From: Candidatus Latescibacterota bacterium
GTDB taxonomy: Bacteria; Latescibacterota; UBA2968; UBA8231
Direction of reading: 5' to 3'
Assembly (NCBI GenBank): GCA_965203355.1
Contig: OZ241889.1
Span: 1,888,001-1,952,000 of the forward strand
Length of the DNA stretch: 64,000 nucleotides
In this document: piece after piece, positions 1-64,000 of the stretch
Layout of the letters: each line of letters opens with the position of its first letter
How positions within the stretch are numbered: position 1 is the first letter of the stretch
Position numbers and translations under genes: made by a program
Notes under the pieces: model-generated
Database searches by the model: none
What the model was told of the DNA's origin: nothing
What the model saw: only the letters and a program-made list of their open reading frames with translations

Positions 1-36
1 GCTTTGTCAAATAAACATAGCAAAGGAGCGCACAGC

Positions 37-876
37 GTGGATCTGACGTATATCGCATTTACCAAACACTTAGCGGGCCTCAATGTCCCGCAACTCATCG
101 ACGCCTTGCAGGCTATGGGCGTGCAGGGCGCCGACTTGTGTGTGCGCGACGGCTACCCGGTCAATCCCGACAATGTAGCCACAGCACTGCCAGCGGCCGC
201 GCGCCGCTTTGCCGACGCCGGCCTTTGCATTCCCTTGGTCACCGCTCCGGGGGACTTCAACCGCCCGGACATCGACTATGCGGAAAGGTATTACGCGGCT
301 TTGAGCGAGGCTGGCGTGGCCCATGTCAAGCTCGGCTACTGGCATTGGCTGCCGGACGAGCCGTACTGGACGCGGTTAGACGAGGTGCGTGGCTTTATGG
401 AGGGGTTCCAAGCGCTGTCGGAAAGATACGGCGTCAAAACCGTCATTCACAATCACTCGGGCGCGTCTATGGGCCTCAATGCCTGCGCCGCGATGAACAT
501 CGTCAGGGCCTGCGACCCGCAATACGTAGGTGTTTTCGCTGACCCCGGGCATTTGTCACTGTGCGGGGAGCCGATTGCCATGGCTCTCGACATCGTGCGC
601 TCGCATTTGTGTCTGCTCGCTCTTAAGGATCTGGTTCACCAACGGCCCTTGAGCATGGCCCGGCAGGGCGCGCCGACCACCAGCGTCGTGCGGATGGGGC
701 AGGGCTTTGTCGATTGGCCGGCGGTGATTGCGACTTTGAAGCGGCTGAACTTTGCTGGTCCGGTCAGCTTTCACAGTGAGTACAGCGGCGAGCCGGTGGA
801 AAGCGTCATTGACTTGGCGCGCCTTGATGTGCGCTTTTTTACGGCTTTGTGTGAAAAGGAGGACGATCGTGCTTAA
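37..876 (+). CDS. Sugar phosphate isomerase/epimerase (xylose isomerase-like TIM barrel)
   Basis: Motifs HNHSG, DPGH, LKD, MGQGFVDW, HSEY; GTG start at 37 follows an AAGGAG RBS. Confidence 0.85.
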   Translation: MDLTYIAFTKHLAGLNVPQLIDALQAMGVQGADLCVRDGYPVNPDNVATALPAAARRFADAGLCIPLVTAPGDFNRPDIDYAERYYAALSEAGVAHVKLGYWHWLPDEPYWTRLDEVRGFMEGFQALSERYGVKTVIHNHSGASMGLNACAAMNIVRACDPQYVGVFADPGHLSLCGEPIAMALDIVRSHLCLLALKDLVHQRPLSMARQGAPTTSVVRMGQGFVDWPAVIATLKRLNFAGPVSFHSEYSGEPVESVIDLARLDVRFFTALCEKEDDRA

Positions 877-1834
877 AGCGGGATTTATCGGCGCCGGGGG
901 CCGCAGCCAGAGTGCCCACTACCCAGCGGTCCATCGCCTCGCCGACCGCGTGGAAATGGCGGCGGTTTGCGAGTTGGACGAGGCGCGCCTCAATCAAGTG
1001 GTCGCAAAGTATGGTTTTACGCGCGTGTACCAAGACCACCGCGCCATGCTCGACGAGATCGACCCGGACCTTGTCTATTGCGTGATGAATGAGAAATGGC
1101 TCCTACAGCCGGCCCTCGACTGCATCGCCGCGGGCAAGCACCTGTTTATCGAAAAGCCGCCCGGGGCCAACAGCGACGAGACGCGGGCGATTTTGGCGGC
1201 GGCCGAGCGCCAAGGCGTCTGGGTGATGGTCGGTCTCCAGCGCCGCTACACCGCGGTCACCCGCGAGGCCACGCGCCTAGTGAAGGCCAAAGGCCCGGTG
1301 TCGCTGGCGACGACGACCTTCAACAAACAGCTCCCGCAACGCGCCGACGCATTCACTACCACCTTGTGGAACGACTTGGTCCACATCGTCGATCTGTTGC
1401 GCTACATGGCTGGCGGCGAGCCGGTGGAAGTCACCGCCTATCAGGATAAATTCGGCGGCGAGGGCTTCGACCACTACGCGGCACTGGTGCGCTTTGACAA
1501 CCGCGCGACCGGCGTAATGCTCGGCAATCGCGCCTCTGGCGGGCGGGTACTGCGCTCGGAGCTACACGGCGTGGGCATTGGTTGCTACATGAAAATTCCC
1601 AGCGAGATCGAAATCCACGAGGACGATCAAGTGCGCACGCTGGGCGGCTGGGAAATCGACGGCGTACCCCAAGACGACGTGCCCCGCTACGAGGGGCTGC
1701 TGACCATGCACGAGCACTTCCTCGATTGCGTGGTTGCAAACCGACAGCCGATCTCCGACATCCGCGACGTGATTCACTCGATCGCGCTAGTGGATCAGAT
1801 TGAGGCGGCTGAGATTATGGCGGCGAGAGCGTAA
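869..1834 (+). CDS. Gfo/Idh/MocA family oxidoreductase
   Basis: GFIGAGG Rossmann motif, EKPP, GLQRRY, HxxD; GTG start at 869 after GGAGG, overlapping the upstream stop. Confidence 0.9.
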   Translation: MLKAGFIGAGGRSQSAHYPAVHRLADRVEMAAVCELDEARLNQVVAKYGFTRVYQDHRAMLDEIDPDLVYCVMNEKWLLQPALDCIAAGKHLFIEKPPGANSDETRAILAAAERQGVWVMVGLQRRYTAVTREATRLVKAKGPVSLATTTFNKQLPQRADAFTTTLWNDLVHIVDLLRYMAGGEPVEVTAYQDKFGGEGFDHYAALVRFDNRATGVMLGNRASGGRVLRSELHGVGIGCYMKIPSEIEIHEDDQVRTLGGWEIDGVPQDDVPRYEGLLTMHEHFLDCVVANRQPISDIRDVIHSIALVDQIEAAEIMAARA

Positions 1835-1919
1835 GTCTTGGGTGAAAGGAATGAGCGAAACGTATTGTCTGGATGTCTTGTGACTGAAACAGGCTTTTTT
1901 CCTTTAAAACACCCGCGCC

Positions 1920-3590
1920 TTAAAACTCTACATATGGTTCAGACTCAATCGGCGTGAACGATTTCGGCGGGTGTTGTTCCATAACATCCTCGCGCAACGC
2001 TACGCCCCAACCCGGCCCTGCTGGTGGCACACAGTATCCGTCGATTACTTCGATGGGTTGCGTAAGCACCTTGTTGTATAGATCAATAGACGACACGAAA
2101 ATTTCCTGCATCAAACTGTTGTGAATGCACAGATCCAAGTGCAGGCTGGCGATTGTTGAAATCGGCCCATTGGAATTGTGTGGGGCGACTGTCGCGTAAT
2201 ACGTCTCAGCCATGGCCGCAATTTTCTTTAATTCAGTGATGCCGCCCGCATGACAAATATCCGGCTGAATAATTCCGACCGCATTCAGCTCCAACAACGC
2301 ACGAAAATCCCAGCGAGTGTACAATTGCTCTCCGGTCGCAATGGGCACATTTACTTCGCGAGCAAATTGCGCTAACGCCTCTGGATTATCCCACAAAATT
2401 GGCTCTTCCATCCACGCAATGTTATAGGGTTCTAATTCCTGCGCCACTCTTCTTGCGCTCCATATGTTTAGTCGTGCGCGAATGTCGATTCCTATTTCGA
2501 TTTGCGACCCGGCCGCTTTTCGCACCGCCTCCACGAGTGCAACGCCTTGCTGAATCCGCTCTATTTTTGCTACTTGTGCGCCGCGAAAAGGGTAGAACTT
2601 CAACGCCTCATAGCCCTGGTCCACCACTCGTTTTACGCCCTCGGCGATTCCTTCGGGTGTGTTGTTCTTGCGCGGCCAGCCATTGGCGTACATGCGAATT
2701 TTGTCGTGTGACTTTCCACCCAACAATTCATACACCGGGACGCCCAGGGCTTTGCCTTTAATGTCCCACAACGCCAAGTCGATTGCACTGATCGCACTCG
2801 TCGTCACCGGTCCGCCCGACCACGTCACGCGCCGATACAGCGAGGTCCAAATCCGCTCGATTTCAAACGGATCCTTGCCTATCAGAAAACGCTTGAACGC
2901 AGCAAATTCGCCCATTAATCCGTCGTCTTTGAACTGCAAGCTCGCCTCGCCCCAGCCGTGAATACCGGCGTCGGTCTCGATTTTGACAAACATCCAATTG
3001 TTGCTACCTTCTGATCCCATCCGCATGACGTGAAGGTCGGTGATTTTTAATGAGGTCATTGGCTGGCGCACTTTCTCGCTATTCTCTGTTAAATGAGGTG
3101 TGAACCATTCAATGTTTTTTAGTTTTTTCAATGTATCGGAGTTCACGGCAGCTTCTCGAAGTTGGGACATTAGATTCTCGAGTTTTTCCTCGTAAGGTTC
3201 CTGAAGTTTATTTTCTAGAGAATCTGGATTATTTCTATTTTTAAATAGAGCAGTAATCTCACCTTTACCACTTGCTATATATCCGATGTATCTTTGGTTT
3301 GCATCGCTCAGGTTCAAGAATGGGAGTGATTGGTTTTTTATAGAATCAAATTTCTTGAGATGAGAATGAGATACGCCAATTCTTTCAGCTAATATCTCAT
3401 TATCTCTACAAGAACAGTCAAACTTCAAGTAGTGATATAAACCTATTTTTTGGAATAGGTCGGGCACCTTCTTTTGTATTTTTACTACCTGCGGCACAAT
3501 CTCATCGTCCCAAATGATGGAGATGATGTCCTCGCAATTTTTGGAGTAATGAGACTTAGCGATAATGTCGAGAATCTGACCTAGCTTCAT
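1920..3590 (-). CDS. Galactonate dehydratase-like enolase-superfamily protein (core 1920-3059) with an in-frame AT-rich 177-aa N-terminal extension
   Basis: GWGEA, SAIDLALWDIKGKALGVPVYELLGG, EEP, TGE, QPDICHAGG, APHN; probable native start MTSLKIT at 3059. Confidence 0.8.
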   Translation of the reverse strand: MKLGQILDIIAKSHYSKNCEDIISIIWDDEIVPQVVKIQKKVPDLFQKIGLYHYLKFDCSCRDNEILAERIGVSHSHLKKFDSIKNQSLPFLNLSDANQRYIGYIASGKGEITALFKNRNNPDSLENKLQEPYEEKLENLMSQLREAAVNSDTLKKLKNIEWFTPHLTENSEKVRQPMTSLKITDLHVMRMGSEGSNNWMFVKIETDAGIHGWGEASLQFKDDGLMGEFAAFKRFLIGKDPFEIERIWTSLYRRVTWSGGPVTTSAISAIDLALWDIKGKALGVPVYELLGGKSHDKIRMYANGWPRKNNTPEGIAEGVKRVVDQGYEALKFYPFRGAQVAKIERIQQGVALVEAVRKAAGSQIEIGIDIRARLNIWSARRVAQELEPYNIAWMEEPILWDNPEALAQFAREVNVPIATGEQLYTRWDFRALLELNAVGIIQPDICHAGGITELKKIAAMAETYYATVAPHNSNGPISTIASLHLDLCIHNSLMQEIFVSSIDLYNKVLTQPIEVIDGYCVPPAGPGWGVALREDVMEQHPPKSFTPIESEPYVEF

Positions 3591-3631
3591 AACAACGAAT
3601 CCTTTCGCGAGCAGATAGGTTTGGGAATGTC

Positions 3632-3665
3632 GAACTGTAATAATCCGCTCGTGTTATTACGGTTC
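3632..3665. terminator. Inverted repeat at the 3' end of the AAA/DUF4143 gene (terminator-like)
   Basis: GAACTGTAATAA-N10-TTATTACGGTTC, 11/12 complementary, overlapping the stop codon. Confidence 0.4.
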
Positions 3666-4893
3666 AAATGACGCGCCACCACGGCGCGGCGAGCACATGA
3701 TCGGTGAGCCAAAATGTTTCTTCGCCATCGTAGAGAACGATCCCACGCTGCGCCATGTCGGAATACTCATTGAGGAACGTATGCAGATGTCGCACATCGC
3801 TGGGACGAACCCTCGCGGTGGTCTTCACTTCTATGGGCAGCAGACGCCGACCTGTTTCAATGACAAAATCGACCTCGGCCCCCTTGGTCGTCCGCCAAAA
3901 GAGAATCTCCGTTTTTTCGAGGCGAGTAGCGGCCCAAGCGAGCAGGTCGCAGAGCACCATGTTCTCTAGGTGTGCGCCGCGGGGATGTGCTTCGCCCGCT
4001 AAGTGCAAAGCCAACCCGGTATCGCCCCAGTAGAGTTTGGATGACTTGACCAGCCGTTTAGTCCTGTTGACAGAATAAGATGGCAGTCGCACCAGTTGGA
4101 ACGACACCGCTAGCAAGTTGAGATATCGCTGCACTGTGGAGGGGGCAAGATGTACGTCCCGGGCTAGGTCTGCTTGATTTAATAGCCCGCCAACGCGCAG
4201 ACAGGCTGCCGTCATCAGCCGCCGCAGATCGGTGATGCCCGCAATGGCGGATAGACGTGGGATGTCCCGTTCCAAGTAGGTAGCCGCGTACCCTTCGAAC
4301 CATAGCCGTCGGTCGTCATCGTCGATCAGCTCATGGGCCGGGCCGGGATAACCGCCGCGTCGAACAAGGTCCGTCCACGGCTCGGCTGCGGCTGGCTCCG
4401 CGAGCAGTACGTCCCGCCATGCAGCCGGAGGCGCGTCTAAAAGCTCCGTCCATAGACCAGGCCGAGCCAACCCGAGTTGCTCGCGACGGGTCATGGGCCA
4501 GAGCGTCAAGTAGCTAGCGCGGCCAGCCAACGTTTCGCCCACTTCCTTCATCAGCAACAGATTTGCCGACCCGGTCAAGAGGAAACGGCCAGCAACCCGA
4601 TTTTCGTCGACGAGTCGCTTGATGGCGAGTAGCATATGCGGCACCCGTTGCACTTCATCAAGCGTGATCGGCGCGGCCCGAGCAGCAAGAGCATCCGGTT
4701 CACGTTGGGCCTGCTCGAGGACGCCGTAATCGTCTAGGGTGAAGTAAGCTCGATCTATCCCGATGGGATGCATGCGGGCGAGGGTGCTCTTGCCGGTCTG
4801 TCGCGCCCCAGTGAGAATGGTCACGGGCATGACCCTCAAGGCCCGCTTCACGCGCGCGGAAGCAAATCGAGGTAAGAGTTGATTCGCGTTCAT
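3664..4893 (-). CDS. AAA_14 ATPase with DUF4143 (C-terminal PD-(D/E)XK-like domain)
   Basis: Walker A GARQTGKS, Walker B LDEVQ, LTGSA, GGYP, YLERD, KLYWGDTGL, EVDF..IEVK. Confidence 0.9.
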   Translation of the reverse strand: MNANQLLPRFASARVKRALRVMPVTILTGARQTGKSTLARMHPIGIDRAYFTLDDYGVLEQAQREPDALAARAAPITLDEVQRVPHMLLAIKRLVDENRVAGRFLLTGSANLLLMKEVGETLAGRASYLTLWPMTRREQLGLARPGLWTELLDAPPAAWRDVLLAEPAAAEPWTDLVRRGGYPGPAHELIDDDDRRLWFEGYAATYLERDIPRLSAIAGITDLRRLMTAACLRVGGLLNQADLARDVHLAPSTVQRYLNLLAVSFQLVRLPSYSVNRTKRLVKSSKLYWGDTGLALHLAGEAHPRGAHLENMVLCDLLAWAATRLEKTEILFWRTTKGAEVDFVIETGRRLLPIEVKTTARVRPSDVRHLHTFLNEYSDMAQRGIVLYDGEETFWLTDHVLAAPWWRVI

Positions 4894-4906
4894 ATTCCCA
4901 CGATAT

Positions 4907-4942
4907 GGGTGAAAATCACCCACGTCAAGGGTGATATTCACC
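4907..4942 (-). promoter_or_regulatory. Paired palindromic operator-like sites upstream of the AAA/DUF4143 gene
   Basis: GGGTGAAAATCACCC (4907-4921) and GGGTGATATTCACC (4929-4942), 22 bp apart, with minus-strand TTGACG between them. Confidence 0.55.
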
Positions 4943-5240
4943 TATACGCCAGCGGCCCAGCCATTGCCCCCGGCACGCACCTTGCCCTCGCTTTTAAGCA
5001 CCTCAGCACCGTGCGCACCGGCGGCCACCTCTGCTCGTACCAGCATCCGATGGCCCATTTCCCGCAGGGTTTGCACAATGGCTGGGTCAATGCCGCGCTT
5101 TAGTTCGAGGGGTTCTTGCGCTTCGGCGTTGAGGCGGTGGCGTTGAAGTCGATAATGCGCTGGCCGAGTTGGGCACCGACGCTGATGATACGGCGGCCGC
5201 CGGGTAGGCCGATCGACCTGCTTGGGGAATTGTCGCAGAG
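4942..5240 (-). pseudogene. C-terminal remnant of a gamma-glutamyltransferase-family gene
   Basis: IGLPGGRRIIS..QRIIDF in one frame, then EAQEPLEL..LREMGH..RAGGNGWAAGV* in another; no N-terminal part. Confidence 0.65.
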
Positions 5241-5358
5241 TTTCGACGCGACTGGCCGCGTAGTCCTTACCGAGCACAGCGCTCCACCGGCCCATCGACG
5301 AAAGCTGGCTGCTGAGCGGACACAGCGCCGCTGTCGGCTCGTACTTGGTGTCCCTCGA

Positions 5359-6402
5359 TCATGGTTGCCGTGCGAAGCGCATGCCCGTCGGGATAATCCC
5401 CACGTTCTCCCCGCGCTGCATGGCCTCAGCCGCGTTGAGGATGCTCGCCAGGTCGTGCTTGGGTTCAAAACCCAACTTTTGCTTGATGTTCGTCAAATCC
5501 AACTCGAAGTAATTCCAATCCGGTCGCCGCGCATCGACGTAGCCCAGACCAAAGCGCTCGGCGAGATAGGGCACGGCCTCGCTCCAATCGAACAGCGCGG
5601 CCCCGCCCAGATTGAATACCTCGCCCACGGCCTCGTTCCGCTCCAGTGCCAACACCAGCCCTTGGACGATGTCGCGCACATCGGCAAACGCCTGCCGATA
5701 GGGCCGTCCGTCTGGATTCCGCGCGAGCAAGAACTGCTCCTCGCCCGTCCACAGCGTCTTGATTTGCTCGGCAAAGGCCCCGGCTTGGTCTTTGCACCGC
5801 TCGTACACCGGCCCGAGCAAAAACAGATGCGGTAAGCCGTTTGCGTCGAGGAATTCTCCCGGCTCAATAATCGAGGCAAAGCGCGTGGTCACGGACGGCA
5901 GCCCGAACTGCAAGTGATAGCTCATCACTAGTTCCTCGCCGATCCACTTGGTCAGGAAATAGGGCATCGTTTGGTAGCGGGCGACCTGATCTTCGCGGAT
6001 TGGCTCTTCAAAGCAGCGGCCCTTGTAGGGATTCTCCCAGTAAATGGCCTCGGTGGAAGCATAGACCAAGCGGTGCAGATTGGGCGTCAGCGCGCGAATT
6101 GACTCTAGCACGTTGATGGTGCCCATGCCGTTGATTTCGAGGTATTCGCGGTTGTCAAAGGGGCCGGCAAAGGCGGCGGCCAGGTGGTACACCGCATCGA
6201 CTCCTTCGACGGCTCGGCGCACATCGGCGAGCTGGCGCAAATCGCCTTCGATGGTTTCGACGCGGTCAAAGCCGTCGAGTTTGTGGGCGCGGCTTTGGTC
6301 GCCGGGATAGACAAACGAGCGGATGTCGTGCCCTTTGTCGAGCAGGGCTTTTGCCAGGTTGGCGCCGACGCGGCCGGTGCCGCCAGTGATTAGGATTTTC
6401 AC
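5359..6402 (-). CDS. NAD-dependent epimerase/dehydratase
   Basis: ILITGGTGRVG, HLAA, YxxxK (YFLTK), DVRD; GTG start after GAGG. Confidence 0.9.
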   Translation of the reverse strand: MKILITGGTGRVGANLAKALLDKGHDIRSFVYPGDQSRAHKLDGFDRVETIEGDLRQLADVRRAVEGVDAVYHLAAAFAGPFDNREYLEINGMGTINVLESIRALTPNLHRLVYASTEAIYWENPYKGRCFEEPIREDQVARYQTMPYFLTKWIGEELVMSYHLQFGLPSVTTRFASIIEPGEFLDANGLPHLFLLGPVYERCKDQAGAFAEQIKTLWTGEEQFLLARNPDGRPYRQAFADVRDIVQGLVLALERNEAVGEVFNLGGAALFDWSEAVPYLAERFGLGYVDARRPDWNYFELDLTNIKQKLGFEPKHDLASILNAAEAMQRGENVGIIPTGMRFARQP

Positions 6403-6431
6403 GTTGCACCTCTTTGCTAGGGATGAATGGT

Positions 6432-7922
6432 TTAGTTGGCGTTGGGCAGGGCGCTGGCCAAGAGTTTTTCCGGCGTGGCCTCGGCCCGCGTGTACTCGGC
6501 GGCGATCCGTCCGGTGCGCATCACGTACACTCGGTCGCACAGCCCGAGAATTTCGGGCATTTCCGAGGAGAGGACCACTAGGGCCAACCCTTGACGCGCC
6601 AGTCCGTCCAGCAATTGATAAATCTCGGCCTTAGCGCCGATGTCGATTCCTCGGGTCGGCTCATCGACGAGCAGCACCCGCAGGTTTTCCTTGAGCAGCC
6701 AGCGGGCCAGCAGTGCCTTTTGCTGATTGCCGCCGCTGAGCCGCGCAATGGTCTGCTCTTGGTCCGGGGGACGCAGGCGCAGGCGGGCGACGAGTGCGCC
6801 GACTTGCTGCCGCTCTATGCCTACCTGTACGCGACCGGCGCGACAGAACTGCTCTAAGGCCGCGACGCTCGCGTTGGCGCGGACGCTTTGTTGGGCGAAA
6901 AGGCCGTCGGCTCGGCGATCTTCTGGTACTAATCCTAACCCGAGCGTGCGCGCTCGGGGCGGCGAATTCGCTGGTACGGCTGCTCCGCCGATGGTAATGA
7001 TGCCAGCGCGGCGGTGATCGGCGCCCATTACGGCGCGCGCTAGTGCAGTTCGCCCCGCGCCCATTAGGCCGGAGAAGCCGACGATTTCCCCAGCGCACAC
7101 CCGGAAGGAAATGTCCCGCACCCGGTCCGTGGTCAGCCCCTCCACCTCCAGCGCGCACGGCCCCGGCGGGCGATCGGCCGCGGGAAAACCTGGCCCCAAC
7201 GCCCGCCCGACCATCAGGGCGATAAGTTGCTCTTCGTCGAGGTCGGCCGCCTGTTCGCAGGCGACGCGCTCGCCATCGCGCAAGACCGTCACTCGGTCGG
7301 CCAGTGCCATGACCTCGGCGAGCTTGTGCGATACATAGACCACGCCGACGCCCCGGGCCTTGAGCCGGGCAATGAGCGCGAAGAGCTTGTCGGTCTCGCG
7401 CGTACTCAGGGCCGAGGTCGGCTCATCCATGATGATAACTCGGGCGTCGCTCGCCAGTGCCCTCGCGATCTCGATCAATTGCTGGGCGGCAACGCCGAGG
7501 TGGCCGACCTTGGTCTGCGGATCGACCGCCAGCCCGACCTCGGCCAATAGCGTTGTCGAAGCGTCGTGGAGCGCGTTCCACCGGACGCGCCCACCGCGCC
7601 CGTGCGGCAGCCGACCGAAGAACAGATTCTCGGCAACGGACAGCGAGGGGACTAACTCCAACTCTTGGTAAACGACCGCTAGGCCGTGATCGATGGCTTG
7701 GCGCGGATGGCGTATATCTACGGGCTGGCCGGCGATCTGGTAGCGGCCCCGGTCGCGGCTATACACGCCGGCCGCAATTTTGATCAAGGTGCTCTTGCCC
7801 GCGCCGTTTTCGCCGACTAGGCCGTGGACTTCGCCCGCCTGCACGGCAAAGTCAACGCCCTTGAGCGCATAGACGCCGGGGAAGTGCTTGTGGATGTCTT
7901 CTAGGGATAAAAGCGGCGTCAT
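6432..7922 (-). CDS. Monosaccharide ABC transporter ATP-binding protein (RbsA/MglA-like)
   Basis: GENGAGKST, DEPTSAL, LSGGNQQK, DEPTRGIDIGAK. Confidence 0.95.
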   Translation of the reverse strand: MTPLLSLEDIHKHFPGVYALKGVDFAVQAGEVHGLVGENGAGKSTLIKIAAGVYSRDRGRYQIAGQPVDIRHPRQAIDHGLAVVYQELELVPSLSVAENLFFGRLPHGRGGRVRWNALHDASTTLLAEVGLAVDPQTKVGHLGVAAQQLIEIARALASDARVIIMDEPTSALSTRETDKLFALIARLKARGVGVVYVSHKLAEVMALADRVTVLRDGERVACEQAADLDEEQLIALMVGRALGPGFPAADRPPGPCALEVEGLTTDRVRDISFRVCAGEIVGFSGLMGAGRTALARAVMGADHRRAGIITIGGAAVPANSPPRARTLGLGLVPEDRRADGLFAQQSVRANASVAALEQFCRAGRVQVGIERQQVGALVARLRLRPPDQEQTIARLSGGNQQKALLARWLLKENLRVLLVDEPTRGIDIGAKAEIYQLLDGLARQGLALVVLSSEMPEILGLCDRVYVMRTGRIAAEYTRAEATPEKLLASALPNAN

Positions 7923-8890
7923 GTCGGCGGGGCGAGGAGGCGCCGTAGGAGGCTTTGTTTGCGCCGGGTGTCTAGGTACACGGCGAGGATAATTACCGCC
8001 CCGCGCGCCATGTCGTGGTAGAAGGACGACACGTTTAATAGCACCAAGCCGTTGGAGAGCACCGTCAGAATCAGGACGCCGATAAACGCACCGCCGAGCG
8101 TGCCCACGCCGCCCGTCAAACTGATGCCGCCCAAGATCACGGCGGCGATCACCTGCAACTCAAACCCCAAGCCGGCATTCGGTTGCCCGGAGTTGAGGCG
8201 CGAGGCCAAGATAAAAGCGCTCAGCGCCGCTAGTATGCCGCCGAGGACAAAGACCAAGACGCGCGTACGGTCGACGGCCAAGCCCGCGAGCCGCGCCGCT
8301 TGGATGTTGCCGCCGATAGCGTAGATGTAGCGGCCGAGGATGGTGTGGTGGAGGACGTAGTAAAACAGCCCCAAGAGGACAAAGGTCACTAGCACTGGAA
8401 TCGGGAACGGCCCCCAATGTCCGGTTCCCACTTCGATGAAGCCTGCTACTTTTCCTTGGATCGATACCGCTTGGGTGCTGACCATGGCCGCGCCGCGCAA
8501 GATCGCCATCATGCCCAAGGTTGCGATCAGAGAATTGATGCCGGCCTTGGTGACCAACAGTCCGTTGCACAAGCCGACGAGGGCCCCAGCGGCGAGTGCG
8601 GCGACGAGGGCCAGCGTCGTGCTTTCAAACTGGTTGAGCACGGCCACGGCGATGATACCGGCCACCGCTTGGGTCGAGCCGACGCTGAGGTCGATCTCGC
8701 CGAGCAGGATGATCATCACCATGCCGATGCCGGCGATGGCCACTAGCGAGGCGTCGCGCAGCACGTTCTTGATGTTGACCGCCGTAAAGAAAACCGGCGT
8801 CAGCAGAGCAATCCCCACGCAGAGCAAGACCAGTGCCAGCAACAGCCCGGCCTGCTCGCTGTGGAACACCCGCGAGAGCAAGCGGCTCAT
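7919..8890 (-). CDS. Monosaccharide ABC transporter permease (RbsC-like)
   Basis: GEIDLSVG, GRYIYAIGGN, ELQVIAAVILGG, many TM helices. Confidence 0.95.
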   Translation of the reverse strand: MSRLLSRVFHSEQAGLLLALVLLCVGIALLTPVFFTAVNIKNVLRDASLVAIAGIGMVMIILLGEIDLSVGSTQAVAGIIAVAVLNQFESTTLALVAALAAGALVGLCNGLLVTKAGINSLIATLGMMAILRGAAMVSTQAVSIQGKVAGFIEVGTGHWGPFPIPVLVTFVLLGLFYYVLHHTILGRYIYAIGGNIQAARLAGLAVDRTRVLVFVLGGILAALSAFILASRLNSGQPNAGLGFELQVIAAVILGGISLTGGVGTLGGAFIGVLILTVLSNGLVLLNVSSFYHDMARGAVIILAVYLDTRRKQSLLRRLLAPPT

Positions 8891-9873
8891 TGCGGCATCA
8901 AGGCCCGCACCGCATCCACCTTGAGCGGGAAGGGCGGCTCGGTGCTCGTGTCGTAGAAGCGGCTGAGGTTGTCGCGGGTGACGACAATGGTTGGGGTCTC
9001 ATAGTGGGCGGGGAGTGGCTCGCCCCGCGCTAGTTGTACCGCCGCATCGATGAGCGCACTCCCGACGAAATTCGGAAACATCGCTAGGGCCGCCGCGTAG
9101 GGCGTGTCGCCGGTAAGGGCCGTCTGTCCTACGGTGCCTTCAAAGCCGAAGCCGATTGCCGTCAGGGCTGCTTCGTCTAATCCGGCCGCCTTGTAGGCTG
9201 CCATGCCGCCGGTCGTCGAGTCGTCGTTGATGCCGTAGATCGCGTTGATCTGGGGGTTGGCCGTCAGCGCGTCCTGTGCCACCTTGAATGCTTTTTCCTT
9301 GAGGCCCTGTCCATCGACCTCTTGGACGATTTGGTAGGTCAGCCCTGAAGCCGCGAGCGCGTCTTTGAAGCCATCGACTCGCTGGCGGCAGTCCTCGAAG
9401 TTGGGGAAGCCGATGATGAGGATTTTGGGGTCGAGGCCCTTGGCGGCGGCGTGACTGGCAAACCACGCACCGGCCTTGCCTCCGCCCGCGTAGTTGTCGA
9501 TCCCCACGTAACTGGCGGCCTCGGGCACGGGATTGGATTCGGTAATTACCTTGGCCCCGGCGGCCTTGGCTTGCCGCACTATCGGCCCCATGGCCTTGGC
9601 ATCAACGGGCGACAGCATCAGCACCTCGACGCCTTGGGCGAGCAGGTTTTCGGCTTTGGAGATTTGCGCGGCCACGTCGAGGTTGGCATCGGCGACGATC
9701 AGCTCGACATCCAACTCGGCCGCGCGCGCTATCGCTGATTTGCTGATGTTTTGATACCACTCGTGCGACATGAAGTTGATGACGTAGCCGATCTTGAGTT
9801 TGTCGGGCGCGTCGTCCGGCGGCCCACAGGCGACCCAGAGGACGCACAGCAGCCAGGTTTTAATTTTGCTCAT
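8887..9873 (-). CDS. Monosaccharide ABC transporter substrate-binding lipoprotein (RbsB-like)
   Basis: Lipobox WVAC, YVGIDNY, R..GF, INDD; operon context. Confidence 0.9.
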   Translation of the reverse strand: MSKIKTWLLCVLWVACGPPDDAPDKLKIGYVINFMSHEWYQNISKSAIARAAELDVELIVADANLDVAAQISKAENLLAQGVEVLMLSPVDAKAMGPIVRQAKAAGAKVITESNPVPEAASYVGIDNYAGGGKAGAWFASHAAAKGLDPKILIIGFPNFEDCRQRVDGFKDALAASGLTYQIVQEVDGQGLKEKAFKVAQDALTANPQINAIYGINDDSTTGGMAAYKAAGLDEAALTAIGFGFEGTVGQTALTGDTPYAAALAMFPNFVGSALIDAAVQLARGEPLPAHYETPTIVVTRDNLSRFYDTSTEPPFPLKVDAVRALMPQ

Positions 9874-9881
9874 TGGTTCTC

Positions 9882-10721
9882 CTATCCCTTTACGGCCCCA
9901 GCCGTCAATCCTTGGACAAAATACCGCTGCAATCCGACAAAGAGCGCGATGGGCGGTAGGCTAAAGATCAAGGATGCGGCGAATAGCTGGTCGTATTTGT
10001 TGACGTATTGGCCTAAAAACGCAGCACGCAACCCCACCGGAATGGTCAGGGCCTGCGATTTGGTGAATACAAAAGCGAACAAGAATTCATTCCACGAAAG
10101 CAAAAAGGCAAAGGTCCCCACCGCCACGATCGCGGGTGCGGCCAGCGGCAGGACGATTCGGTAGAGTAGCTGGAGGCGGTTGCAGCCGTCGATGAGCGCG
10201 GCCTGCTCCAGATCGGTGGGGATGGCGCGGAAATAGCCGTTGAGCAGCCAAGTGCAAAACGGGATGGCAAAGCCGGTGTAGATCAGCACCATGCCCACGT
10301 GCGTGTCGAGCAAGCCGAGCGAGCGAATCACCTGAAAGAGCGGGATGAGGATCGAAGAGCCAGGTAGCATTTGCGACATCACCACTACCATCAGCAACAA
10401 GGTGTTGCCGCGAAAGCGAAAGCGGGCAAACGCATACGCCGCGCAGACGCTAAACCCGAGGGCGATCAGAGCGGTGGAAAGGGAAATCGCCATGCTGTTG
10501 GCAAAGTACTTTACAAACGGCCCGGTGTCCCACATTTCGACGTACGCGCGGAAGGTGAGAGAGCGAGGGAAAACCAGCGGTGGGGTGCGGGTCATCTCGG
10601 ACAGGGGGCGCATGGACGTGGTCACCACCCAAATCAGCGGCATCACCAGCGTGCATACGAAAACCGAGCCTAAGCCGTAGGCGAGATAGGCGCGGACCTT
10701 TTCTTGGGTTTTAATTCGCAT
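9882..10721 (-). CDS. Carbohydrate ABC transporter permease (MalG-type)
   Basis: EAA motif LEQAALIDG, SWNEFL, LQRYFVQGLTAGAVKG. Confidence 0.92.
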   Translation of the reverse strand: MRIKTQEKVRAYLAYGLGSVFVCTLVMPLIWVVTTSMRPLSEMTRTPPLVFPRSLTFRAYVEMWDTGPFVKYFANSMAISLSTALIALGFSVCAAYAFARFRFRGNTLLLMVVVMSQMLPGSSILIPLFQVIRSLGLLDTHVGMVLIYTGFAIPFCTWLLNGYFRAIPTDLEQAALIDGCNRLQLLYRIVLPLAAPAIVAVGTFAFLLSWNEFLFAFVFTKSQALTIPVGLRAAFLGQYVNKYDQLFAASLIFSLPPIALFVGLQRYFVQGLTAGAVKG

Positions 10722-11095
10722 GGCTTTGCATGGGGGCATTGAGAAGGGGTTGGTCGCTCAATGGCATCTCTGATAGTTTGTTCACCCTCGTTGAGGAAGG
10801 ACATTGAAAGATTGTTCCCGTCCAGAGCATAGCACGGCTCATCGGGGTCGTCAATCGCGTTGTTCGGAGAGTATGCACGGGCCACGCCGTGATCTCCGAA
10901 AAAGACTTGGCCATTTGGGCGATACTGGTCGGACTTTTGACATGTTCGGCGACCGCATGGCCAGGATTGCACGATCGGAACTAGGGCTGGCCGCATCATG
11001 GCTAGAGCGGCGGTTTGACCGGGAATGGTTGATACGATACGTTGAGTACGATGGCCTTCTTGGATGAGGCGGCAATGATAGATGGGGACACGTGA

Positions 11096-11413
11096 ATGGA
11101 TATCCGGGACATCATTCGAGCTATAGATTCGCAAAACTATCGCATCACTAGTCATGGAGATGAAGAAGCAGAGAATGATCAACTGGGTTTTGAAGAGATA
11201 TTCTATTCCGTACGCAATGGCGAAATTATCGAAAATTATCCATCAGATCAGCGGCCATTTCCAAGCTGCTTGATATATGGGACAAATGTATATGGAGAGC
11301 CAATCCACAGTGTTTGGGCTTACGATGCAGAGAATCAACGGGCATTTCTCATTACCGTCTATCGCCCCGATCCAACCCGTTGGATCAACTGGCGTGAAAG
11401 GAGGAAAAAGTGA
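11096..11413 (+). CDS. DUF4258-family putative toxin (RelE/BrnT-like RNase)
   Basis: ITSHGDEEA, GEIIENYP, CLIYG, PIHSVW, ITVYRPDP..W; coupled to a YgiT Zn-finger gene; lower GC. Confidence 0.8.
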   Translation: MDIRDIIRAIDSQNYRITSHGDEEAENDQLGFEEIFYSVRNGEIIENYPSDQRPFPSCLIYGTNVYGEPIHSVWAYDAENQRAFLITVYRPDPTRWINWRERRKK

Positions 11414-12519
11414 TGCTTGACAAATGTCCAGTATGTGGAGGCGGGATTGTCAAAAAGCAAGTCAATAAGGTTTTGCGTGAAGGCAATCTCACGGAGAAGG
11501 TAAAAATTCAAGCAGACGTTTGCCTCTGTTGTGGCGAACGCTTTTACGAGCCAGAGGTCATAAAACGCTGCGAAAAGGTTAGAGCAAAACTAGAAAAAAT
11601 GGTTGATTCCCAGACTACATCACGGGAAGGGCTTTTGTGCAAGTTGAGCTATGAGCGCTGGATCCTCAATTTTCTAGAGGAACGCTATGATAGTCCCGAC
11701 AGGAACGTAATCAAGATCACGAGCGGCCAGCCGCCTACTACTATCTCAGATGGTGACACAGAATACGTTTTTACGGACCCAACTTCCTTGGACAAGATAA
11801 TGCCTCTCACTGTCATCGTTTCCTTTAAAGTACTGGATATGATTTTTGAGTGGATGCTCGAAGAGAATAACAAAAGCGTTCCTCGAGGTTTTGGTGAAAA
11901 ACTAAAAGAACTGGGAGAACTGGAGAAGGAATCCGACCGCCAACTTCCGCCTCTCTTCGCAATTCAACCATACCTTTACAACTACTCAAAGGCACTTTTT
12001 TGTAAACTGCTGCCATATCGCAACGAGATCGTGCGTAAGAATGATTTTTCAGTCTTTGAGAACACATTAATTCTATCGAGCTCTAGGTACGGTACCAGTC
12101 TAACCTTGAGCAGCAAACAAGTGGCTTGTCTTGTGCGTTTTGTGAATGCGCTCATTCGTGCGCTGTCGGGAGAAATGGTCGTCAGTGGTTACAAGAACAA
12201 GATGCTTCAGCATTATCTCGACATCCTCGCCTCGGTGCATGAGCAACCGACTTTCAGCCAACAAGAGCCGTGTTTCGTACAGGTCAAATTCGAGGCACCT
12301 AAGTGTGGGGCAGGCTTTCCAGTCGATCTGAAACAAGTACGGGATAGGCTTGAGTCCAAATTCCCGCAACAAGAAGTGATTTTCGACCTTAAAGTGCGAG
12401 CAGTAGAGGACGAGAATCCCATCGCAGAATGGTACTTCGCACCCGAGGAAGTGCCAGATTTGGACTTGATGATCTTGTACGAAGAGTCGCACAAGAAGAA
12501 CCGAGTGTCCTTAGTTTGA
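11410..12519 (+). CDS. YgiT-type Zn-finger antitoxin fused to a ~300-aa HEPN-like domain
   Basis: CPVCGG...ADVCLCCGERFY in the first 65 aa; helical C-terminal domain with YRNEIVR (the HEPN call is tentative). Confidence 0.6.
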   Translation: MMLDKCPVCGGGIVKKQVNKVLREGNLTEKVKIQADVCLCCGERFYEPEVIKRCEKVRAKLEKMVDSQTTSREGLLCKLSYERWILNFLEERYDSPDRNVIKITSGQPPTTISDGDTEYVFTDPTSLDKIMPLTVIVSFKVLDMIFEWMLEENNKSVPRGFGEKLKELGELEKESDRQLPPLFAIQPYLYNYSKALFCKLLPYRNEIVRKNDFSVFENTLILSSSRYGTSLTLSSKQVACLVRFVNALIRALSGEMVVSGYKNKMLQHYLDILASVHEQPTFSQQEPCFVQVKFEAPKCGAGFPVDLKQVRDRLESKFPQQEVIFDLKVRAVEDENPIAEWYFAPEEVPDLDLMILYEESHKKNRVSLV

Positions 12520-12686
12520 TTATGTCGCTGGTGAAGGTATTGGCGAACATCCTTCAAAGCCAAGCTGTCTTCTGAAGACCTACATCAGCATCGTCGAGGG
12601 ACGTCCAGCGAGCTCTGAAGGCAAGACTCCCTCCTTTCGAGATTTTTCATTCGCTCAATTGACAGCCCCCAGAATTTTCCCGCTTC

Positions 12687-13592
12687 TCAATTCGCATCCC
12701 CGCTCCTCCTCTCGGCGCGGAAGAGTACGCGAATGAAGACCATACTCAGCGTCAGCAAAAAGAGCAGCAGAATGAGTGCTGCGGCCGCGCCCTTGCCGAG
12801 CCGCAGGTGTTCAAAGGCGATGCGATAGACCGTGATCGGCACCACTTGCGTGGCCTTGGCCGGGCCGCCCTCGGTCATTATGAAGATCAGCGCGAAGTCG
12901 TTGACCATCCAGATGGTGGCGAAGAGAAAGACCACCCCGATCACGTGTTTGAGCTGCGGCAGCGTCACGTGGAAGAAGCGCTCGAACACGTTGGCCCCAT
13001 CAACGTGCGCGGCTTCGTACAGCTCGGCGGACACGCCCTGCAAACCGGCGAGCAGCATGATGGTGATATAGGGCATGAAGCGCCAGACGTTGGCCACCAC
13101 CACCGCGCCCATAGCCGCGTCGGGTTGCGCCAGCCACGGGACATTGGCGTCGATGAAGCCGAGGCTCCTGAGCGCGTGATTGACGAGGCCGAAGCTGTCG
13201 TGGAAAAGCCAGCGCCACATGTAGCCGGTTACGACCGGAGCGATGGCCCAGGGGATGAGCAGAAAGCCGGTAAAGACGGGCCGATACTTCTTGATCTCGT
13301 TGAAGATCAGCACCATTCCCAAGCCTAGAACGAAGGCCACCGGCAGGGAGTACAGCGTAAAGCGCATCGAGCTCCAGATGCTGTTGACGAAGGTGCGGCT
13401 GCCGAAGAGCTTGGCGTAGTGGGTCAGGCCGATGAACTCGTCGCCAGCACCGCGGAAGAGCTTCACCTTGTACAAGCTCACGATCAGGTTGCTGAACACC
13501 GGGTAGAGAATGACGACCGCCAAGACCAGCATGGCCGGCAGCAAGAAATAGTACGGCGTCAGGTTTTTGCGCCATGCACCGCTAGTAATCAC
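12687..13592 (-). CDS. Carbohydrate ABC transporter permease (MalF-type)
   Basis: LAGLQ..ELYEAAHVDGA, HVTLPQL, MTEGGP. Confidence 0.92.
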   Translation of the reverse strand: MITSGAWRKNLTPYYFLLPAMLVLAVVILYPVFSNLIVSLYKVKLFRGAGDEFIGLTHYAKLFGSRTFVNSIWSSMRFTLYSLPVAFVLGLGMVLIFNEIKKYRPVFTGFLLIPWAIAPVVTGYMWRWLFHDSFGLVNHALRSLGFIDANVPWLAQPDAAMGAVVVANVWRFMPYITIMLLAGLQGVSAELYEAAHVDGANVFERFFHVTLPQLKHVIGVVFLFATIWMVNDFALIFIMTEGGPAKATQVVPITVYRIAFEHLRLGKGAAAALILLLFLLTLSMVFIRVLFRAERRSGDAN

Positions 13593-14847
13593 GCAGCACC
13601 TCGTTTACTTCTTCGGCGGCAAAATCTAGGGCCTCCTTATGGCTTAGCGAGCCGGTCAGCGCCATATTGACCGCGTCGGCCAGGTGCCGCTGGACTTGGG
13701 TAATCGCCGGATGCCCCGGCCAGCCCAGCCCATTGGCCCCGGCCGTGGCGAGCTGGTCTAGGTCGATGTAATCGGACTGAACGCCTTCGGCATAGGCCGC
13801 CTTTAGCGTGGGAATGCCGCCCATGGTTGGGTTGGGGTTGCGCCAGACCGGATGGTCCAAGTTGAGCGCTTTGACCACTTCCCAGGCTTCGTTGGGCACT
13901 TGGGTGTAGCCGGTGATGGCGATCATAATTACGTCGAGCAACGTCCGCGATGGATGGGGTTCCAGCGGCTCGGCCGGGCCGGGCACTTGCGCCAGCGCCA
14001 GATTGTTTAGATCGAAGTCGTAGTTGCCGTGGACGATATCCTGCCACCACGGCCCTTCAATCGACAGCGCGGCCTTGCCGGTCGACCAGTGCGCGGCATT
14101 CTCGTCGAAGCGATAGGCCGCGCTGCCAGCCGGTAAATAGCCCTTGTTTTTCATCTCCACTAAAAACTCCAGCGCGGCCTGCCCGGCCGGGCCGTTAAAG
14201 GCCGCAGCCGACCAGTCCTCGTTCAAGACGCGCCCGCCCGCTTTGTACAGCAGCGGCAAGAAGCGGTAGGCCGTGTCCAGATTGACGCCTCCAGGGATGG
14301 TAAAAGGCTCGATCCCGGCCCCCGCGAATCTTGGCCCGAGTGCCAGCATTTCGTCCCAAGTCGTGGGCACTTCGAGGCCCAGCCGCTCCATAATTTCGGT
14401 GTTGACCGCCAGGACGAAAGGCAGCATGGTCACGGGCAGGCCGTAGTGTTGGCCGTCGTATTGGACCAGCTCCCAGACGTTGTCGAGGACGCGCTCTTTG
14501 ACTTGGGGAAAGTCAGGGAAATTCTCCAGCGCGTACAAGCCGCCCAACTCGCCGAACTCCACCGAGTACTTGTGATGTACGCGCACGATATCCGGCCCAG
14601 CGCCGACGATGGTGGTGCTGATCAAGCTCTCGCGCTGGGTCGCCCAGTCGCGAAATTCCAACTCGATTTGGATGTTGCGGCGCGTGGCGTTGAAGTCGGC
14701 CACGGCCTGCTGCACCCATTCGCGCAGACCCGGCACCCCGCCGAACTCCCACAACACCACCGTGGTTGGCTCGCCGGGACGCGGGCGGTCGTCGCCGCCG
14801 CAGGCGATCAGGCCCACGAGGAGGGGAACTAGTATTCTTTTGTACAT
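13582..14847 (-). CDS. Carbohydrate ABC transporter substrate-binding lipoprotein (SBP family 1)
   Basis: Lipobox LIAC, GPDI, YGLP, PTTWDE, GKAAL.IEGPW. Confidence 0.9.
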   Translation of the reverse strand: MYKRILVPLLVGLIACGGDDRPRPGEPTTVVLWEFGGVPGLREWVQQAVADFNATRRNIQIELEFRDWATQRESLISTTIVGAGPDIVRVHHKYSVEFGELGGLYALENFPDFPQVKERVLDNVWELVQYDGQHYGLPVTMLPFVLAVNTEIMERLGLEVPTTWDEMLALGPRFAGAGIEPFTIPGGVNLDTAYRFLPLLYKAGGRVLNEDWSAAAFNGPAGQAALEFLVEMKNKGYLPAGSAAYRFDENAAHWSTGKAALSIEGPWWQDIVHGNYDFDLNNLALAQVPGPAEPLEPHPSRTLLDVIMIAITGYTQVPNEAWEVVKALNLDHPVWRNPNPTMGGIPTLKAAYAEGVQSDYIDLDQLATAGANGLGWPGHPAITQVQRHLADAVNMALTGSLSHKEALDFAAEEVNEVLRDY

Positions 14848-15020
14848 ACGAACAGCATATGCAATATGCAGGTCAATAATCCGCCGAAATTTTGGCCACT
14901 TGGTCGGCCGCCAGTTTATAGTAGCCAAAGCACGAATGGCCCACAATACGGGCCGCGCCGGCTGGACATGGCTGGCCGTATTCATTACTAATGAAAGCCA
15001 ACCCTCATCCAATAAGGCTT

Positions 15021-15767
15021 ATGCAAAATATCCTCGTCACCGGGGCTACGGGTCTGATCGGCACGGCCGCTGTCGCCAGCCTACGCACTCGTTATACCGT
15101 ACGCGCCCTCAACCGTCGCCCGCTTCGGCACATCGACTGCCACCAAGCCGACATCGCCGATATCGACGCCATCCGCCCGGCCTTTGCCGGGATCGACGCG
15201 GTCGTCCATCTCGCCGCTCAGATCGACAACGATATGGCGGCGATTTTCCGCGCCAACTTGCAGGGGACCAGCAATGTCTTTGCCGCGGCCTGCGAGGCTG
15301 GGGTGCGCCGTGTGCTCTTCGCCAGCAGCGGGTCGGTCATGGGCGGCTATGCCGCGCGCTCCCCCTACCAGGAACTGCTGGCTGGCGAGTACGACCAAGT
15401 GCCCGCCGAGTGGCCGCTGCTGACCGCGCAGTCGCCCCTGCGGCCAACGGGCCTGTACGCGGCCAGCAAGGTCTGGGGCGAGGAGTTGGGCCGCGAGTAC
15501 GCTTTGGCCCATGGCCTGTCCGTCCTCTGTCTGCGCTTTGGCCGCGTCAACCCGGAAAACCGCCCGACCCATTCCCGCGAGTACTGCGTCTGGTGTAGCC
15601 AGCGCGACGCCGTGCAGATGATCGAAAAGTGCCTTGCCGCTCCCCTCGACTTATCCTTTGATACTTTCTTCGTCAACTCGGACAACAAATGGGGCTACCG
15701 CGACTTAGAACACGCGCGCCAAACGGTGGGCTTTGTGCCCGCGGACCGAGCCGAAGACTACCGCTGA
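15021..15767 (+). CDS. NAD-dependent epimerase / uronate dehydrogenase-like protein
   Basis: ILVTGATGLIG, FASS, YAASKVWGE, CLRFG, WCSQRD. Confidence 0.85.
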   Translation: MQNILVTGATGLIGTAAVASLRTRYTVRALNRRPLRHIDCHQADIADIDAIRPAFAGIDAVVHLAAQIDNDMAAIFRANLQGTSNVFAAACEAGVRRVLFASSGSVMGGYAARSPYQELLAGEYDQVPAEWPLLTAQSPLRPTGLYAASKVWGEELGREYALAHGLSVLCLRFGRVNPENRPTHSREYCVWCSQRDAVQMIEKCLAAPLDLSFDTFFVNSDNKWGYRDLEHARQTVGFVPADRAEDYR

Positions 15768-15778
15768 GGAGAAAATTC

Positions 15779-16600
15779 ATGCTGCTTTTTGCTCTGGGCG
15801 CGATTTGGTTTGCGGCCTCTGCCGCCTACGCGGACATGCCCATCAACGCCCCCTTGCTGGAGACGGCCCCGACCATTGACGGCGATCTCGCCGAGTGGAA
15901 GGACCGCGCCCACAACGACGGCGTCTGGGACATGCGCCGCATCAGCGAGGCTAGCTTCTACCGCCTCGATCGCGGTGCGCGCAACCGCCTCACCGATCAC
16001 GGGGGTGAGCCGCACCTCGAAGACGACTTGCGCGCCCGCTATTACATTGCTTGGGACGCGCAAAATTTCTACTTCGGGGCCGAGGTCTGGGACAATGTCA
16101 ACGACCTCGACGACCCCGAGCCGGCGGACAAACGCTGGTATTTCAAGGATGCGATTTGCTGGTTTATGGAAGGCCCGCGCGACCGAGCCAATGAGCGTTT
16201 TGGCCAAGGCGACAACGCCTTCTGCTTTGTGGCCGACCCGCAGCGCACGCCGCAGAACGCTTGGTGGCGGCACGGTGCGCCCGGCCGGAGCTACATTGAA
16301 GAGCCGATCCCCGAGGCCGCTTGCGACTACGTCGTGCGCCTGGATCCTTGGGGACGGAGCGCGGCTGATTTCATTTTGGAGGCCCGCGTGGATATGCACG
16401 CGACTTTTGCTCAGAGTGACCCCCGCTGGCAGCCGCCGCAAGTGGGCGACGAATACAGCATGGAAATCGTCCACACCGACCCAGACGGCGGCGCGTACGG
16501 CGGGCACTTCATGATTTACGGCAACGGCGACGACGACAACACGTGGGGCCGGATGATTTTGGTCGGTCCGCGAATGCCGATTGGGCGGCGCGCCGAGTAG
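15779..16600 (+). CDS. Secreted protein with a CBM9/DOMON-like sugar-binding fold
   Basis: Signal peptide, PTIDGDLAEW, IAWDAQNFYFGAEVWD. Confidence 0.6.
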   Translation: MLLFALGAIWFAASAAYADMPINAPLLETAPTIDGDLAEWKDRAHNDGVWDMRRISEASFYRLDRGARNRLTDHGGEPHLEDDLRARYYIAWDAQNFYFGAEVWDNVNDLDDPEPADKRWYFKDAICWFMEGPRDRANERFGQGDNAFCFVADPQRTPQNAWWRHGAPGRSYIEEPIPEAACDYVVRLDPWGRSAADFILEARVDMHATFAQSDPRWQPPQVGDEYSMEIVHTDPDGGAYGGHFMIYGNGDDDNTWGRMILVGPRMPIGRRAE

Positions 16601-16668
16601 GCGAGATTTTGGCCGCAGGTCGATGCTGATTTTTTGCACCTCTTGATTAAGGAAAAGGAGTTTCCGCC

Positions 16669-17166
16669 ATGAAAATGAAGCATATCGCCTCGTTGCCGCT
16701 GGCTGTCGTCTTTGCCGGGTTGCTCGTTCCAGACGCATCCCTTGCCTGTAGCTGTGAAACGCTGGAATCCGCGCTGGAAGCGTTGGCGTATCACGATGCT
16801 GTATTCACCGGGAGGGTCGTGGAGGTCGCAGAAGCCCCGGAAGATGATTTGTATGTTTTGTTCAAACTATCCGCCGTGTGGAAGGGAGAGCTTCGAGAGG
16901 ATGTTGCCATCCGAACCTACCGAGACGAAGCCGGCTGCGGCTACTACTTTGAGGTGGGTGGCGAGTACCTCGTGTACTCTTCCCTCCACAAGGGCACGCT
17001 CTACACGTCAATCTGTACTCGCACGAATCGTCTCGCCGCGGCAACCGACGACGTAGAGCAACTTGGGGAGCCCATGTTCCGCAGGGTTGCGACCTCGGTT
17101 GACCGCATGAGTTGGGGAGGCGTAAAACGGGGTCTCCTCTTGGCAACCCTGAAGGTCTTAAAGTAG
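16669..17166 (+). CDS. Secreted TIMP/NTR-like (CSC motif) protein
   Basis: Signal peptide then ACSC, VFTGRV, CGYYF..GGEYLVY, CTRT; C-terminal TSV..SWGGVK. Confidence 0.7.
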   Translation: MKMKHIASLPLAVVFAGLLVPDASLACSCETLESALEALAYHDAVFTGRVVEVAEAPEDDLYVLFKLSAVWKGELREDVAIRTYRDEAGCGYYFEVGGEYLVYSSLHKGTLYTSICTRTNRLAAATDDVEQLGEPMFRRVATSVDRMSWGGVKRGLLLATLKVLK

Positions 17167-17610
17167 ATTTCGAATTGTTTTGAGTCGGCCAGCAGGATGC
17201 CCTAATCACAAGGAGCATGGGCAAGCCTAAGCCAAGAAAATTGCGGCGAGACTAACTTGGTGCGCCCGTGCTGCAAAGGAACGCGCCCGCAGGTGAAGTT
17301 CGTCGCGCTAAGGCAGGGCAATAGAAGACGATATTGATGCGGACGAGACGATTCACTGTGCGCGCTAGTGTGAGTGTTGGACAGCTTTTGCGATTATAGT
17401 CGGACAGCGTGCGTCAAAGTGCTGGGCCAGCGCCCATTTATCTTTGAGGACAAAGCACTCTTGGCTAACACGTCTGCACAACTACCAGCACGAGAAAGGG
17501 CGAAAAGGCCGGTGCTTCTAACGCTTGGTTGTTTGCCATGCGACCGATGCCGAAAGAGTCGCGTTCTACGCGCGCTCGCGTTTCAAAGGCTTATTCGTTG
17601 GTGTGGGTGT

Positions 17611-17871
17611 TCATGGAAGAGGCACTCTTTTCTTTTTCGGCTCGTGAGCAACACCGAGCAAGCCGTCAATAGACAGGTCTTCGTCGAGCAGAGGCCAGTG
17701 AATACCGTAGCCCGAAGGAGAGATTTCAAAGCGGTTTTTTTCTTTTTTTGCCGCGTTTTGCAGGACGGGGGATATTTCACTCACTCGAAAGGTTTTTTCT
17801 CGGCCATTGATAGTCAGAATCATGCAATCTCCGTCGAAGTGCAGTCCGGTCACTTGATAATGTTTTTTCAT
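17611..17871 (-). CDS. DUF2442-family protein (putative TA component)
   Basis: SPSGYGIHWPLLDEDLSIDGLL; TAATG overlap with the upstream DUF4160 gene. Confidence 0.8.
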   Translation of the reverse strand: MKKHYQVTGLHFDGDCMILTINGREKTFRVSEISPVLQNAAKKEKNRFEISPSGYGIHWPLLDEDLSIDGLLGVAHEPKKKRVPLP

Positions 17872-18053
17872 TACTGACGCCTCCGCTGAAATTCTTCCCA
17901 TTGCTGTTCAAAAATTACCTTCTTGATTTCTCGTCTATCCCGTGGAGACACATTATAAGCGTAGGCTTCTTCGAGATCAAAATTTTCCCGATCAAGCCAG
18001 TACTTACATTCCCTCTCCCCCTTTTGACAGTGAATATGAATGGGTTCATTCAC
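17871..18053 (-). pseudogene. Truncated DUF4160-family gene
   Basis: NEPIHIH..ECKYWL..EIKKVIF..WEEF; the usual MPT..G.RFFFYS N-terminus is absent. Confidence 0.65.
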
Positions 18054-18140
18054 AAATTCTTTCGTCGCTAGGCTGGCTCGACAGACCGCCTTGGGAGGGC
18101 GATATTGAGCGCGCCCCCTCTTTTTTTAAGGAGTAACAGT

Positions 18141-19748
18141 ATGAGTAAGGTAGAAAAGATCGGCTGGCACGCCGAGAGCAAAACCGGCGTCATCGCCGCT
18201 GGCGGTGCCGGTGCCGTGGCCGCTGGCCTTGAAATCCTCGGCGCGGGCGGCAATGCGGCCGATGCGGCCGCCGCCGCGATTTTCGCGCTCAACGTCACCG
18301 ATCACGGAGCCTGTTCTATCGGCGGGGAAGTGCCGGTGCTCGTCTGGGACGGCAAGGCCGTTAAGTCGCTGTCCGGCCAAGGGCGTGCGCCGCTGTCGCC
18401 GGAGGCCATTGCTTGGTACATGGAACGCGGCATCCCGGACCACGACATCAAGATGGCTCCGGTGCCCTCGGTCGTGGATTTGTGCATGACCCTTTTGCAG
18501 CAATACGGTACGCAGAGCTTTGCCGCGATTGTCGCGCCGACCTTGGCCTTGCTCGACAAAGGCGAGGAGGCGTGGCATCCAGACCTGGCGCGGACGCTGC
18601 GGCGCATGGTGGCGGAGGAACACCGCGCCACCGGCAATCGCCAAGAGAAGCTGCAAGCGGCTTGCGATCACTTCTATGGTCGCCGCGCCGAGCAGGGCGA
18701 TATAGCCGAGGACTTAGAGGCATTTTACCTAGAGCAGGGCGGGTTCTTGCGCCGCGCGGATCTGGCTGCCCATAGGACTTTGATCGAGGAGCCGGTGGTC
18801 GTTGATTACCGGGGCTACCAAGTGTACAAGTGCGGCCCGTGGACCCAAGGCCCTTATCTGTGCCAAGCCTTGCGCCTGCTCGAAGGGTTTGATCTCAAAA
18901 GCATGGGGCATGGCTCGGCCGACTACATCCACGCGGTCACCGAAGCGATGAAACTGGCCATGGCCGACCGCGACGCGCACTACGGCGACCCCTTGTTCGT
19001 GGATGTGCCGATGAACGCTTTGCTGTCCGATCAATATACCCAACTCCGGCGGCCCCTGATCGACATGGAGCAAGCCGCGCTAGACGCCCGCCCCGGCGAC
19101 CCGCACGGCATGAAGGTGGTGCAGGAAGGGGGGGCGTTTCGGCCCGGCGTCGGCGGCACCACCACGTGCGTGGTGGCCGACCGCTGGGGCATGGTCGTAT
19201 CGGCCACGCCGAGCGCGAATGTCTATCACGCTGGCGGCACCGGCCGTACGGGCGTCTCGTATGGCAACCGGTTGCGCAGCCTCAACACGACGCCCGGACA
19301 CCCCAATTGTATCGCGCCGGGCAAGCGACCCCGCATCACCCTGACCCCTACGCTGGTGCTCGAGGATGGCGCGCCCGTGTTGGCCATCAGCGTGGCGGGC
19401 GGCGACTTGCAAGATCAGGCGACTTTGAACCTGTTGCTCGACTTTGTGGAGTTTGGGATGCGGCCAGCCGAAGCGGTCGTTGCGCCGCGCTTTGCCACGG
19501 ACCACTACGAGGACTCGTTTGATCCCAATCCAGTGCGCGCGCAGACGTTTGTACAGGCATGCTCGCTGGCCATCAGCTCGGCTGTCGATGCAGAGGTCCG
19601 CGACGAACTGGCGCGGCGCGGCCATCAGGTCGAGGCCCGCAACGGCCCCATTGCCGCTCCGGTCATGCTGTGGGCCGACGCGGGCGCGTACTACGCGGCG
19701 GGCGATCCAGCGGCGGGTCGCCACGCGGCCGGGTTGGATGGGGACTAG
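18141..19748 (+). CDS. Gamma-glutamyltransferase family (Ntn hydrolase)
   Basis: GGNAADAAAA, ADRD..YGDP, catalytic GTTT, PGKRPRITLTP, GGDLQDQ; AAGGAG RBS. Confidence 0.9.
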   Translation: MSKVEKIGWHAESKTGVIAAGGAGAVAAGLEILGAGGNAADAAAAAIFALNVTDHGACSIGGEVPVLVWDGKAVKSLSGQGRAPLSPEAIAWYMERGIPDHDIKMAPVPSVVDLCMTLLQQYGTQSFAAIVAPTLALLDKGEEAWHPDLARTLRRMVAEEHRATGNRQEKLQAACDHFYGRRAEQGDIAEDLEAFYLEQGGFLRRADLAAHRTLIEEPVVVDYRGYQVYKCGPWTQGPYLCQALRLLEGFDLKSMGHGSADYIHAVTEAMKLAMADRDAHYGDPLFVDVPMNALLSDQYTQLRRPLIDMEQAALDARPGDPHGMKVVQEGGAFRPGVGGTTTCVVADRWGMVVSATPSANVYHAGGTGRTGVSYGNRLRSLNTTPGHPNCIAPGKRPRITLTPTLVLEDGAPVLAISVAGGDLQDQATLNLLLDFVEFGMRPAEAVVAPRFATDHYEDSFDPNPVRAQTFVQACSLAISSAVDAEVRDELARRGHQVEARNGPIAAPVMLWADAGAYYAAGDPAAGRHAAGLDGD

Positions 19749-19830
19749 CGCGCCGGCATTGCGGATGCGCTGGGCTGGGGCCATATTGTCCGCGTTTGCA
19801 TCCCGCTAGCATCGCTTCTGAAGTTGGTTT

Positions 19831-21819
19831 TTGATGACGTCCCCGACATATCGAGAAGAGCCTGTTTGCCCAGGCGTGGCCAGCGGCCTCACGCTCCGCT
19901 CCTTGGTGCTCGGCGTCGTCCAAGTCCTCGTGGTGTGTTTGGGCGCGCCCTACGCCATTTGGGTCTTGGGGTCATCCGAGATCACCTGGTCGTTCTTTCC
20001 GATTGCCGTCGGCTTTTCGTTCTGCTGCCTCATTCTGCTCAACATCCTACTTAAGACGATCAACCCGGGCTGGGCTTTGCGGCCGGCCGAGATGATCACG
20101 GTAGTAGTCATGGGCTTGGTGACCACCGGCATCCCCATCTTCATGATGGGCTATGTGCTGTCGATCCCCACCACGCCCTATTACTTTGCCTCGGCTGAAA
20201 ACCAGTGGGGCACGTATGTGTTGCCCTATCTGCCGACGTGGCTGGTGCCGAGCAACGATGGTTTGGCCATGACGTGGTTTTTCGAGGGGTTGCCACTCGG
20301 CGAGCCCATGCCTTGGGGCACTCTGCTCGATGCGTGGGCCATGCCGCTGTTTTGGTGGCTGAGCTTTGTCTGGACTTTGTACGCGGTTTGTTTTTGCCTC
20401 GTCGTCATTTTGCGCAAGCAGTGGGTCGAGCGCGAGCGGTTGGCCTATCCGCTGATGGAGGTGCCGCAAGCCCTCGTCGCAGATGCCGATGGCCCGGCGC
20501 GCGTACCGGCTGTCTTGCGGAATAAGGTCTTTTGGCTGGGCGCGGCGATCCCCCTGTGCATTGTCTTGTGGAACATCGTCGGCTTTTTCTTTCACTTCTT
20601 TCCCAAGATCGAATGGCACCATCCCATCCAAATCGCGCACGGCTTTCCCACCATCAACATCCGCTTCTACTTCCCGGTGGTGGGCTTCATGTATTTCGCC
20701 AATCTCAATGTGACCTTTAGCATCTGGTTTTTCTATTTGTTGCTGCTGGTCGAAGAGGGCCTGTTCAACCGCTTTGGCGTTGGCGTGACCGAAGCCGACA
20801 ACTTCGTGTGGGGCTTGCCTTCGACGTCTTGGCAGTGCTGGGGGGCGTTTGTGGTGCTGGTGTTGTGGGGCTTGTGGATGGCGCGGGATCACCTGAAAGA
20901 CGTGGCGCGCAAAGCGTGGAATCCCGCGCATCCGGTTGACGACAGCCGCGAGCTGATGTCCTATCGCAGCGCGGTCGTCGGCCTGTTGGTCGGGGTCGTC
21001 TATATGCTGGCGTGGCTGAACAAGGCCGGCATGGAAATAGCGGTGGCGGCGTTTTTCTTGGGCGGTGTGCTCATCGCCTATTTGGGTATCACCCGCTTGG
21101 TGGTGCAGGCCGGCGTCTTTTACCTGACCACGCCGGTGGTCAGCCAAGCTATGACCATGATGACCTTTGGCACGAGTGCGATTTCGCCGACGGGCTTGGT
21201 GGCCTTGGGGCTGAGCTATGGGTTCTTCAGCGACGTGCAGTCGATTTTTATGCCGTCGGCGGCCCATGCCACCCGGCTACACGACGCGATGCGCATGAGC
21301 CGTCGCGGCCTGTGCTTGGCTATTGCACTGGCCCTGTTGGTCGGATTTGTCGCCGCTATTGTGTACGTCATTACCATGGCCTACGAGCAGGGAGCCTCCA
21401 ACTTCAACTCTTGGTTTTTCCGCGTCTCCTCAGGCGCGGGCGTGCGCTCCTTTGAAGACGCGATGAGCAAGATAAAAACGCCGGCCGATTTTCACGCGCA
21501 GAAGTTGGGCTTCTTCGGCCTGGGCGCGGCGGCGATGTCCGTTTTGACGTTTATGCAGTATCGCTTTCCGTGGTGGCCCCTGCACCCGGTGGGTTTGGCC
21601 ATTTCCGCGATCTGGATGGTGCGCAATCAAGCACCGGCGATTTTTGTGTCTTGGGCGGCCAAGAGCCTGATCATGCGCTTTGGCGGCATTGAGCTATACC
21701 GCAAGGCCGCGCCGTTTTTCATCGGCCTGATTCTCGGGCACTTCTTCGGGGTGGGAATCTCGTTTATCGTCGATATGATTTTCTTCCCCGGCAACGGCCA
21801 TCCCATCCTGCACGGCTGA
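19831..21819 (+). CDS. Large multi-pass membrane protein (DUF6785/DUF6784-like, putative OPT-related transporter)
   Basis: LRKQWVERERLAYPL, WWPLHPVG, YRKAAPFFIGLILG; many TM segments. Confidence 0.7.
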   Translation: MMTSPTYREEPVCPGVASGLTLRSLVLGVVQVLVVCLGAPYAIWVLGSSEITWSFFPIAVGFSFCCLILLNILLKTINPGWALRPAEMITVVVMGLVTTGIPIFMMGYVLSIPTTPYYFASAENQWGTYVLPYLPTWLVPSNDGLAMTWFFEGLPLGEPMPWGTLLDAWAMPLFWWLSFVWTLYAVCFCLVVILRKQWVERERLAYPLMEVPQALVADADGPARVPAVLRNKVFWLGAAIPLCIVLWNIVGFFFHFFPKIEWHHPIQIAHGFPTINIRFYFPVVGFMYFANLNVTFSIWFFYLLLLVEEGLFNRFGVGVTEADNFVWGLPSTSWQCWGAFVVLVLWGLWMARDHLKDVARKAWNPAHPVDDSRELMSYRSAVVGLLVGVVYMLAWLNKAGMEIAVAAFFLGGVLIAYLGITRLVVQAGVFYLTTPVVSQAMTMMTFGTSAISPTGLVALGLSYGFFSDVQSIFMPSAAHATRLHDAMRMSRRGLCLAIALALLVGFVAAIVYVITMAYEQGASNFNSWFFRVSSGAGVRSFEDAMSKIKTPADFHAQKLGFFGLGAAAMSVLTFMQYRFPWWPLHPVGLAISAIWMVRNQAPAIFVSWAAKSLIMRFGGIELYRKAAPFFIGLILGHFFGVGISFIVDMIFFPGNGHPILHG

Positions 21820-22009
21820 CGCGGCGTTGTCAGTCAGCAACCTCCGAATTGGGCTATATATGGGCTGTATAACCAAATAACTCAGGGTGTTCGCATCTTG
21901 CATTCTTAGGGCATGGAGGCAAGCGAAGAAGATTGGGAACCGCAGCGGGACGTTAAACGTTTTGCCTTGTAGCTGATGCCCAGCTATCTAAGGAAAGGAA
22001 GAAGATGCG

Positions 22010-24676
22010 ATGAAAAGTCAATGGTTTTTGCTCAGCGCCGCAGGTCCCGTACTTGCGGCATTTTTCTGGATCGTCGGCCCGGCGTTTGGCCAAGCATCCG
22101 ATGCCCGCGACCCCTACTTTGCCCGCGACCGCGTGCTCGATGTGGCCATTGAGATGGCGGCTGAGGATTGGGATCGCCTGCGCGCCCAGACGCGGACCTA
22201 CACGGGCATATTCGGTGGAGCCGACTGCCTCGACAGCCCCCCCAAGGACGTGTTCTCTTGGTTTGAGGCGACGGTAACGGTGGATGGCGCAAGCCACACC
22301 CAAGTTGGCGTCCGCAAGAAAGGGTTCTACGGGTCGCTGAGCAAAGTCAAGCCCTCGCTCAAGGTCCGCTTCGACAAGTTCGTCGATGGCCAGCTCCTCG
22401 GCGGCGTGATGAAGCGCCTGACCCTGAACAATGCCGTGCAAGACCTGTCCATGATCAATACCTGCATGGCCTACCACGTCTTTGCCGCGGCCGGCCTGCC
22501 GACGCCGCGCTGCAACTTTGCTACTGTGGCGGTGAACGGCGAAAACCTGGGCTTATACGTGCATGTGGAGAGCATGAAAACCGCGTTTTTAGAACGCAAT
22601 TTCTCCGATTCAAGCGGCAATTTCTACGAAGGCACCTTCAGCGATTTCCGGCCCGAGTGGCGCGGTTCTTTAGAAAAGAAAAACAACGAGGCGGCCGCAG
22701 ACTGGTCGGATATCGACGCGGTCGTCGCCGCGCTGCAAGACTCTTCCCCGGCCGGGCTTGAAGCCCTCGCCGAGATCGTCGACCTCGACCGCTTCCTCAC
22801 CTTCTGGGCAACCGAAGTGCTCATCGGGCATTGGGATGGGTATGCCGGCCACCTCAATAACTTCTACATCTACCGCGAGCCGGGCGAGCCGTTTGTGTTC
22901 ATGCCTTGGGGTGCCGATTCAGGGTTTGCGTCGTTAGATACCCCCGAAGACGACTTTGAGTCGCCGGTCTCGGTGCTGGCCAACGGGGCCATCGCGCATC
23001 GCCTGTACCACGACGACGCCATGCGCGCCGCCTATGTAGGCCGCCTCAAGCACCTGCTCGACGCGGTCTGGAACGAAGCAGTGCTATTGCAACGAGTCGA
23101 CGAAATGGCCGCTCTGGTCCAAGAACATGCGCTGGCCGAAAGTCGCGCCGATGCCGCCAGAGACGCAGACCGGGTGCGCCGCTTCATCCGCGAGCAGCGG
23201 GCCGAGATCCTCGCTGAACTCGACCCAGAGCCGCCGGAGTGGCCTTGGTCGCCGCAGTCTAAGGCCGACATGTGTATGCCGGAAAGAGGCTCTTTTGATC
23301 TGGTCTTTGAGACGACTTGGGGGTCGAGTGACAGCGAGGATCCACTCGCGAAAGGGACCGTCGCGTTTACCCATTATCGGTTGGACGGCAAAGAGCAGCG
23401 CTTTGAGCACTCGGGGGCCACGGCCGGAATCGACAGAAATAGGGCAGCAAGCTGGGATGAAGGGTTGGGTGCGCTCGACGCGGCCGGCGATGGCCTCGTC
23501 GACCAAGAAGACTACGATGCAGCCCTGGCCCGAGGCATTGAAGACCTGCCGCGGTGGGAGGACCTGCTCACCTTAGATACCAACGGCGACGATGCCATAG
23601 ATCGGGAAGAGTTTGAAGCGGTCGTGGGCGTGGGAAGCGCGGAAGCGGGAGAAGAAGGCCAGGCGTCCATAACCATCTCCAGCGCCAGCGATGGGCCGGA
23701 CTCTTCCACTTACGTACTGAATGCGACGATGCCAATACATGCAATAGTCAGCGACACCACCTTGGCTTTCGAGTTGGATGCGCTCAATGGCTATTACTTT
23801 GCCACGGCCACGGACCAGTTTGGTCTAATCGGCCAAGGAGGGATTGAGTTCGACGCGGCCAGCACCGAACCGGGGGGGAAAATCTCGGGCCGGCTCTATG
23901 GCACTATATTCGGCCATGGCGGAGGCGTGGCTCCAGCCGCTGAAGACGACAAAGAGTCGGCAAAAACCGAACTGGTTATCAACGAGGTCGCCGCGCAAGG
24001 CGATCCTCTCGACTGGTTTGAACTCTACAATGCCTCGGCTAGCCCGATAGATCTGGCCGACTTTGTGCTGGCCGACGATCTGACGGACGCCGACAAGCGC
24101 GTTCCTTTTCCGGCCGGCACGGTCATCGCAGCGGGTGCATTTTTGCAGATTCAGCTCGACAAAGAAGAGTGGCCCGGCTTTGCCCTGGGCCGCGACGAAG
24201 AGCTGGGCATTTGGACGGCCGATGGCCGGTTGATGGCCCAGATCGACTGGGACAAGGGACAGGCCGACGAGGGAACGAGCTGGGCGCGCATACCGGACAT
24301 CACGGGCGATTTTCAGACCGTAAGCCCGCCTACGCCGGGTGCGCGCAACCAGATCGAGACAGCGGTCGCCGAGCAGGCCGCCGGCGCGCCCGAGGCGTTT
24401 CGGCTGCGCGGCAACTGGCCCAACCCATTCAACGCCAACACGATCATTGCCTTTGACTTGCCGCAGACCGCCCCGGTGTATCTGGTGGTGTACGACGTGC
24501 TCGGCCGCCGCGTTTGCGCCCTGCACCGCGGGAATGCGCTGTCGGCCGGCCACCATCGCACCGCTTGGAATGGCCGCGACGATGAGGGCCGCCCCGTTGC
24601 CAGCGGTGTGTATCTGTACCAACTCGCGGTTGGGGGCGGCTTTACCGCGGTGGGACGGATGGCCTTGATACGGTAA
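22010..24676 (+). CDS. Secreted CotH-family kinase with EF-hands, lamin-tail domain and FlgD-Ig/T9SS-like C-terminal domain
   Basis: VGVRKKG, KPSLK, HWDGY..NNFYIY, PWGAD; DTNGDDAIDREE; INEV..DWFELYN; NWPNPFN..WNGRDD.G..VASGVYLY. Confidence 0.85.
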   Translation: MKSQWFLLSAAGPVLAAFFWIVGPAFGQASDARDPYFARDRVLDVAIEMAAEDWDRLRAQTRTYTGIFGGADCLDSPPKDVFSWFEATVTVDGASHTQVGVRKKGFYGSLSKVKPSLKVRFDKFVDGQLLGGVMKRLTLNNAVQDLSMINTCMAYHVFAAAGLPTPRCNFATVAVNGENLGLYVHVESMKTAFLERNFSDSSGNFYEGTFSDFRPEWRGSLEKKNNEAAADWSDIDAVVAALQDSSPAGLEALAEIVDLDRFLTFWATEVLIGHWDGYAGHLNNFYIYREPGEPFVFMPWGADSGFASLDTPEDDFESPVSVLANGAIAHRLYHDDAMRAAYVGRLKHLLDAVWNEAVLLQRVDEMAALVQEHALAESRADAARDADRVRRFIREQRAEILAELDPEPPEWPWSPQSKADMCMPERGSFDLVFETTWGSSDSEDPLAKGTVAFTHYRLDGKEQRFEHSGATAGIDRNRAASWDEGLGALDAAGDGLVDQEDYDAALARGIEDLPRWEDLLTLDTNGDDAIDREEFEAVVGVGSAEAGEEGQASITISSASDGPDSSTYVLNATMPIHAIVSDTTLAFELDALNGYYFATATDQFGLIGQGGIEFDAASTEPGGKISGRLYGTIFGHGGGVAPAAEDDKESAKTELVINEVAAQGDPLDWFELYNASASPIDLADFVLADDLTDADKRVPFPAGTVIAAGAFLQIQLDKEEWPGFALGRDEELGIWTADGRLMAQIDWDKGQADEGTSWARIPDITGDFQTVSPPTPGARNQIETAVAEQAAGAPEAFRLRGNWPNPFNANTIIAFDLPQTAPVYLVVYDVLGRRVCALHRGNALSAGHHRTAWNGRDDEGRPVASGVYLYQLAVGGGFTAVGRMALIR

Positions 24677-24756
24677 GATCGCCGCTCCTCGTCGATGCGG
24701 TAACAAATAGCCTGGGCGCTGGTGTTCAAATTGGTAACTCAATAGCTTCTAAAGCT

Positions 24757-27054
24757 ATGTTGAACCAGGCGAAAACGTACATTTTGGTGGCGGCTGCGAT
24801 GGCCGCCACCAATAGTGCTCCTTCCGCCCAGTCTCCATCCACCGGCACTGTTAGCGGATTCATCCGCGACAAAAGCGATGGCGAGCACTTGCCCACTGCC
24901 GCGGTCTCCATCGCCGTGGCAGACCGCACAATGGGTGCGCTGAGCAATATGGAAGGCTATTATGCCATCCCGGACATCCCGGCCGGGGCCTGGGTCGTCA
25001 CCGCGTCCTACATTGGCTACGCAACCTACCGCGACACGCTGGTGTTGGCCGCTGGTCAGGTCCTGCGCTGGGACATCGAACTCGCTCGACAAGCCCTAGA
25101 AATGGGGGAAGTGGTCGTGGAGGCCGAGGCGGCCGCAGTGGAGAGCGAAGTGAACCAGCGGCCGAGCGTTGTCGCCTTACCAGCAAAAGACTTACAACAG
25201 ATGGCGGCCATGGTCGAGCCGGATTTGCTGCGCAGCTTGCAACTTTTGCCGGGGGTGCAAGCCGCATCGGATCTTAGCAGTGGACTCTATGTGCGCGGGG
25301 GCGGCCCCGACCAGACGGGTATCCTGCTCGATCAAATGCGGCTCTACAACCCGTCGCACGCCTTCGGCTTCTTCTCCACCTTCAACCCAGACGCCATCAA
25401 GGATGTCGCCTTCTACAAGGGGGTCTATCCGGCCCAATACGGCGGTAGCCTAAGCGCCATCCTCGACGTGCAAAACCGCGATGGCAACCGCCGGAACGCT
25501 AGCACCAAAGGGGGCGTTAGCTTGATCTCCAGCCGGTTGATGAGCGAAGGGCCGCTCGGCCAAGGCTCTTGGATGGTGGCCGGCCGGCGCACGTACCTCG
25601 ATCCCATGTTCCGAGCAATCCGGCGGTACACCGACGAACTCGAGGGCCTCGGCTACTGGTTTTACGATGTCAACGCCAAGGTGAATACCCAACTTACTCC
25701 CAACGACCACTTGGCGATCAGCGCATACGGAGGCGACGATCATCTCGACATCAGCGTCCGCGGTAACAGCACCTCCAGCGACAGCGCCAACGTCCTTTCC
25801 TTTGGCAATAACTGGGGCAACAAGGCACTGACCGGGCGCTGGACGCACGTGTTTTCGCCGGCGCTTTTCGGGCGCATGATGGCCCTGTACTCTAAATACC
25901 AAAGCGACATCAGCCTCGATTTGTTCGGTACGTCCATTGCCGTGCACAATCGCGTACAGGAGGTCTCTTTCAAAAGCGGCCTCGATTACTTTGCCACGGC
26001 CAACCACACCCTGCGCACCGGAGTTGATCTTGCGTTCTTCCGCTTTGATTACGGGGTGCGCTTTGATCAGTATGAGAACGACCAAGTCGTCAAGCCCTAT
26101 CTCTTGTCGGCCTATCTCCAAGACGACTGGCAAGTAACGCCGCTAACCCAAGCCCGGCTGGGCCTGCGCGGGACGTATTACGAAGAGGGCGGGCACCTGT
26201 CGCTCAATCCGCGCTTTTCGCTTAGTCGCGTACTGCAAGAAGGCTGGCGCGTCAAACTGGCCGGGGGCAGCTACCGGCAATACTTGCAGTTGGTTTCGTC
26301 CGAAGGCTTCAGTGGCGGCGACCTGTGGTTGCCTCTCGACAAAACGGTCGAGCCGGGGCACTCCTATCAGGCGGTGTCGGGCTTGGAGTGGGAGCCTTCT
26401 ACCAGCTATCGGTTCAGCCTCGAGACCTACTATACGGACTTAATTAACCTCGTCGTCCTCGACGAGGAGCGGGGAGAAAACGTCGAGCAGGAAACCTCGG
26501 AGGATGTGTTCAAAACCGGCGGTAGCGGCTATGCGACCGGTGTGGAGTTGTTTGCCGAGAAGCGCCGCGGGCGTCTCAGCGGTTGGCTGGGCTACACCCT
26601 CGGCTGGACGCGGCGGACGTTTCCAGATATTGATGCTGGCCGCACTTTTGCGCCCAAATACGACCGCCGCCACGACGTGTCGTTGACCGCGACGTACCGC
26701 TTAGACCGCTGGACTTGGACCGCCAATTTCGCGTACGGAACCGGCCAAGCCTACACGCCAGCCGCCGCCCGCTACACCCTGCGCGACCCGGCCTCCGGCC
26801 TCCGCGTCAACCGGCTGCTGGCGGCCCGGCGCAACACCGCTCGGCTGTTGCCCTATCACCGCTTGGATGTTGGGCTGCGGAGTGCGTTTGGGCTTTTGGG
26901 TGCGGATGCCGAGTTCTACTTGCAAGTTTTCAATGCGTACAATCGCCGCAACGAATGGTTTATCGAGTACGAGCCCGACGATTTCACCGAGCAACCGATT
27001 GTGGTGCGGATGCTGCCCATCGTGCCGACCTTCGGCGTTGACTTCAAGTTTTAA
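24757..27054 (+). CDS. TonB-dependent receptor
   Basis: CarboxypepD-like N-domain, LQLLPGV, YVRGG plug, YHRLD, C-terminal F. Confidence 0.9.
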   Translation: MLNQAKTYILVAAAMAATNSAPSAQSPSTGTVSGFIRDKSDGEHLPTAAVSIAVADRTMGALSNMEGYYAIPDIPAGAWVVTASYIGYATYRDTLVLAAGQVLRWDIELARQALEMGEVVVEAEAAAVESEVNQRPSVVALPAKDLQQMAAMVEPDLLRSLQLLPGVQAASDLSSGLYVRGGGPDQTGILLDQMRLYNPSHAFGFFSTFNPDAIKDVAFYKGVYPAQYGGSLSAILDVQNRDGNRRNASTKGGVSLISSRLMSEGPLGQGSWMVAGRRTYLDPMFRAIRRYTDELEGLGYWFYDVNAKVNTQLTPNDHLAISAYGGDDHLDISVRGNSTSSDSANVLSFGNNWGNKALTGRWTHVFSPALFGRMMALYSKYQSDISLDLFGTSIAVHNRVQEVSFKSGLDYFATANHTLRTGVDLAFFRFDYGVRFDQYENDQVVKPYLLSAYLQDDWQVTPLTQARLGLRGTYYEEGGHLSLNPRFSLSRVLQEGWRVKLAGGSYRQYLQLVSSEGFSGGDLWLPLDKTVEPGHSYQAVSGLEWEPSTSYRFSLETYYTDLINLVVLDEERGENVEQETSEDVFKTGGSGYATGVELFAEKRRGRLSGWLGYTLGWTRRTFPDIDAGRTFAPKYDRRHDVSLTATYRLDRWTWTANFAYGTGQAYTPAAARYTLRDPASGLRVNRLLAARRNTARLLPYHRLDVGLRSAFGLLGADAEFYLQVFNAYNRRNEWFIEYEPDDFTEQPIVVRMLPIVPTFGVDFKF

Positions 27055-27057
27055 GCC

Positions 27058-27993
27058 ATGTATCGCTATCTCCTGCTGCTACCGCTGCTGCTCGCGTGCC
27101 AGGCGCCCGGGCCGCTAGCGGCCAACCGCGACCCGGCCGAGTTGTTCGGCCCCAGCGAGGCCGGCCTCATCGTCGTTGATGCCGTTCTCATCGTCGATGC
27201 GCCGCTGGCCCCGGTCGTCTTGCGGCGCACGGTGGCCCCCGGTACTCCCTATTCGGAGCGTGGTGCGGCCTTAGCGGGCGCGCGCGTTGCCATACACAGC
27301 GGCGACGCCGCGTTCAACTATCGCCCCGATCCGGCCGCGAAGGGGCACTACTTACCGCCGGACGACGCGCCGCTAGTCGAACCCAATCGCCTATACGAGT
27401 TGCGCGTCAACATTGAGGGCGGTTTGGCGGTACGCGCTCAGACCCAGACGCCAGCGCGGGTGTGCATTGATTCGCTGCTGCTTTTGGCCGATGACGCAGA
27501 GACCGCGCTGCGGCCGCTCAAGCTGTTTGCGGAGCTTGGCGACGCGGTCTATCAGGCCGCGGAAAACCAGTTGCGGTACGGCAAAGGGGTGCTCTGGGCC
27601 CAGTTTCAGGAGAATCGTCCGGCCGCTTCCTACCAGATACGCATAGAAAATCTAGAGGATTCCAGTGCGCTGCTGATCGACTGGATTGAGGAGGACTTTG
27701 AAGATCTTGATTTTGATTTCGAGCGCGTGGAAACGTCCACGCTGCTGAATCTGCAAAGCGGCGAACTCTACCTACCTTGGGACGGTATTTACTATGCCGG
27801 GCGCTACAAGATCAAACTCTTCGCGGTCGATCAGAATTGGTTTGACTTGGTCCGCACCGACAATGTAGATGCCGACCGGAGCAGCGGCGAGGCTGGCCAG
27901 AGTTTTCAACGGCCGCTTTTCCACGTCGAAAACGGGATCGGTCTCTTCGCTTCGGCGGCCGTGGATTCCTTCGGCTTCTCCGTCCGACCATAG
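27058..27993 (+). CDS. DUF4249-like lipoprotein partner of the TonB-dependent receptor
   Basis: Lipobox LLAC, C-terminal VENGIGLFAS; directly downstream of the receptor gene. Confidence 0.65.
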   Translation: MYRYLLLLPLLLACQAPGPLAANRDPAELFGPSEAGLIVVDAVLIVDAPLAPVVLRRTVAPGTPYSERGAALAGARVAIHSGDAAFNYRPDPAAKGHYLPPDDAPLVEPNRLYELRVNIEGGLAVRAQTQTPARVCIDSLLLLADDAETALRPLKLFAELGDAVYQAAENQLRYGKGVLWAQFQENRPAASYQIRIENLEDSSALLIDWIEEDFEDLDFDFERVETSTLLNLQSGELYLPWDGIYYAGRYKIKLFAVDQNWFDLVRTDNVDADRSSGEAGQSFQRPLFHVENGIGLFASAAVDSFGFSVRP

Positions 27994-27997
27994 GCAC

Positions 27998-29650
27998 ATG
28001 TGGATTTTAGCGAACGACACCTTCCGGCGTGCGCTTGCTTTGTTGCGGTCTCCCGTACTCGTTTTTGCCGCCAGCCTATTGGGCGGATCGAGGCTGCTCG
28101 GCGAAGCGGTCGAGCCGAGCGCGAAACTCACTTTCGAGCCATACGAGATCGCCATCGGCTCGGCGAAACGCCAGACCGTTTTGACGGGATTCCTGCTCGG
28201 CGGCGCGGTCGCAGATCTGGCTGTGGTGAGCCGCGACCGCTTGCGCGTCTACGGGTTCGGCGACAGCACTTGGGCACCGCTACTCGACGCAACGTTGCGT
28301 CCCGAGGTATTGTTCGTCGATGTGGCCCATATCGGCGGACGCGACCGCTTGATTGCGTACGAACCCGGTCGCCTGAACTGGTTCGATCCTGAGACGGCGA
28401 CGGAACGCGCACTGGTGGCGGTGACGGCTCATTTCAATCCGCCTCGCCGCGGCGAAATCCCCCATGTAGATGTTACGCGAGACGTGAACGGCGATGCGCG
28501 CGACGACCTAGTCGTGCCGGGCGTCGATGGCTTTTTGGTGTTCGTCCAGATGAGCGATGGCGCGTTTGCCGAGCCGGTGGCGATCGGCCCTCCCATTGAT
28601 ATGAGTAGGATCTACGGAGCGGATGGATATCGATACGATCCTTGGTCGCAAAGCCGCGTCCACGAGATAGACTACAACCGAGACGGTCGCCGCGACTTAG
28701 TGTTCTGGAACGAGGACCACTTTGCGGTACATCGCCAAAACGAGCGCGGGTTGTTTGCGTCGGTGGCCGAGACTTTCGCGACCGATGTAGCATTCGACTC
28801 GGATCATTTTTCCGCGCTCGCCACCGGCGCCATGACCGGGAAGGTGCTGCACTCGTTAAGCGACCTGAACGGCGACGGCGTTGCCGATTTGGTCGTATTC
28901 TCGCTACAGGGCCGACGCACTTCCAGCAAGCGTTCCACTTATGAGGTGCATCTTGGCGCACCAACAGCCGATAGCAGCATCGCGTTCGCACCGGACGTCG
29001 ATATGGCCTTTAAGTCGGACGGCAGAATCCAACTCGGAATGGAGCGGCGCGACTTGGATCGCGACGGTCGCGCCGACTTGATGTTCACAACCATTGCGGT
29101 CCAGTACCTCGAAAGCAGCCTTTGGAAAAAATTCAAGGGGTTCATGGGCGATGACATCTGGCTGCATCTTGAGTTCTACCGCATGGAAGCCGGCCTCTAT
29201 CGCGACAAACCCAACGCCATCGGCAGAATCCAGTTGGACGGCGTGCCCAGCTATCAGGAGCCGGGATGGGTGCCGTTGGACGTCGCGCTTCGAGGGGCAA
29301 CGCACGTAAGCCGCAAGTCGCAAAAACGCTACTTGCGCGCGTTCAACAGGACCTTGCTCATTGGGGATGTGACCGGCGACGGTCGCGCCGATCTGCTCGT
29401 CGAGGGGATCCATAAGGAACTGCGCGTTTTTGTCGGCGTACCGGGGCCAGACCTGTTTGCCCAGCGGCCGCAGAAGGTGGCGGTCGCCTTACCCCACGAC
29501 GCGGAATACACCTCGCTCGCAGACCTCAACGGAGACGGCAAACAGGACATCCTCATGCACGATCCGTTCCCGCTGCGCGATGTCCACGGTGGGCCGAAAC
29601 GCCCGCCCGGGACTGAGGCGCAGCGGGTGACGATACTGATCGCTCGCTAA
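27998..29650 (+). CDS. FG-GAP/VCBS repeat protein
   Basis: Repeated DxNGDGxxDL motifs; start uncertain. Confidence 0.8.
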   Translation: MWILANDTFRRALALLRSPVLVFAASLLGGSRLLGEAVEPSAKLTFEPYEIAIGSAKRQTVLTGFLLGGAVADLAVVSRDRLRVYGFGDSTWAPLLDATLRPEVLFVDVAHIGGRDRLIAYEPGRLNWFDPETATERALVAVTAHFNPPRRGEIPHVDVTRDVNGDARDDLVVPGVDGFLVFVQMSDGAFAEPVAIGPPIDMSRIYGADGYRYDPWSQSRVHEIDYNRDGRRDLVFWNEDHFAVHRQNERGLFASVAETFATDVAFDSDHFSALATGAMTGKVLHSLSDLNGDGVADLVVFSLQGRRTSSKRSTYEVHLGAPTADSSIAFAPDVDMAFKSDGRIQLGMERRDLDRDGRADLMFTTIAVQYLESSLWKKFKGFMGDDIWLHLEFYRMEAGLYRDKPNAIGRIQLDGVPSYQEPGWVPLDVALRGATHVSRKSQKRYLRAFNRTLLIGDVTGDGRADLLVEGIHKELRVFVGVPGPDLFAQRPQKVAVALPHDAEYTSLADLNGDGKQDILMHDPFPLRDVHGGPKRPPGTEAQRVTILIAR

Positions 29651-30855
29651 GGCCGCACCACGCTGCCGTCGGCGCGGCGATCCTCGGCCGCGTAAAAGGC
29701 GCGCACCTGATCGCCGACCAACAGATTTTTCGCCTGCTCTTCGTCGATGTCGATTCCCAGCCCCGGCTGGTCGTTGGGATACATGTATCCCCCTTCCATC
29801 GTGGCATGCCCGGGAAACGCCTCCAGTTCTTCTGGCCGAAAACCGTTCTCCTCTTGGATCCCGAAACTGTAGCTCGCCATATCGAGGTGCATGGCGGCCG
29901 CTTGGTTGACCGGATCGTTGTCCCCGCCTTCCTGCCAAGCCGTCTGCACGCCGTAAAACTCGCAGAGCGCGGCGATTTTGCGGCAGGGGGTGATGCCGCC
30001 GCCTTTGGCCACCCGGATGCGGATGTAGTCAATGAGGCGCTCGCTGATCAGCGGCAAGTATTCGTTGACGTGGACGAATAGCTCGCCCATGGCCTGCGGC
30101 GTGGTGCATTGCTGGCGCATGAGCCGGTACCAGCCGATTTGCTCCGGTGCCAGCGCGTCTTCGAGGAAAAACAGCCGGTAGGGTTCTAGCCGCTTGGCCA
30201 GTGCCACGGCGATTTGCGGTTTGAGGTGTTCGTGGACGTCGTGGGTGAGCTTGGGGCCAAACCCCAGCTTGTTGCGCAGGTACTCGAACATCGCGGGAAT
30301 AGCCTCCAGATAGGCTTCGTCGTCAAAGGCCGGTGCCGCCGACCAAGCATTGCGCGGCTTGAGGGCGTTTTCCACGAAACCGCCGCCGCCATAGCCGCCG
30401 AGTTGGCAGCGGATTACCGGCCAGCCCTCGTCGATGTAGCGCTGGACGTCATCGGCGAGGGCTGCGTGATCTCGGCCGCCGGCGTGGGCGTAGCAGGGCA
30501 CGGCCGCCCGGCAGGCCCCGCCCAGCAGTTCGTACACCGGCAGGCCGGCTTCCTTGCCTTTGATGTCCCATAGAGCCATGTCGATGCCGCCTAACGCGGC
30601 GTTGAGGATGGAGCCGCTGCGCCAGTAGCCGCTGTTGTACACGCATTGCCAGATGTCCTCGATGCGGCTGGCCTCGCGGCCAATAAGCAGCGGTCCCAAG
30701 CTCTCTTGGAGGGCCGTGGCGACGGTGGCGGCGTGGTTGTGCTCGCTGGCCGAGCCGATGCCGTAGAGGCCGGGTTGGTCGGTGATGATTTTGACGATGA
30801 CCCAAGTGCCGTTTTGGCGAGTGCGGATGCAGCGGACTTCTTTGATCTTGGCCAT
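29647..30855 (-). CDS. Mannonate dehydratase/RspA-like enolase-superfamily enzyme
   Basis: YWRSG, IDMALWDIKGK, HDVHE, FLED, MGE; AAGGAG RBS. Confidence 0.88.
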   Translation of the reverse strand: MAKIKEVRCIRTRQNGTWVIVKIITDQPGLYGIGSASEHNHAATVATALQESLGPLLIGREASRIEDIWQCVYNSGYWRSGSILNAALGGIDMALWDIKGKEAGLPVYELLGGACRAAVPCYAHAGGRDHAALADDVQRYIDEGWPVIRCQLGGYGGGGFVENALKPRNAWSAAPAFDDEAYLEAIPAMFEYLRNKLGFGPKLTHDVHEHLKPQIAVALAKRLEPYRLFFLEDALAPEQIGWYRLMRQQCTTPQAMGELFVHVNEYLPLISERLIDYIRIRVAKGGGITPCRKIAALCEFYGVQTAWQEGGDNDPVNQAAAMHLDMASYSFGIQEENGFRPEELEAFPGHATMEGGYMYPNDQPGLGIDIDEEQAKNLLVGDQVRAFYAAEDRRADGSVVRP

Positions 30856-30937
30856 GCGTGTCTCCTTGTATAGGTTTGCCATGCAAAATAAGCTCTATGC
30901 GCTGAATGAAAAACCGCTTTTTACCGCGAGGATACCT

Positions 30938-31702
30938 ATGCGCGCCTTTCAACCCTACGCCTCTTTGGAACGCTACATGGGCCGCCGCCTCTTGGCGCTA
31001 CTGGCCGCGCTGGCCCTAACCGACGTCGTCATTGTGCTGAGCGCGGCGCTGAGTACCGCTTTGGTGGGCACGGCGTCCGGAGGCGAGGTGGTCCGCGCCC
31101 GCGTCCTTGAAATCCTCAACGACGCGGGGCAACCCGTGCTCGTAGCTACGGCTGACGAGCGCCAGAACGGTGCTTTGTGGGTCGGGGCTGGTAATGGCTT
31201 GGGCGGGGTTCGCCTCAGCACCGACGCGCTGGGCCACGGCTTGTTGGTGGTCCAGACGGCGACTGGTGCGCCGCTGATTTCGATTGTGAGCAGCGATCAA
31301 GAGGGCGGTGCGTTGCAAGTGGACAGCGCGGCGGGTGTGCCGTTGGCGTACTTCGGCGCGAGCGAGGTCGGCAGCGGCCACTTGGCCCTGCGGAGCGCGG
31401 CCGGTGGTTTGCTAGTCGCGGCCGGCGAAGACCAGGGCAGTGGCTTGCTGATGGCCAACAATGGCGAGGGCGTCAACATTTTCCTCGCCGGTGCGGATTC
31501 GTCGCAAAACGGCGGCCTGTTGCTCAATAGCCGCACCGGCGACAACCTGATCTACGCGGGTGCCGGTGCCGCTGGCAACGGCGGCTTGCACGTCAACGCC
31601 GCCAATGGAACGCACCTCGTCTTCTTGGGGGCCGATGGGCAGCGCAACGGTGCGGTGGGGATTTGGGACCGCCATGGCGCGGGCCGGGTCTTGCCGAAGT
31701 AG
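30938..31702 (+). CDS. Membrane-anchored protein with ~23-aa Gly-rich beta repeats (hypothetical)
   Basis: N-terminal hydrophobic helix, then repeats of the form GxLxVxxxxGxxLxxxGADxxxN. Confidence 0.65.
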   Translation: MRAFQPYASLERYMGRRLLALLAALALTDVVIVLSAALSTALVGTASGGEVVRARVLEILNDAGQPVLVATADERQNGALWVGAGNGLGGVRLSTDALGHGLLVVQTATGAPLISIVSSDQEGGALQVDSAAGVPLAYFGASEVGSGHLALRSAAGGLLVAAGEDQGSGLLMANNGEGVNIFLAGADSSQNGGLLLNSRTGDNLIYAGAGAAGNGGLHVNAANGTHLVFLGADGQRNGAVGIWDRHGAGRVLPK

Positions 31703-31738
31703 CGTTTGAATCTACTCCGTGCCAGAGCAAGGCAAATC

Positions 31739-34081
31739 ATGGACTCGAGCGACCGATGCTTTAGACGATTCGTCTCGTGCTTGTGTGGGGTTGTCTGCGC
31801 CTTTTTTGCTGAGCCTGCGGGCAGTGCCGACGAAATGCGCTTTGCCACCCGCCGCGACTGGCAGGCTTGGCCGCTGCCCGGCACGGTTGAGCTGACGCCG
31901 CAAGGTTCCCTTAAGCCCGTCGCGGTTCGGCGCGACATTAATGCGTCCCTCAATGCCGCAGCTTTTGGCGGCGGCATCCGCCGTGCGGGTTCCAATCGAC
32001 GCGATGCGCCGCTGGTCGTGGATGGCGATCGCTCCACTGGTTGGTACCCCCATCTGGACGACCCCCCTGAAAGCTGGACCATTGAGATCGATTTGGGGCG
32101 GGGCGTCTCCGCTCGTCGCGTCAAGTTGATCTTCGACCCCGCAGGCCCGGCCCCGCCGCTTTTTGACCTGTTGCTTTCCACGGGCGAACACGCGGTTGAC
32201 GCGGTCGATACCCCCATCGCCGAAAGCGTCATCTACCGTCTGCGCGAGCGTTTCAAGGCGAACACGCGCCACGAGATCACCTATGAACTCGACCAGTCCT
32301 TCCACACGCCGATCCAGTACGTGCGCTTGGATCTGCTCGCCCTCGAAGCGAACACCCGCCTGCTCGAAGTCGAGGTCGAAGCGCTGGGCGACAACATGGC
32401 TTTGGGGATGCTCAAACGCGGCGGCAATCTCGAAGTCGTTCTCGATGCGTTCGTCGCGCAAGACCTCATTCCGCTGGGCAACGCCCAAGTGCTCATCGAC
32501 GGCGACCTCTCCACCCGTTGGTTTGTCCGGCGCACCATCCAGGCCGAGCGCGATGTATTTTCGCACGTCATCCTCGATTTGGGTGCCACCTACTTTGTCG
32601 ATACGTTCAAAATCGTCGGCGGCGTAGTCGCTCGGCCCGGCGGCGGCATCACGGCTGGTAGTGGTCAGGTCATCGACTTCTTCATCTCCCGACGCTCCTT
32701 TGGGTTCAATTTCTACGAAGTGCTCGGTTCCGACGGATCCACGGCGCCCGATGGCACCCTGATCTGGCAGAAGCACTATTCCGGCACGGCGAGCGAATAC
32801 GTCAGACAAGTAACCGGCGCGGCCACCCACGAGTTCGGGCTGGTGCCCACTCGCTTTATCCGGGTGCTGTGGAAGAGCTGGGACGCGAGCAATCGCTGGG
32901 CCTTCCGGGGCTTTGCCGAGGAGCTTCAGGTGTTCGGCGAGGGCTTCCCGCAGAGCTTGGAATTTCGCTCGCATCTGCTTGACTTCCAAGGATCCAAAAG
33001 CCTCAACACCCTATCTTGGCAAGCCGACATCCCGCCGGGAACCCGGCTGGAAATACGCAGCCGCTCGGGCAACGAGATCAAAAACCGCTTCACCTACTAC
33101 GACAAAAACGGCAAGGAAGTCACCGAGAAGCGCTACGGCAAGCTGATTCCGAGCTTCAAGGGGCCTATTGACACGGCCCGGGTCATTGGCGGCGACTGGA
33201 GCGCGTGGAGTAAGCTATACGCCTTCTCTGGCCAAGCGTTTCAATCCCCTTCGCCGCGCCGCTACGCCCAAATTCAGCTGCGGATGGTCGCGGAAGATCC
33301 AGCGCTGGCACTCCAGCTTGACGCGCTCAGCATTGCCTTCAGCGACCCGTTATCCCTCGGTGCGGTCAGCGAAATTTTCCCGACTCAGGTTGCACCGGGC
33401 CAGGAAACCGAGTTTCGCTTTTTCTTGCGCCCGCGTGCGACCCAGGCATCCGGGTTTGACCGCCTCGTCTTGGAGACGCCGACGCCCGCCCGCTTTGTTC
33501 GCGCCTTGGTCAACGACGCGCCCGTAGCGGTTGAGCACCAGCCGGTCAAAGCGGGCTTTGCGGTGACGTTCCCTCAGCCGCTGCGCGACGACGACCTCGT
33601 CGAATTGCGCTTTGCCGCCCCAGTATTTCAGCAGTCCACTCCCTTCGTCCTCTTCATTCAAGACGCGCAGGCTGAGGACGCCGGCCGCCAGCGCGTCGAG
33701 CCCGGGGACGCCACCGACCAAGTCGCCAGCAGCACCAACGTCGTCGGGCTGCCCGTTGCCCGCGACCTCTTGCTCAACGTCGTCTTCGATACCGCCGTGC
33801 TGACGCCCAACGGCGACGGCATAAACGATGTGCTCGCCGTCCACGCCGACGTGATCAACATTCTCGAACCGCGCCCTTGGCACCTGCGGCTCTACGACTT
33901 GGCCGGCCGCGCACTCGTCGAGCGCGGGCAAGCTGTTACCGCAGGTGCTCAGGGCTTCACTTGGAATGGCCGCGACCAAGCCGGCCAACGGGTCCCGCCC
34001 GGTCTCTACGTGCTCGAACTCCACCTCGATGGAGACGCTCAGCAGCAGCGCGTCCGGCGCGTGATTGCCGTGGTGTATTGA
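31739..34081 (+). CDS. Secreted protein with discoidin (F5/8C)-like domains and a C-terminal FlgD-Ig domain
   Basis: VDGDRSTGW..IDLG and IDGDLSTRW..LDLG; TPNGDGIND..WNGRD..GQRVPPGLY. Confidence 0.75.
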   Translation: MDSSDRCFRRFVSCLCGVVCAFFAEPAGSADEMRFATRRDWQAWPLPGTVELTPQGSLKPVAVRRDINASLNAAAFGGGIRRAGSNRRDAPLVVDGDRSTGWYPHLDDPPESWTIEIDLGRGVSARRVKLIFDPAGPAPPLFDLLLSTGEHAVDAVDTPIAESVIYRLRERFKANTRHEITYELDQSFHTPIQYVRLDLLALEANTRLLEVEVEALGDNMALGMLKRGGNLEVVLDAFVAQDLIPLGNAQVLIDGDLSTRWFVRRTIQAERDVFSHVILDLGATYFVDTFKIVGGVVARPGGGITAGSGQVIDFFISRRSFGFNFYEVLGSDGSTAPDGTLIWQKHYSGTASEYVRQVTGAATHEFGLVPTRFIRVLWKSWDASNRWAFRGFAEELQVFGEGFPQSLEFRSHLLDFQGSKSLNTLSWQADIPPGTRLEIRSRSGNEIKNRFTYYDKNGKEVTEKRYGKLIPSFKGPIDTARVIGGDWSAWSKLYAFSGQAFQSPSPRRYAQIQLRMVAEDPALALQLDALSIAFSDPLSLGAVSEIFPTQVAPGQETEFRFFLRPRATQASGFDRLVLETPTPARFVRALVNDAPVAVEHQPVKAGFAVTFPQPLRDDDLVELRFAAPVFQQSTPFVLFIQDAQAEDAGRQRVEPGDATDQVASSTNVVGLPVARDLLLNVVFDTAVLTPNGDGINDVLAVHADVINILEPRPWHLRLYDLAGRALVERGQAVTAGAQGFTWNGRDQAGQRVPPGLYVLELHLDGDAQQQRVRRVIAVVY

Positions 34082-34088
34082 AGCGGCC

Positions 34089-34184
34089 CATTCACCTTTG
34101 GAGCCAAGATGATAAAAGAGTACCGTCCGCCGCCATTTTCCGCGGCCCACAGAAGCGGTCCTGCACGCTGCGCGGCCGCGGCGA
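34089..34184 (+). repeat. Deletion-eroded duplicate of the 5' end of the RraA-family gene (35576-35719)
   Basis: Identical blocks of 31 nt and 44 nt, separated by short deletions. Confidence 0.9.
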
Positions 34185-34325
34185 CACCGGCGACGCAGCG
34201 AAGATGGCGGGTAGCCGGTTGCTCTCTTTGCGATCGTGCGGGAGGGGTGGTTCCCGTGCTGATGGCTTGCAATTTCGGCGGCGATCACGAGTCGTTGCGG
34301 ATCAACAGAAATAGAATAAGACCAT

Positions 34326-34353
34326 CCCGCATCCTTCAGGCTTAGGATGCGGG
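34326..34353. terminator. Inverted repeat overlapping the stop of the second AAA/DUF4143 gene
   Basis: CCCGCATCCT-N8-AGGATGCGGG perfect 10-bp stem. Confidence 0.4.
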
Positions 34354-35511
34354 CAGGCACTTCAGCAACCCTTGGACGGAGACGGCCCGGACGCCTGGAC
34401 AGAGCGCAGACAGGTTTTGCATATCGGGCGATGGCTGATACACGACTAGACGCTCGACTTCATATTCGTCAATGGCCTTATCTAGGCGCAACAGGGACCG
34501 GGCCGATATAGGGGCCACGGTACGTCCGGCCTTGGCTTCGACCAGCAACAGACGGGCGGGGCCAGAGGGTACGAGAAAATCGACCTCTAGTCCCTGCTGA
34601 TCGCGGAAGTAATACAATTCCCGGCGGTGGGCGGTATTGAGTTGATGCTTGGCGATTTCCGCGGCGATGAAGCTTTCAAAGAGCGCACCATAAAAAGGAG
34701 AAGTACGCAGGTCGGCGGCGGTCTCAATACCGAGGAGGTGGCAAGCCAAGCCCGAGTCGGCTAGGTATATTTTGGGCGATTTGATGAGCCGCTTGCCAAA
34801 GTTGCGGTAAAAGGGCGGCACCAAAATGATCTGGGCGGTGATTTCGAGGATGTTCAGCCAAGCGGAAATCGTCGGCACAGATAGCCCGAGCGGCGCGGCT
34901 AAGTCGGTCTTGTTGAGGATTTGGCCGCAGCGGCTGGCCACCAGCGCAATGAAGCGGCGGAAGGTGGCTAAGTCGCCAATGGCACTGACGGCCCGCACAT
35001 CTCGCTCCAGATAGGTCTGGACGTACGAGGCGAACCAAGTGCGGGCCGCCGCGGGCCGGGCCAACACTTCGGGGAAGCCGCCTCTGAGCAGGGAGGTCGC
35101 GGGGGTTTCCTGCACGGACATGGGCATGAGCTGGAAGACCGCCACCCGCCCGGCCATGGATTCGGTCACGCCACGCATGAGAGGTGCTTCTTGCGAGCCA
35201 GTGAGAATCCACTGGCCCATCTGGTCGGCGTGCGCGTCAATGCGGGTGCGAATATAGCCGAGTAGTTCGGGGACGTTCTGGATTTCGTCCAAGATAACGG
35301 GCGGGCGAATCGCGTCGAGAAAGGCCCGGGGGTCCGAGCGCAAGCGGGCGATGATATCGGGATCTTCGACTAGGTAGTACTCAGCCCGGGGAAACAGATG
35401 GCGCAATAGGGTGGTCTTGCCGGCGCGGCGCGGGCCGGTCAGGAGCACCGCGGGAAAGTGCCGAAAGGCTTGGCGGAGTTCGGGTTCAAGGAGGCGCGAG
35501 ATGTATTTCAT
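34342..35511 (-). CDS. AAA_14 ATPase with DUF4143
   Basis: GPRRAGKT, LDEIQ, LTGSQ, GGFP, YLERDV, KSPKIYLADSGL, EVDF..EAK. Confidence 0.9.
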   Translation of the reverse strand: MKYISRLLEPELRQAFRHFPAVLLTGPRRAGKTTLLRHLFPRAEYYLVEDPDIIARLRSDPRAFLDAIRPPVILDEIQNVPELLGYIRTRIDAHADQMGQWILTGSQEAPLMRGVTESMAGRVAVFQLMPMSVQETPATSLLRGGFPEVLARPAAARTWFASYVQTYLERDVRAVSAIGDLATFRRFIALVASRCGQILNKTDLAAPLGLSVPTISAWLNILEITAQIILVPPFYRNFGKRLIKSPKIYLADSGLACHLLGIETAADLRTSPFYGALFESFIAAEIAKHQLNTAHRRELYYFRDQQGLEVDFLVPSGPARLLLVEAKAGRTVAPISARSLLRLDKAIDEYEVERLVVYQPSPDMQNLSALCPGVRAVSVQGLLKCLPAS

Positions 35512-35595
35512 GTTTGAGAAATATGAAGTAATACCTTAGAAAACTCAATCTAAAATTTGACAACTACCTTTCTCTCATTCACCTTTGGAGCCAAG

Positions 35596-36285
35596 ATGAT
35601 AAAAGACCCGCCGCTACTTACCGTCCGCCGCCATTTTCCGCGGCCCACAGAAGCGGTCCTGCGCGCGCTGCGCCATGTTCCCACTGGCTTTATCGTCGAT
35701 TGCATGCGCGGCCGCGGCGCGCTCGACTACCGCATCAAGCCGCTCGATTCCAATACCTGCCAGTTCGTCGCACCCATCGTCACCTGTCATCCGGGGCCGG
35801 GCGACAACCTCGCGGTCTTTGCCGCGCTCGAGATCGCGCAGCGAGGGGACGCGATCTTCATCGCCACGGATACCTTCACCAAGACAGCGGTGGCCGGGGA
35901 CAACATGATGGCCATGGGGCGCAACCGCGGCATCACCGGCTTTGTCACCGACGGCCTGATGCGCGACATAGATGGGATCTTGCCGGTTGGTTTGCCCGCC
36001 TTTTGCCGGGGCATTACGCCCAACTCCTGTACCCGCAATGGCCCGGGCACGGCCGGGATGCCGGTGGTCATGGGCGGGATCTGCGTGGATGCGGGCGAGA
36101 TCGCGGTTGCCGACCGCGACGGGGTCGTGGTCATTCCCCACGACCAGTTCGATCACGTCTGTGCAACGCTGCCCCAAGTACGCGAGGCCGAGGAAAATCT
36201 CGCTCGCCAGGTCCGCTTAGGTTTGGACAATATGGCGGAGATGCGCGCGTTGCTCGACTCGGACCGCACCGAGCACGTCGACTAA
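35596..36285 (+). CDS. RraA family / HMG-CHA aldolase-like protein
   Basis: GDNLA, GDNM, VTDGLMRD, ADRDGVVVIP. Confidence 0.85.
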   Translation: MIKDPPLLTVRRHFPRPTEAVLRALRHVPTGFIVDCMRGRGALDYRIKPLDSNTCQFVAPIVTCHPGPGDNLAVFAALEIAQRGDAIFIATDTFTKTAVAGDNMMAMGRNRGITGFVTDGLMRDIDGILPVGLPAFCRGITPNSCTRNGPGTAGMPVVMGGICVDAGEIAVADRDGVVVIPHDQFDHVCATLPQVREAEENLARQVRLGLDNMAEMRALLDSDRTEHVD

Positions 36286-38282
36286 TTTTCGCTGATCACC
36301 AAGCTCGGCTGGTCGAGTGCTACCGCAGGCAACCGCTCGGCCTGTAGCTCTTCTGCGGTCCCGTCGGCTAGGCGGTAAAGCCGCGCCGGTCCCGCCAGCT
36401 CAGTAGCAGGAGCCACCGCTCCGGCGTCCGCTGGTAATAGCAGGGCCAACGTGCGGGTCGGTCCGCGGAGCAGCCGCGCTGTTGCGCGGTCGCCCGCTGC
36501 GCTAGCCGCCTCGGGAAAGGACACGCGGAAGCGTTGCAGCAGGGCGTTGAGGCACCGCAAGACGCCAAAGACGGGGCGGGGATTGCACCGGGGATCCAAA
36601 AGCCCCCGGCCGACCTCCATGGTGCGATCCAGATCGATAAAAGGCTCGACAAAAAGCCGCGCCCTCGGCAGCAACGCCGTGGCAAAAAGCGCCTCGGCGG
36701 CCCGGACGGCATCGTCTTGGTCGCTTTGCCCCGGCAACTCAAAGAGCAAATCCAGCCGCCCCATCGTGGCCAAGGCACGTACCTCGCGCCAAGCCAAGGC
36801 ATCTTCCCAAGGGGCCGTTGCGTCCAGTCGGCACAGGGCTGCTTCTATCCATGTATCCGCGTCCTGCAATCGCCGGTCGAGTTGGACTATTTCGTCGGGT
36901 CGGTAGCCGATTCGGGTGCGGGGGTGCTGCTTGCCGGCTAGCTGTTGGCCGGGGAGCACCGGGGCCAAAGACAGCCGCAAGTTGCGGTGGTAGCTCTTGA
37001 ACAAATACAGACACGCCGACGAGGGCCAAGGTGCCCCCGGCGTCTGGATTTCCCAAGTATCCACTTGGTCGCGGCGACTTTCCAAGATGGACTCGTACGG
37101 CGTGGCTTCGTCGTCGAGAATGGTCGCCTGCACTTGGACGCCTTGGCGGCGCAAAAAGCGCAGGCGGTCGCCGGACGAAGCCAAATCGGTCCAAGGGCAG
37201 CGCAGGGCTTGTGCGCCCAACTCCAGACAAGCCAACAGGGGATAGTCGTTGCGCACGGGCTGACGCACTACCGAGGGAAAGGTTATGGGGACTTCCGTTT
37301 CCCAGCCTAGTGGGTGGGTTGCGGTCAGCCCTAATGGAGCCCCGCCCAAATCGGCGGTCGCTGGGGTGAGCAATCGCCGCGGACCCGATGGCCCGTTTTG
37401 TGCCCCGGCCGTGCGGATTAGGTGGATGTCGAGTCGGTTGTGGCGCAGACGACAGAGGAAAAAACCCAACTTGGGCTGGTCGTCGCGGCCCTGCTCGGGC
37501 GGTGGTGCGCTGCTGAACAAATGGCTAAAACCGGGCCGCGTAAAAGAAGTGGAAGGGACGGTGCGATAGTGCAAGGCGCTGGCCGGTTCGCAAAAGGCAA
37601 AATGCACGTGGGCCGCAAAGAGCCAAGCTACCCGGTGGGCGGCCAGCAATTGTAGCAGCCACGTGCGGGCTGGTTCGCCGATGTTGTCGTAGTGGCCTAC
37701 ATGCGGCTCGGTGGGGGTGTGCAAGTAGGGCGGCAAGTGCAAAAATACCGCGATGCGCGTCTGGGCGTGTGCGGCTAAGTCGGCTTCCAACCAAGCCCTT
37801 TGCTCTTCCTCGGCTGGCAGGCTGGTGTTCAGGATCTGGCTGTTGAGCACCACCACGTGCAGGTCGTGATAGTCAAAGCTGTACCAAGACGGACCAAAGC
37901 GCCGGTGGTAGGCGTCCAAGCCTTCGGGCGCGACCGGATGCGTGGGCATGGTGGGATCGGGTTTGTCGCCCACGTCGTGATTGCCAGCGACCCAGCGCGG
38001 CTGCACACCGCAGGCGGCTATCTGCGCGAGGGCTTGGTCTAAGGCCGGGCCAAAGCCCGCGCTTTGCGGGTACTCCTGCACCACGTCGCCCATGTGGACG
38101 ACAAAATCCGGCTCCAAGGCGGCTACCAAGCGCAAAGCCGCGTCCGCCCGTCGGCTCTGTTGGGCGCGGGAGCGGAATTCGTCCATTCCGACGCCCCCGG
38201 CTAGCGCATAGTGGGTATCGGCGATGACGACAAATTCGCCTAGGGCCTCGGGCAACAGCGTGCGGTCGAATAGGATGGACAT
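36282..38282 (-). CDS. Calcineurin-like metallophosphoesterase with a long unknown C-terminal domain
   Basis: DTH, GD, GNHD, H, AHVH motifs. Confidence 0.8.
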   Translation of the reverse strand: MSILFDRTLLPEALGEFVVIADTHYALAGGVGMDEFRSRAQQSRRADAALRLVAALEPDFVVHMGDVVQEYPQSAGFGPALDQALAQIAACGVQPRWVAGNHDVGDKPDPTMPTHPVAPEGLDAYHRRFGPSWYSFDYHDLHVVVLNSQILNTSLPAEEEQRAWLEADLAAHAQTRIAVFLHLPPYLHTPTEPHVGHYDNIGEPARTWLLQLLAAHRVAWLFAAHVHFAFCEPASALHYRTVPSTSFTRPGFSHLFSSAPPPEQGRDDQPKLGFFLCRLRHNRLDIHLIRTAGAQNGPSGPRRLLTPATADLGGAPLGLTATHPLGWETEVPITFPSVVRQPVRNDYPLLACLELGAQALRCPWTDLASSGDRLRFLRRQGVQVQATILDDEATPYESILESRRDQVDTWEIQTPGAPWPSSACLYLFKSYHRNLRLSLAPVLPGQQLAGKQHPRTRIGYRPDEIVQLDRRLQDADTWIEAALCRLDATAPWEDALAWREVRALATMGRLDLLFELPGQSDQDDAVRAAEALFATALLPRARLFVEPFIDLDRTMEVGRGLLDPRCNPRPVFGVLRCLNALLQRFRVSFPEAASAAGDRATARLLRGPTRTLALLLPADAGAVAPATELAGPARLYRLADGTAEELQAERLPAVALDQPSLVISEN

Positions 38283-38286
38283 AGCG

Positions 38287-40017
38287 TTATCTAACGGGGC
38301 GCAAATTGAGCAATACCAACAGCCAAGACCGCGCCCAATACGAAGTGTTCATGTAGGGGTTCTCGGCCGAAGGCCAGCCCGTCCAGTACGTCTCGTTGAC
38401 TGGAATCCGGTGCGGCCACTGCACGAGCGGAATCGCCGGTAGCTCGGCCAGCCAAATGGCCATGGCCTGCCGGTAAATCGCCATCATCTCGGGCGCGTCG
38501 TTGGGCGTCTGCGCCATGCGATCGACTAGCGCGTCGAAATCGGCGTTTTGCCAGCGCCAGTAGTGCTCGGCCGGCTCGCCGGTCGGTCTGGCGAAGCGGC
38601 TGTGGTAGTGGCTCAGCACTTGGTAGGGATCGCGCATGGAGCTTAGGTTGCCAAACATAAAAGCGCGTGCCTCGCCTTGGGCCACCCGCGAAGTGTAATC
38701 CGCCGTCATGCGGAATGAGGCGTCGAAACCCGCCGCTTGGAGCTGGGCGACCAAAACCGGCGTCAGGTCTTGGAAGTGCGCGAAGATGTCGATGACGAGC
38801 GACAACGCCGCGCCGTCCTTCGTCCAGAAGCCATCCGCCCCCCGCATCCATCCCTTGCGCGACAGAATCGCCGCGGTGCGCGCGGTGTCGTGGACGCCGA
38901 TCTCGTAGCGGTCGATTAGATCCGCGGCCGCGGCAAAGTAGGGCTGCATTTGCGGCACGTCTGGCAGCGGCAACAGCGCGTAGTCGCCCGAGTTCTGCCA
39001 GCCGATTTCGACTAGCTGTTGGCGGTTGATGGCGAAGTGGATCGCCCGGCGGATTTCGGGATCGTCGAAAGGGGCCTCCATATTGTTAAACCCGAGCGCA
39101 ACGGCCCACGGCGTCATGTAGCTATAGGGCGGCTCGCGCCCGGTCCAGGTGCTCATTTTGTCGTGTTGTTCGAGCAGGGTAATGATGTTGGACGGGCGGA
39201 GTTCCAAACAGGTGTCGAGCTTGTTGGCCAGCAGGCTCTGCACTCGCTGGTGTTCTTCCATATAGGGCAGAAAGATCAACCGCTCGACTTGTGGCAGCGC
39301 GTGGAAGCCGACCTGGGCCGCCCACCAGTCTGGCCGCCGATCCCAGATCCGCTGCGCTGGCTCCGACAGTGCAATGCGATACGGCCCGGTGACCACCGGC
39401 TCGTAATTGGCAAAGCGCAAGGGATCTTGTCCCTCCCAGATATGTTTGGGGACGATAGGCACTCCGTTGCCGTGGTTGTGGGTGAAATAACTGAACAGAA
39501 AGCGCGGGTTCGGCGACTTGAGGACGATCTTGGCCGTCAAGCTGTCGAGCGCCACGGCCTTTTGGACCGCGGTCTCCATGTCCGTTGAGAACACCAGATT
39601 CGGCGCGTGTTCTTTGAGCATATTGACCGTAAAGACAAAGTCGTGCGCGGTCCACGGCTGCCCGTCGCTCCACGCCACGCCCGGACGTATATTGACCACG
39701 ACTTCGGTGTAGTCGGCGTTAAATCGGTGTCCGGTGGCGATCCACGGCAGCGGTTCGGCGTCGGCCTGGTAGCCGTTGAAGAAGTAGAGTGGCTCGTAGA
39801 GAAACTGATAGCCGATCCGCGAGATTCCGCCCGGCACGAAGGGGTTGAAGGTGTTGTAGTCTTGGATCTGGCCGCCGCAGGTGTTGCTCTCGGCGCAATC
39901 GACGATCAGGGTGCGGTGGCGCGGCACTTGCCGCAAACCGTCCGGCGTTTGTTCGTTGCCACAGGCTACCAAAACGAGGCCGCAGCCGAGGGCCCAATGC
40001 CTAGCGCGTTTTCTCAT
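38287..40017 (-). CDS. ABC peptide/oligosaccharide substrate-binding lipoprotein (SBP family 5)
   Basis: Lipobox LVAC, WSDGQPWTAHDFVFT, TGPY, IRRAI..AINR. Confidence 0.88.
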   Translation of the reverse strand: MRKRARHWALGCGLVLVACGNEQTPDGLRQVPRHRTLIVDCAESNTCGGQIQDYNTFNPFVPGGISRIGYQFLYEPLYFFNGYQADAEPLPWIATGHRFNADYTEVVVNIRPGVAWSDGQPWTAHDFVFTVNMLKEHAPNLVFSTDMETAVQKAVALDSLTAKIVLKSPNPRFLFSYFTHNHGNGVPIVPKHIWEGQDPLRFANYEPVVTGPYRIALSEPAQRIWDRRPDWWAAQVGFHALPQVERLIFLPYMEEHQRVQSLLANKLDTCLELRPSNIITLLEQHDKMSTWTGREPPYSYMTPWAVALGFNNMEAPFDDPEIRRAIHFAINRQQLVEIGWQNSGDYALLPLPDVPQMQPYFAAAADLIDRYEIGVHDTARTAAILSRKGWMRGADGFWTKDGAALSLVIDIFAHFQDLTPVLVAQLQAAGFDASFRMTADYTSRVAQGEARAFMFGNLSSMRDPYQVLSHYHSRFARPTGEPAEHYWRWQNADFDALVDRMAQTPNDAPEMMAIYRQAMAIWLAELPAIPLVQWPHRIPVNETYWTGWPSAENPYMNTSYWARSWLLVLLNLRPVR

Positions 40018-40195
40018 ATTCGCCTTTTTGTGCGAGACTTTAGTTGTACTGCGTTTAGGTAACATAACGCGCCGCGTTGTCGGCTGTCCATATCTGCTTT
40101 TGCGCCGTCCCTTGAGCGCGTGGACCGCGTGCTTTAATATGGAGTCCGCCTTTCTTTTGCCATCGAGTTATAGTAGATAAAAGGGAGTTAAATCC

Positions 40196-41059
40196 ATGAG
40201 TAAGCTACCGCGTCGCAAGATGGGGCGCACGGGCATGCAGCCCCGAGCACTCGGCATGGGCGCCGCTTTTGTCGGTGCATCTGGCGAGGCCGAGACCATC
40301 GCCACGATCGAACGTGCGCTCGATTTGGGTATCGACTATTTCGACAGCTATGCTGGCCGCAACGAGGAGCACTGGGGGAAGGCGTTAGCTGGCGTTGAGC
40401 GGTCGAGCTATTACATGCAGGCCAAGGTCGGCCCGCACCCGGAGCGTCCCAAGGATTTTTCCGCCGAGGCCACGCGCTGGAGCGTCGAACAAAGCCTGCA
40501 ATCGCTTCGCGTCAATTACCTCGACGCCGTGCTCGTCCACGACCCACCCGATGTGGCCGATCCGTTAGGCCCCGGTCGCGCCTTTGATGAGCTGCAGAAG
40601 ATGAAGGAAGAGGGTTTGGTGCGCCACATTGGTTTGGGGGTCCGCGACCACGACTTCCACCGCGCCGCCATTGAGGCTGGCCACGCCGAGATTGTCCTCG
40701 CGTTTCTCGACTACACGCTGCTCGACCAGTCCGTCGCCCGCACCACCATGCGCTTGGCCAAAAAGCACGGCACGGGTCTGATCTTGGCCAGCGTCTTCGG
40801 CATGGGTCGCTTGACCGGCATTGAGCCGGACCGGGCGGCTGAGCCGCGTGCGCACGCGATGTGGGCGTGGTGCCAAGCGCAGGATGTGGACATCAAGCAC
40901 TTGGCCATGCAGTTCTGTCTTGACGCGCCCATCAACGGCATCGTCATGAGCGGCCCAGCCGACCGCTATCAGCTTCAGGACGCGTACGACGCAGCGACGC
41001 AGGAAGTGCCCACCGAAATTTGGGAGGCGTTTGAGGAACGGTTTGGTTTTGGGATTTAG
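40196..41059 (+). CDS. Aldo/keto reductase
   Basis: GIDYFD, SLQSLRVNYLD..VHD, KEEGLVRHIGLG. Confidence 0.88.
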   Translation: MSKLPRRKMGRTGMQPRALGMGAAFVGASGEAETIATIERALDLGIDYFDSYAGRNEEHWGKALAGVERSSYYMQAKVGPHPERPKDFSAEATRWSVEQSLQSLRVNYLDAVLVHDPPDVADPLGPGRAFDELQKMKEEGLVRHIGLGVRDHDFHRAAIEAGHAEIVLAFLDYTLLDQSVARTTMRLAKKHGTGLILASVFGMGRLTGIEPDRAAEPRAHAMWAWCQAQDVDIKHLAMQFCLDAPINGIVMSGPADRYQLQDAYDAATQEVPTEIWEAFEERFGFGI

Positions 41060-41149
41060 TGGTCAGTGACCAGTGATCGGTGACCAGTGACCAGTGACCA
41101 CTGATCAGTCCTTACACTGACCACTGACCACTGACCACTGACCACTAAC
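41058..41149. repeat. Inverted arrays of 7-bp tandem repeats
   Basis: Degenerate (GTCAGTG/ACCAGTG)n on the left; (CACTGAC)4 + CACTAAC at 41115-41149. Confidence 0.9.
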
Positions 41150-41163
41150 CGGAGGTTTTGAGT

Positions 41164-41748
41164 ATGTGGCGTGAATTGACATTTCCGACCAACGCCTTAA
41201 AGGACGCGGTACTTGTTATTGAAGATGATCGTGCGAGCGTACTCGCTGATCCGCTTCGTTGGCGCATCCTCGAAATCCTTGGAGACGGGAAGTCGGTGGC
41301 GGACATTGCGGAGACATTGGACGTTACCAATGCGCGGGTGTTGTACCACTTGCAACGGCTAGCGCAAACAGGGGTCGTACATTTGGCGGAAGATGGAGCC
41401 GCTCCCCAAGAATGGCGTTGTTTGCCAGCGGTAGGCAAAATTCGCGTTCGGGAGATTCTTTCGGCGGAGGCCATGCCAGCGGATGTAGTCGGCCAGTTCA
41501 ATCAAGCGTTGCGCGAAGCGGCCGAAGGCTTATACGGCTCGACATTCCAGTTGTCAATCAACCACAACCGCGCCCGGCTCTCTGAAGAACAGGCCGCCGA
41601 ATTTGGTCGCCGATTATTGGCGCTTGTAGAAGAGTACTTTCCGCCGGGAAAAGGGGATCGACAGGGCCTTAAATACGGGTTTTATGGAATTCTCACGCCG
41701 ATTGATCTGCATCCGCTCGAGGATTCGGAGACTGAGGAGCCTTTTTAA
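41164..41748 (+). CDS. ArsR-like winged-helix transcriptional regulator
   Basis: LADPLRWRILEIL..SVADIAETL..VLYHLQRL; GGAGG RBS. Confidence 0.8.
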   Translation: MWRELTFPTNALKDAVLVIEDDRASVLADPLRWRILEILGDGKSVADIAETLDVTNARVLYHLQRLAQTGVVHLAEDGAAPQEWRCLPAVGKIRVREILSAEAMPADVVGQFNQALREAAEGLYGSTFQLSINHNRARLSEEQAAEFGRRLLALVEEYFPPGKGDRQGLKYGFYGILTPIDLHPLEDSETEEPF

Positions 41749-41815
41749 GATTGTTCTTAGTAATACGACCAGTGCGTGCCATTTCGCGTTTGGTTTAGGC
41801 GGTGCGGTTCGCTGC

Positions 41816-42979
41816 CTAATCAATTCCCAACGCCTGATCGATCTCGGCTTGGTAGCCCTCCAGGTCGCCGCGCTCGATCTCGGCCAAGCTAACCGGCCGA
41901 TTAAACCAATCCGATTCAAAAATCGCCATGCAGATCGCCTGTGAGCGATAGCCGTCCAAGCCATCGACTTCGGGTGTGCCTTGCCCGCGCACGGCGTCGG
42001 CGAAATCCTTCAGTTCGGTTGCGATGGGATTTTCCACTCCACCGGGGAAGAGCCGTTTGCGTTCGTCCTCGGTGAGGCTGTTCTGATACGCTTCGATCAA
42101 GACCTCGTTAGACGTGTTTTCGCCGGTGCGCGTCCAAAGCCCGCTCGCCCAGTCAATGCAGCCCTCGCTGCCGTATAGGACGCGCTTGCTGAAGTCTTGG
42201 CCGGGCGCAGAGCCTTGCCAAGTCCACTGCACCACTGCGCCGCCGTCGAAATCGATCAGTGCCATGGCGCAGTCTTCCACATCCACCGGCCAGGCCCCCT
42301 CGCGCTCGGCCGGCTCGTCGTAGCGATAGGGTTCAAAGTGGTTCACCCGCGCCATTACCTGCCGCGCCTCCGTGCCCAAGTGATAGCGGAACAGGTCGGC
42401 AAAATGCACACCCCCGTCGAGGATCCAGCCGGCGCCGGCGTCGCGCTTGAAGTTGCGCCAGCCCCACTTACTCAACCGCAGGCCCGCTTCCTGCCAGTAG
42501 AAAGTGCGCGGTTGGCCGATTCGCCCGCTGGCCACGGCCCAAGATCGGGCCCGCTCCGGCGGTGAGCGGCGGTAGTTTTCCGCTACGGCGAGCTGACAGC
42601 GGTTATCTACGGCCGCGTTGAGTATTTGGCGGCCAGCGCGCAGCGTGATCGCCAGCGGCTTTTCGATGATTACGTGCTTGCCAGCCGCTAGGCAGGCGAC
42701 GGCGAGGATGTGGTGCTGCGAGTGCAGGGCGCAGATGTCCACGGCGTCTAGGGCCTCTACGTGCGCGAGCATCCGCTCCGCGTCGGTATAGATCGCCGGC
42801 GTGTGCGCTTGGAACTCGGCGATCTCATCGGCACGCTGTCGCGCCTGTTCCTCCACCAAATCGCAACAAGCCACCACCTGTATATCGTCGAGCTTGGCTT
42901 GTGCCAATTCGCGCAAGCCGCGCACATGTGCTCCGGCCATGCCTCCACAGCCCAAGAGGGCCAACTGCAATGGTTCCAT
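41816..42979 (-). CDS. Gfo/Idh/MocA family oxidoreductase
   Basis: LLGCGGMA, EKPLA, AENYR, DGGVH. Confidence 0.9.
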   Translation of the reverse strand: MEPLQLALLGCGGMAGAHVRGLRELAQAKLDDIQVVACCDLVEEQARQRADEIAEFQAHTPAIYTDAERMLAHVEALDAVDICALHSQHHILAVACLAAGKHVIIEKPLAITLRAGRQILNAAVDNRCQLAVAENYRRSPPERARSWAVASGRIGQPRTFYWQEAGLRLSKWGWRNFKRDAGAGWILDGGVHFADLFRYHLGTEARQVMARVNHFEPYRYDEPAEREGAWPVDVEDCAMALIDFDGGAVVQWTWQGSAPGQDFSKRVLYGSEGCIDWASGLWTRTGENTSNEVLIEAYQNSLTEDERKRLFPGGVENPIATELKDFADAVRGQGTPEVDGLDGYRSQAICMAIFESDWFNRPVSLAEIERGDLEGYQAEIDQALGID

Positions 42980-43044
42980 TTGCGTTTCTCCTAAGTTTGG
43001 AATAATTGGCCATACCCCGTGCGACGCTTGCGCCGCGTTGTGAT

Positions 43045-45213
43045 TTATCGCCTTGATCCGAATTCTAAGTAATTGGCCAGGTCCTCAAAAAGGGCCAGTT
43101 GTCCAGCGGGGCCTTGGGTGTATAGAACCTCTCCTTGGACTTTGCTCACGTCAGCTACGTAGTCGTCAATATGTTTTTCAATATCGGCCAGGAATGTCTC
43201 TTCCTTGTCGAGGTTGCACAGGCGGTGAGCTTCGCATAGGAAGCGTCCCATGAGAATCACCTTCGCATCGCCGAGTGAGACGGATATGTTAGCCGATTTG
43301 AGGGCGCGAATTTGGTCCTCTGCACTGCGGAGAACACGAGTAAAATCGACGTTAGTGACGTGGTGAACAGCCCCGTTATCTTCCTTACCACAGACGAATA
43401 TCAAGTCCAAATGTATCGGGGTCTTGGCCTGTTTCAGCGGCGTGGAAACGGACATTTCAGCCTTAATCGGATAAGCCTGTTTGCACGCGAATCCGGCATG
43501 TCGAATAGCTCTGTGGACACACGTCCATCCTTCGTGTCGAGCATGGTGATAGGAAAACACGAGAAGCCCGGTATGCTTGAGAACGCGATGGCATTCGGCG
43601 AACACGGATGTCAGTTTGTCGGTGAAGAGAACAGAACTCGTATCTTGGACTTCGTCTTTCCGCCGCGTCGTTTCGGTTTTGGAATAATCCAAAAGCTGAT
43701 TCAGCCAATAAAAGAAAAAATCGGCGAGTTGGGAGTAGTGAACATTGTCGAAGAATGGAGGATCGGTTACAACGATGTCCACACTGCGGTCTGGAATACT
43801 GGTGCGACTGGAGTCGCCTTGAGTGAGGTAAACCGCGTCGTTCCCATTCTTGAATAAGGCAAACTCGTTAGACACCGGAATGGCGAGCGGATGATTGATG
43901 CCGCCAACTTTAGTACTCTTACCCGATGTCATATAGAGCTCGGTTGGATCAGCCTTGTAGGCAAGCGCATTTAGGATGCGAGAGCGAAACAAGGTGGAAA
44001 ACGATCCAGACGACTTACTCGTACCCCAGACATTTGCTTCAATTGGCATCACTTCGGGTTTGAGGACATGGTGTGAAAACATATGTCGCACGGCCCCTGT
44101 TCCTTCTCCCTTGAAAGATGCAAATAGGTTATTGAACTCAAGCACACCAGAGAATAGGCAGGCAAAGAGGAGTCTGTGATTCGCGTGGTCGATCTGACGA
44201 ATCGCTTCCCGCAGATGGTGGATGCAAAGGAGCTGCCTAGCGGAAAATAGCTCGTGCCAGAAGCGGTAGTTGTGCTTCAAGATCTGGTTTGTATTGTAAC
44301 CCGGTGTGATTGCAATCTGCGGAAAGGAAGAGGTGATGGAAGTAAGCTCTCGTGCGATGTCTGCTAAAAGGGCGTCGTCGAAAGCATTCATAGAAGCGTA
44401 TTGTTTTTGCCCATCTGTGGTGAGAATCATCTTGGCGTACCGGCGATAACCAAGAGGGCCATGTATTGATTTCATCTGCTCAACAAGGCGGAATGTATAG
44501 CTGCATTTATCACATTCGACTTTCGCCCCTTTGATGTTGCCTTGTTGTGGGTTGTACGTCGTACCACAATCCAGGCACTTCACGCAATCGGCGTTGTAGA
44601 GTGTCGCGTTAATAGCACCACAACTAGGGCAGAGTGCGCGGGCACTAGCATCTTTGTGCGGGACGGCGTTCTTTGAGAAAATGCGCGCCTTGAAGAGATC
44701 GATCTGTTCATCGCATTGTGGACATGGCACAACCTTGACGAGAAAGTAGTACAGTACGGTTGCTCTACTGCCTGCTTCTGTGCGCGTCTCAAAGTAGCTC
44801 AGTAGTTTGGGACCGACCGTGCGCTCGAGGAGTTGATATGTAGCGACGACTTCAGCCGGATCGTACTTAGTGAAGGCAGCGCGACAGGCGAGATATGCGA
44901 CTGGATTAATGTCTTGACCCAAAGCGGTACAACCAAGCTTAACTGCTTCTCCTATGGTAACTCCGCTCCCCATGAAAGGGTCAAAAATTACGGTTTTAGC
45001 AAAATCGTTCTTCCCGTAAAAGGACTTCCAGAAGTCCGCTCCTTCGTCGAGACATGCGCCTAACAAAATACCCCGAAAAACAGATCCCAATCTACGCGCC
45101 CACCACTTGTGGATGTAATAGACCGGACGGTGGACTTCTTTTCTCCACGATTCGGCCTCGGCGATCGCGGAAAGACGAGCATACGGAAAATCGTTCTCTA
45201 TGAGTCGGGGCAT
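43045..45213 (-). CDS. Amino (N6A/N4C) DNA methyltransferase with Zn ribbons (DUF1156-like N-terminus)
   Basis: HKWWARR, SAM motif DPFMGSG, four CxxC pairs, catalytic TDPPF; ~50% GC. Confidence 0.85.
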   Translation of the reverse strand: MPRLIENDFPYARLSAIAEAESWRKEVHRPVYYIHKWWARRLGSVFRGILLGACLDEGADFWKSFYGKNDFAKTVIFDPFMGSGVTIGEAVKLGCTALGQDINPVAYLACRAAFTKYDPAEVVATYQLLERTVGPKLLSYFETRTEAGSRATVLYYFLVKVVPCPQCDEQIDLFKARIFSKNAVPHKDASARALCPSCGAINATLYNADCVKCLDCGTTYNPQQGNIKGAKVECDKCSYTFRLVEQMKSIHGPLGYRRYAKMILTTDGQKQYASMNAFDDALLADIARELTSITSSFPQIAITPGYNTNQILKHNYRFWHELFSARQLLCIHHLREAIRQIDHANHRLLFACLFSGVLEFNNLFASFKGEGTGAVRHMFSHHVLKPEVMPIEANVWGTSKSSGSFSTLFRSRILNALAYKADPTELYMTSGKSTKVGGINHPLAIPVSNEFALFKNGNDAVYLTQGDSSRTSIPDRSVDIVVTDPPFFDNVHYSQLADFFFYWLNQLLDYSKTETTRRKDEVQDTSSVLFTDKLTSVFAECHRVLKHTGLLVFSYHHARHEGWTCVHRAIRHAGFACKQAYPIKAEMSVSTPLKQAKTPIHLDLIFVCGKEDNGAVHHVTNVDFTRVLRSAEDQIRALKSANISVSLGDAKVILMGRFLCEAHRLCNLDKEETFLADIEKHIDDYVADVSKVQGEVLYTQGPAGQLALFEDLANYLEFGSRR

Positions 45214-45216
45214 CCT

Positions 45217-45369
45217 CTACTCCGGGAGCTGAGGCATGGAGGCGGTGCGATCCTTTGGCTTACGTGCTTTATACGCTTTGAAAATGTCTTGGTGTACGGG
45301 GAGCTTTTCTATTTCTAGTGGAAAAGAGAGTGCCCTGCCGCTCACACCGTCTATACAGCTAAGGAACAT
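45217..45369 (-). pseudogene. 50-aa remnant directly upstream of the methyltransferase (possible 3' end of a lost partner gene)
   Basis: MFLSCIDGV...MPQLPE* stops 3 nt before the MTase ATG; similar low GC. Confidence 0.35.
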
Positions 45370-45391
45370 AAATACACCACTTCACCGGCTA

Positions 45392-46519
45392 TTACTCCAT
45401 CGGCACCAGCCGCAAGATCCGCCCTGGATTTTCCACCGCGAGATAGACGGCCCCGTCCGGTCCGGTCTGCACGTCGCGCATTCGCGATTCGCCTTGATAG
45501 GCGATCTCGTCGTGTACCACGGCTGCGCCCGACAAGCGCAGGCGGTGCAGGCGGTTGAAGCGCAGCGAGGTCACCAGTAGGTCGTTTTGCCAGTTGCTGA
45601 AGCGCGTGCCGGTGTAAAAGTCAATGCCGCAGACCGCTATGGACGGCACCCAATAGGTCTGCGGTTGCTCCATGCCGTCGGCGTGGGTTTGGTCGGTAAT
45701 GGGGGTGCCATCGTAGTTGATGCCATAGGTGATGGCTGGCCAGCCGTAGTTTAGGCCGCGCTGTACGAGGTTGAGCTCGTCGCCGCCTTTGGGGCCGTGC
45801 TCGGCGGCCCACAGTTGGTCGGTCTCTGGGTGCATGGCCATTCCTTGGGGGTTGCGATGCCCGTAGGACCAGATTGACGCAATGGCTCCGTCGCGCCCGA
45901 CAAAAGGGTTGTCGCCGGGAACGCGGCCGTTGTCGTGCAAGCGGTGGATCTTGCCATTGGGCAGCTTCACGTTCTGGGCGAGGGGGCGCTGGCCGCGGTC
46001 GCCGATCGCAAGGTACAGATAACCTTCGCGGTCAAAAACGATGCGCGAGCCGTAGTGGTGAGCGTGCCGAGTGTAAAACTGATCCGGGACGCGATGTATC
46101 AATTCCACATCGGTCAACTGTCTCTCTTGCAGCCGCCCGCGGCTGATGGCCGTATAGCTCAACATGCCCCCCAACGGCCCGGGCAGCGGATCCGAGTAAC
46201 TGAGGTAAATCCAGCCGGTCTCCGCGTACTGGGGGTGCAAGGCCACGTCCATCAGGCCGCCCTGTCCCTTGGCGAGCACCTTGGGTACGCCGTCGATGGG
46301 AGGCGAGACCGCGCCGTCGGTGCTGACGATGCGTAGCTGTCCTTCGCGCTCGGTGACCAACAAGCGTCCATCGGGCAGAAAAGCAAGGCCCCACGGGATG
46401 CCCAAGCCGGTGGCGAAGGGCTCGACGCGAAAAGTGTGTTCCTCGGATTGGACGACCTGTTGGGCCGCAGCGTTTGCTGCAAAAGCGAGCGTGCAAATTA
46501 GATAGATGCTGTATCGCAT
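45392..46519 (-). CDS. PQQ-dependent glucose/sorbosone dehydrogenase
   Basis: PWGLAFLPDG..TER, GQGGLMDVALHP, SYGHRNPQG, EHGPKGGDELN. Confidence 0.92.
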   Translation of the reverse strand: MRYSIYLICTLAFAANAAAQQVVQSEEHTFRVEPFATGLGIPWGLAFLPDGRLLVTEREGQLRIVSTDGAVSPPIDGVPKVLAKGQGGLMDVALHPQYAETGWIYLSYSDPLPGPLGGMLSYTAISRGRLQERQLTDVELIHRVPDQFYTRHAHHYGSRIVFDREGYLYLAIGDRGQRPLAQNVKLPNGKIHRLHDNGRVPGDNPFVGRDGAIASIWSYGHRNPQGMAMHPETDQLWAAEHGPKGGDELNLVQRGLNYGWPAITYGINYDGTPITDQTHADGMEQPQTYWVPSIAVCGIDFYTGTRFSNWQNDLLVTSLRFNRLHRLRLSGAAVVHDEIAYQGESRMRDVQTGPDGAVYLAVENPGRILRLVPME

Positions 46520-46590
46520 ATTTTTTAAGCCTTTAGTTGGATAGTTATCCCCACCAGTGACAAGGCGTAGAGGCGTTGGCAGTCGGCGGG

Positions 46591-46947
46591 TTAATGGGAT
46601 GGTGTGCGCTCGGCTTCCCGCATCAGGCGAACCAACGCATTGATTTGGTTTGCGTCCAGTACCGCGCCAAACCGAGGCATGCCGTCCTCGGGAATCCCCA
46701 GGGCAATGCTTGCGAAGATCGCCGCGTCGCTTGCGCCGTAATCCCAGCGACCGTCGATTAAGCTGCTAGCCATACCCCCGTTCATGGCGGGGCCGTGGCA
46801 GTCGGCGCAGTAGTAGGCATAGTGCGCTGTCGCCGTAGCCGCGGTTGGCGGTTCCGCTGGCCGGGGCTTTCGGCCCGAACTGCCGCAGCAAACCACGCTC
46901 AGCGACAAGCTCCACAGGAGTAGGCACCGCCATGCGCTAACGGTCAT
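46591..46947 (-). CDS. Monoheme cytochrome c (probable lipoprotein)
   Basis: CADCH, distal GMP; N-terminal hydrophobic stretch followed by Cys. Confidence 0.8.
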   Translation of the reverse strand: MTVSAWRCLLLWSLSLSVVCCGSSGRKPRPAEPPTAATATAHYAYYCADCHGPAMNGGMASSLIDGRWDYGASDAAIFASIALGIPEDGMPRFGAVLDANQINALVRLMREAERTPSH

Positions 46948-47198
46948 GCACCCGTACCTTGGGCGATTTGTTTCTGTAGGGCCGCGACGATGTTGTTGTT
47001 AGCAAAGTCGATCAGGCGATGGCCGTCGATGTCGTAGAGAGAAGCTCCTGCTCCGTGGTCGGCGTATCGGGGAAGAGGGGCCATGTGGACGCCCGGCAGC
47101 GATGGCTTGGCCCGCGCAAACATGGCTTGCAAACGAGGATTTTGCGTGGCGTACGCCGCGATTTCTTCGTCGAGCAAAGCCTTGATTTCGAGTGCCAT
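46944..47198 (-). pseudogene. N-terminal remnant of a class III aminotransferase (HemL-like)
   Basis: RA..SLPG, G.GA.LYDIDG..LIDF.NN, IVAA...Q...GT; intervening conserved blocks and the catalytic domain are missing. Confidence 0.7.
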
Positions 47199-47262
47199 GA
47201 TTCCTTGCCGCGCAGGAGTGCGAATTTCGCTGTGTGTAGGGAAGGGGCTGGTGGGAAAGGGG

Positions 47263-47340
47263 TGGTCGGGGTGGTCGGATTTGAACCGACGACATCCTGC
47301 TCCCAAAGCAGGTGCGCTGACCGGACTGCGCCACACCCCG
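47263..47340 (-). tRNA. tRNA-Pro(TGG)
   Basis: CGGGGTG acceptor stem, anticodon arm CCTGC-TTTGGGA-GCAGG, GGTTCAAATCC T-arm, encoded CCA. Confidence 0.97.
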
Positions 47341-47646
47341 CCTCGTTGCAAAAAATAGAGATAGCTAGGCGCGATGGCAATAATGGGTGTTGAATTTTTG
47401 GGGGACGTTTTGTCTTTTTATTAAAGGTAAAGGGCTAGAATTACGTGCCCACTGCCGGTAATTTTGAACCCGTCAGCCCCACTGACTGGCGGAATAAGGG
47501 TCGCCTGATTGCATTGACCTACTCACCGACGCTGGGGGCGTTTGACCAGTGGTCGGTGGCCGGTGCGTGGACTGCCCGCTGCCCACCGCATCGGCGGACG
47601 AATAGCCCTCGGCATCTGTCGCTTCTCGCGACGAGCCGCGGCCAAA

Positions 47647-47774
47647 AAAGAAAATGGGACCTCAAACCGAAAATTGAGGTCCCATTTCCGTAACTCGCTG
47701 TATGCGGTGCCGCGTATGCTACTTGAGCAGCAGCATCTGGACGGCGAGGAAATCACCGCCGGCCTGCAAGCGGT
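47647..47774 (-). repeat. Orphan duplicate of the 3' tail and terminator of the giant surface-protein gene (intact copy at 47801-47926)
   Basis: First 50 nt identical; encodes RLQAGGDFLAVQMLLLK* versus RLQAGGDFLDIKKMLLLK*. Confidence 0.9.
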
Positions 47775-47800
47775 CCGTAGGCGGGCGATCTGACGTTCAT

Positions 47801-47841
47801 AAAGAAAATGGGACCTCAAACCGAAAATTGAGGTCCCATTT
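47801..47841 (-). terminator. Intrinsic terminator of the giant surface-protein gene
   Basis: 14-bp stem AAATGGGACCTCAA/TTGAGGTCCCATTT followed by a T-rich run on the minus strand. Confidence 0.85.
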
Positions 47842-47867
47842 CCGTAACTCTCGCGGTATCGCGTATG

Positions 47868-50800
47868 CTACTTGAGCAGCAGCATCTTCTTGATGTCGAG
47901 GAAGTCACCGCCCGCTTGCAAGCGGTAGAAGTACATCCCCGACGACACGCTCTGGCCGCTATCGTTGGTCGCGTCCCATTCCACCGCGTAGCGACCCGCC
48001 GCCTGATGCTCGGCGACCAGCGTCCGAATCGGCTGACCCAACACGTTATACACCGTCAGCCCCACGTCCGCCGCCTGCGGCAACGCATACTGAATCGTCG
48101 TCTGCGGATTGAACGGGTTCGGATAGTTGGCTGCCAGCGAGAACACGGCCGGGCGCGTCTGTAACGCCACTGGCGCGGGCAAGGCCAGCCGGTTGAAGCC
48201 CAACGCCCGGTCATACGTCTGGCTGTCGGTGATTTCGAGGGTCGTGTGCGCGATCTCGGTCGTCGGACGGAACACCAAGCGCAGCATCAGTTCACCGTCC
48301 GAAACGACATCGCCGTGGGCGGCTACCGTCAACACGCCCGCTTGGTCGGCCAGCACCTGCGGCGTAGCGAATGCGCTGCCGCCCAGCGGCTGATCGGTCC
48401 GAGCCTCAACGAAGGTTAGCTGGTCAGCGTCATACGCTATCTGCAAGCCGTAACCCTTGACCGCCACGAAGTCGGCCAATCGCACATTGACGACGAACTC
48501 TTCTCCCACGCTCGGCAGGGCTGTCGGCGCATCCAGATACAGCCGCGCATCCGCATTCAGCCCGGTCCGCAGCGGCACTGGCTTGCCCGCCGCGGCCACG
48601 CTGCGACCGAAATGGTCGGCCAACACGAAGAAATCGTCGAAGTCAATCGTCCCATTCGGCGCCAGGTCAAACGCCGGATCAAACCCGGCGTCGCCCGCCG
48701 TCAAACCGAAGCGGTCCGCCAACACGAAGAAATCGTCGAACCCAATGCGCGCGTCCGCACCGAACAGCCCCAACAGAGCCTGCCCTTGGCTATCGGCCAC
48801 CCGGTTGCGGACGGCCAATGCGGTCTGCTCGACCGAACCGGTCTCGTTGTCCCAATCAAAGGGCCGCACCTGATAGTTGTAATGCACCCCATGCTGCGCC
48901 GTCTCATCAACGAAGGACGCCACCCCGGCCTCCACCTCGGCGACCACGGAAAACGCTTCGTCTCCCACGGCGCGGCGATAGATGCGGTAGCCATGTACGC
49001 CCACGATCGGCTCGACCGGCGCCGGGCCTAGCGCACCGGCCACGACCCCTTGCAGCACCTGATCCGACGGCGACAGCGTCCACGTCAGCGCGATGCGACC
49101 GCCTTGATCGTCGGGCGCATCCAACACCTGTAGTGCCGACACGGCCAATGGCGCAATGTCGTCGGTCGCCCGCACGGCTTCAGCCGTCCAAGTAATCGAC
49201 GAACTCAGTACGCTACCGACGACATTCAACTTCGGTGCCACGCCGCGAGCGTAGGCTAATTCTTCCGGCAGCAACGACGCCAGCACCGGACCGCCCTGCG
49301 CGGCATTCCGGCTGGCTTGCAACGTCGCCGCCATCTGCGTGTAAGGCTGCGTCACATCGTCGGCCTCGACGAACACGGCTTTGGCCGCATGATGCGTGGT
49401 GCGCCCCCCGCGCTCGGCGGCAATGCCCCAGCGCGTCGAGACATTGTCCAGCGTCGCCACGATAGCGCGGCCCATCGCCACCCCGGGCACGGCATCCACC
49501 CGCGCCCACGGCACCATCTCATTTTCCAGCACCGGCAAGGCGCGGAAGATGCGATAGCCGTCCAGCGACTTATGATCCGCCGATAGCTCCCAAGACAGCA
49601 TCACGAAACCGCCTTGGTCGCCCTGGCCGTCCGCGCCTTTGTAGTCCTCGGCAATCAGATTGGTCGGCGCCGACAGCGGCGGCTCCACCACCGCCATGCC
49701 CACCGGCAGCGACTGACTCGCGCCACTGGCATCTACGACCGTGTAGGTCGCTACGGTCTCGCCCATCGTCGTCGGCGTCCCGGAAATCGTCCGGGTGGCC
49801 GGGTCAAACGACAGCCCGGCTGGCAAACCCGACACGCTATACGTCAGCGGCGGGGTGCCCCCGGAGACCGCCGGCAGCGTCAAGTTTGCTGGCACACCGA
49901 CGGTGAATTGAATCCTGTTGTCGGTATGCGAGTCGGCCGGATTGGCTTTGCCAGCACCGCTGTTGAGACCGAACAACGAACTCAGGTCGCCCCAGTCCAG
50001 CATCGCGTTGACTGTAATTGTGAACATCAACGAGACGCTTTCGTCGCCAGCCATCGCCGTGTAGGTGACTTCAACGGCCCCATCGGTCGCCGCTTCCGGT
50101 GTCCCGGAAATCGTCCGGGTGGTCGCGTCAAACGACAGTCCGGCTGGTAGATCCGACACGCTATACGTGATGGAGCCTTCGCCGCCCAGCGCCATCGGCA
50201 ATTCCAACGAGTGAATCGCCGTGCCCGCCGTATAGTTCTGGTTGGGAATCGAAGCACCCTCGACGAAAGCCAAGGCGATCATCATCTCCCTATCGCCGTC
50301 ATTATCGTCCATCATCCCGCTGTCTGTGTCGGTCAGCACCAGCGTCGCCGAACCCGCCGTCAAGCCCGGCAGCATCGCATTGAGCACCACCGTCTCGTCG
50401 CCTTCAGCCATACCATCGGAAACCGGATCAATCAACAGGCGCGTCGAACCCATAATCGAACCGGCGGCAATGGTAATCGTCGGATTGAATAGGGCCGAGT
50501 AGTCCGTGTCGCGGGTGGCACTACTCGAAGCCGCGTCAATCGAAACGGAGACCGTCGCGTTCTCGGCCAGCGGCTTGCCGTCCAGCGCGGCCATGACCAT
50601 CACCTCGGTCAATTCCGCCGACTCGCTGAGTGCGCTCGGCGTCACCGACAGCACCAAAGACGTGCTCGGCGTCTCGTCGTCGGAAATGCGGATGTCCACC
50701 TGCGCCCAACCGCCCGAAGCCGCCGCCCGAACCCCCAAGTGCTTATGACCGGCCGCCGAAGCGTTGTCAATCGGCGACAGGAACAGCGTCGTCCAACCCG

Positions 50801-53572
50801 CCTTTTCCCCGGCCGCGATGGTGACGGTCCCCGCTAAAGTCGCGGTATAATCCACGTCGCGGGTGGCCATCGCGCCGCTGGCCGGCGGCACAATCGTGAA
50901 GTGGACCGTCTCAGCCGCCGGAGCCGCGCCCGACAGAGTCGCCGTAACTCGGATTTCAGCCGTCTCGCCGTTTTCGCGCACGGCCGATTGCGAAGCCATC
51001 ACGCTGGCAACGCCAATCGTAACCGGCGCGGCGTCCGCGACCGTGATGGTGAAAGTCCGCACCCCGCCATCGCCGTCGGCATCAATCGCCGTATAGACGA
51101 CCGAGGCCATGCCCGCCAGCGTCGGCGTCCCGGAAAGCGTCCGCGTGGCCGCGTCAAACGACAGCCCCAGCGGCAGGTTCGACGAAACGCTGTACGAGAG
51201 CGTGCCTTGGCCGCCCGTGGCCGCGGGCAACACCGCGCTAAACGTTTGGCCAACCGTCGCTTCAAAGGCTAACGCGGCCGTGCCGAAACTCGGCCATCCC
51301 GTGTCCGCGGGCGTCTCGGAAGAATCATCCATCATCGCCGCGTCTTTCAGCTTGATCGCCACGGGGTCGACCGTGATCTTGTCGTCGTCTTGGTTCTTGA
51401 GGTCGTCCTTGAGTGGCTTCAGCGTGATCGTCTCGTCGTTGTCGGCGGCTCCGTCGTTGACCGGCGTGATCGTGATCGTCGTTGAGCCGGTGATCTCGCC
51501 CGCCGGAATCGTCAGCGAGCGAAGCACCGCCGTGTAATCCACATCCCGCGTCGCGGCACCGGACGCATCCTCATCCAAGACCAACGAGATCGTCGCATCC
51601 GCGTCGAGCACCTTGCCGTCTAACGTGCCGGTCACCGTGACCGTCGTCTCACCCGCGTCCTCTTTGATTTCACTCGGATTGACCGACAGCGTGATGTTCT
51701 CGCTCAGCGTCTCATCGTCCGTGATCTTGAACTCCACCGTATCCTTCTGAGACGCTTCGGTGCCGACCTTCGCTATCACCTCGAACGTCCGCGCATTATG
51801 CGAAGTGCTGTTGTCCACCGGTGTGACGCGCAGCGTCGCCGTGCCTTTCTTATCGCCCGCCGGGATCGTCAAGCCCTCAATGACTTCCACCTCGTAATGC
51901 ACATCGCGCGTCCCCTCCCCCGCCGTAATCTGAAAGTCCACCGCCTTCGCACCGGTTAAAGCCGTCTCCAACTCAACGGTCATCGTAACGTCCGTCACCC
52001 CAGCGGCCTCGCGGATGGTCGCCGGACTTAGCGTAAAATTCTTGAGCCGCGCCACCGCAACGTCTTCGACCGTGATGGTGCCGGGGTTGACCACAATAGG
52101 AATGACAAAAGAGTCCACATGCTTTAAGACATTATTTGGACCAGTATTGGGGATAGCATCAGGAGAGATTGACCCATCGCCGTTAAGGTCTATACCAATC
52201 GAGAGTTGCCTCACGTTGGTGCCAGCACCAAAATAAATAGGGGTCTGGCCCTGTCGGAACAGGGAGATACCTACTTCCGTTAATGCGCTATCGGCGGGCA
52301 CCACATAGGTATCCAAATAATCGCCATCATTGAAAAAATCGATCCCCAAGTCTTTTTCTACTAAGACGGTGCCCGCAGGGATGGTGTCGGAGTCCCTCAG
52401 ATTCCAAATATTATTATCCGTATCTAACCCAACATTTACATCACCCGCCGTATCACCTTCTCTGGTTCCAACATCCCCATCGCCGTTGAAATCTATGCCG
52501 ATGACTATAAGTTGGTTTCTATTAACTAATTCACGGATTGTACCGCTGGTTTTGACATCACCATCTGACTCGAAGGTCCCATCAACTTGCCTGTCGATCC
52601 GGACCTGCTTACCAGCACTATTCATCCGTTTCTTGAACGTCACATCCAGCGTCGCATCCTTGGTCCCCAGCACGATCTTACCCGCCTTATTATTCGGATC
52701 GACGGTGATCGTCGTCGTCGCGTCGATCCGCCGCTTTGGAATGGTCAACTTCCCCAGCCCCCGAATCGAGTAATCCACATCCCGCGTCAACGTACTAGTA
52801 GAAGAAACAACCAATTGAGTTTCAAGGTCGCGCTCCGTCCACGAGCCGCCCTTCAACAGCGCCGTCACTTCAACCGAGGTCGCATCCGCCTGCTTGCTGA
52901 GCTTGGCCGGCGAAACAGAGAGGTCGATATTGGGGACGAACACATCGTCGTCAATCAGCTCGATATAGAAGACGCCCGTAACACCAGTAAGATTCTCCAT
53001 ATAGGACGCGGCGGTTTTGCCTTTCTCGAAAATGGTTCCAGTAGAACCCCCTACGTCAATCACGATAGGAAGATTAACCCGCATTTTAACCTTACCCGTA
53101 TCGACCGCCGTACCCGCCGTTATGGTCAGGGTATCGACATCCGCCGAAGCGTTGGCCGCGTTAATTCCAATCCGATTATTGTTGATCGGAGTTATGGTGA
53201 TCGTCCCGGTCGCCTTGCGCTCGCCCTTCTTAATCACCAAAGAGGGGAAAGAGATTCTGAACAAATCGTTGAGATAGCGGGACGTGACACCGACAAGACG
53301 CAGCGGAAGCTGAAGATCGGCCTTCGCCTTCGCGTCAGCCGTTCGCAATTCGGCTGTTATCGTAATATCCTGCGCCCCTCCATCCTCGCGGACGGAACGC
53401 CGGTCAACGGATATGTCGATGTTCTCGGTCTGCGCCGCAGCCTCCCCGGCCCAGCCCAACACCAAACTGGCCACCAGCAAACAAAAAACGCTGTAAGTCG
53501 TTGTTTTTGAAAGACTTAACCCCCCCCCCCCCGACTTTCTGAGGACTGCACGAGCAACTTGAAGAGTTTCAT
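47868..53572 (-). CDS. Giant secreted surface protein (Calx-beta-like and putative Ig repeats, FnIII-like, dockerin/EF-like, cohesin-like, FlgD-Ig/T9SS-like CTD), frameshifted at a G13 tract
   Basis: TRDVDY repeats, three LPxGLSFDxATRT.SGTP repeats, two FDDFFVLADxFG, NYPNPFNP; ATG 53572 after GAGGAGG is out of frame with the main ORF 47868-53480. Confidence 0.85.
53520..53532 (-). repeat. G13 homopolymer in the signal-peptide coding region
   Basis: 13 consecutive C on the + strand. Confidence 0.95.
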
Positions 53573-53713
53573 TATTTAGCCTCCTCTGGGCTTAGGTAAG
53601 TGATAAAGGGAATTGTGCTTGACGCAAAAATTAAAGAAAGCCACGCTTTTGAGCAACAAGATATGTCGAAGGGATAAAAAGCCGTCAGTCCCTCGGAGAT
53701 TTTTATGGAGCGT

Positions 53714-53983
53714 TTAGCCGGGCAAACGCGACAAAATCAGTGTGCCTAGGGCTAGTAGGGTGGTCAATTGGATACCGATAAGCCAGCGAAAATCGCGGCG
53801 TTGCTCCTGCCGTAATGCGGTCAACTCCTGCCGCATCTCCTGCCGTAGTGCGTCAACGGATCGCTCTATGTTGTCAAAGCGGGCGTTGATCTGGCGACCT
53901 TGCTCGGTCAACTGCTCGGCGATGCCTTCCAGCCGTCCAAGGCGGCGGTCGTGGTCTTGGTCTTGGGTAATCGGTTCGTTCAT
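53714..53983 (-). CDS. Small coiled-coil protein with C-terminal TM helix (DUF1640/Bdr-like)
   Basis: Heptad region LRQEMRQELTALRQE, then FRWLIGIQLTTLLAL; GGAG RBS. Confidence 0.65.
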   Translation of the reverse strand: MNEPITQDQDHDRRLGRLEGIAEQLTEQGRQINARFDNIERSVDALRQEMRQELTALRQEQRRDFRWLIGIQLTTLLALGTLILSRLPG

Positions 53984-54023
53984 GGCTCCAGCCTTTCAGC
54001 GCATCAACCCGGCGCGGCGGTCG

Positions 54024-54857
54024 CTAGAGCGTAGAGGCGCGAGAAAGGCGGTGAGCGTTAATGGCGTCGCGCAGGGTTAGGGTCGCCTGCCGGGCCGCCG
54101 CCGCGAAATCGCTGCCTTGGGAGGCGTAGAGGATGCTGCGCGAGGAATTGATGAGGATGCCCGCGCCGCGCGAGTCGCCGCCGTTTTTGACGGCCAGCGC
54201 TATAGAGCCGCCTTGCGCGCCAACCCCGGGTATCAGCAAGGGCATGTCTGGCGCTAGGCCGCGGAGGCGCGCCAAGGGCTCGGGTTGGGTTGCGCCGACG
54301 ACTAGGCCGATGTTGTTGGCGGCGTTCCACTCGTGGGCTTTGGCGACGACCTGCTCGTATAAGGGCCGATCGCCCAGCGGATTCTTCTGAAAATCGTCGG
54401 CTCCGGGGTTGGACGTCAGGCAGACGAGAAAGGTGGTGCGGTCTCGGTACGCGGTGAAGGGCGAGACGCAGTCGTGGCCCAAATAGGGCGTTACTGTCAG
54501 CGCGTCACAGCCGAGGACTTCGTAGAAGGCGCGGGCGTATTGCTCGGCGGTGTTGCGCATGTCGCCGACCTTGGCATCGATGAGCACCGGGATGTCGGCG
54601 GGAATGTGGTCGAGCGTGCGTTTGAGCGTGGCAAAGCCGCCCGCGCCGAGGGCGTTGTAGAAAGCGAAGTTGGGCTTGTAGCAGCAGACGAGATCGCAGG
54701 TGGCGTCGATGATTTGCTGGTTGAAGTAGAGGACGGGATCGGCTTGGGTGCGGACGCTGGCGGGCAATTGCGCCGGATCGGTATCCAGCCCGACGCAGAC
54801 TAGCGAGTTATTCTTGGCGATCGCTCTCTTCCATTTCTCCGTAAAGCTCAAACTCAT
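54024..54857 (-). CDS. pyrF: Orotidine-5'-phosphate decarboxylase
   Basis: CVGLD, YKPNFAFY, DAKVGD, TSNPG, GLVVGAT, PGVGAQGG, NSSR. Confidence 0.95.
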   Translation of the reverse strand: MSLSFTEKWKRAIAKNNSLVCVGLDTDPAQLPASVRTQADPVLYFNQQIIDATCDLVCCYKPNFAFYNALGAGGFATLKRTLDHIPADIPVLIDAKVGDMRNTAEQYARAFYEVLGCDALTVTPYLGHDCVSPFTAYRDRTTFLVCLTSNPGADDFQKNPLGDRPLYEQVVAKAHEWNAANNIGLVVGATQPEPLARLRGLAPDMPLLIPGVGAQGGSIALAVKNGGDSRGAGILINSSRSILYASQGSDFAAAARQATLTLRDAINAHRLSRASTL

Positions 54858-55875
54858 TTTTCATTCCTTCTAAGATGAAAGGATCCGTATAGATAGAATC
54901 AAAGGCGGCTGGCGCGGGGCCGAGGAGGAAGGTCACCCGGCCTTGGCGCAAGAAGTCGCCGACCTCGTCGGCTTGCAGCACTTGAGCGGCATCGAAGTTG
55001 TCGAGGACGGCGTCGCCCGAGTAGCGGCCAGCCGTGCCGATGGCCCTGACGACAAAGGGATTGGCGTTTTCTCCGCCCAGCCGTTCGCTGGTGTAGGCCC
55101 GGGCCATGTCGTCGTCGTAGCCGACCACTCCGTAGTCTGTGGCGAGGCGGCGGTCCACGGTGGCCGCGCCGTGAATCACGGACCCATCCGCGCTGAGTAC
55201 GCTCGGTGCGATGCTCGGTTGCAGCCCGAGCCCGCGGACGTCGACGAGTAAGCCCGTGTAGGGTGCTTCGGGCACGAAAAACACGAGTTCGTCGGGCGGT
55301 AGCGAGTCGGCGGCAGACGCGGCGAGTGAGTCCGTCATAGCCGATAGCGTTAGGGAATCAGGGGGCGCAGACGCGGCGAATGAGTCGGCGGGAGCGGGCC
55401 TCAGCGAATCGGCGGTCGTTGGGGATGCAGGGGCGTTCAAGCCGTATGATCTGGGGTCGATAGGCTCGACTTGAGGCAGCACCGCCGCCGCGAAATCGCC
55501 CAACAGCCGCAGCCGCACGGCAATGCGATAGTGCCCTTGGTCCTGGCTTTGCGAGCCCAGGGCCACGCGGACGAGGTCTTGAAAATCGCGAGAGCGGCCG
55601 GCGTCTTGTAGTTGGATGTCGGCGTTGAGGCGCACTTGGCCGATTAGTTGGCGCATGTTGCGGAAGGCCGCGTCCCGGGCCTGGCGCAACCCGTGGAGCC
55701 GCTGCTGGATGGGGTCGGTGATTGCCGCGGGCGCGGTGCCGTTGCCATAGGCCAAGAGCGCGTGTTGCGTCCAGTCGATGTAGCCTTTGGCTAGCGGCTC
55801 GATTGCGTAGCGTTCGGGTTGTTGGGCGGGTAGCCGTGCGGCCATCAACACCAGCGCGGCGATCACAGGGAACAT
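54808..55875 (-). CDS. Secreted hypothetical protein (LPP20-like)
   Basis: Signal peptide, IDW....A.G.G, YTGLLVDVRGL; low-complexity DSL linker. Confidence 0.6.
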   Translation of the reverse strand: MFPVIAALVLMAARLPAQQPERYAIEPLAKGYIDWTQHALLAYGNGTAPAAITDPIQQRLHGLRQARDAAFRNMRQLIGQVRLNADIQLQDAGRSRDFQDLVRVALGSQSQDQGHYRIAVRLRLLGDFAAAVLPQVEPIDPRSYGLNAPASPTTADSLRPAPADSFAASAPPDSLTLSAMTDSLAASAADSLPPDELVFFVPEAPYTGLLVDVRGLGLQPSIAPSVLSADGSVIHGAATVDRRLATDYGVVGYDDDMARAYTSERLGGENANPFVVRAIGTAGRYSGDAVLDNFDAAQVLQADEVGDFLRQGRVTFLLGPAPAAFDSIYTDPFILEGMKNEFELYGEMEESDRQE

Positions 55876-55927
55876 AATAGCGCTCCAGCAATAGAAAAAT
55901 CACCCGGAGCCGCCAAGCCCCGGGTGT

Positions 55928-56303
55928 GGGAGAAGTAAGTCTATAAGCCGAGTTCTGTCCACGCACCGGAAGTGCGCTGTGCGGGCATTCATCTGGGGCG
56001 GCGGTTGCCCGACCGCCTCGGTGCAGCTTACCCGGGAATCTAGCGAGGCGGACCGCCTCTTTTCCCCTATTTAGCCTTGCTCCGGATGAGGTTTACCCTG
56101 CCACCGGCGTCGCCGCCGATGCGGTGAGCTCTTACCTCGCCTTTTCAACCTTACCCAGCAAGCTGGGCGGTGTGTTTTCTGTGGCACTGTCTGTGGGGTC
56201 GCCCCCCCTGGGCGTTACCCAGCATCCTGTCCTGTGGAGCTCGGACTTTCCTCACTAGCGGCCACTGAGGGCTGCTAGCGTGCCCGCCCGACTTACTTCT
56301 CCC
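55928..56303 (-). ncRNA. rnpB: RNase P RNA, bacterial type A
   Basis: GAGGAAAGTCCGAGCTC, CAGTGCCACAGAAAA, ACAGAACTCGGCTTA; P1 ends GGGAGAAGTAAGTC/GACTTACTTCTCCC. Confidence 0.97.
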
Positions 56304-56316
56304 AAAATCAAACCAA

Positions 56317-57018
56317 CTACTCGGCCCAGACCATAATGGCACCGCAATTCTCGCAGTAGATGACGCGGTCGCCAACGCGCACTTCGTTGAATATTTGGGC
56401 GGGCATTTGGTGGTAACAAACACCGCAAGCCTCCCGGTGTACGGCGGCGATGCGAATGCCGCGTCGCCCCGTCTTTTGATTGTAGAGCTGCAGCAGTTGA
56501 GGATCGATGTGCTCGGCGACTCCGGCCCGACTCTTTTTAACTGCGTCGATTTGCTCCTGCATGGTGCCGAGCAAGCCTTCGAGCTCGTCAATGCGCTCTT
56601 GCTCGACCTCGCGGACGGCCTCAAACGCCTCGTGCTCGTCGTCGATTTTCGCTTGAATCTTCTCTTGCGCCTCGAGGACTTTGAGCAATTTTGCCTCGTG
56701 CTCGGCCATGGTCTTTTTGCAAATCTCGACTTCGAGCTGGAGCGCGTCGTATTCTTTGTTGGTGGTTACTACGGAAAAACGCTCCTCGCGCTCGCGCAGG
56801 GCGGCTTTGCCGCTTTCGATCTCGCGCTCGCAGTGCCGCTGATCTTTGGCGTACTGCTCGTTCTCGGCTTCTAGCTCGGACAAAGTGGACCGCGCTTTTG
56901 CTATCCTGCTGCGCCGTAGGTCGATTTCAGCGGGATATTCTTCTTTGGCCTCTTCGAGCGAGAAGAGTTTTTTATCCACTTCTTGGAGCTTCAATAGTTG
57001 CAACAAACCCTCTTTCAT
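56317..57018 (-). CDS. C4-type zinc-ribbon coiled-coil protein (DUF164 family)
   Basis: LLKLQEVD, NKEY.AL..E, CGVC...CENCG; adjacent to rnpB. Confidence 0.9.
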   Translation of the reverse strand: MKEGLLQLLKLQEVDKKLFSLEEAKEEYPAEIDLRRSRIAKARSTLSELEAENEQYAKDQRHCEREIESGKAALREREERFSVVTTNKEYDALQLEVEICKKTMAEHEAKLLKVLEAQEKIQAKIDDEHEAFEAVREVEQERIDELEGLLGTMQEQIDAVKKSRAGVAEHIDPQLLQLYNQKTGRRGIRIAAVHREACGVCYHQMPAQIFNEVRVGDRVIYCENCGAIMVWAE

Positions 57019-57054
57019 GCGGCCTCTCGTCTCCTAAATTACGCGAAACAAAGA

Positions 57055-57080
57055 AAAAGAGCGCATCAAAGATGCACTCT
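57055..57080 (-). terminator. Hairpin plus T-run upstream of the Zn-ribbon gene
   Basis: Minus strand GAGTGCATC-TTT-GATGCGCTC-TTTTT. Confidence 0.5.
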
Positions 57081-57214
57081 AATGAATCGCATGAGTTGCT
57101 GCTGGTGAGCAAACATTGGGTGGCGGTAAATCTAGGATGTCGCGTCATCAGCAGCTTGTAGTTCTCGGTTGGGATAAATGAACCTTTTTAATTACGGGTA
57201 CTTGAATACGGCGG

Positions 57215-58162
57215 TCAAGAGAGCAGCGACCGCGCCGCCTGCGCGACGTGTCCGGGGGTCAAGCCGTATTTTTGCAGCAGGTCTTCGTTGGGGGCGGATT
57301 CGCCGAATACGTCGCGGATGCCAACGCGCCGCATGGGCGTGGGACGCCGCTCGCCTAGCACTTCAGCGACCGCGCCGCCCAAGCCGCCGACGATGGTGTG
57401 GTCTTCGGCCGTTACTACGCAGCCCGTTTGCGCGGCCGCGGCGACAATGGCGTCTGCGTCGAGTGGCTTGAGGGTCGGTACATGGAGGACGAGCGCCGAG
57501 ATCCCTTCGCGTGCCAACTCGTCGGTCGCGGCGAGGCAGCGCGGGGTTTGGGCGCCCGTGGATATGAGAGTGATGTCCGTGCCTTCGCGCAGGACCAGGG
57601 CGCGGCCCAACTCAAACTCGTAGTCGGCTGGGAAGACGACAGGTTCCGGGTCGCGCGTCATGCGCACGTACACCGGGCCGGGCAAGTCGTTGGCCGCCAG
57701 CATACAGGCGCGGACTTCTACGGCGTCGGCCGGGGCCAAAACGGTCATATTCGGCATGGCGCGCAGGACGGAGATGTCGGCGATCTCTTGATGGGTTTTG
57801 CCGGTTTTGCCAGTCAACAAGCCCGAGTAGGCACCGCAGAGCTTGACCGGTAGATTGGGCTGGGCGACGACGACGCGGAGCTGGTCGAGATCGCGGTTGA
57901 CGATGAAGCAGGCGAAGCTGCTCAGCCACGGCACGAGGCCGCAGGTGGCCATGCCAGCGGCGACGCCCATCATGTTTTGCTCGGCAATGCCCATTTCGAG
58001 GAAGCGGTCGGGCCGTGCGCGGGCGACTTTGTCGGCCTTGGTCGAGTTGGCCAAGTCGCCGTCGAGCACGTACACGCGCGGGTCGCGGTCCATCAGTTCG
58101 ATGAGTGTGTCGCCAAAAGCGTCGCGCTGGGCCAGCATCTCGCCGGTGGTGGAGAGGTTCAC
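57215..58162 (-). CDS. Transketolase, C-terminal subunit
   Basis: GIAEQNM, GKTHQ..D, GPVYVR, EDH..GGLG; GTGA overlap with the upstream gene. Confidence 0.92.
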   Translation of the reverse strand: MNLSTTGEMLAQRDAFGDTLIELMDRDPRVYVLDGDLANSTKADKVARARPDRFLEMGIAEQNMMGVAAGMATCGLVPWLSSFACFIVNRDLDQLRVVVAQPNLPVKLCGAYSGLLTGKTGKTHQEIADISVLRAMPNMTVLAPADAVEVRACMLAANDLPGPVYVRMTRDPEPVVFPADYEFELGRALVLREGTDITLISTGAQTPRCLAATDELAREGISALVLHVPTLKPLDADAIVAAAAQTGCVVTAEDHTIVGGLGGAVAEVLGERRPTPMRRVGIRDVFGESAPNEDLLQKYGLTPGHVAQAARSLLS

Positions 58163-59025
58163 AGAGCGGCCTCCTGTGTGGCGAGTTCGTCTTGCGCTTG
58201 TTTGAGATCTTGGTCGGTCACGGGTTTGGAATGCCAGTTGAAGTCGTTTTCCATGTAGGAGATTCCTCGGCCCTTGATCGTGCGGGCGACGATAATGGTG
58301 GGTTGGCCGCGGTGTGATTTGGCTGCGGCAAAGGCCGCGAGAATGGCGGGGAAGTCGTGGCCGTCGGTCTCGATGGCGTTCCAGCCAAAGGCGCGCCAGC
58401 GGTTGAGCGGATTTTCCTGCGCGGCCAAGCGGTCGAGCACGCCGTAGCCCTTTTCGGTAGCCCAGCCGTATTGCTGGAGGCCGTTCCAGTCGAGGATGGC
58501 GGTGAGATTGTCGAGGCCGTAGCGCGCCGCGACAAAGGCCGCCTCCCATATTTGCCCCTCCTGTGAGTCGCCGTCGCCGATCATCACCCAAGTGCGGAAG
58601 CCTCGCCCTTGCAGACGGGCGGCGAGGGCCATGCCGAGGCCGGGCGACAGGCCCTGGCCCAGCGAGCCGGTGGACATGTCGAGGCCGGGGAGGACGCTCA
58701 TGTCTGGATGCCCTTGTAGGCGGGAGTCCACGGCGTCAAAGGTGGCGAGTTCCTCAATGGGCAGGTAGCCGCGCAGGGCCAAGGCCGCGTACAGACCGAT
58801 CGAGGAGTGTCCCTTGGATAGGATAAAGCGATCGCGGTCTGGGTCGTGCGGTCGGTCTGGGTCGATGTTCAACTCGGCGAAGTACAGGGCGATGAGCAAC
58901 TCGGCCGCGGACATGGGGCCACCTAAGTGGCCGGCCCCGGCGCGGTGTACCGACTCGACGACGAGGCGGCGCAACTGGATGGCATGGCGCTTTAGTTCGG
59001 CGTGGCGCGCGTGCGTCAGGCTCAT
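58159..59025 (-). CDS. Transketolase, N-terminal (TPP-binding) subunit
   Basis: GHLGG, LSKGH, LQGHP, TGSLGQG, GDGD.QEG. Confidence 0.93.
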   Translation of the reverse strand: MSLTHARHAELKRHAIQLRRLVVESVHRAGAGHLGGPMSAAELLIALYFAELNIDPDRPHDPDRDRFILSKGHSSIGLYAALALRGYLPIEELATFDAVDSRLQGHPDMSVLPGLDMSTGSLGQGLSPGLGMALAARLQGRGFRTWVMIGDGDSQEGQIWEAAFVAARYGLDNLTAILDWNGLQQYGWATEKGYGVLDRLAAQENPLNRWRAFGWNAIETDGHDFPAILAAFAAAKSHRGQPTIIVARTIKGRGISYMENDFNWHSKPVTDQDLKQAQDELATQEAAL

Positions 59026-59072
59026 AGAAGTTCTCCTTTTTGCGGCTCGTTAAGGTAGAAATCGACGCGGCG

Positions 59073-60074
59073 TTAGTCCAGCCACGGCGGTGCAACGCCA
59101 AAGGCCCGGCCACATTCGTCTAAGCGCTCGATGTCTTCTAAGCCGATGGGAATACCGTCGCGTGCGTACGCTTCCTCGTTGCGGTGTTCGGGCGTGCCGG
59201 GCAGCGTGACTTCGTCGTACCCACGCAGCGGAATTAGCTGCTCGCTCGCTAGACGCACCAACTCATCAACGCCGTGGCGCACTTGTGGAGCAGGCGCGAA
59301 GAGGCCCAAGTCGAGGACGAGGATTAAGCTGCCCATGCGCGCGGCGGGCCATTGCGCGGCGATCGCGCGGGCGCGGTCGCTGCCTTGGCCGACAAAAGCT
59401 CCGCCGAGTAAGGTGGCAATGGCGGTGTAGCCCATGGATTTGAAGAAGGCCGCCGGGATCAGTTCTTCTATGGCTTCGATCGGCTCGCCGCGCTGGTAGT
59501 CGGCGAGGATGCAGGTGGCCACGTCGAGCACCGCTGGTGGCCCTTCTTGTCCGGGCAGGCCAAAGCACAAGGGCGGATTGCCGTAGTGGGCGGCGCGCTT
59601 GCCGTCGTTGCTGGGGTAGTACTGGGGATGGGCCGCTTGTACCGAGAAGCCCACGCAGTTTTCCGCCATGGCGCGGCGCACGTAGTGTCCGGCTGACCCG
59701 TAGTGTCCTATGTGGCAGGCCGCGCCGATGGCGAGCCCTTTTTCCTTGGCCTTGGCGATGGCGCGTTCGGTGGCGAGCATGGTCGGCGCGTACCCGAGGC
59801 TGCCATCGCCATCGACAAAGACGTGGGTGTCGCTTTCGCGCAGGACGCGGATGGCTGGAGCGGGGTTGGCCTTTTTGTCGCGGAGGGTGCAGCAATACCC
59901 GTACAGGGCGCGGGTGCCGTGCGAGCGCACACCGCGCAAATCCGAATTGGTCAGCAGGTCGGCCAACTGCGCGGCGTGTGCGGCGGACAGGCCCGCGATG
60001 CGGAGGCAGGCCGTGCCAAAGGTTCTGAGGTCGGCCGCGGCAATGCGTTTGAATTCTGTGGGGGGGCGGTTCAT
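59073..60074 (-). CDS. Ldh_2 family (malate/L-lactate/ureidoglycolate) oxidoreductase
   Basis: DLRGVRSHG, HYG.AG.Y, GNPPL, LPG..E. Confidence 0.85.
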   Translation of the reverse strand: MNRPPTEFKRIAAADLRTFGTACLRIAGLSAAHAAQLADLLTNSDLRGVRSHGTRALYGYCCTLRDKKANPAPAIRVLRESDTHVFVDGDGSLGYAPTMLATERAIAKAKEKGLAIGAACHIGHYGSAGHYVRRAMAENCVGFSVQAAHPQYYPSNDGKRAAHYGNPPLCFGLPGQEGPPAVLDVATCILADYQRGEPIEAIEELIPAAFFKSMGYTAIATLLGGAFVGQGSDRARAIAAQWPAARMGSLILVLDLGLFAPAPQVRHGVDELVRLASEQLIPLRGYDEVTLPGTPEHRNEEAYARDGIPIGLEDIERLDECGRAFGVAPPWLD

Positions 60075-60094
60075 GGGAGAAGCTCCTGTGGGCG

Positions 60095-60940
60095 TTAAGG
60101 ATGATTGGCTTGGCGGGCCAGTAGGTCGGCGAGTGCCGCGCCGACTTGGTCGGGGTCGCTGGCGGGCGCTGCGGCTAGCGCGCGTCGGTAGAAGTGCTCG
60201 GCCTGCCGATAGCGATCCTGCGCGTCGTACAGACGGCCTAGGTAATAACAGGTGCGAGCCAGGTCGGGATGGTCGCCCGTTTGCCGGGCTAATGCGCTGT
60301 GGTACAGGGGGGCGGCCCGTTGGTAGTGGCCTTGGAGGAACAGGGCATGGGCGCGGGCGCGGAGGTTGAGGGCATGGGCGCGCTGGGCGAGAGAATCGCT
60401 CGCGGCGCGGTCGCCCTCGGCGCGGTAGAGGTCGGCTAACTTCTGCATAGTCGCGGCCACTTCTTCGTCGCCTTGGTGCGTCTGTTGGAAGGCGAGGACG
60501 CGGTCGTAGAGTGGGGTGGCCTCGGCTAGCCGCCGCTGTAGCCGATAGGTGTCGCCCAACTTGTCGAGCGTCAGCATCTTGTCGGGATGGTCGTCTGGGA
60601 GCGGGGTTTGCCGCGCGCGCAAGTGCTGGTAGAGGCTTTCGGCTCGGGCGAGTTCGCCGCGCACCACGTGGAGTTGAGCCAGTTGGTGGGCGGTGCGGCC
60701 GTAGCGGGGGTCGTCGGGAGCGAAGGTCTCGGCTAGGACCAGGGCGTGGGCTAGGGATTGTTCGGCCTCGTCAAAGCGGCTCTGGCCGAGTGCTGAGCGT
60801 CCGGCTTGATAGTGTTGGGACCAATCCTCGGCGTTGGGGTCTGGCTGGCTACAGGCAAGGGCGAGGGAGGAAAAGAAGATACGCAGCGTGGTCTGCGGTC
60901 TGTGGGCAGTGGGCCGTCGTTTAAGCAAATAGCTTTTCAT
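60095..60940 (-). CDS. TPR-repeat lipoprotein
   Basis: Lipobox ALAC; kinesin-light-chain-like TPRs (HPD.A....LG.LY..Q.RY..AE..Y.RAL). Confidence 0.8.
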   Translation of the reverse strand: MKSYLLKRRPTAHRPQTTLRIFFSSLALACSQPDPNAEDWSQHYQAGRSALGQSRFDEAEQSLAHALVLAETFAPDDPRYGRTAHQLAQLHVVRGELARAESLYQHLRARQTPLPDDHPDKMLTLDKLGDTYRLQRRLAEATPLYDRVLAFQQTHQGDEEVAATMQKLADLYRAEGDRAASDSLAQRAHALNLRARAHALFLQGHYQRAAPLYHSALARQTGDHPDLARTCYYLGRLYDAQDRYRQAEHFYRRALAAAPASDPDQVGAALADLLARQANHP

Positions 60941-62148
60941 GGTATTTCCGCGGGTGGCTGTTGCAGGGCGTCGAGCAGTTGCTGGGTCTTAGTGTGCAGC
61001 CTCGCATCGTCCGCACTCAGCGCTAGACTGCGTCGCAACGCCTGTTCGGCCGCCGTGCGTTCTCCCTTGCTGAACAAGCCCAAGCCGAGGAGGTGCCAGC
61101 CTTCGGCGTCGTCTGGGTGTGCTGCAACGGCTCGGCGGCCGTAGGCAACGGCCTCGCGGTAGCGTCCGAGTTGGCCGGCCATGTGGCCGGCGTTGAGCAA
61201 GGCGGGGAAATACGCTGGGTCTTGGTCGAGGGCGACCTGTACGTAGCGCAACGCGGCTTCGGGTTGTTGCAGCTTTAGGAGGTCGCCGGCGAGGCGGTTG
61301 AGCAGATCGAGATCGCCCGGGCGCAGGGCGATGGCCCGGTCAAATTTGTTCTCGGCTTGGGCAAAGTACCCGTGCCGGACAAAGAACAGGCCGAGGTTGT
61401 AGTGATGGGCGGCTTCTTCGGGCGCGTTGAGGATGGCCGCGCGCAGTCGCTTGACCTCTTGGCCGCTGAGGGCTTGTAAGTGGGTAAAACTCGCTAGGGC
61501 CTGCTGCGCCAAGGTGTCGCGGCCGGCCTGGCGGGCGAGGGTCGCGAGGCGATAGAAGGCGTCAGCAAAGCCGATGTCGAGCAAGGTGGCGCGCTGAAAG
61601 GCCGCCAAGGCATCGTCCTGCTGGCTCTCGGCTGCGAGGCTTTGGCCGAGGTAGTAGTAGAGCGTGGCGTCGTTGGGAAAAAGGCGCAGGGCTTCGCGCA
61701 GTTCGCGGGTGGCTTCGGCGTAGCGGCCCGTGGCCAAGTACAACTCGCCCAAGCGTCGGCGCACCGGCGAGTTGTCGGGATTGAGCAAAACGGCGCGCTG
61801 GAGATAGGTGTCGGCGCGGTCGTACTGGCCCAGCTTGGTGTAGATTCCGCCGAGATTGACAAAACCCTTGGCGAAGTCGGGTTGGAGGCGGAGGGTTGTT
61901 TCGAGGGATTCGATGGCCAGTGCGTAGCGGCCCTGCGCTGCATGGGACGAAGCCAGCACATTGTGGAGATCGGCGTTGGTCGAGTCGAGGGCTAGCCCCG
62001 CGCGGGCGGTGGCCGCTGCTTCGGCAAAACGGGTCGCCGCAAAGTGAGCGCGGGCGCGGGCGAGGTGGTCGCTTGGGTCCGGTGCTGGCACTGGCTCAGA
62101 AGCGCAAGAGGCGAGCGCGAAGGCCGCGCCGAGCAGTCGCCACGGCAT
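60937..62148 (-). CDS. TPR-repeat lipoprotein
   Basis: Lipobox LASC; multiple TPRs. Confidence 0.85.
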   Translation of the reverse strand: MPWRLLGAAFALASCASEPVPAPDPSDHLARARAHFAATRFAEAAATARAGLALDSTNADLHNVLASSHAAQGRYALAIESLETTLRLQPDFAKGFVNLGGIYTKLGQYDRADTYLQRAVLLNPDNSPVRRRLGELYLATGRYAEATRELREALRLFPNDATLYYYLGQSLAAESQQDDALAAFQRATLLDIGFADAFYRLATLARQAGRDTLAQQALASFTHLQALSGQEVKRLRAAILNAPEEAAHHYNLGLFFVRHGYFAQAENKFDRAIALRPGDLDLLNRLAGDLLKLQQPEAALRYVQVALDQDPAYFPALLNAGHMAGQLGRYREAVAYGRRAVAAHPDDAEGWHLLGLGLFSKGERTAAEQALRRSLALSADDARLHTKTQQLLDALQQPPAEIP

Positions 62149-62149
62149 C

Positions 62150-64000
62150 TCAGGGCTGCTCATCAAAGCGGTGGAAGCGGTCGATTTCCAGCTCGGCGTA
62201 CCCTTGCCGTGCGCCGCTGGGCCAGCGGATTTCGAGGGTATCGACGCGGGTGCGCGCCCCCAAGCCGAGGGCCGGGGACAAGCTGTTGGACGACCCAAAG
62301 CCCGGACCGCTGCTGATTTCCACGACCCCGAGCAGGTCTTGGGCGCGCCAACGCACTTGAGCGCCGATGGCGCCAGGCCCTAAGTCCACGCCGAGAAAGT
62401 GATTGGGGTGGCCTTCGTTGCGGTACAGGCTGTTGGCCCACAGGTCGCCTGGGTAGTGGCCGCCGACCGCGGTATAGAGGTCGAGATCGCCGTCGAGGTC
62501 GTAGTCGGCAAAACCCACGCCGTGCCCCTTGCCCGGGTTGCCGACGCCGGCCGCGGCCGTGATGTCGGCGAAGCGGTCGCCGCGATTGTGAAACAGGGTG
62601 TTGGGTTCAAAGCGCGCCATTATCGGTCCGCCGTTGGCCAGATAGAGGTCGATTAGGCCGTCGTAGTCAATGTCGCCATAGCCCGCGCCCATCGAGCCAA
62701 AGGAGCGGGCCAATCCCTGCTGAGGGGCGATGTCGCGGAAGGTCGTTCCGTCGTTGCGATACAGGTAAGCACGGGTCGGGCGCAAGGCCAACCCGGTGAC
62801 TTGCGACTGCACGATGTCTTCGTAGAAGTTCATGGCTGATACGAAGAGGTCGAGATCGCCGTCGCCGTCGCCATCAATGAAAAACCCCACATAGCTGCCC
62901 TCGCCCGGTTTGGCCACGCCCGCCTCGGCGGTGACGTCGCTGAAGTGCGGCCCGTCGTTGCGGTAGAGGTGGTTGGCGGCGGCTACGTCCATGGCGTAGA
63001 GGTCGCTGTCGCCGTCGCCATCGTAATCGCCGCAGGCCACGCCGAGGGTTTTGCCGCCATAGGCCACGCCGGCTGGTGCGCCGCGGTCGGCAAAAGTGCC
63101 GTCCCCTTGGTTGTGGTACAGGCGGTTGGGTCGCCCGCTGCCGGTGATGCCCGAGGCCACGTACAGATCGGGTAGGCCGTCGTTGTCGTAGTCGGTCCAG
63201 ACGGCCACGAAGCTGTCGTCGGCACCGGCGACTCCAGCTTGAGGCGCGACATCGCGAAAGGTTCCATCGCCTTGATTGCGGTAGAGCGAGTTGGGCGCGC
63301 GCCCTTCCCAAGCGTCGCGGGTGGCAAAGAGGTCTGGGTGGCCGTCGCCATCGTAGTCCGCGGCAATGGCTGCCCAGCCGCCGCGCGGGTCGGCGAGGTC
63401 GGCGGCGGTAGATACGTCGGCAAAACGGCCGTCGCCGTCGTTGCGGTAGAGCGCGTGTGGGGCTTGGATACCGGCGGCGAAGAGATCCGGGTCGCCGTCG
63501 GTGTCGTAGTCGAGCCACGCCACGCCACGTCCCCGATCGAGCTTGCCGACGCCGGCGGCTGCGGCCACATCGGCGAAGCGCACGGGCGACGCCTCGGCCA
63601 GCGGTGCTAGGCCGATCTGATGGGCCGGTTCGAGGTCGCCCGGGTACGTGCCGTATGCTTCGATATAGGCCAGCCGCAGGTTCCACTGGCGCACAGTGCG
63701 CTGAGGCGATGCTGGAGGCAGCGCGTCAATGGCGCGCTTGTACGCGGCGACGGCCTCGGGATATTGGCGCAAGTGATGGTAGGCCGCGCCCAACAGGAAG
63801 GATAGGTACACGTCGTCCGGCCGCTCGGCCAGCAAGCTAGCGAAGCGGGCGGCCGCCTCGGCAAAATCGCCCAAGCGCAAAAGCGAGGCGGCTTGGCCCG
63901 AACGCGCTCGGTAGTGCTTGGGATCGACCGCGAGGATGGCTTCGTACTGGGCCAGGGCCCCAGCGGCGTCGGGTTGGTCTTGCGTCATTAGGAGATCGGC
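62150..64000 (-). CDS. TPR + FG-GAP/CRTAC1 (ASPIC/UnbV) protein, probably truncated at the window edge
   Basis: TPRs, repeated DYDxDGxxDL and LYRNxGDGTFxD, GLG...VD.LEIRWPSG; the frame stays open to position 64000. Confidence 0.88.
   Translation of the reverse strand, partial: ADLLMTQDQPDAAGALAQYEAILAVDPKHYRARSGQAASLLRLGDFAEAAARFASLLAERPDDVYLSFLLGAAYHHLRQYPEAVAAYKRAIDALPPASPQRTVRQWNLRLAYIEAYGTYPGDLEPAHQIGLAPLAEASPVRFADVAAAAGVGKLDRGRGVAWLDYDTDGDPDLFAAGIQAPHALYRNDGDGRFADVSTAADLADPRGGWAAIAADYDGDGHPDLFATRDAWEGRAPNSLYRNQGDGTFRDVAPQAGVAGADDSFVAVWTDYDNDGLPDLYVASGITGSGRPNRLYHNQGDGTFADRGAPAGVAYGGKTLGVACGDYDGDGDSDLYAMDVAAANHLYRNDGPHFSDVTAEAGVAKPGEGSYVGFFIDGDGDGDLDLFVSAMNFYEDIVQSQVTGLALRPTRAYLYRNDGTTFRDIAPQQGLARSFGSMGAGYGDIDYDGLIDLYLANGGPIMARFEPNTLFHNRGDRFADITAAAGVGNPGKGHGVGFADYDLDGDLDLYTAVGGHYPGDLWANSLYRNEGHPNHFLGVDLGPGAIGAQVRWRAQDLLGVVEISSGPGFGSSNSLSPALGLGARTRVDTLEIRWPSGARQGYAELEIDRFHRFDEQP

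Follow-up and report, generated by a model that had tools for sequence, protein, structure and literature searches.

A 13-nucleotide G run between the start codon and the signal-peptide core of a giant T9SS surface-protein gene: a candidate phase switch in an uncultured FCB-group bacterium

Contingency loci are textbook matter in a few host-adapted pathogens. For pilC of Neisseria, Jonsson et al. 1991 is reportedly the reference that is cited. In the neisserial genes pilC1 and pilC2 a poly-G tract lies within the signal-peptide coding sequence and frameshifts result in ON/OFF expression (PMC13017665; PMC5953494). The second source lists the tract as G (9-20), genic (PMC5953494). Each of the about 11 opa genes of Neisseria carries CTCTT repeats in the codons for its leader peptide (PMC3745409). 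For the sialidase nanH3 of Gardnerella a preprint reports a poly-C tract (8-14) about 100 bases into the ORF, directly after the signal peptide (bioRxiv 10.1101/2020.09.16.300947). Full protein is made only at lengths 9 or 12, and the other lengths give peptides of 37-44 residues; the dominant length varies by strain and is mostly OFF, and sequencing of clones demonstrated length variation inside cultures (bioRxiv 10.1101/2020.09.16.300947). Judged by title or abstract, no paper was found on contingency loci in sponge symbionts or for T9SS cargo.

Here we describe a G run in the 5' region of a gene for a giant, predicted surface protein. It lies in a 64-kb stretch of DNA (the window, i.e., the whole stretch that was analysed), for which an earlier note had claimed a contingency locus. 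The 5' region of the gene has the following features:

53587..53713, minus strand: leader or intergenic stretch from the upstream small ORF to the Shine-Dalgarno sequence, without a located promoter
53580..53586, minus strand: Shine-Dalgarno sequence GAGGAGG, by sequence reading, with a 7-nt spacer to ATG 53572
53570..53572, minus strand: ATG from which translation of the surface-protein gene probably started originally, by n-region matrix score
53516..53572, minus strand: 18-codon leader frame to TAA 53518-53516, the N-terminal remnant of the gene at tract length 13
53520..53532, minus strand: uninterrupted G13 (C13 on the plus strand), the sole homopolymer above 7 in 64 kb, which sets the frame of ATG and ORF
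53433..53483, minus strand: signal-peptide core of the family, hydrophobic and with an Ala-rich end, CLLVASLVLGWAGEAAA followed by Q, which shares the reading frame of the large ORF

The earlier note had read GAGGAGG ahead of ATG 53572 and a frame which closes right behind the tract. Re-reading of the minus strand reproduces both, with the TAA of the leader frame directly 3' of the uninterrupted G13. The tract also is, as claimed, the longest homopolymer of the window, the runners-up being eight runs of 7. At the composition of the window 0.016 G or C runs of 13 are expected in 64 kb. The run is uninterrupted and of slippable length, which for a homopolymer means about 8-9 or more; it lies within the coding frame close to the 5' end, and its length shifts the frame of the functional part. 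A role of the tract as promoter spacer was considered and rejected because it is located downstream of both Shine-Dalgarno sequence and ATG.

The tract was rebuilt in silico at 7-20 G and codons were counted from ATG 53572. Lengths of 8, 11, 14, 17, and 20 lead to about 1900 codons, which bears out the proposal that G14 or G11 restores the frame with the 1870-aa ORF. Length 13 leads to 18 codons and length 12 to 55. Ahead of TTG 53480, its first listed start, the large ORF stays open in frame, and this open frame continues through the tract. At 13 G start codon and signal-peptide core sit in different frames, i.e., the locus was indeed captured OFF. A scan for sigma-70-like promoters from 53300 to 54200 returned 0 sites. 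In four sequencing runs only one contig per run covers 53515-53678; thus, in those runs the leader is unique at a likeness of at least 90%.

The remainder of the gene and its 3' flank comprise:

47868..53480, minus strand: large ORF for the giant surface protein, 1870 aa from TTG 53480, no internal stop over 5.6 kb
49401..51200, minus strand: three putative Ig domains of the He_PIG type (100.6 bits over 3 stretches)
47871..48140, minus strand: T9SS type A C-terminal sorting domain (PF18962 and TIGR04183 above curated cut-offs)
47801..47850, minus strand: hairpin-bearing stretch of 50 nt just past the stop codon, a probable terminator (repeat family D3; inverted repeat and T run read from the sequence)

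Publicly the gene is called as P0002, with 1868 aa from GTG 53474. PF18962 scores 31.7 bits (cut-off 27, last 90 residues) and TIGR04183 31.6 bits (cut-off 23); Calx-beta-like and other Ig-like matches near the He_PIG region stay below cut-offs. By its sorting domain, its He_PIG domains and its family signal peptide the product is predicted to be surface-exposed T9SS cargo. T9SS-type C-terminal domains also occur in two other proteins encoded in the window, at 22010-24676 and 31706-34081. An origin in the FCB group, as presumed earlier, fits the T9SS sorting domain and the neighbouring transketolase subunit, the best named matches of which are Latescibacterota and Gemmatimonadota MAGs with 78% identity.

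The 4.17-Mb genome has 15 paralogs, this gene included, all of them T9SS cargo with variable N-terminal parts. The family is also present on related contigs of 4.52, 2.80, and 1.59 Mb. Identity among the paralogs is 48-67% over the first 500 residues and 80-98% over the remainder; the N-termini as called look uninterrupted in 13 of the 15. In the conserved part the ORF examined here shares 82-97% identity with its paralogs. As it is also intact over 1870 codons, the break is recent or reversible. A duplicated 3' end lies beside the gene, which shows recombination among family members. The product, a predicted T9SS surface protein of a 15-member family with variable first 500 residues, is of a kind which is phase-varied elsewhere.

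The N-termini of the protein family were used to examine where translation starts. The core CLLVASLVLGWAGEAAA aligns with the conserved family sequence LLAAxLVLGWAGEAAAQ, and the n-region of the family has the pattern M-x-x-x-K-L-L-x-Q/R. The first ten residues encoded from ATG 53572 are MKLFKLLVQS. Scored with a matrix of 54 distinct family N-termini this peptide reaches 8.8 versus a maximum of 6.7 among 4742 other start-codon 10-mers of the window. With a matrix built from 45 N-termini of other genomes only, the score is 9.6 versus a maximum of 8.0 among the same 4742 10-mers. The peptide is homologous to the n-region of the family and is therefore a part of the gene that was cut off, rather than a uORF in its own right. 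K or R is found ahead of the hydrophobic core in 83 of 85 family N-termini. The distance to the GW motif has a family median of 24 residues with a range of 14-26 (85 N-termini). A start at TTG 53480 or GTG 53474 leaves 8 or 6 residues, uncharged; a start at ATG 53572 leaves 39, which exceeds all 85 family members. A complete Sec signal peptide is present only from ATG 53572 with an in-frame tract, and from TTG or GTG there is the uncharged core alone. A GG within the first 20 residues or a GGG within the first 45 occurs in none of the 85 family N-termini. The tract sits in an insertion of about 15 codons between charged n-region and hydrophobic core which is specific to this gene copy. The earlier note had named mixed Gly codons in homologs as an argument against a switch; 0 of 85 homologs have Gly residues at the site.

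The sequences ahead of the candidate starts differ as well. A 6-nt match to the anti-SD complement, AGGAGG, precedes ATG 53572, and 1.1% of random positions of the window reach 6 nt. Neither TTG 53480 nor GTG 53474 is preceded by a Shine-Dalgarno match of at least 4 nt. The assertion that TTG 53480 lacks a ribosome-binding site and a charged n-region is thus confirmed on both counts. A 4-nt match is found at 20 of the 43 longest-ORF starts of the window versus 27% of random positions. As starts without a Shine-Dalgarno sequence are common in the window, initiation at TTG 53480 or GTG 53474 is conceivable. On the sequence evidence, ATG 53572 is probably the original start of the gene.

The reading which we prefer, and hold to be moderately probable, is a slipped-strand switch of the pilC/opa type, caught OFF. 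Translation would start at ATG 53572 from a strong ribosome-binding site, and the length of the G run would decide whether this start codon is in frame with the remaining codons for the 1900-residue T9SS surface protein. At lengths of 8, 11, 14, and 17 the complete protein would be made, carrying 2 to 5 glycines in the part which is removed after export. Length 13, as sequenced, would yield a peptide of 18 residues, and the exported protein would be absent. Slipped-strand mispairing in replication, by gain of one G or loss of two, would turn the gene ON and later OFF again. The principle would be the same as that of the poly-G of neisserial pilC and of the CTCTT repeats of the opa family. We infer that changes of tract length are frequent enough to be useful and that they govern expression. 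Since the 15 paralogs have variable outer (N-terminal) parts, such switches would let single cells display differing sets of surface proteins. Tentatively, one may extend this to an uncultured FCB-group bacterium with an opa-like repertoire, i.e., fifteen giant T9SS surface proteins of which several are gated singly by long G/C runs; we regard such a repertoire as possible yet somewhat doubtful.

The tract was compared in contigs of four public runs, which represent at most three samples and two studies. One study is possibly the source of the window; hence at least one of the two is independent. In 4 of 4 runs one contig spans 53443-53933 (53391-53933 in run X6) with 0 other letters, 0 gaps, and 13 G. 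The tract is real and no assembly slip. No tract-length variants or indels at the tract are present in the contigs of the four runs, with one covering contig per run. A single in-frame length in all reads had been named as a finding which would speak against a switch; what the contigs of the four runs have is a single out-of-frame length, 13. Contigs drop minority variants, thus the single length in four runs is weak evidence either way. The depth of the tract-spanning contig is 57 / 33.3 / 560 / 89, compared with 64.1 / 33.8 / 510.7 / 69.9 for a neighbouring single-copy contig; such depths cannot reveal minority tract lengths. A very unstable tract without selection should vary among samples, and the same OFF length in all four runs counts against the switch. 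Of the original claim of a contingency locus, then, the anatomy of start, tract and signal core, the OFF frame and the family-like n-region stand; switching itself does not emerge from contigs with length 13 only. Among the runs which contain the stretch 0 are on record as RNA. Two runs with the label sponge metagenome, X1 and X2, share no more than 0.06 of the words with the stretch and have no bearing on habitat.

Related DNA was sought in several collections. The exact flanks of the tract with a variable gap had 0 matches in JGI metagenome contigs. The N-terminal 393 aa gave 144 pattern matches and 0 relatives in GTDB genome contigs, and an N-terminal alignment gave 454 pattern matches and 0 relatives in metagenome contigs. 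With the alignment of the whole family 674 relatives were obtained from GTDB genome contigs by patterns which derived from the generic T9SS tail. For this reason the 80 loci kept, unrelated cargo from many FCB phyla, are uninformative for the 5' end. The only long match was L032, from a Gemmatimonadota MAG; genomes with the N-terminal domain numbered 0 of 1 for this match and 0 of 2 for its 'phylum'. Short gene calls which read through the tract, i.e., an ON variant in other assemblies, numbered 0 among 109 candidates from a collection which may omit short partial calls.

Other explanations for this layout must be weighed. The tract may mark a recent frameshift which is fixed, leaving a young pseudogene or a silent recombination stock for the 14 other paralogs, with no biologically useful switching rate. 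The identical OFF length in all four runs agrees with this, the 14 other paralogs could make the copy dispensable, and the duplicated 3' end beside the gene attests recombination in the family. However, a random frameshift needs no long homopolymer, and the only one in 64 kb is placed exactly between start and signal core. Further, Shine-Dalgarno sequence and ATG are intact, and the 1870-codon ORF is otherwise undamaged at 82-97% paralog identity in the conserved part. We consider a fixed frameshift rather unlikely. A somewhat smaller chance goes to a protein made from TTG 53480 or GTG 53474, with the Shine-Dalgarno sequence, ATG and G13 forming a short leader uORF, regulatory or without a role. 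Such a protein would have a signal peptide devoid of the charged n-region seen in 83 of 85 family members, and its stretch ahead of GW would fall far short of the 14 residues that are the minimum in the family. Its two start codons have no Shine-Dalgarno sequence, and the homology of the upstream peptide to the family n-region would have to be accounted for. On the other hand, the gene caller chose GTG 53474 (P0002), about half of the ORF starts in the window lack a Shine-Dalgarno sequence, and the remaining LVASLVLGWAGEAAA keeps a hydrophobic core and an Ala-x-Ala end. The paralog P0006 likewise is called with a short, uncharged start, which looks truncated.

Two further explanations leave the DNA unchanged or put the length of the tract down to error. 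Ribosomes may slip by -1 on the four GGG codons, or RNA polymerase may add or drop a G, with constitutive low expression as the result. Four consecutive GGG codons followed immediately by a stop permit perfect re-pairing after a -1 slip, and a fixed 13 in all runs suits a set-point rather than a switch. Yet no stimulatory RNA structure is seen 3' of the tract (fold z -0.34 for the 90 nt downstream, z +1.21 for leader plus tract). The two-frame layout is not conserved either: at the protein level a Gly run occurs in 0 of 85 family N-termini, and 83 of 85 are called in a single frame with a charged start. Transcriptional slippage is also much rarer on G/C runs than on A/T runs, which counts against recoding. 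We rate it as highly improbable. Finally, the true tract could be in frame and miscounted. Long-read assemblies miscount homopolymers, and the window stems from a single contig of 4.17 Mb, which suggests such an assembly. An artefact of this kind has nevertheless hardly any chance in view of contig sets from 4 runs and 2 studies which all have exactly 13 G and 0 differences over 491-543 nt.

Should the tract switch, random variation of the cell surface would be available to uncultured FCB bacteria, environmental or symbiotic, as well. If the opa-like repertoire is true, single cells of a non-pathogen would show shifting combinations of surface proteins, e.g., in escaping host phagocytes or phages. 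The public call P0002 from GTG 53474 hides both the tract and what probably is the real start; switches of this type are thus invisible in protein catalogues. Further, such tracts are easily 'polished away' in long-read assemblies.

How does the proposed slipped-strand switch compare with the known systems? As in pilC, a run of G is embedded in the codons for the signal peptide of a surface or adhesion protein, and the length of 13 lies within the 9-20 given there. pilC codes for a pilus-associated proteobacterial protein, whereas the predicted product here is T9SS cargo of an uncultured FCB-group bacterium. In contrast to pilC, the protein has 1900 residues and is one of 15 paralogs, and the tract lies in an insertion which is absent from the rest of the family. 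Variation is demonstrated for pilC, and the tract presented here is known from sequence at one length (13). In nanH3 the tract follows the signal peptide, here it is inside, and length variation was observed for nanH3. Both genes have a homopolymer close to the 5' end and code for a protein which is, or is predicted to be, exported to the cell surface; only every third length is, or would be, productive. In opa a pentamer repeat is present in every copy; here, it is a homopolymer, and 13 of 15 paralog N-termini as called look uninterrupted. The likeness to opa is that surface proteins are encoded by many gene copies, and that repeats in the leader codons would put each copy in or out of frame on its own, which would generate mixed surface repertoires.

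The 5' end of the gene for the giant surface protein lies on the minus strand and is built as follows.

53586-53580, minus: Shine-Dalgarno sequence (SD) GAGGAGG, then 7 nt to ATG 53572
53572-53516, minus: short frame of 18 codons from ATG 53572, passing through G13, with its TAA at 53518-53516
53532-53520, minus: uninterrupted G13
47868-53480, minus: large ORF, 1870 aa counted from TTG 53480

The SD, the ATG and the stop right after G13 are all present in the sequence, as the earlier note had claimed. The frame of the large ORF is the neighbour of that of ATG 53572 and is open across the tract and upstream of it. The tract was rebuilt in silico with 7-20 G's. Lengths of 8, 11, 14, 17 and 20 give about 1900 codons from ATG 53572; length 13 gives 18 codons and length 12 gives 55. 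This bears out the claim that G14 or G11 restores the frame with the 1870-aa ORF. The tract, taken at first sight for the longest homopolymer, is indeed the sole one exceeding 7 in the 64-kb window (expectation 0.016 at window composition).

Where does the gene start? The signal peptide of the family is strikingly conserved: M-x-H-x-K-L-L-M-Q-R-L-A-Y-V-P-W-L-L-A-A-G-L-V-L-G-W-A-G-E-A-A-A-Q. Its second half is found in the frame of the large ORF (…YSVFCLLVASLVLGWAGEAAAQ), its first half in MKLFKLLVQS, with which translation from ATG 53572 would begin (K-L-L-x-Q at positions 5-9). Scored against a position matrix of 54 distinct family starts, these ten residues reach 8.8; against one of 45 starts from other genomes only, they reach 9.6. 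Both values exceed those of all 4742 other start-codon peptides of the window (maxima 6.7 and 8.0 on the two matrices), yet among true family members they rank in the lowest 11-17%. An SD match of 6 nt precedes ATG 53572; none precedes TTG 53480, as had been noted, or GTG 53474, the start of the public gene call. The 85 family N-termini compared have a median of 24 residues ahead of the GW motif (range 14-26). Read from ATG 53572 with one extra G, the window gene has 39. GG within the first 20 residues or GGG within the first 45 occurs in 0 of the 85. Thus, judged by these comparisons, the upstream short frame is the severed head of the gene's own signal peptide, and the tract belongs to some 15 inserted codons that have no counterpart in the family. 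Searches of metagenome and GTDB genome contigs yielded no DNA of paralogs or relatives for this 5' end. The sequence AAGTC stands on both sides of the tract plus TT (53537-53533 and 53517-53513, minus), a 5-nt direct repeat that may be due to chance or be a relic of how the insertion came about.

K or R precedes the hydrophobic core in 83 of the 85 N-termini. The uncharged exceptions are P0062, probably outside the family, and P0006, one of the paralogs from this genome. As called, the N-terminus of P0006 (MTYGVCCLLVAS…) has no charged head, and none matches the window's …TTYSVFCLLVAS more closely; a comparable 5' device may interrupt the P0006 gene.

The tract length was checked in Logan contigs of the four best-matching public runs (X3-X6) among six with part of the stretch; the four represent at most three samples from two studies, one of which may be the window's own source. 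In every run a single contig crosses the tract, from 53443 to 53933 in X3-X5 and from 53391 to 53933 in X6, and it shows neither a mismatch nor a gap. Insertions and deletions at the tract are likewise lacking in these contigs, which drop minority variants. In each run the depth bins 53515-53678 equal the depth of the single spanning contig, so a second version of the region was not assembled. The tract contigs, with depths of 57, 33.3, 560 and 89, are on the level of adjoining single-copy contigs (64.1, 33.8, 510.7 and 69.9). As the contigs of all four runs give 13 without a variant, the prevailing length in every sample is 13, the contigs being silent on mixed lengths either way. An assembly miscount is very unlikely, and an artefact can hardly be the explanation when the contigs of four runs carry exactly 13.

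On balance we lean towards a slipped-strand switch caught OFF. Lengths of 3n+2 would bring ATG 53572 into frame with the signal peptide and the rest of the 1900-residue protein; the run would then encode a few glycines in a part cleaved off after export. At G13 translation from the sole good start would stop after 18 codons, and the remaining in-frame starts would yield a signal peptide minus its charged head. Hence the gene is most likely OFF or strongly reduced at this length. A gain of one G or a loss of two by slipped-strand mispairing would bring the protein back. Past the break the ORF is undamaged and still closely similar to its paralogs, which fits a reversible or a very recent break. 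A fixed, recent frameshift or a silent copy is fairly unlikely in our estimate; of note, all four runs share the identical OFF length, which would not be expected of a fast, unselected switch.

Initiation downstream at TTG or GTG, with the tract in a leader uORF, we regard as unlikely. SD-less starts are common, a 4-nt match being present at 20 of the 43 longest-ORF starts of the window versus 27% at random, and a product from these codons is therefore conceivable. However, both starts are without an SD, and the signal peptide would miss the charged head of nearly all relatives. Constant low expression via -1 ribosomal slippage or transcript slippage appears improbable, because RNA structure is absent (fold z -0.34 and +1.21) and the device is not conserved (no Gly run in any family N-terminus).

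In the product of the large ORF three He_PIG Ig-like domains and a T9SS type A sorting domain are recognised, the latter scoring over both curated cut-offs; Calx-beta-like and cohesin-like matches are weaker. A protein search retrieved its public call, P0002 (1868 aa, start GTG 53474), together with 14 paralogs encoded alongside it on one contig of 4,171,184 bp. Relatives form families on many further contigs, among them ones of 4.52, 2.80 and 1.59 Mb. Identity across the 15 paralogs averages 48-67% over the first 500 residues and 80-98% beyond them; 9 of the 15 contain a module of about 400 residues. T9SS cargo is anchored by its C-terminus, so the variable N-terminal part would face outward. 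The proposed FCB-group origin agrees with a nearby transketolase subunit, whose best named matches are Latescibacterota and Gemmatimonadota MAGs (78% identity), and with one distant family member named as from a Gemmatimonadetes MAG. Two more large proteins have T9SS-type C-terminal domains (22010-24676 and 31706-34081, both plus), one CotH kinase-like with a lamin-tail domain, the other with an F5/8 type C domain; near their starts there is no homopolymer exceeding 7.

The gene's last ~70 nt and its hairpin terminator are present twice, about 150 nt apart (47647-47774 and 47801-47926; 50 nt at 100%, 35 nt at 94% and 49 nt at 84% identity). The copy farther downstream resembles what would remain of a second family member's 3' end after recombination between paralogs. 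Directly downstream lies a tRNA-Pro (TGG; 47263-47340, minus); tRNA genes often serve as insertion sites. Immediately before the leader of the surface-protein gene is an 89-aa ORF (53714-53983, minus) without a Pfam or NCBIfam match, whose product is coiled-coil-like and ends in a hydrophobic C-terminal stretch. Over the first ~70 nt of this ORF (53913-53983) each of the four runs is roughly 3 to 30 times deeper than in the flanks; the piece is therefore multi-copy in those samples. Further upstream are a full-length bacterial class A RNase P RNA (55928-56299, minus; 300.6 bits) and a longest ORF of 458 aa from TTG (57215-58591, minus), which over-extends a transketolase C-terminal subunit. 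All its close homologs have 311-322 aa and cover 65-69% of the ORF; consequently the true start is internal.

Such a device in this setting, a T9SS cargo, an uncultured FCB-group bacterium and a 15-gene family, was not found in open-access papers and bioRxiv; as far as this literature goes the setting is new. The device itself is that of Neisseria pilC, where poly-G inside signal-peptide codons undergoes slipped-strand mispairing (PMC13017665, PMC5953494). About 11 Neisseria opa genes use the proposed mechanism too, through CTCTT repeats in their leader-peptide codons (PMC3745409). A further parallel to G13 is the poly-C of Gardnerella nanH3: the full protein is made only at lengths 9 and 12, and the dominant length differs among strains and is mostly OFF (bioRxiv 10.1101/2020.09.16.300947).
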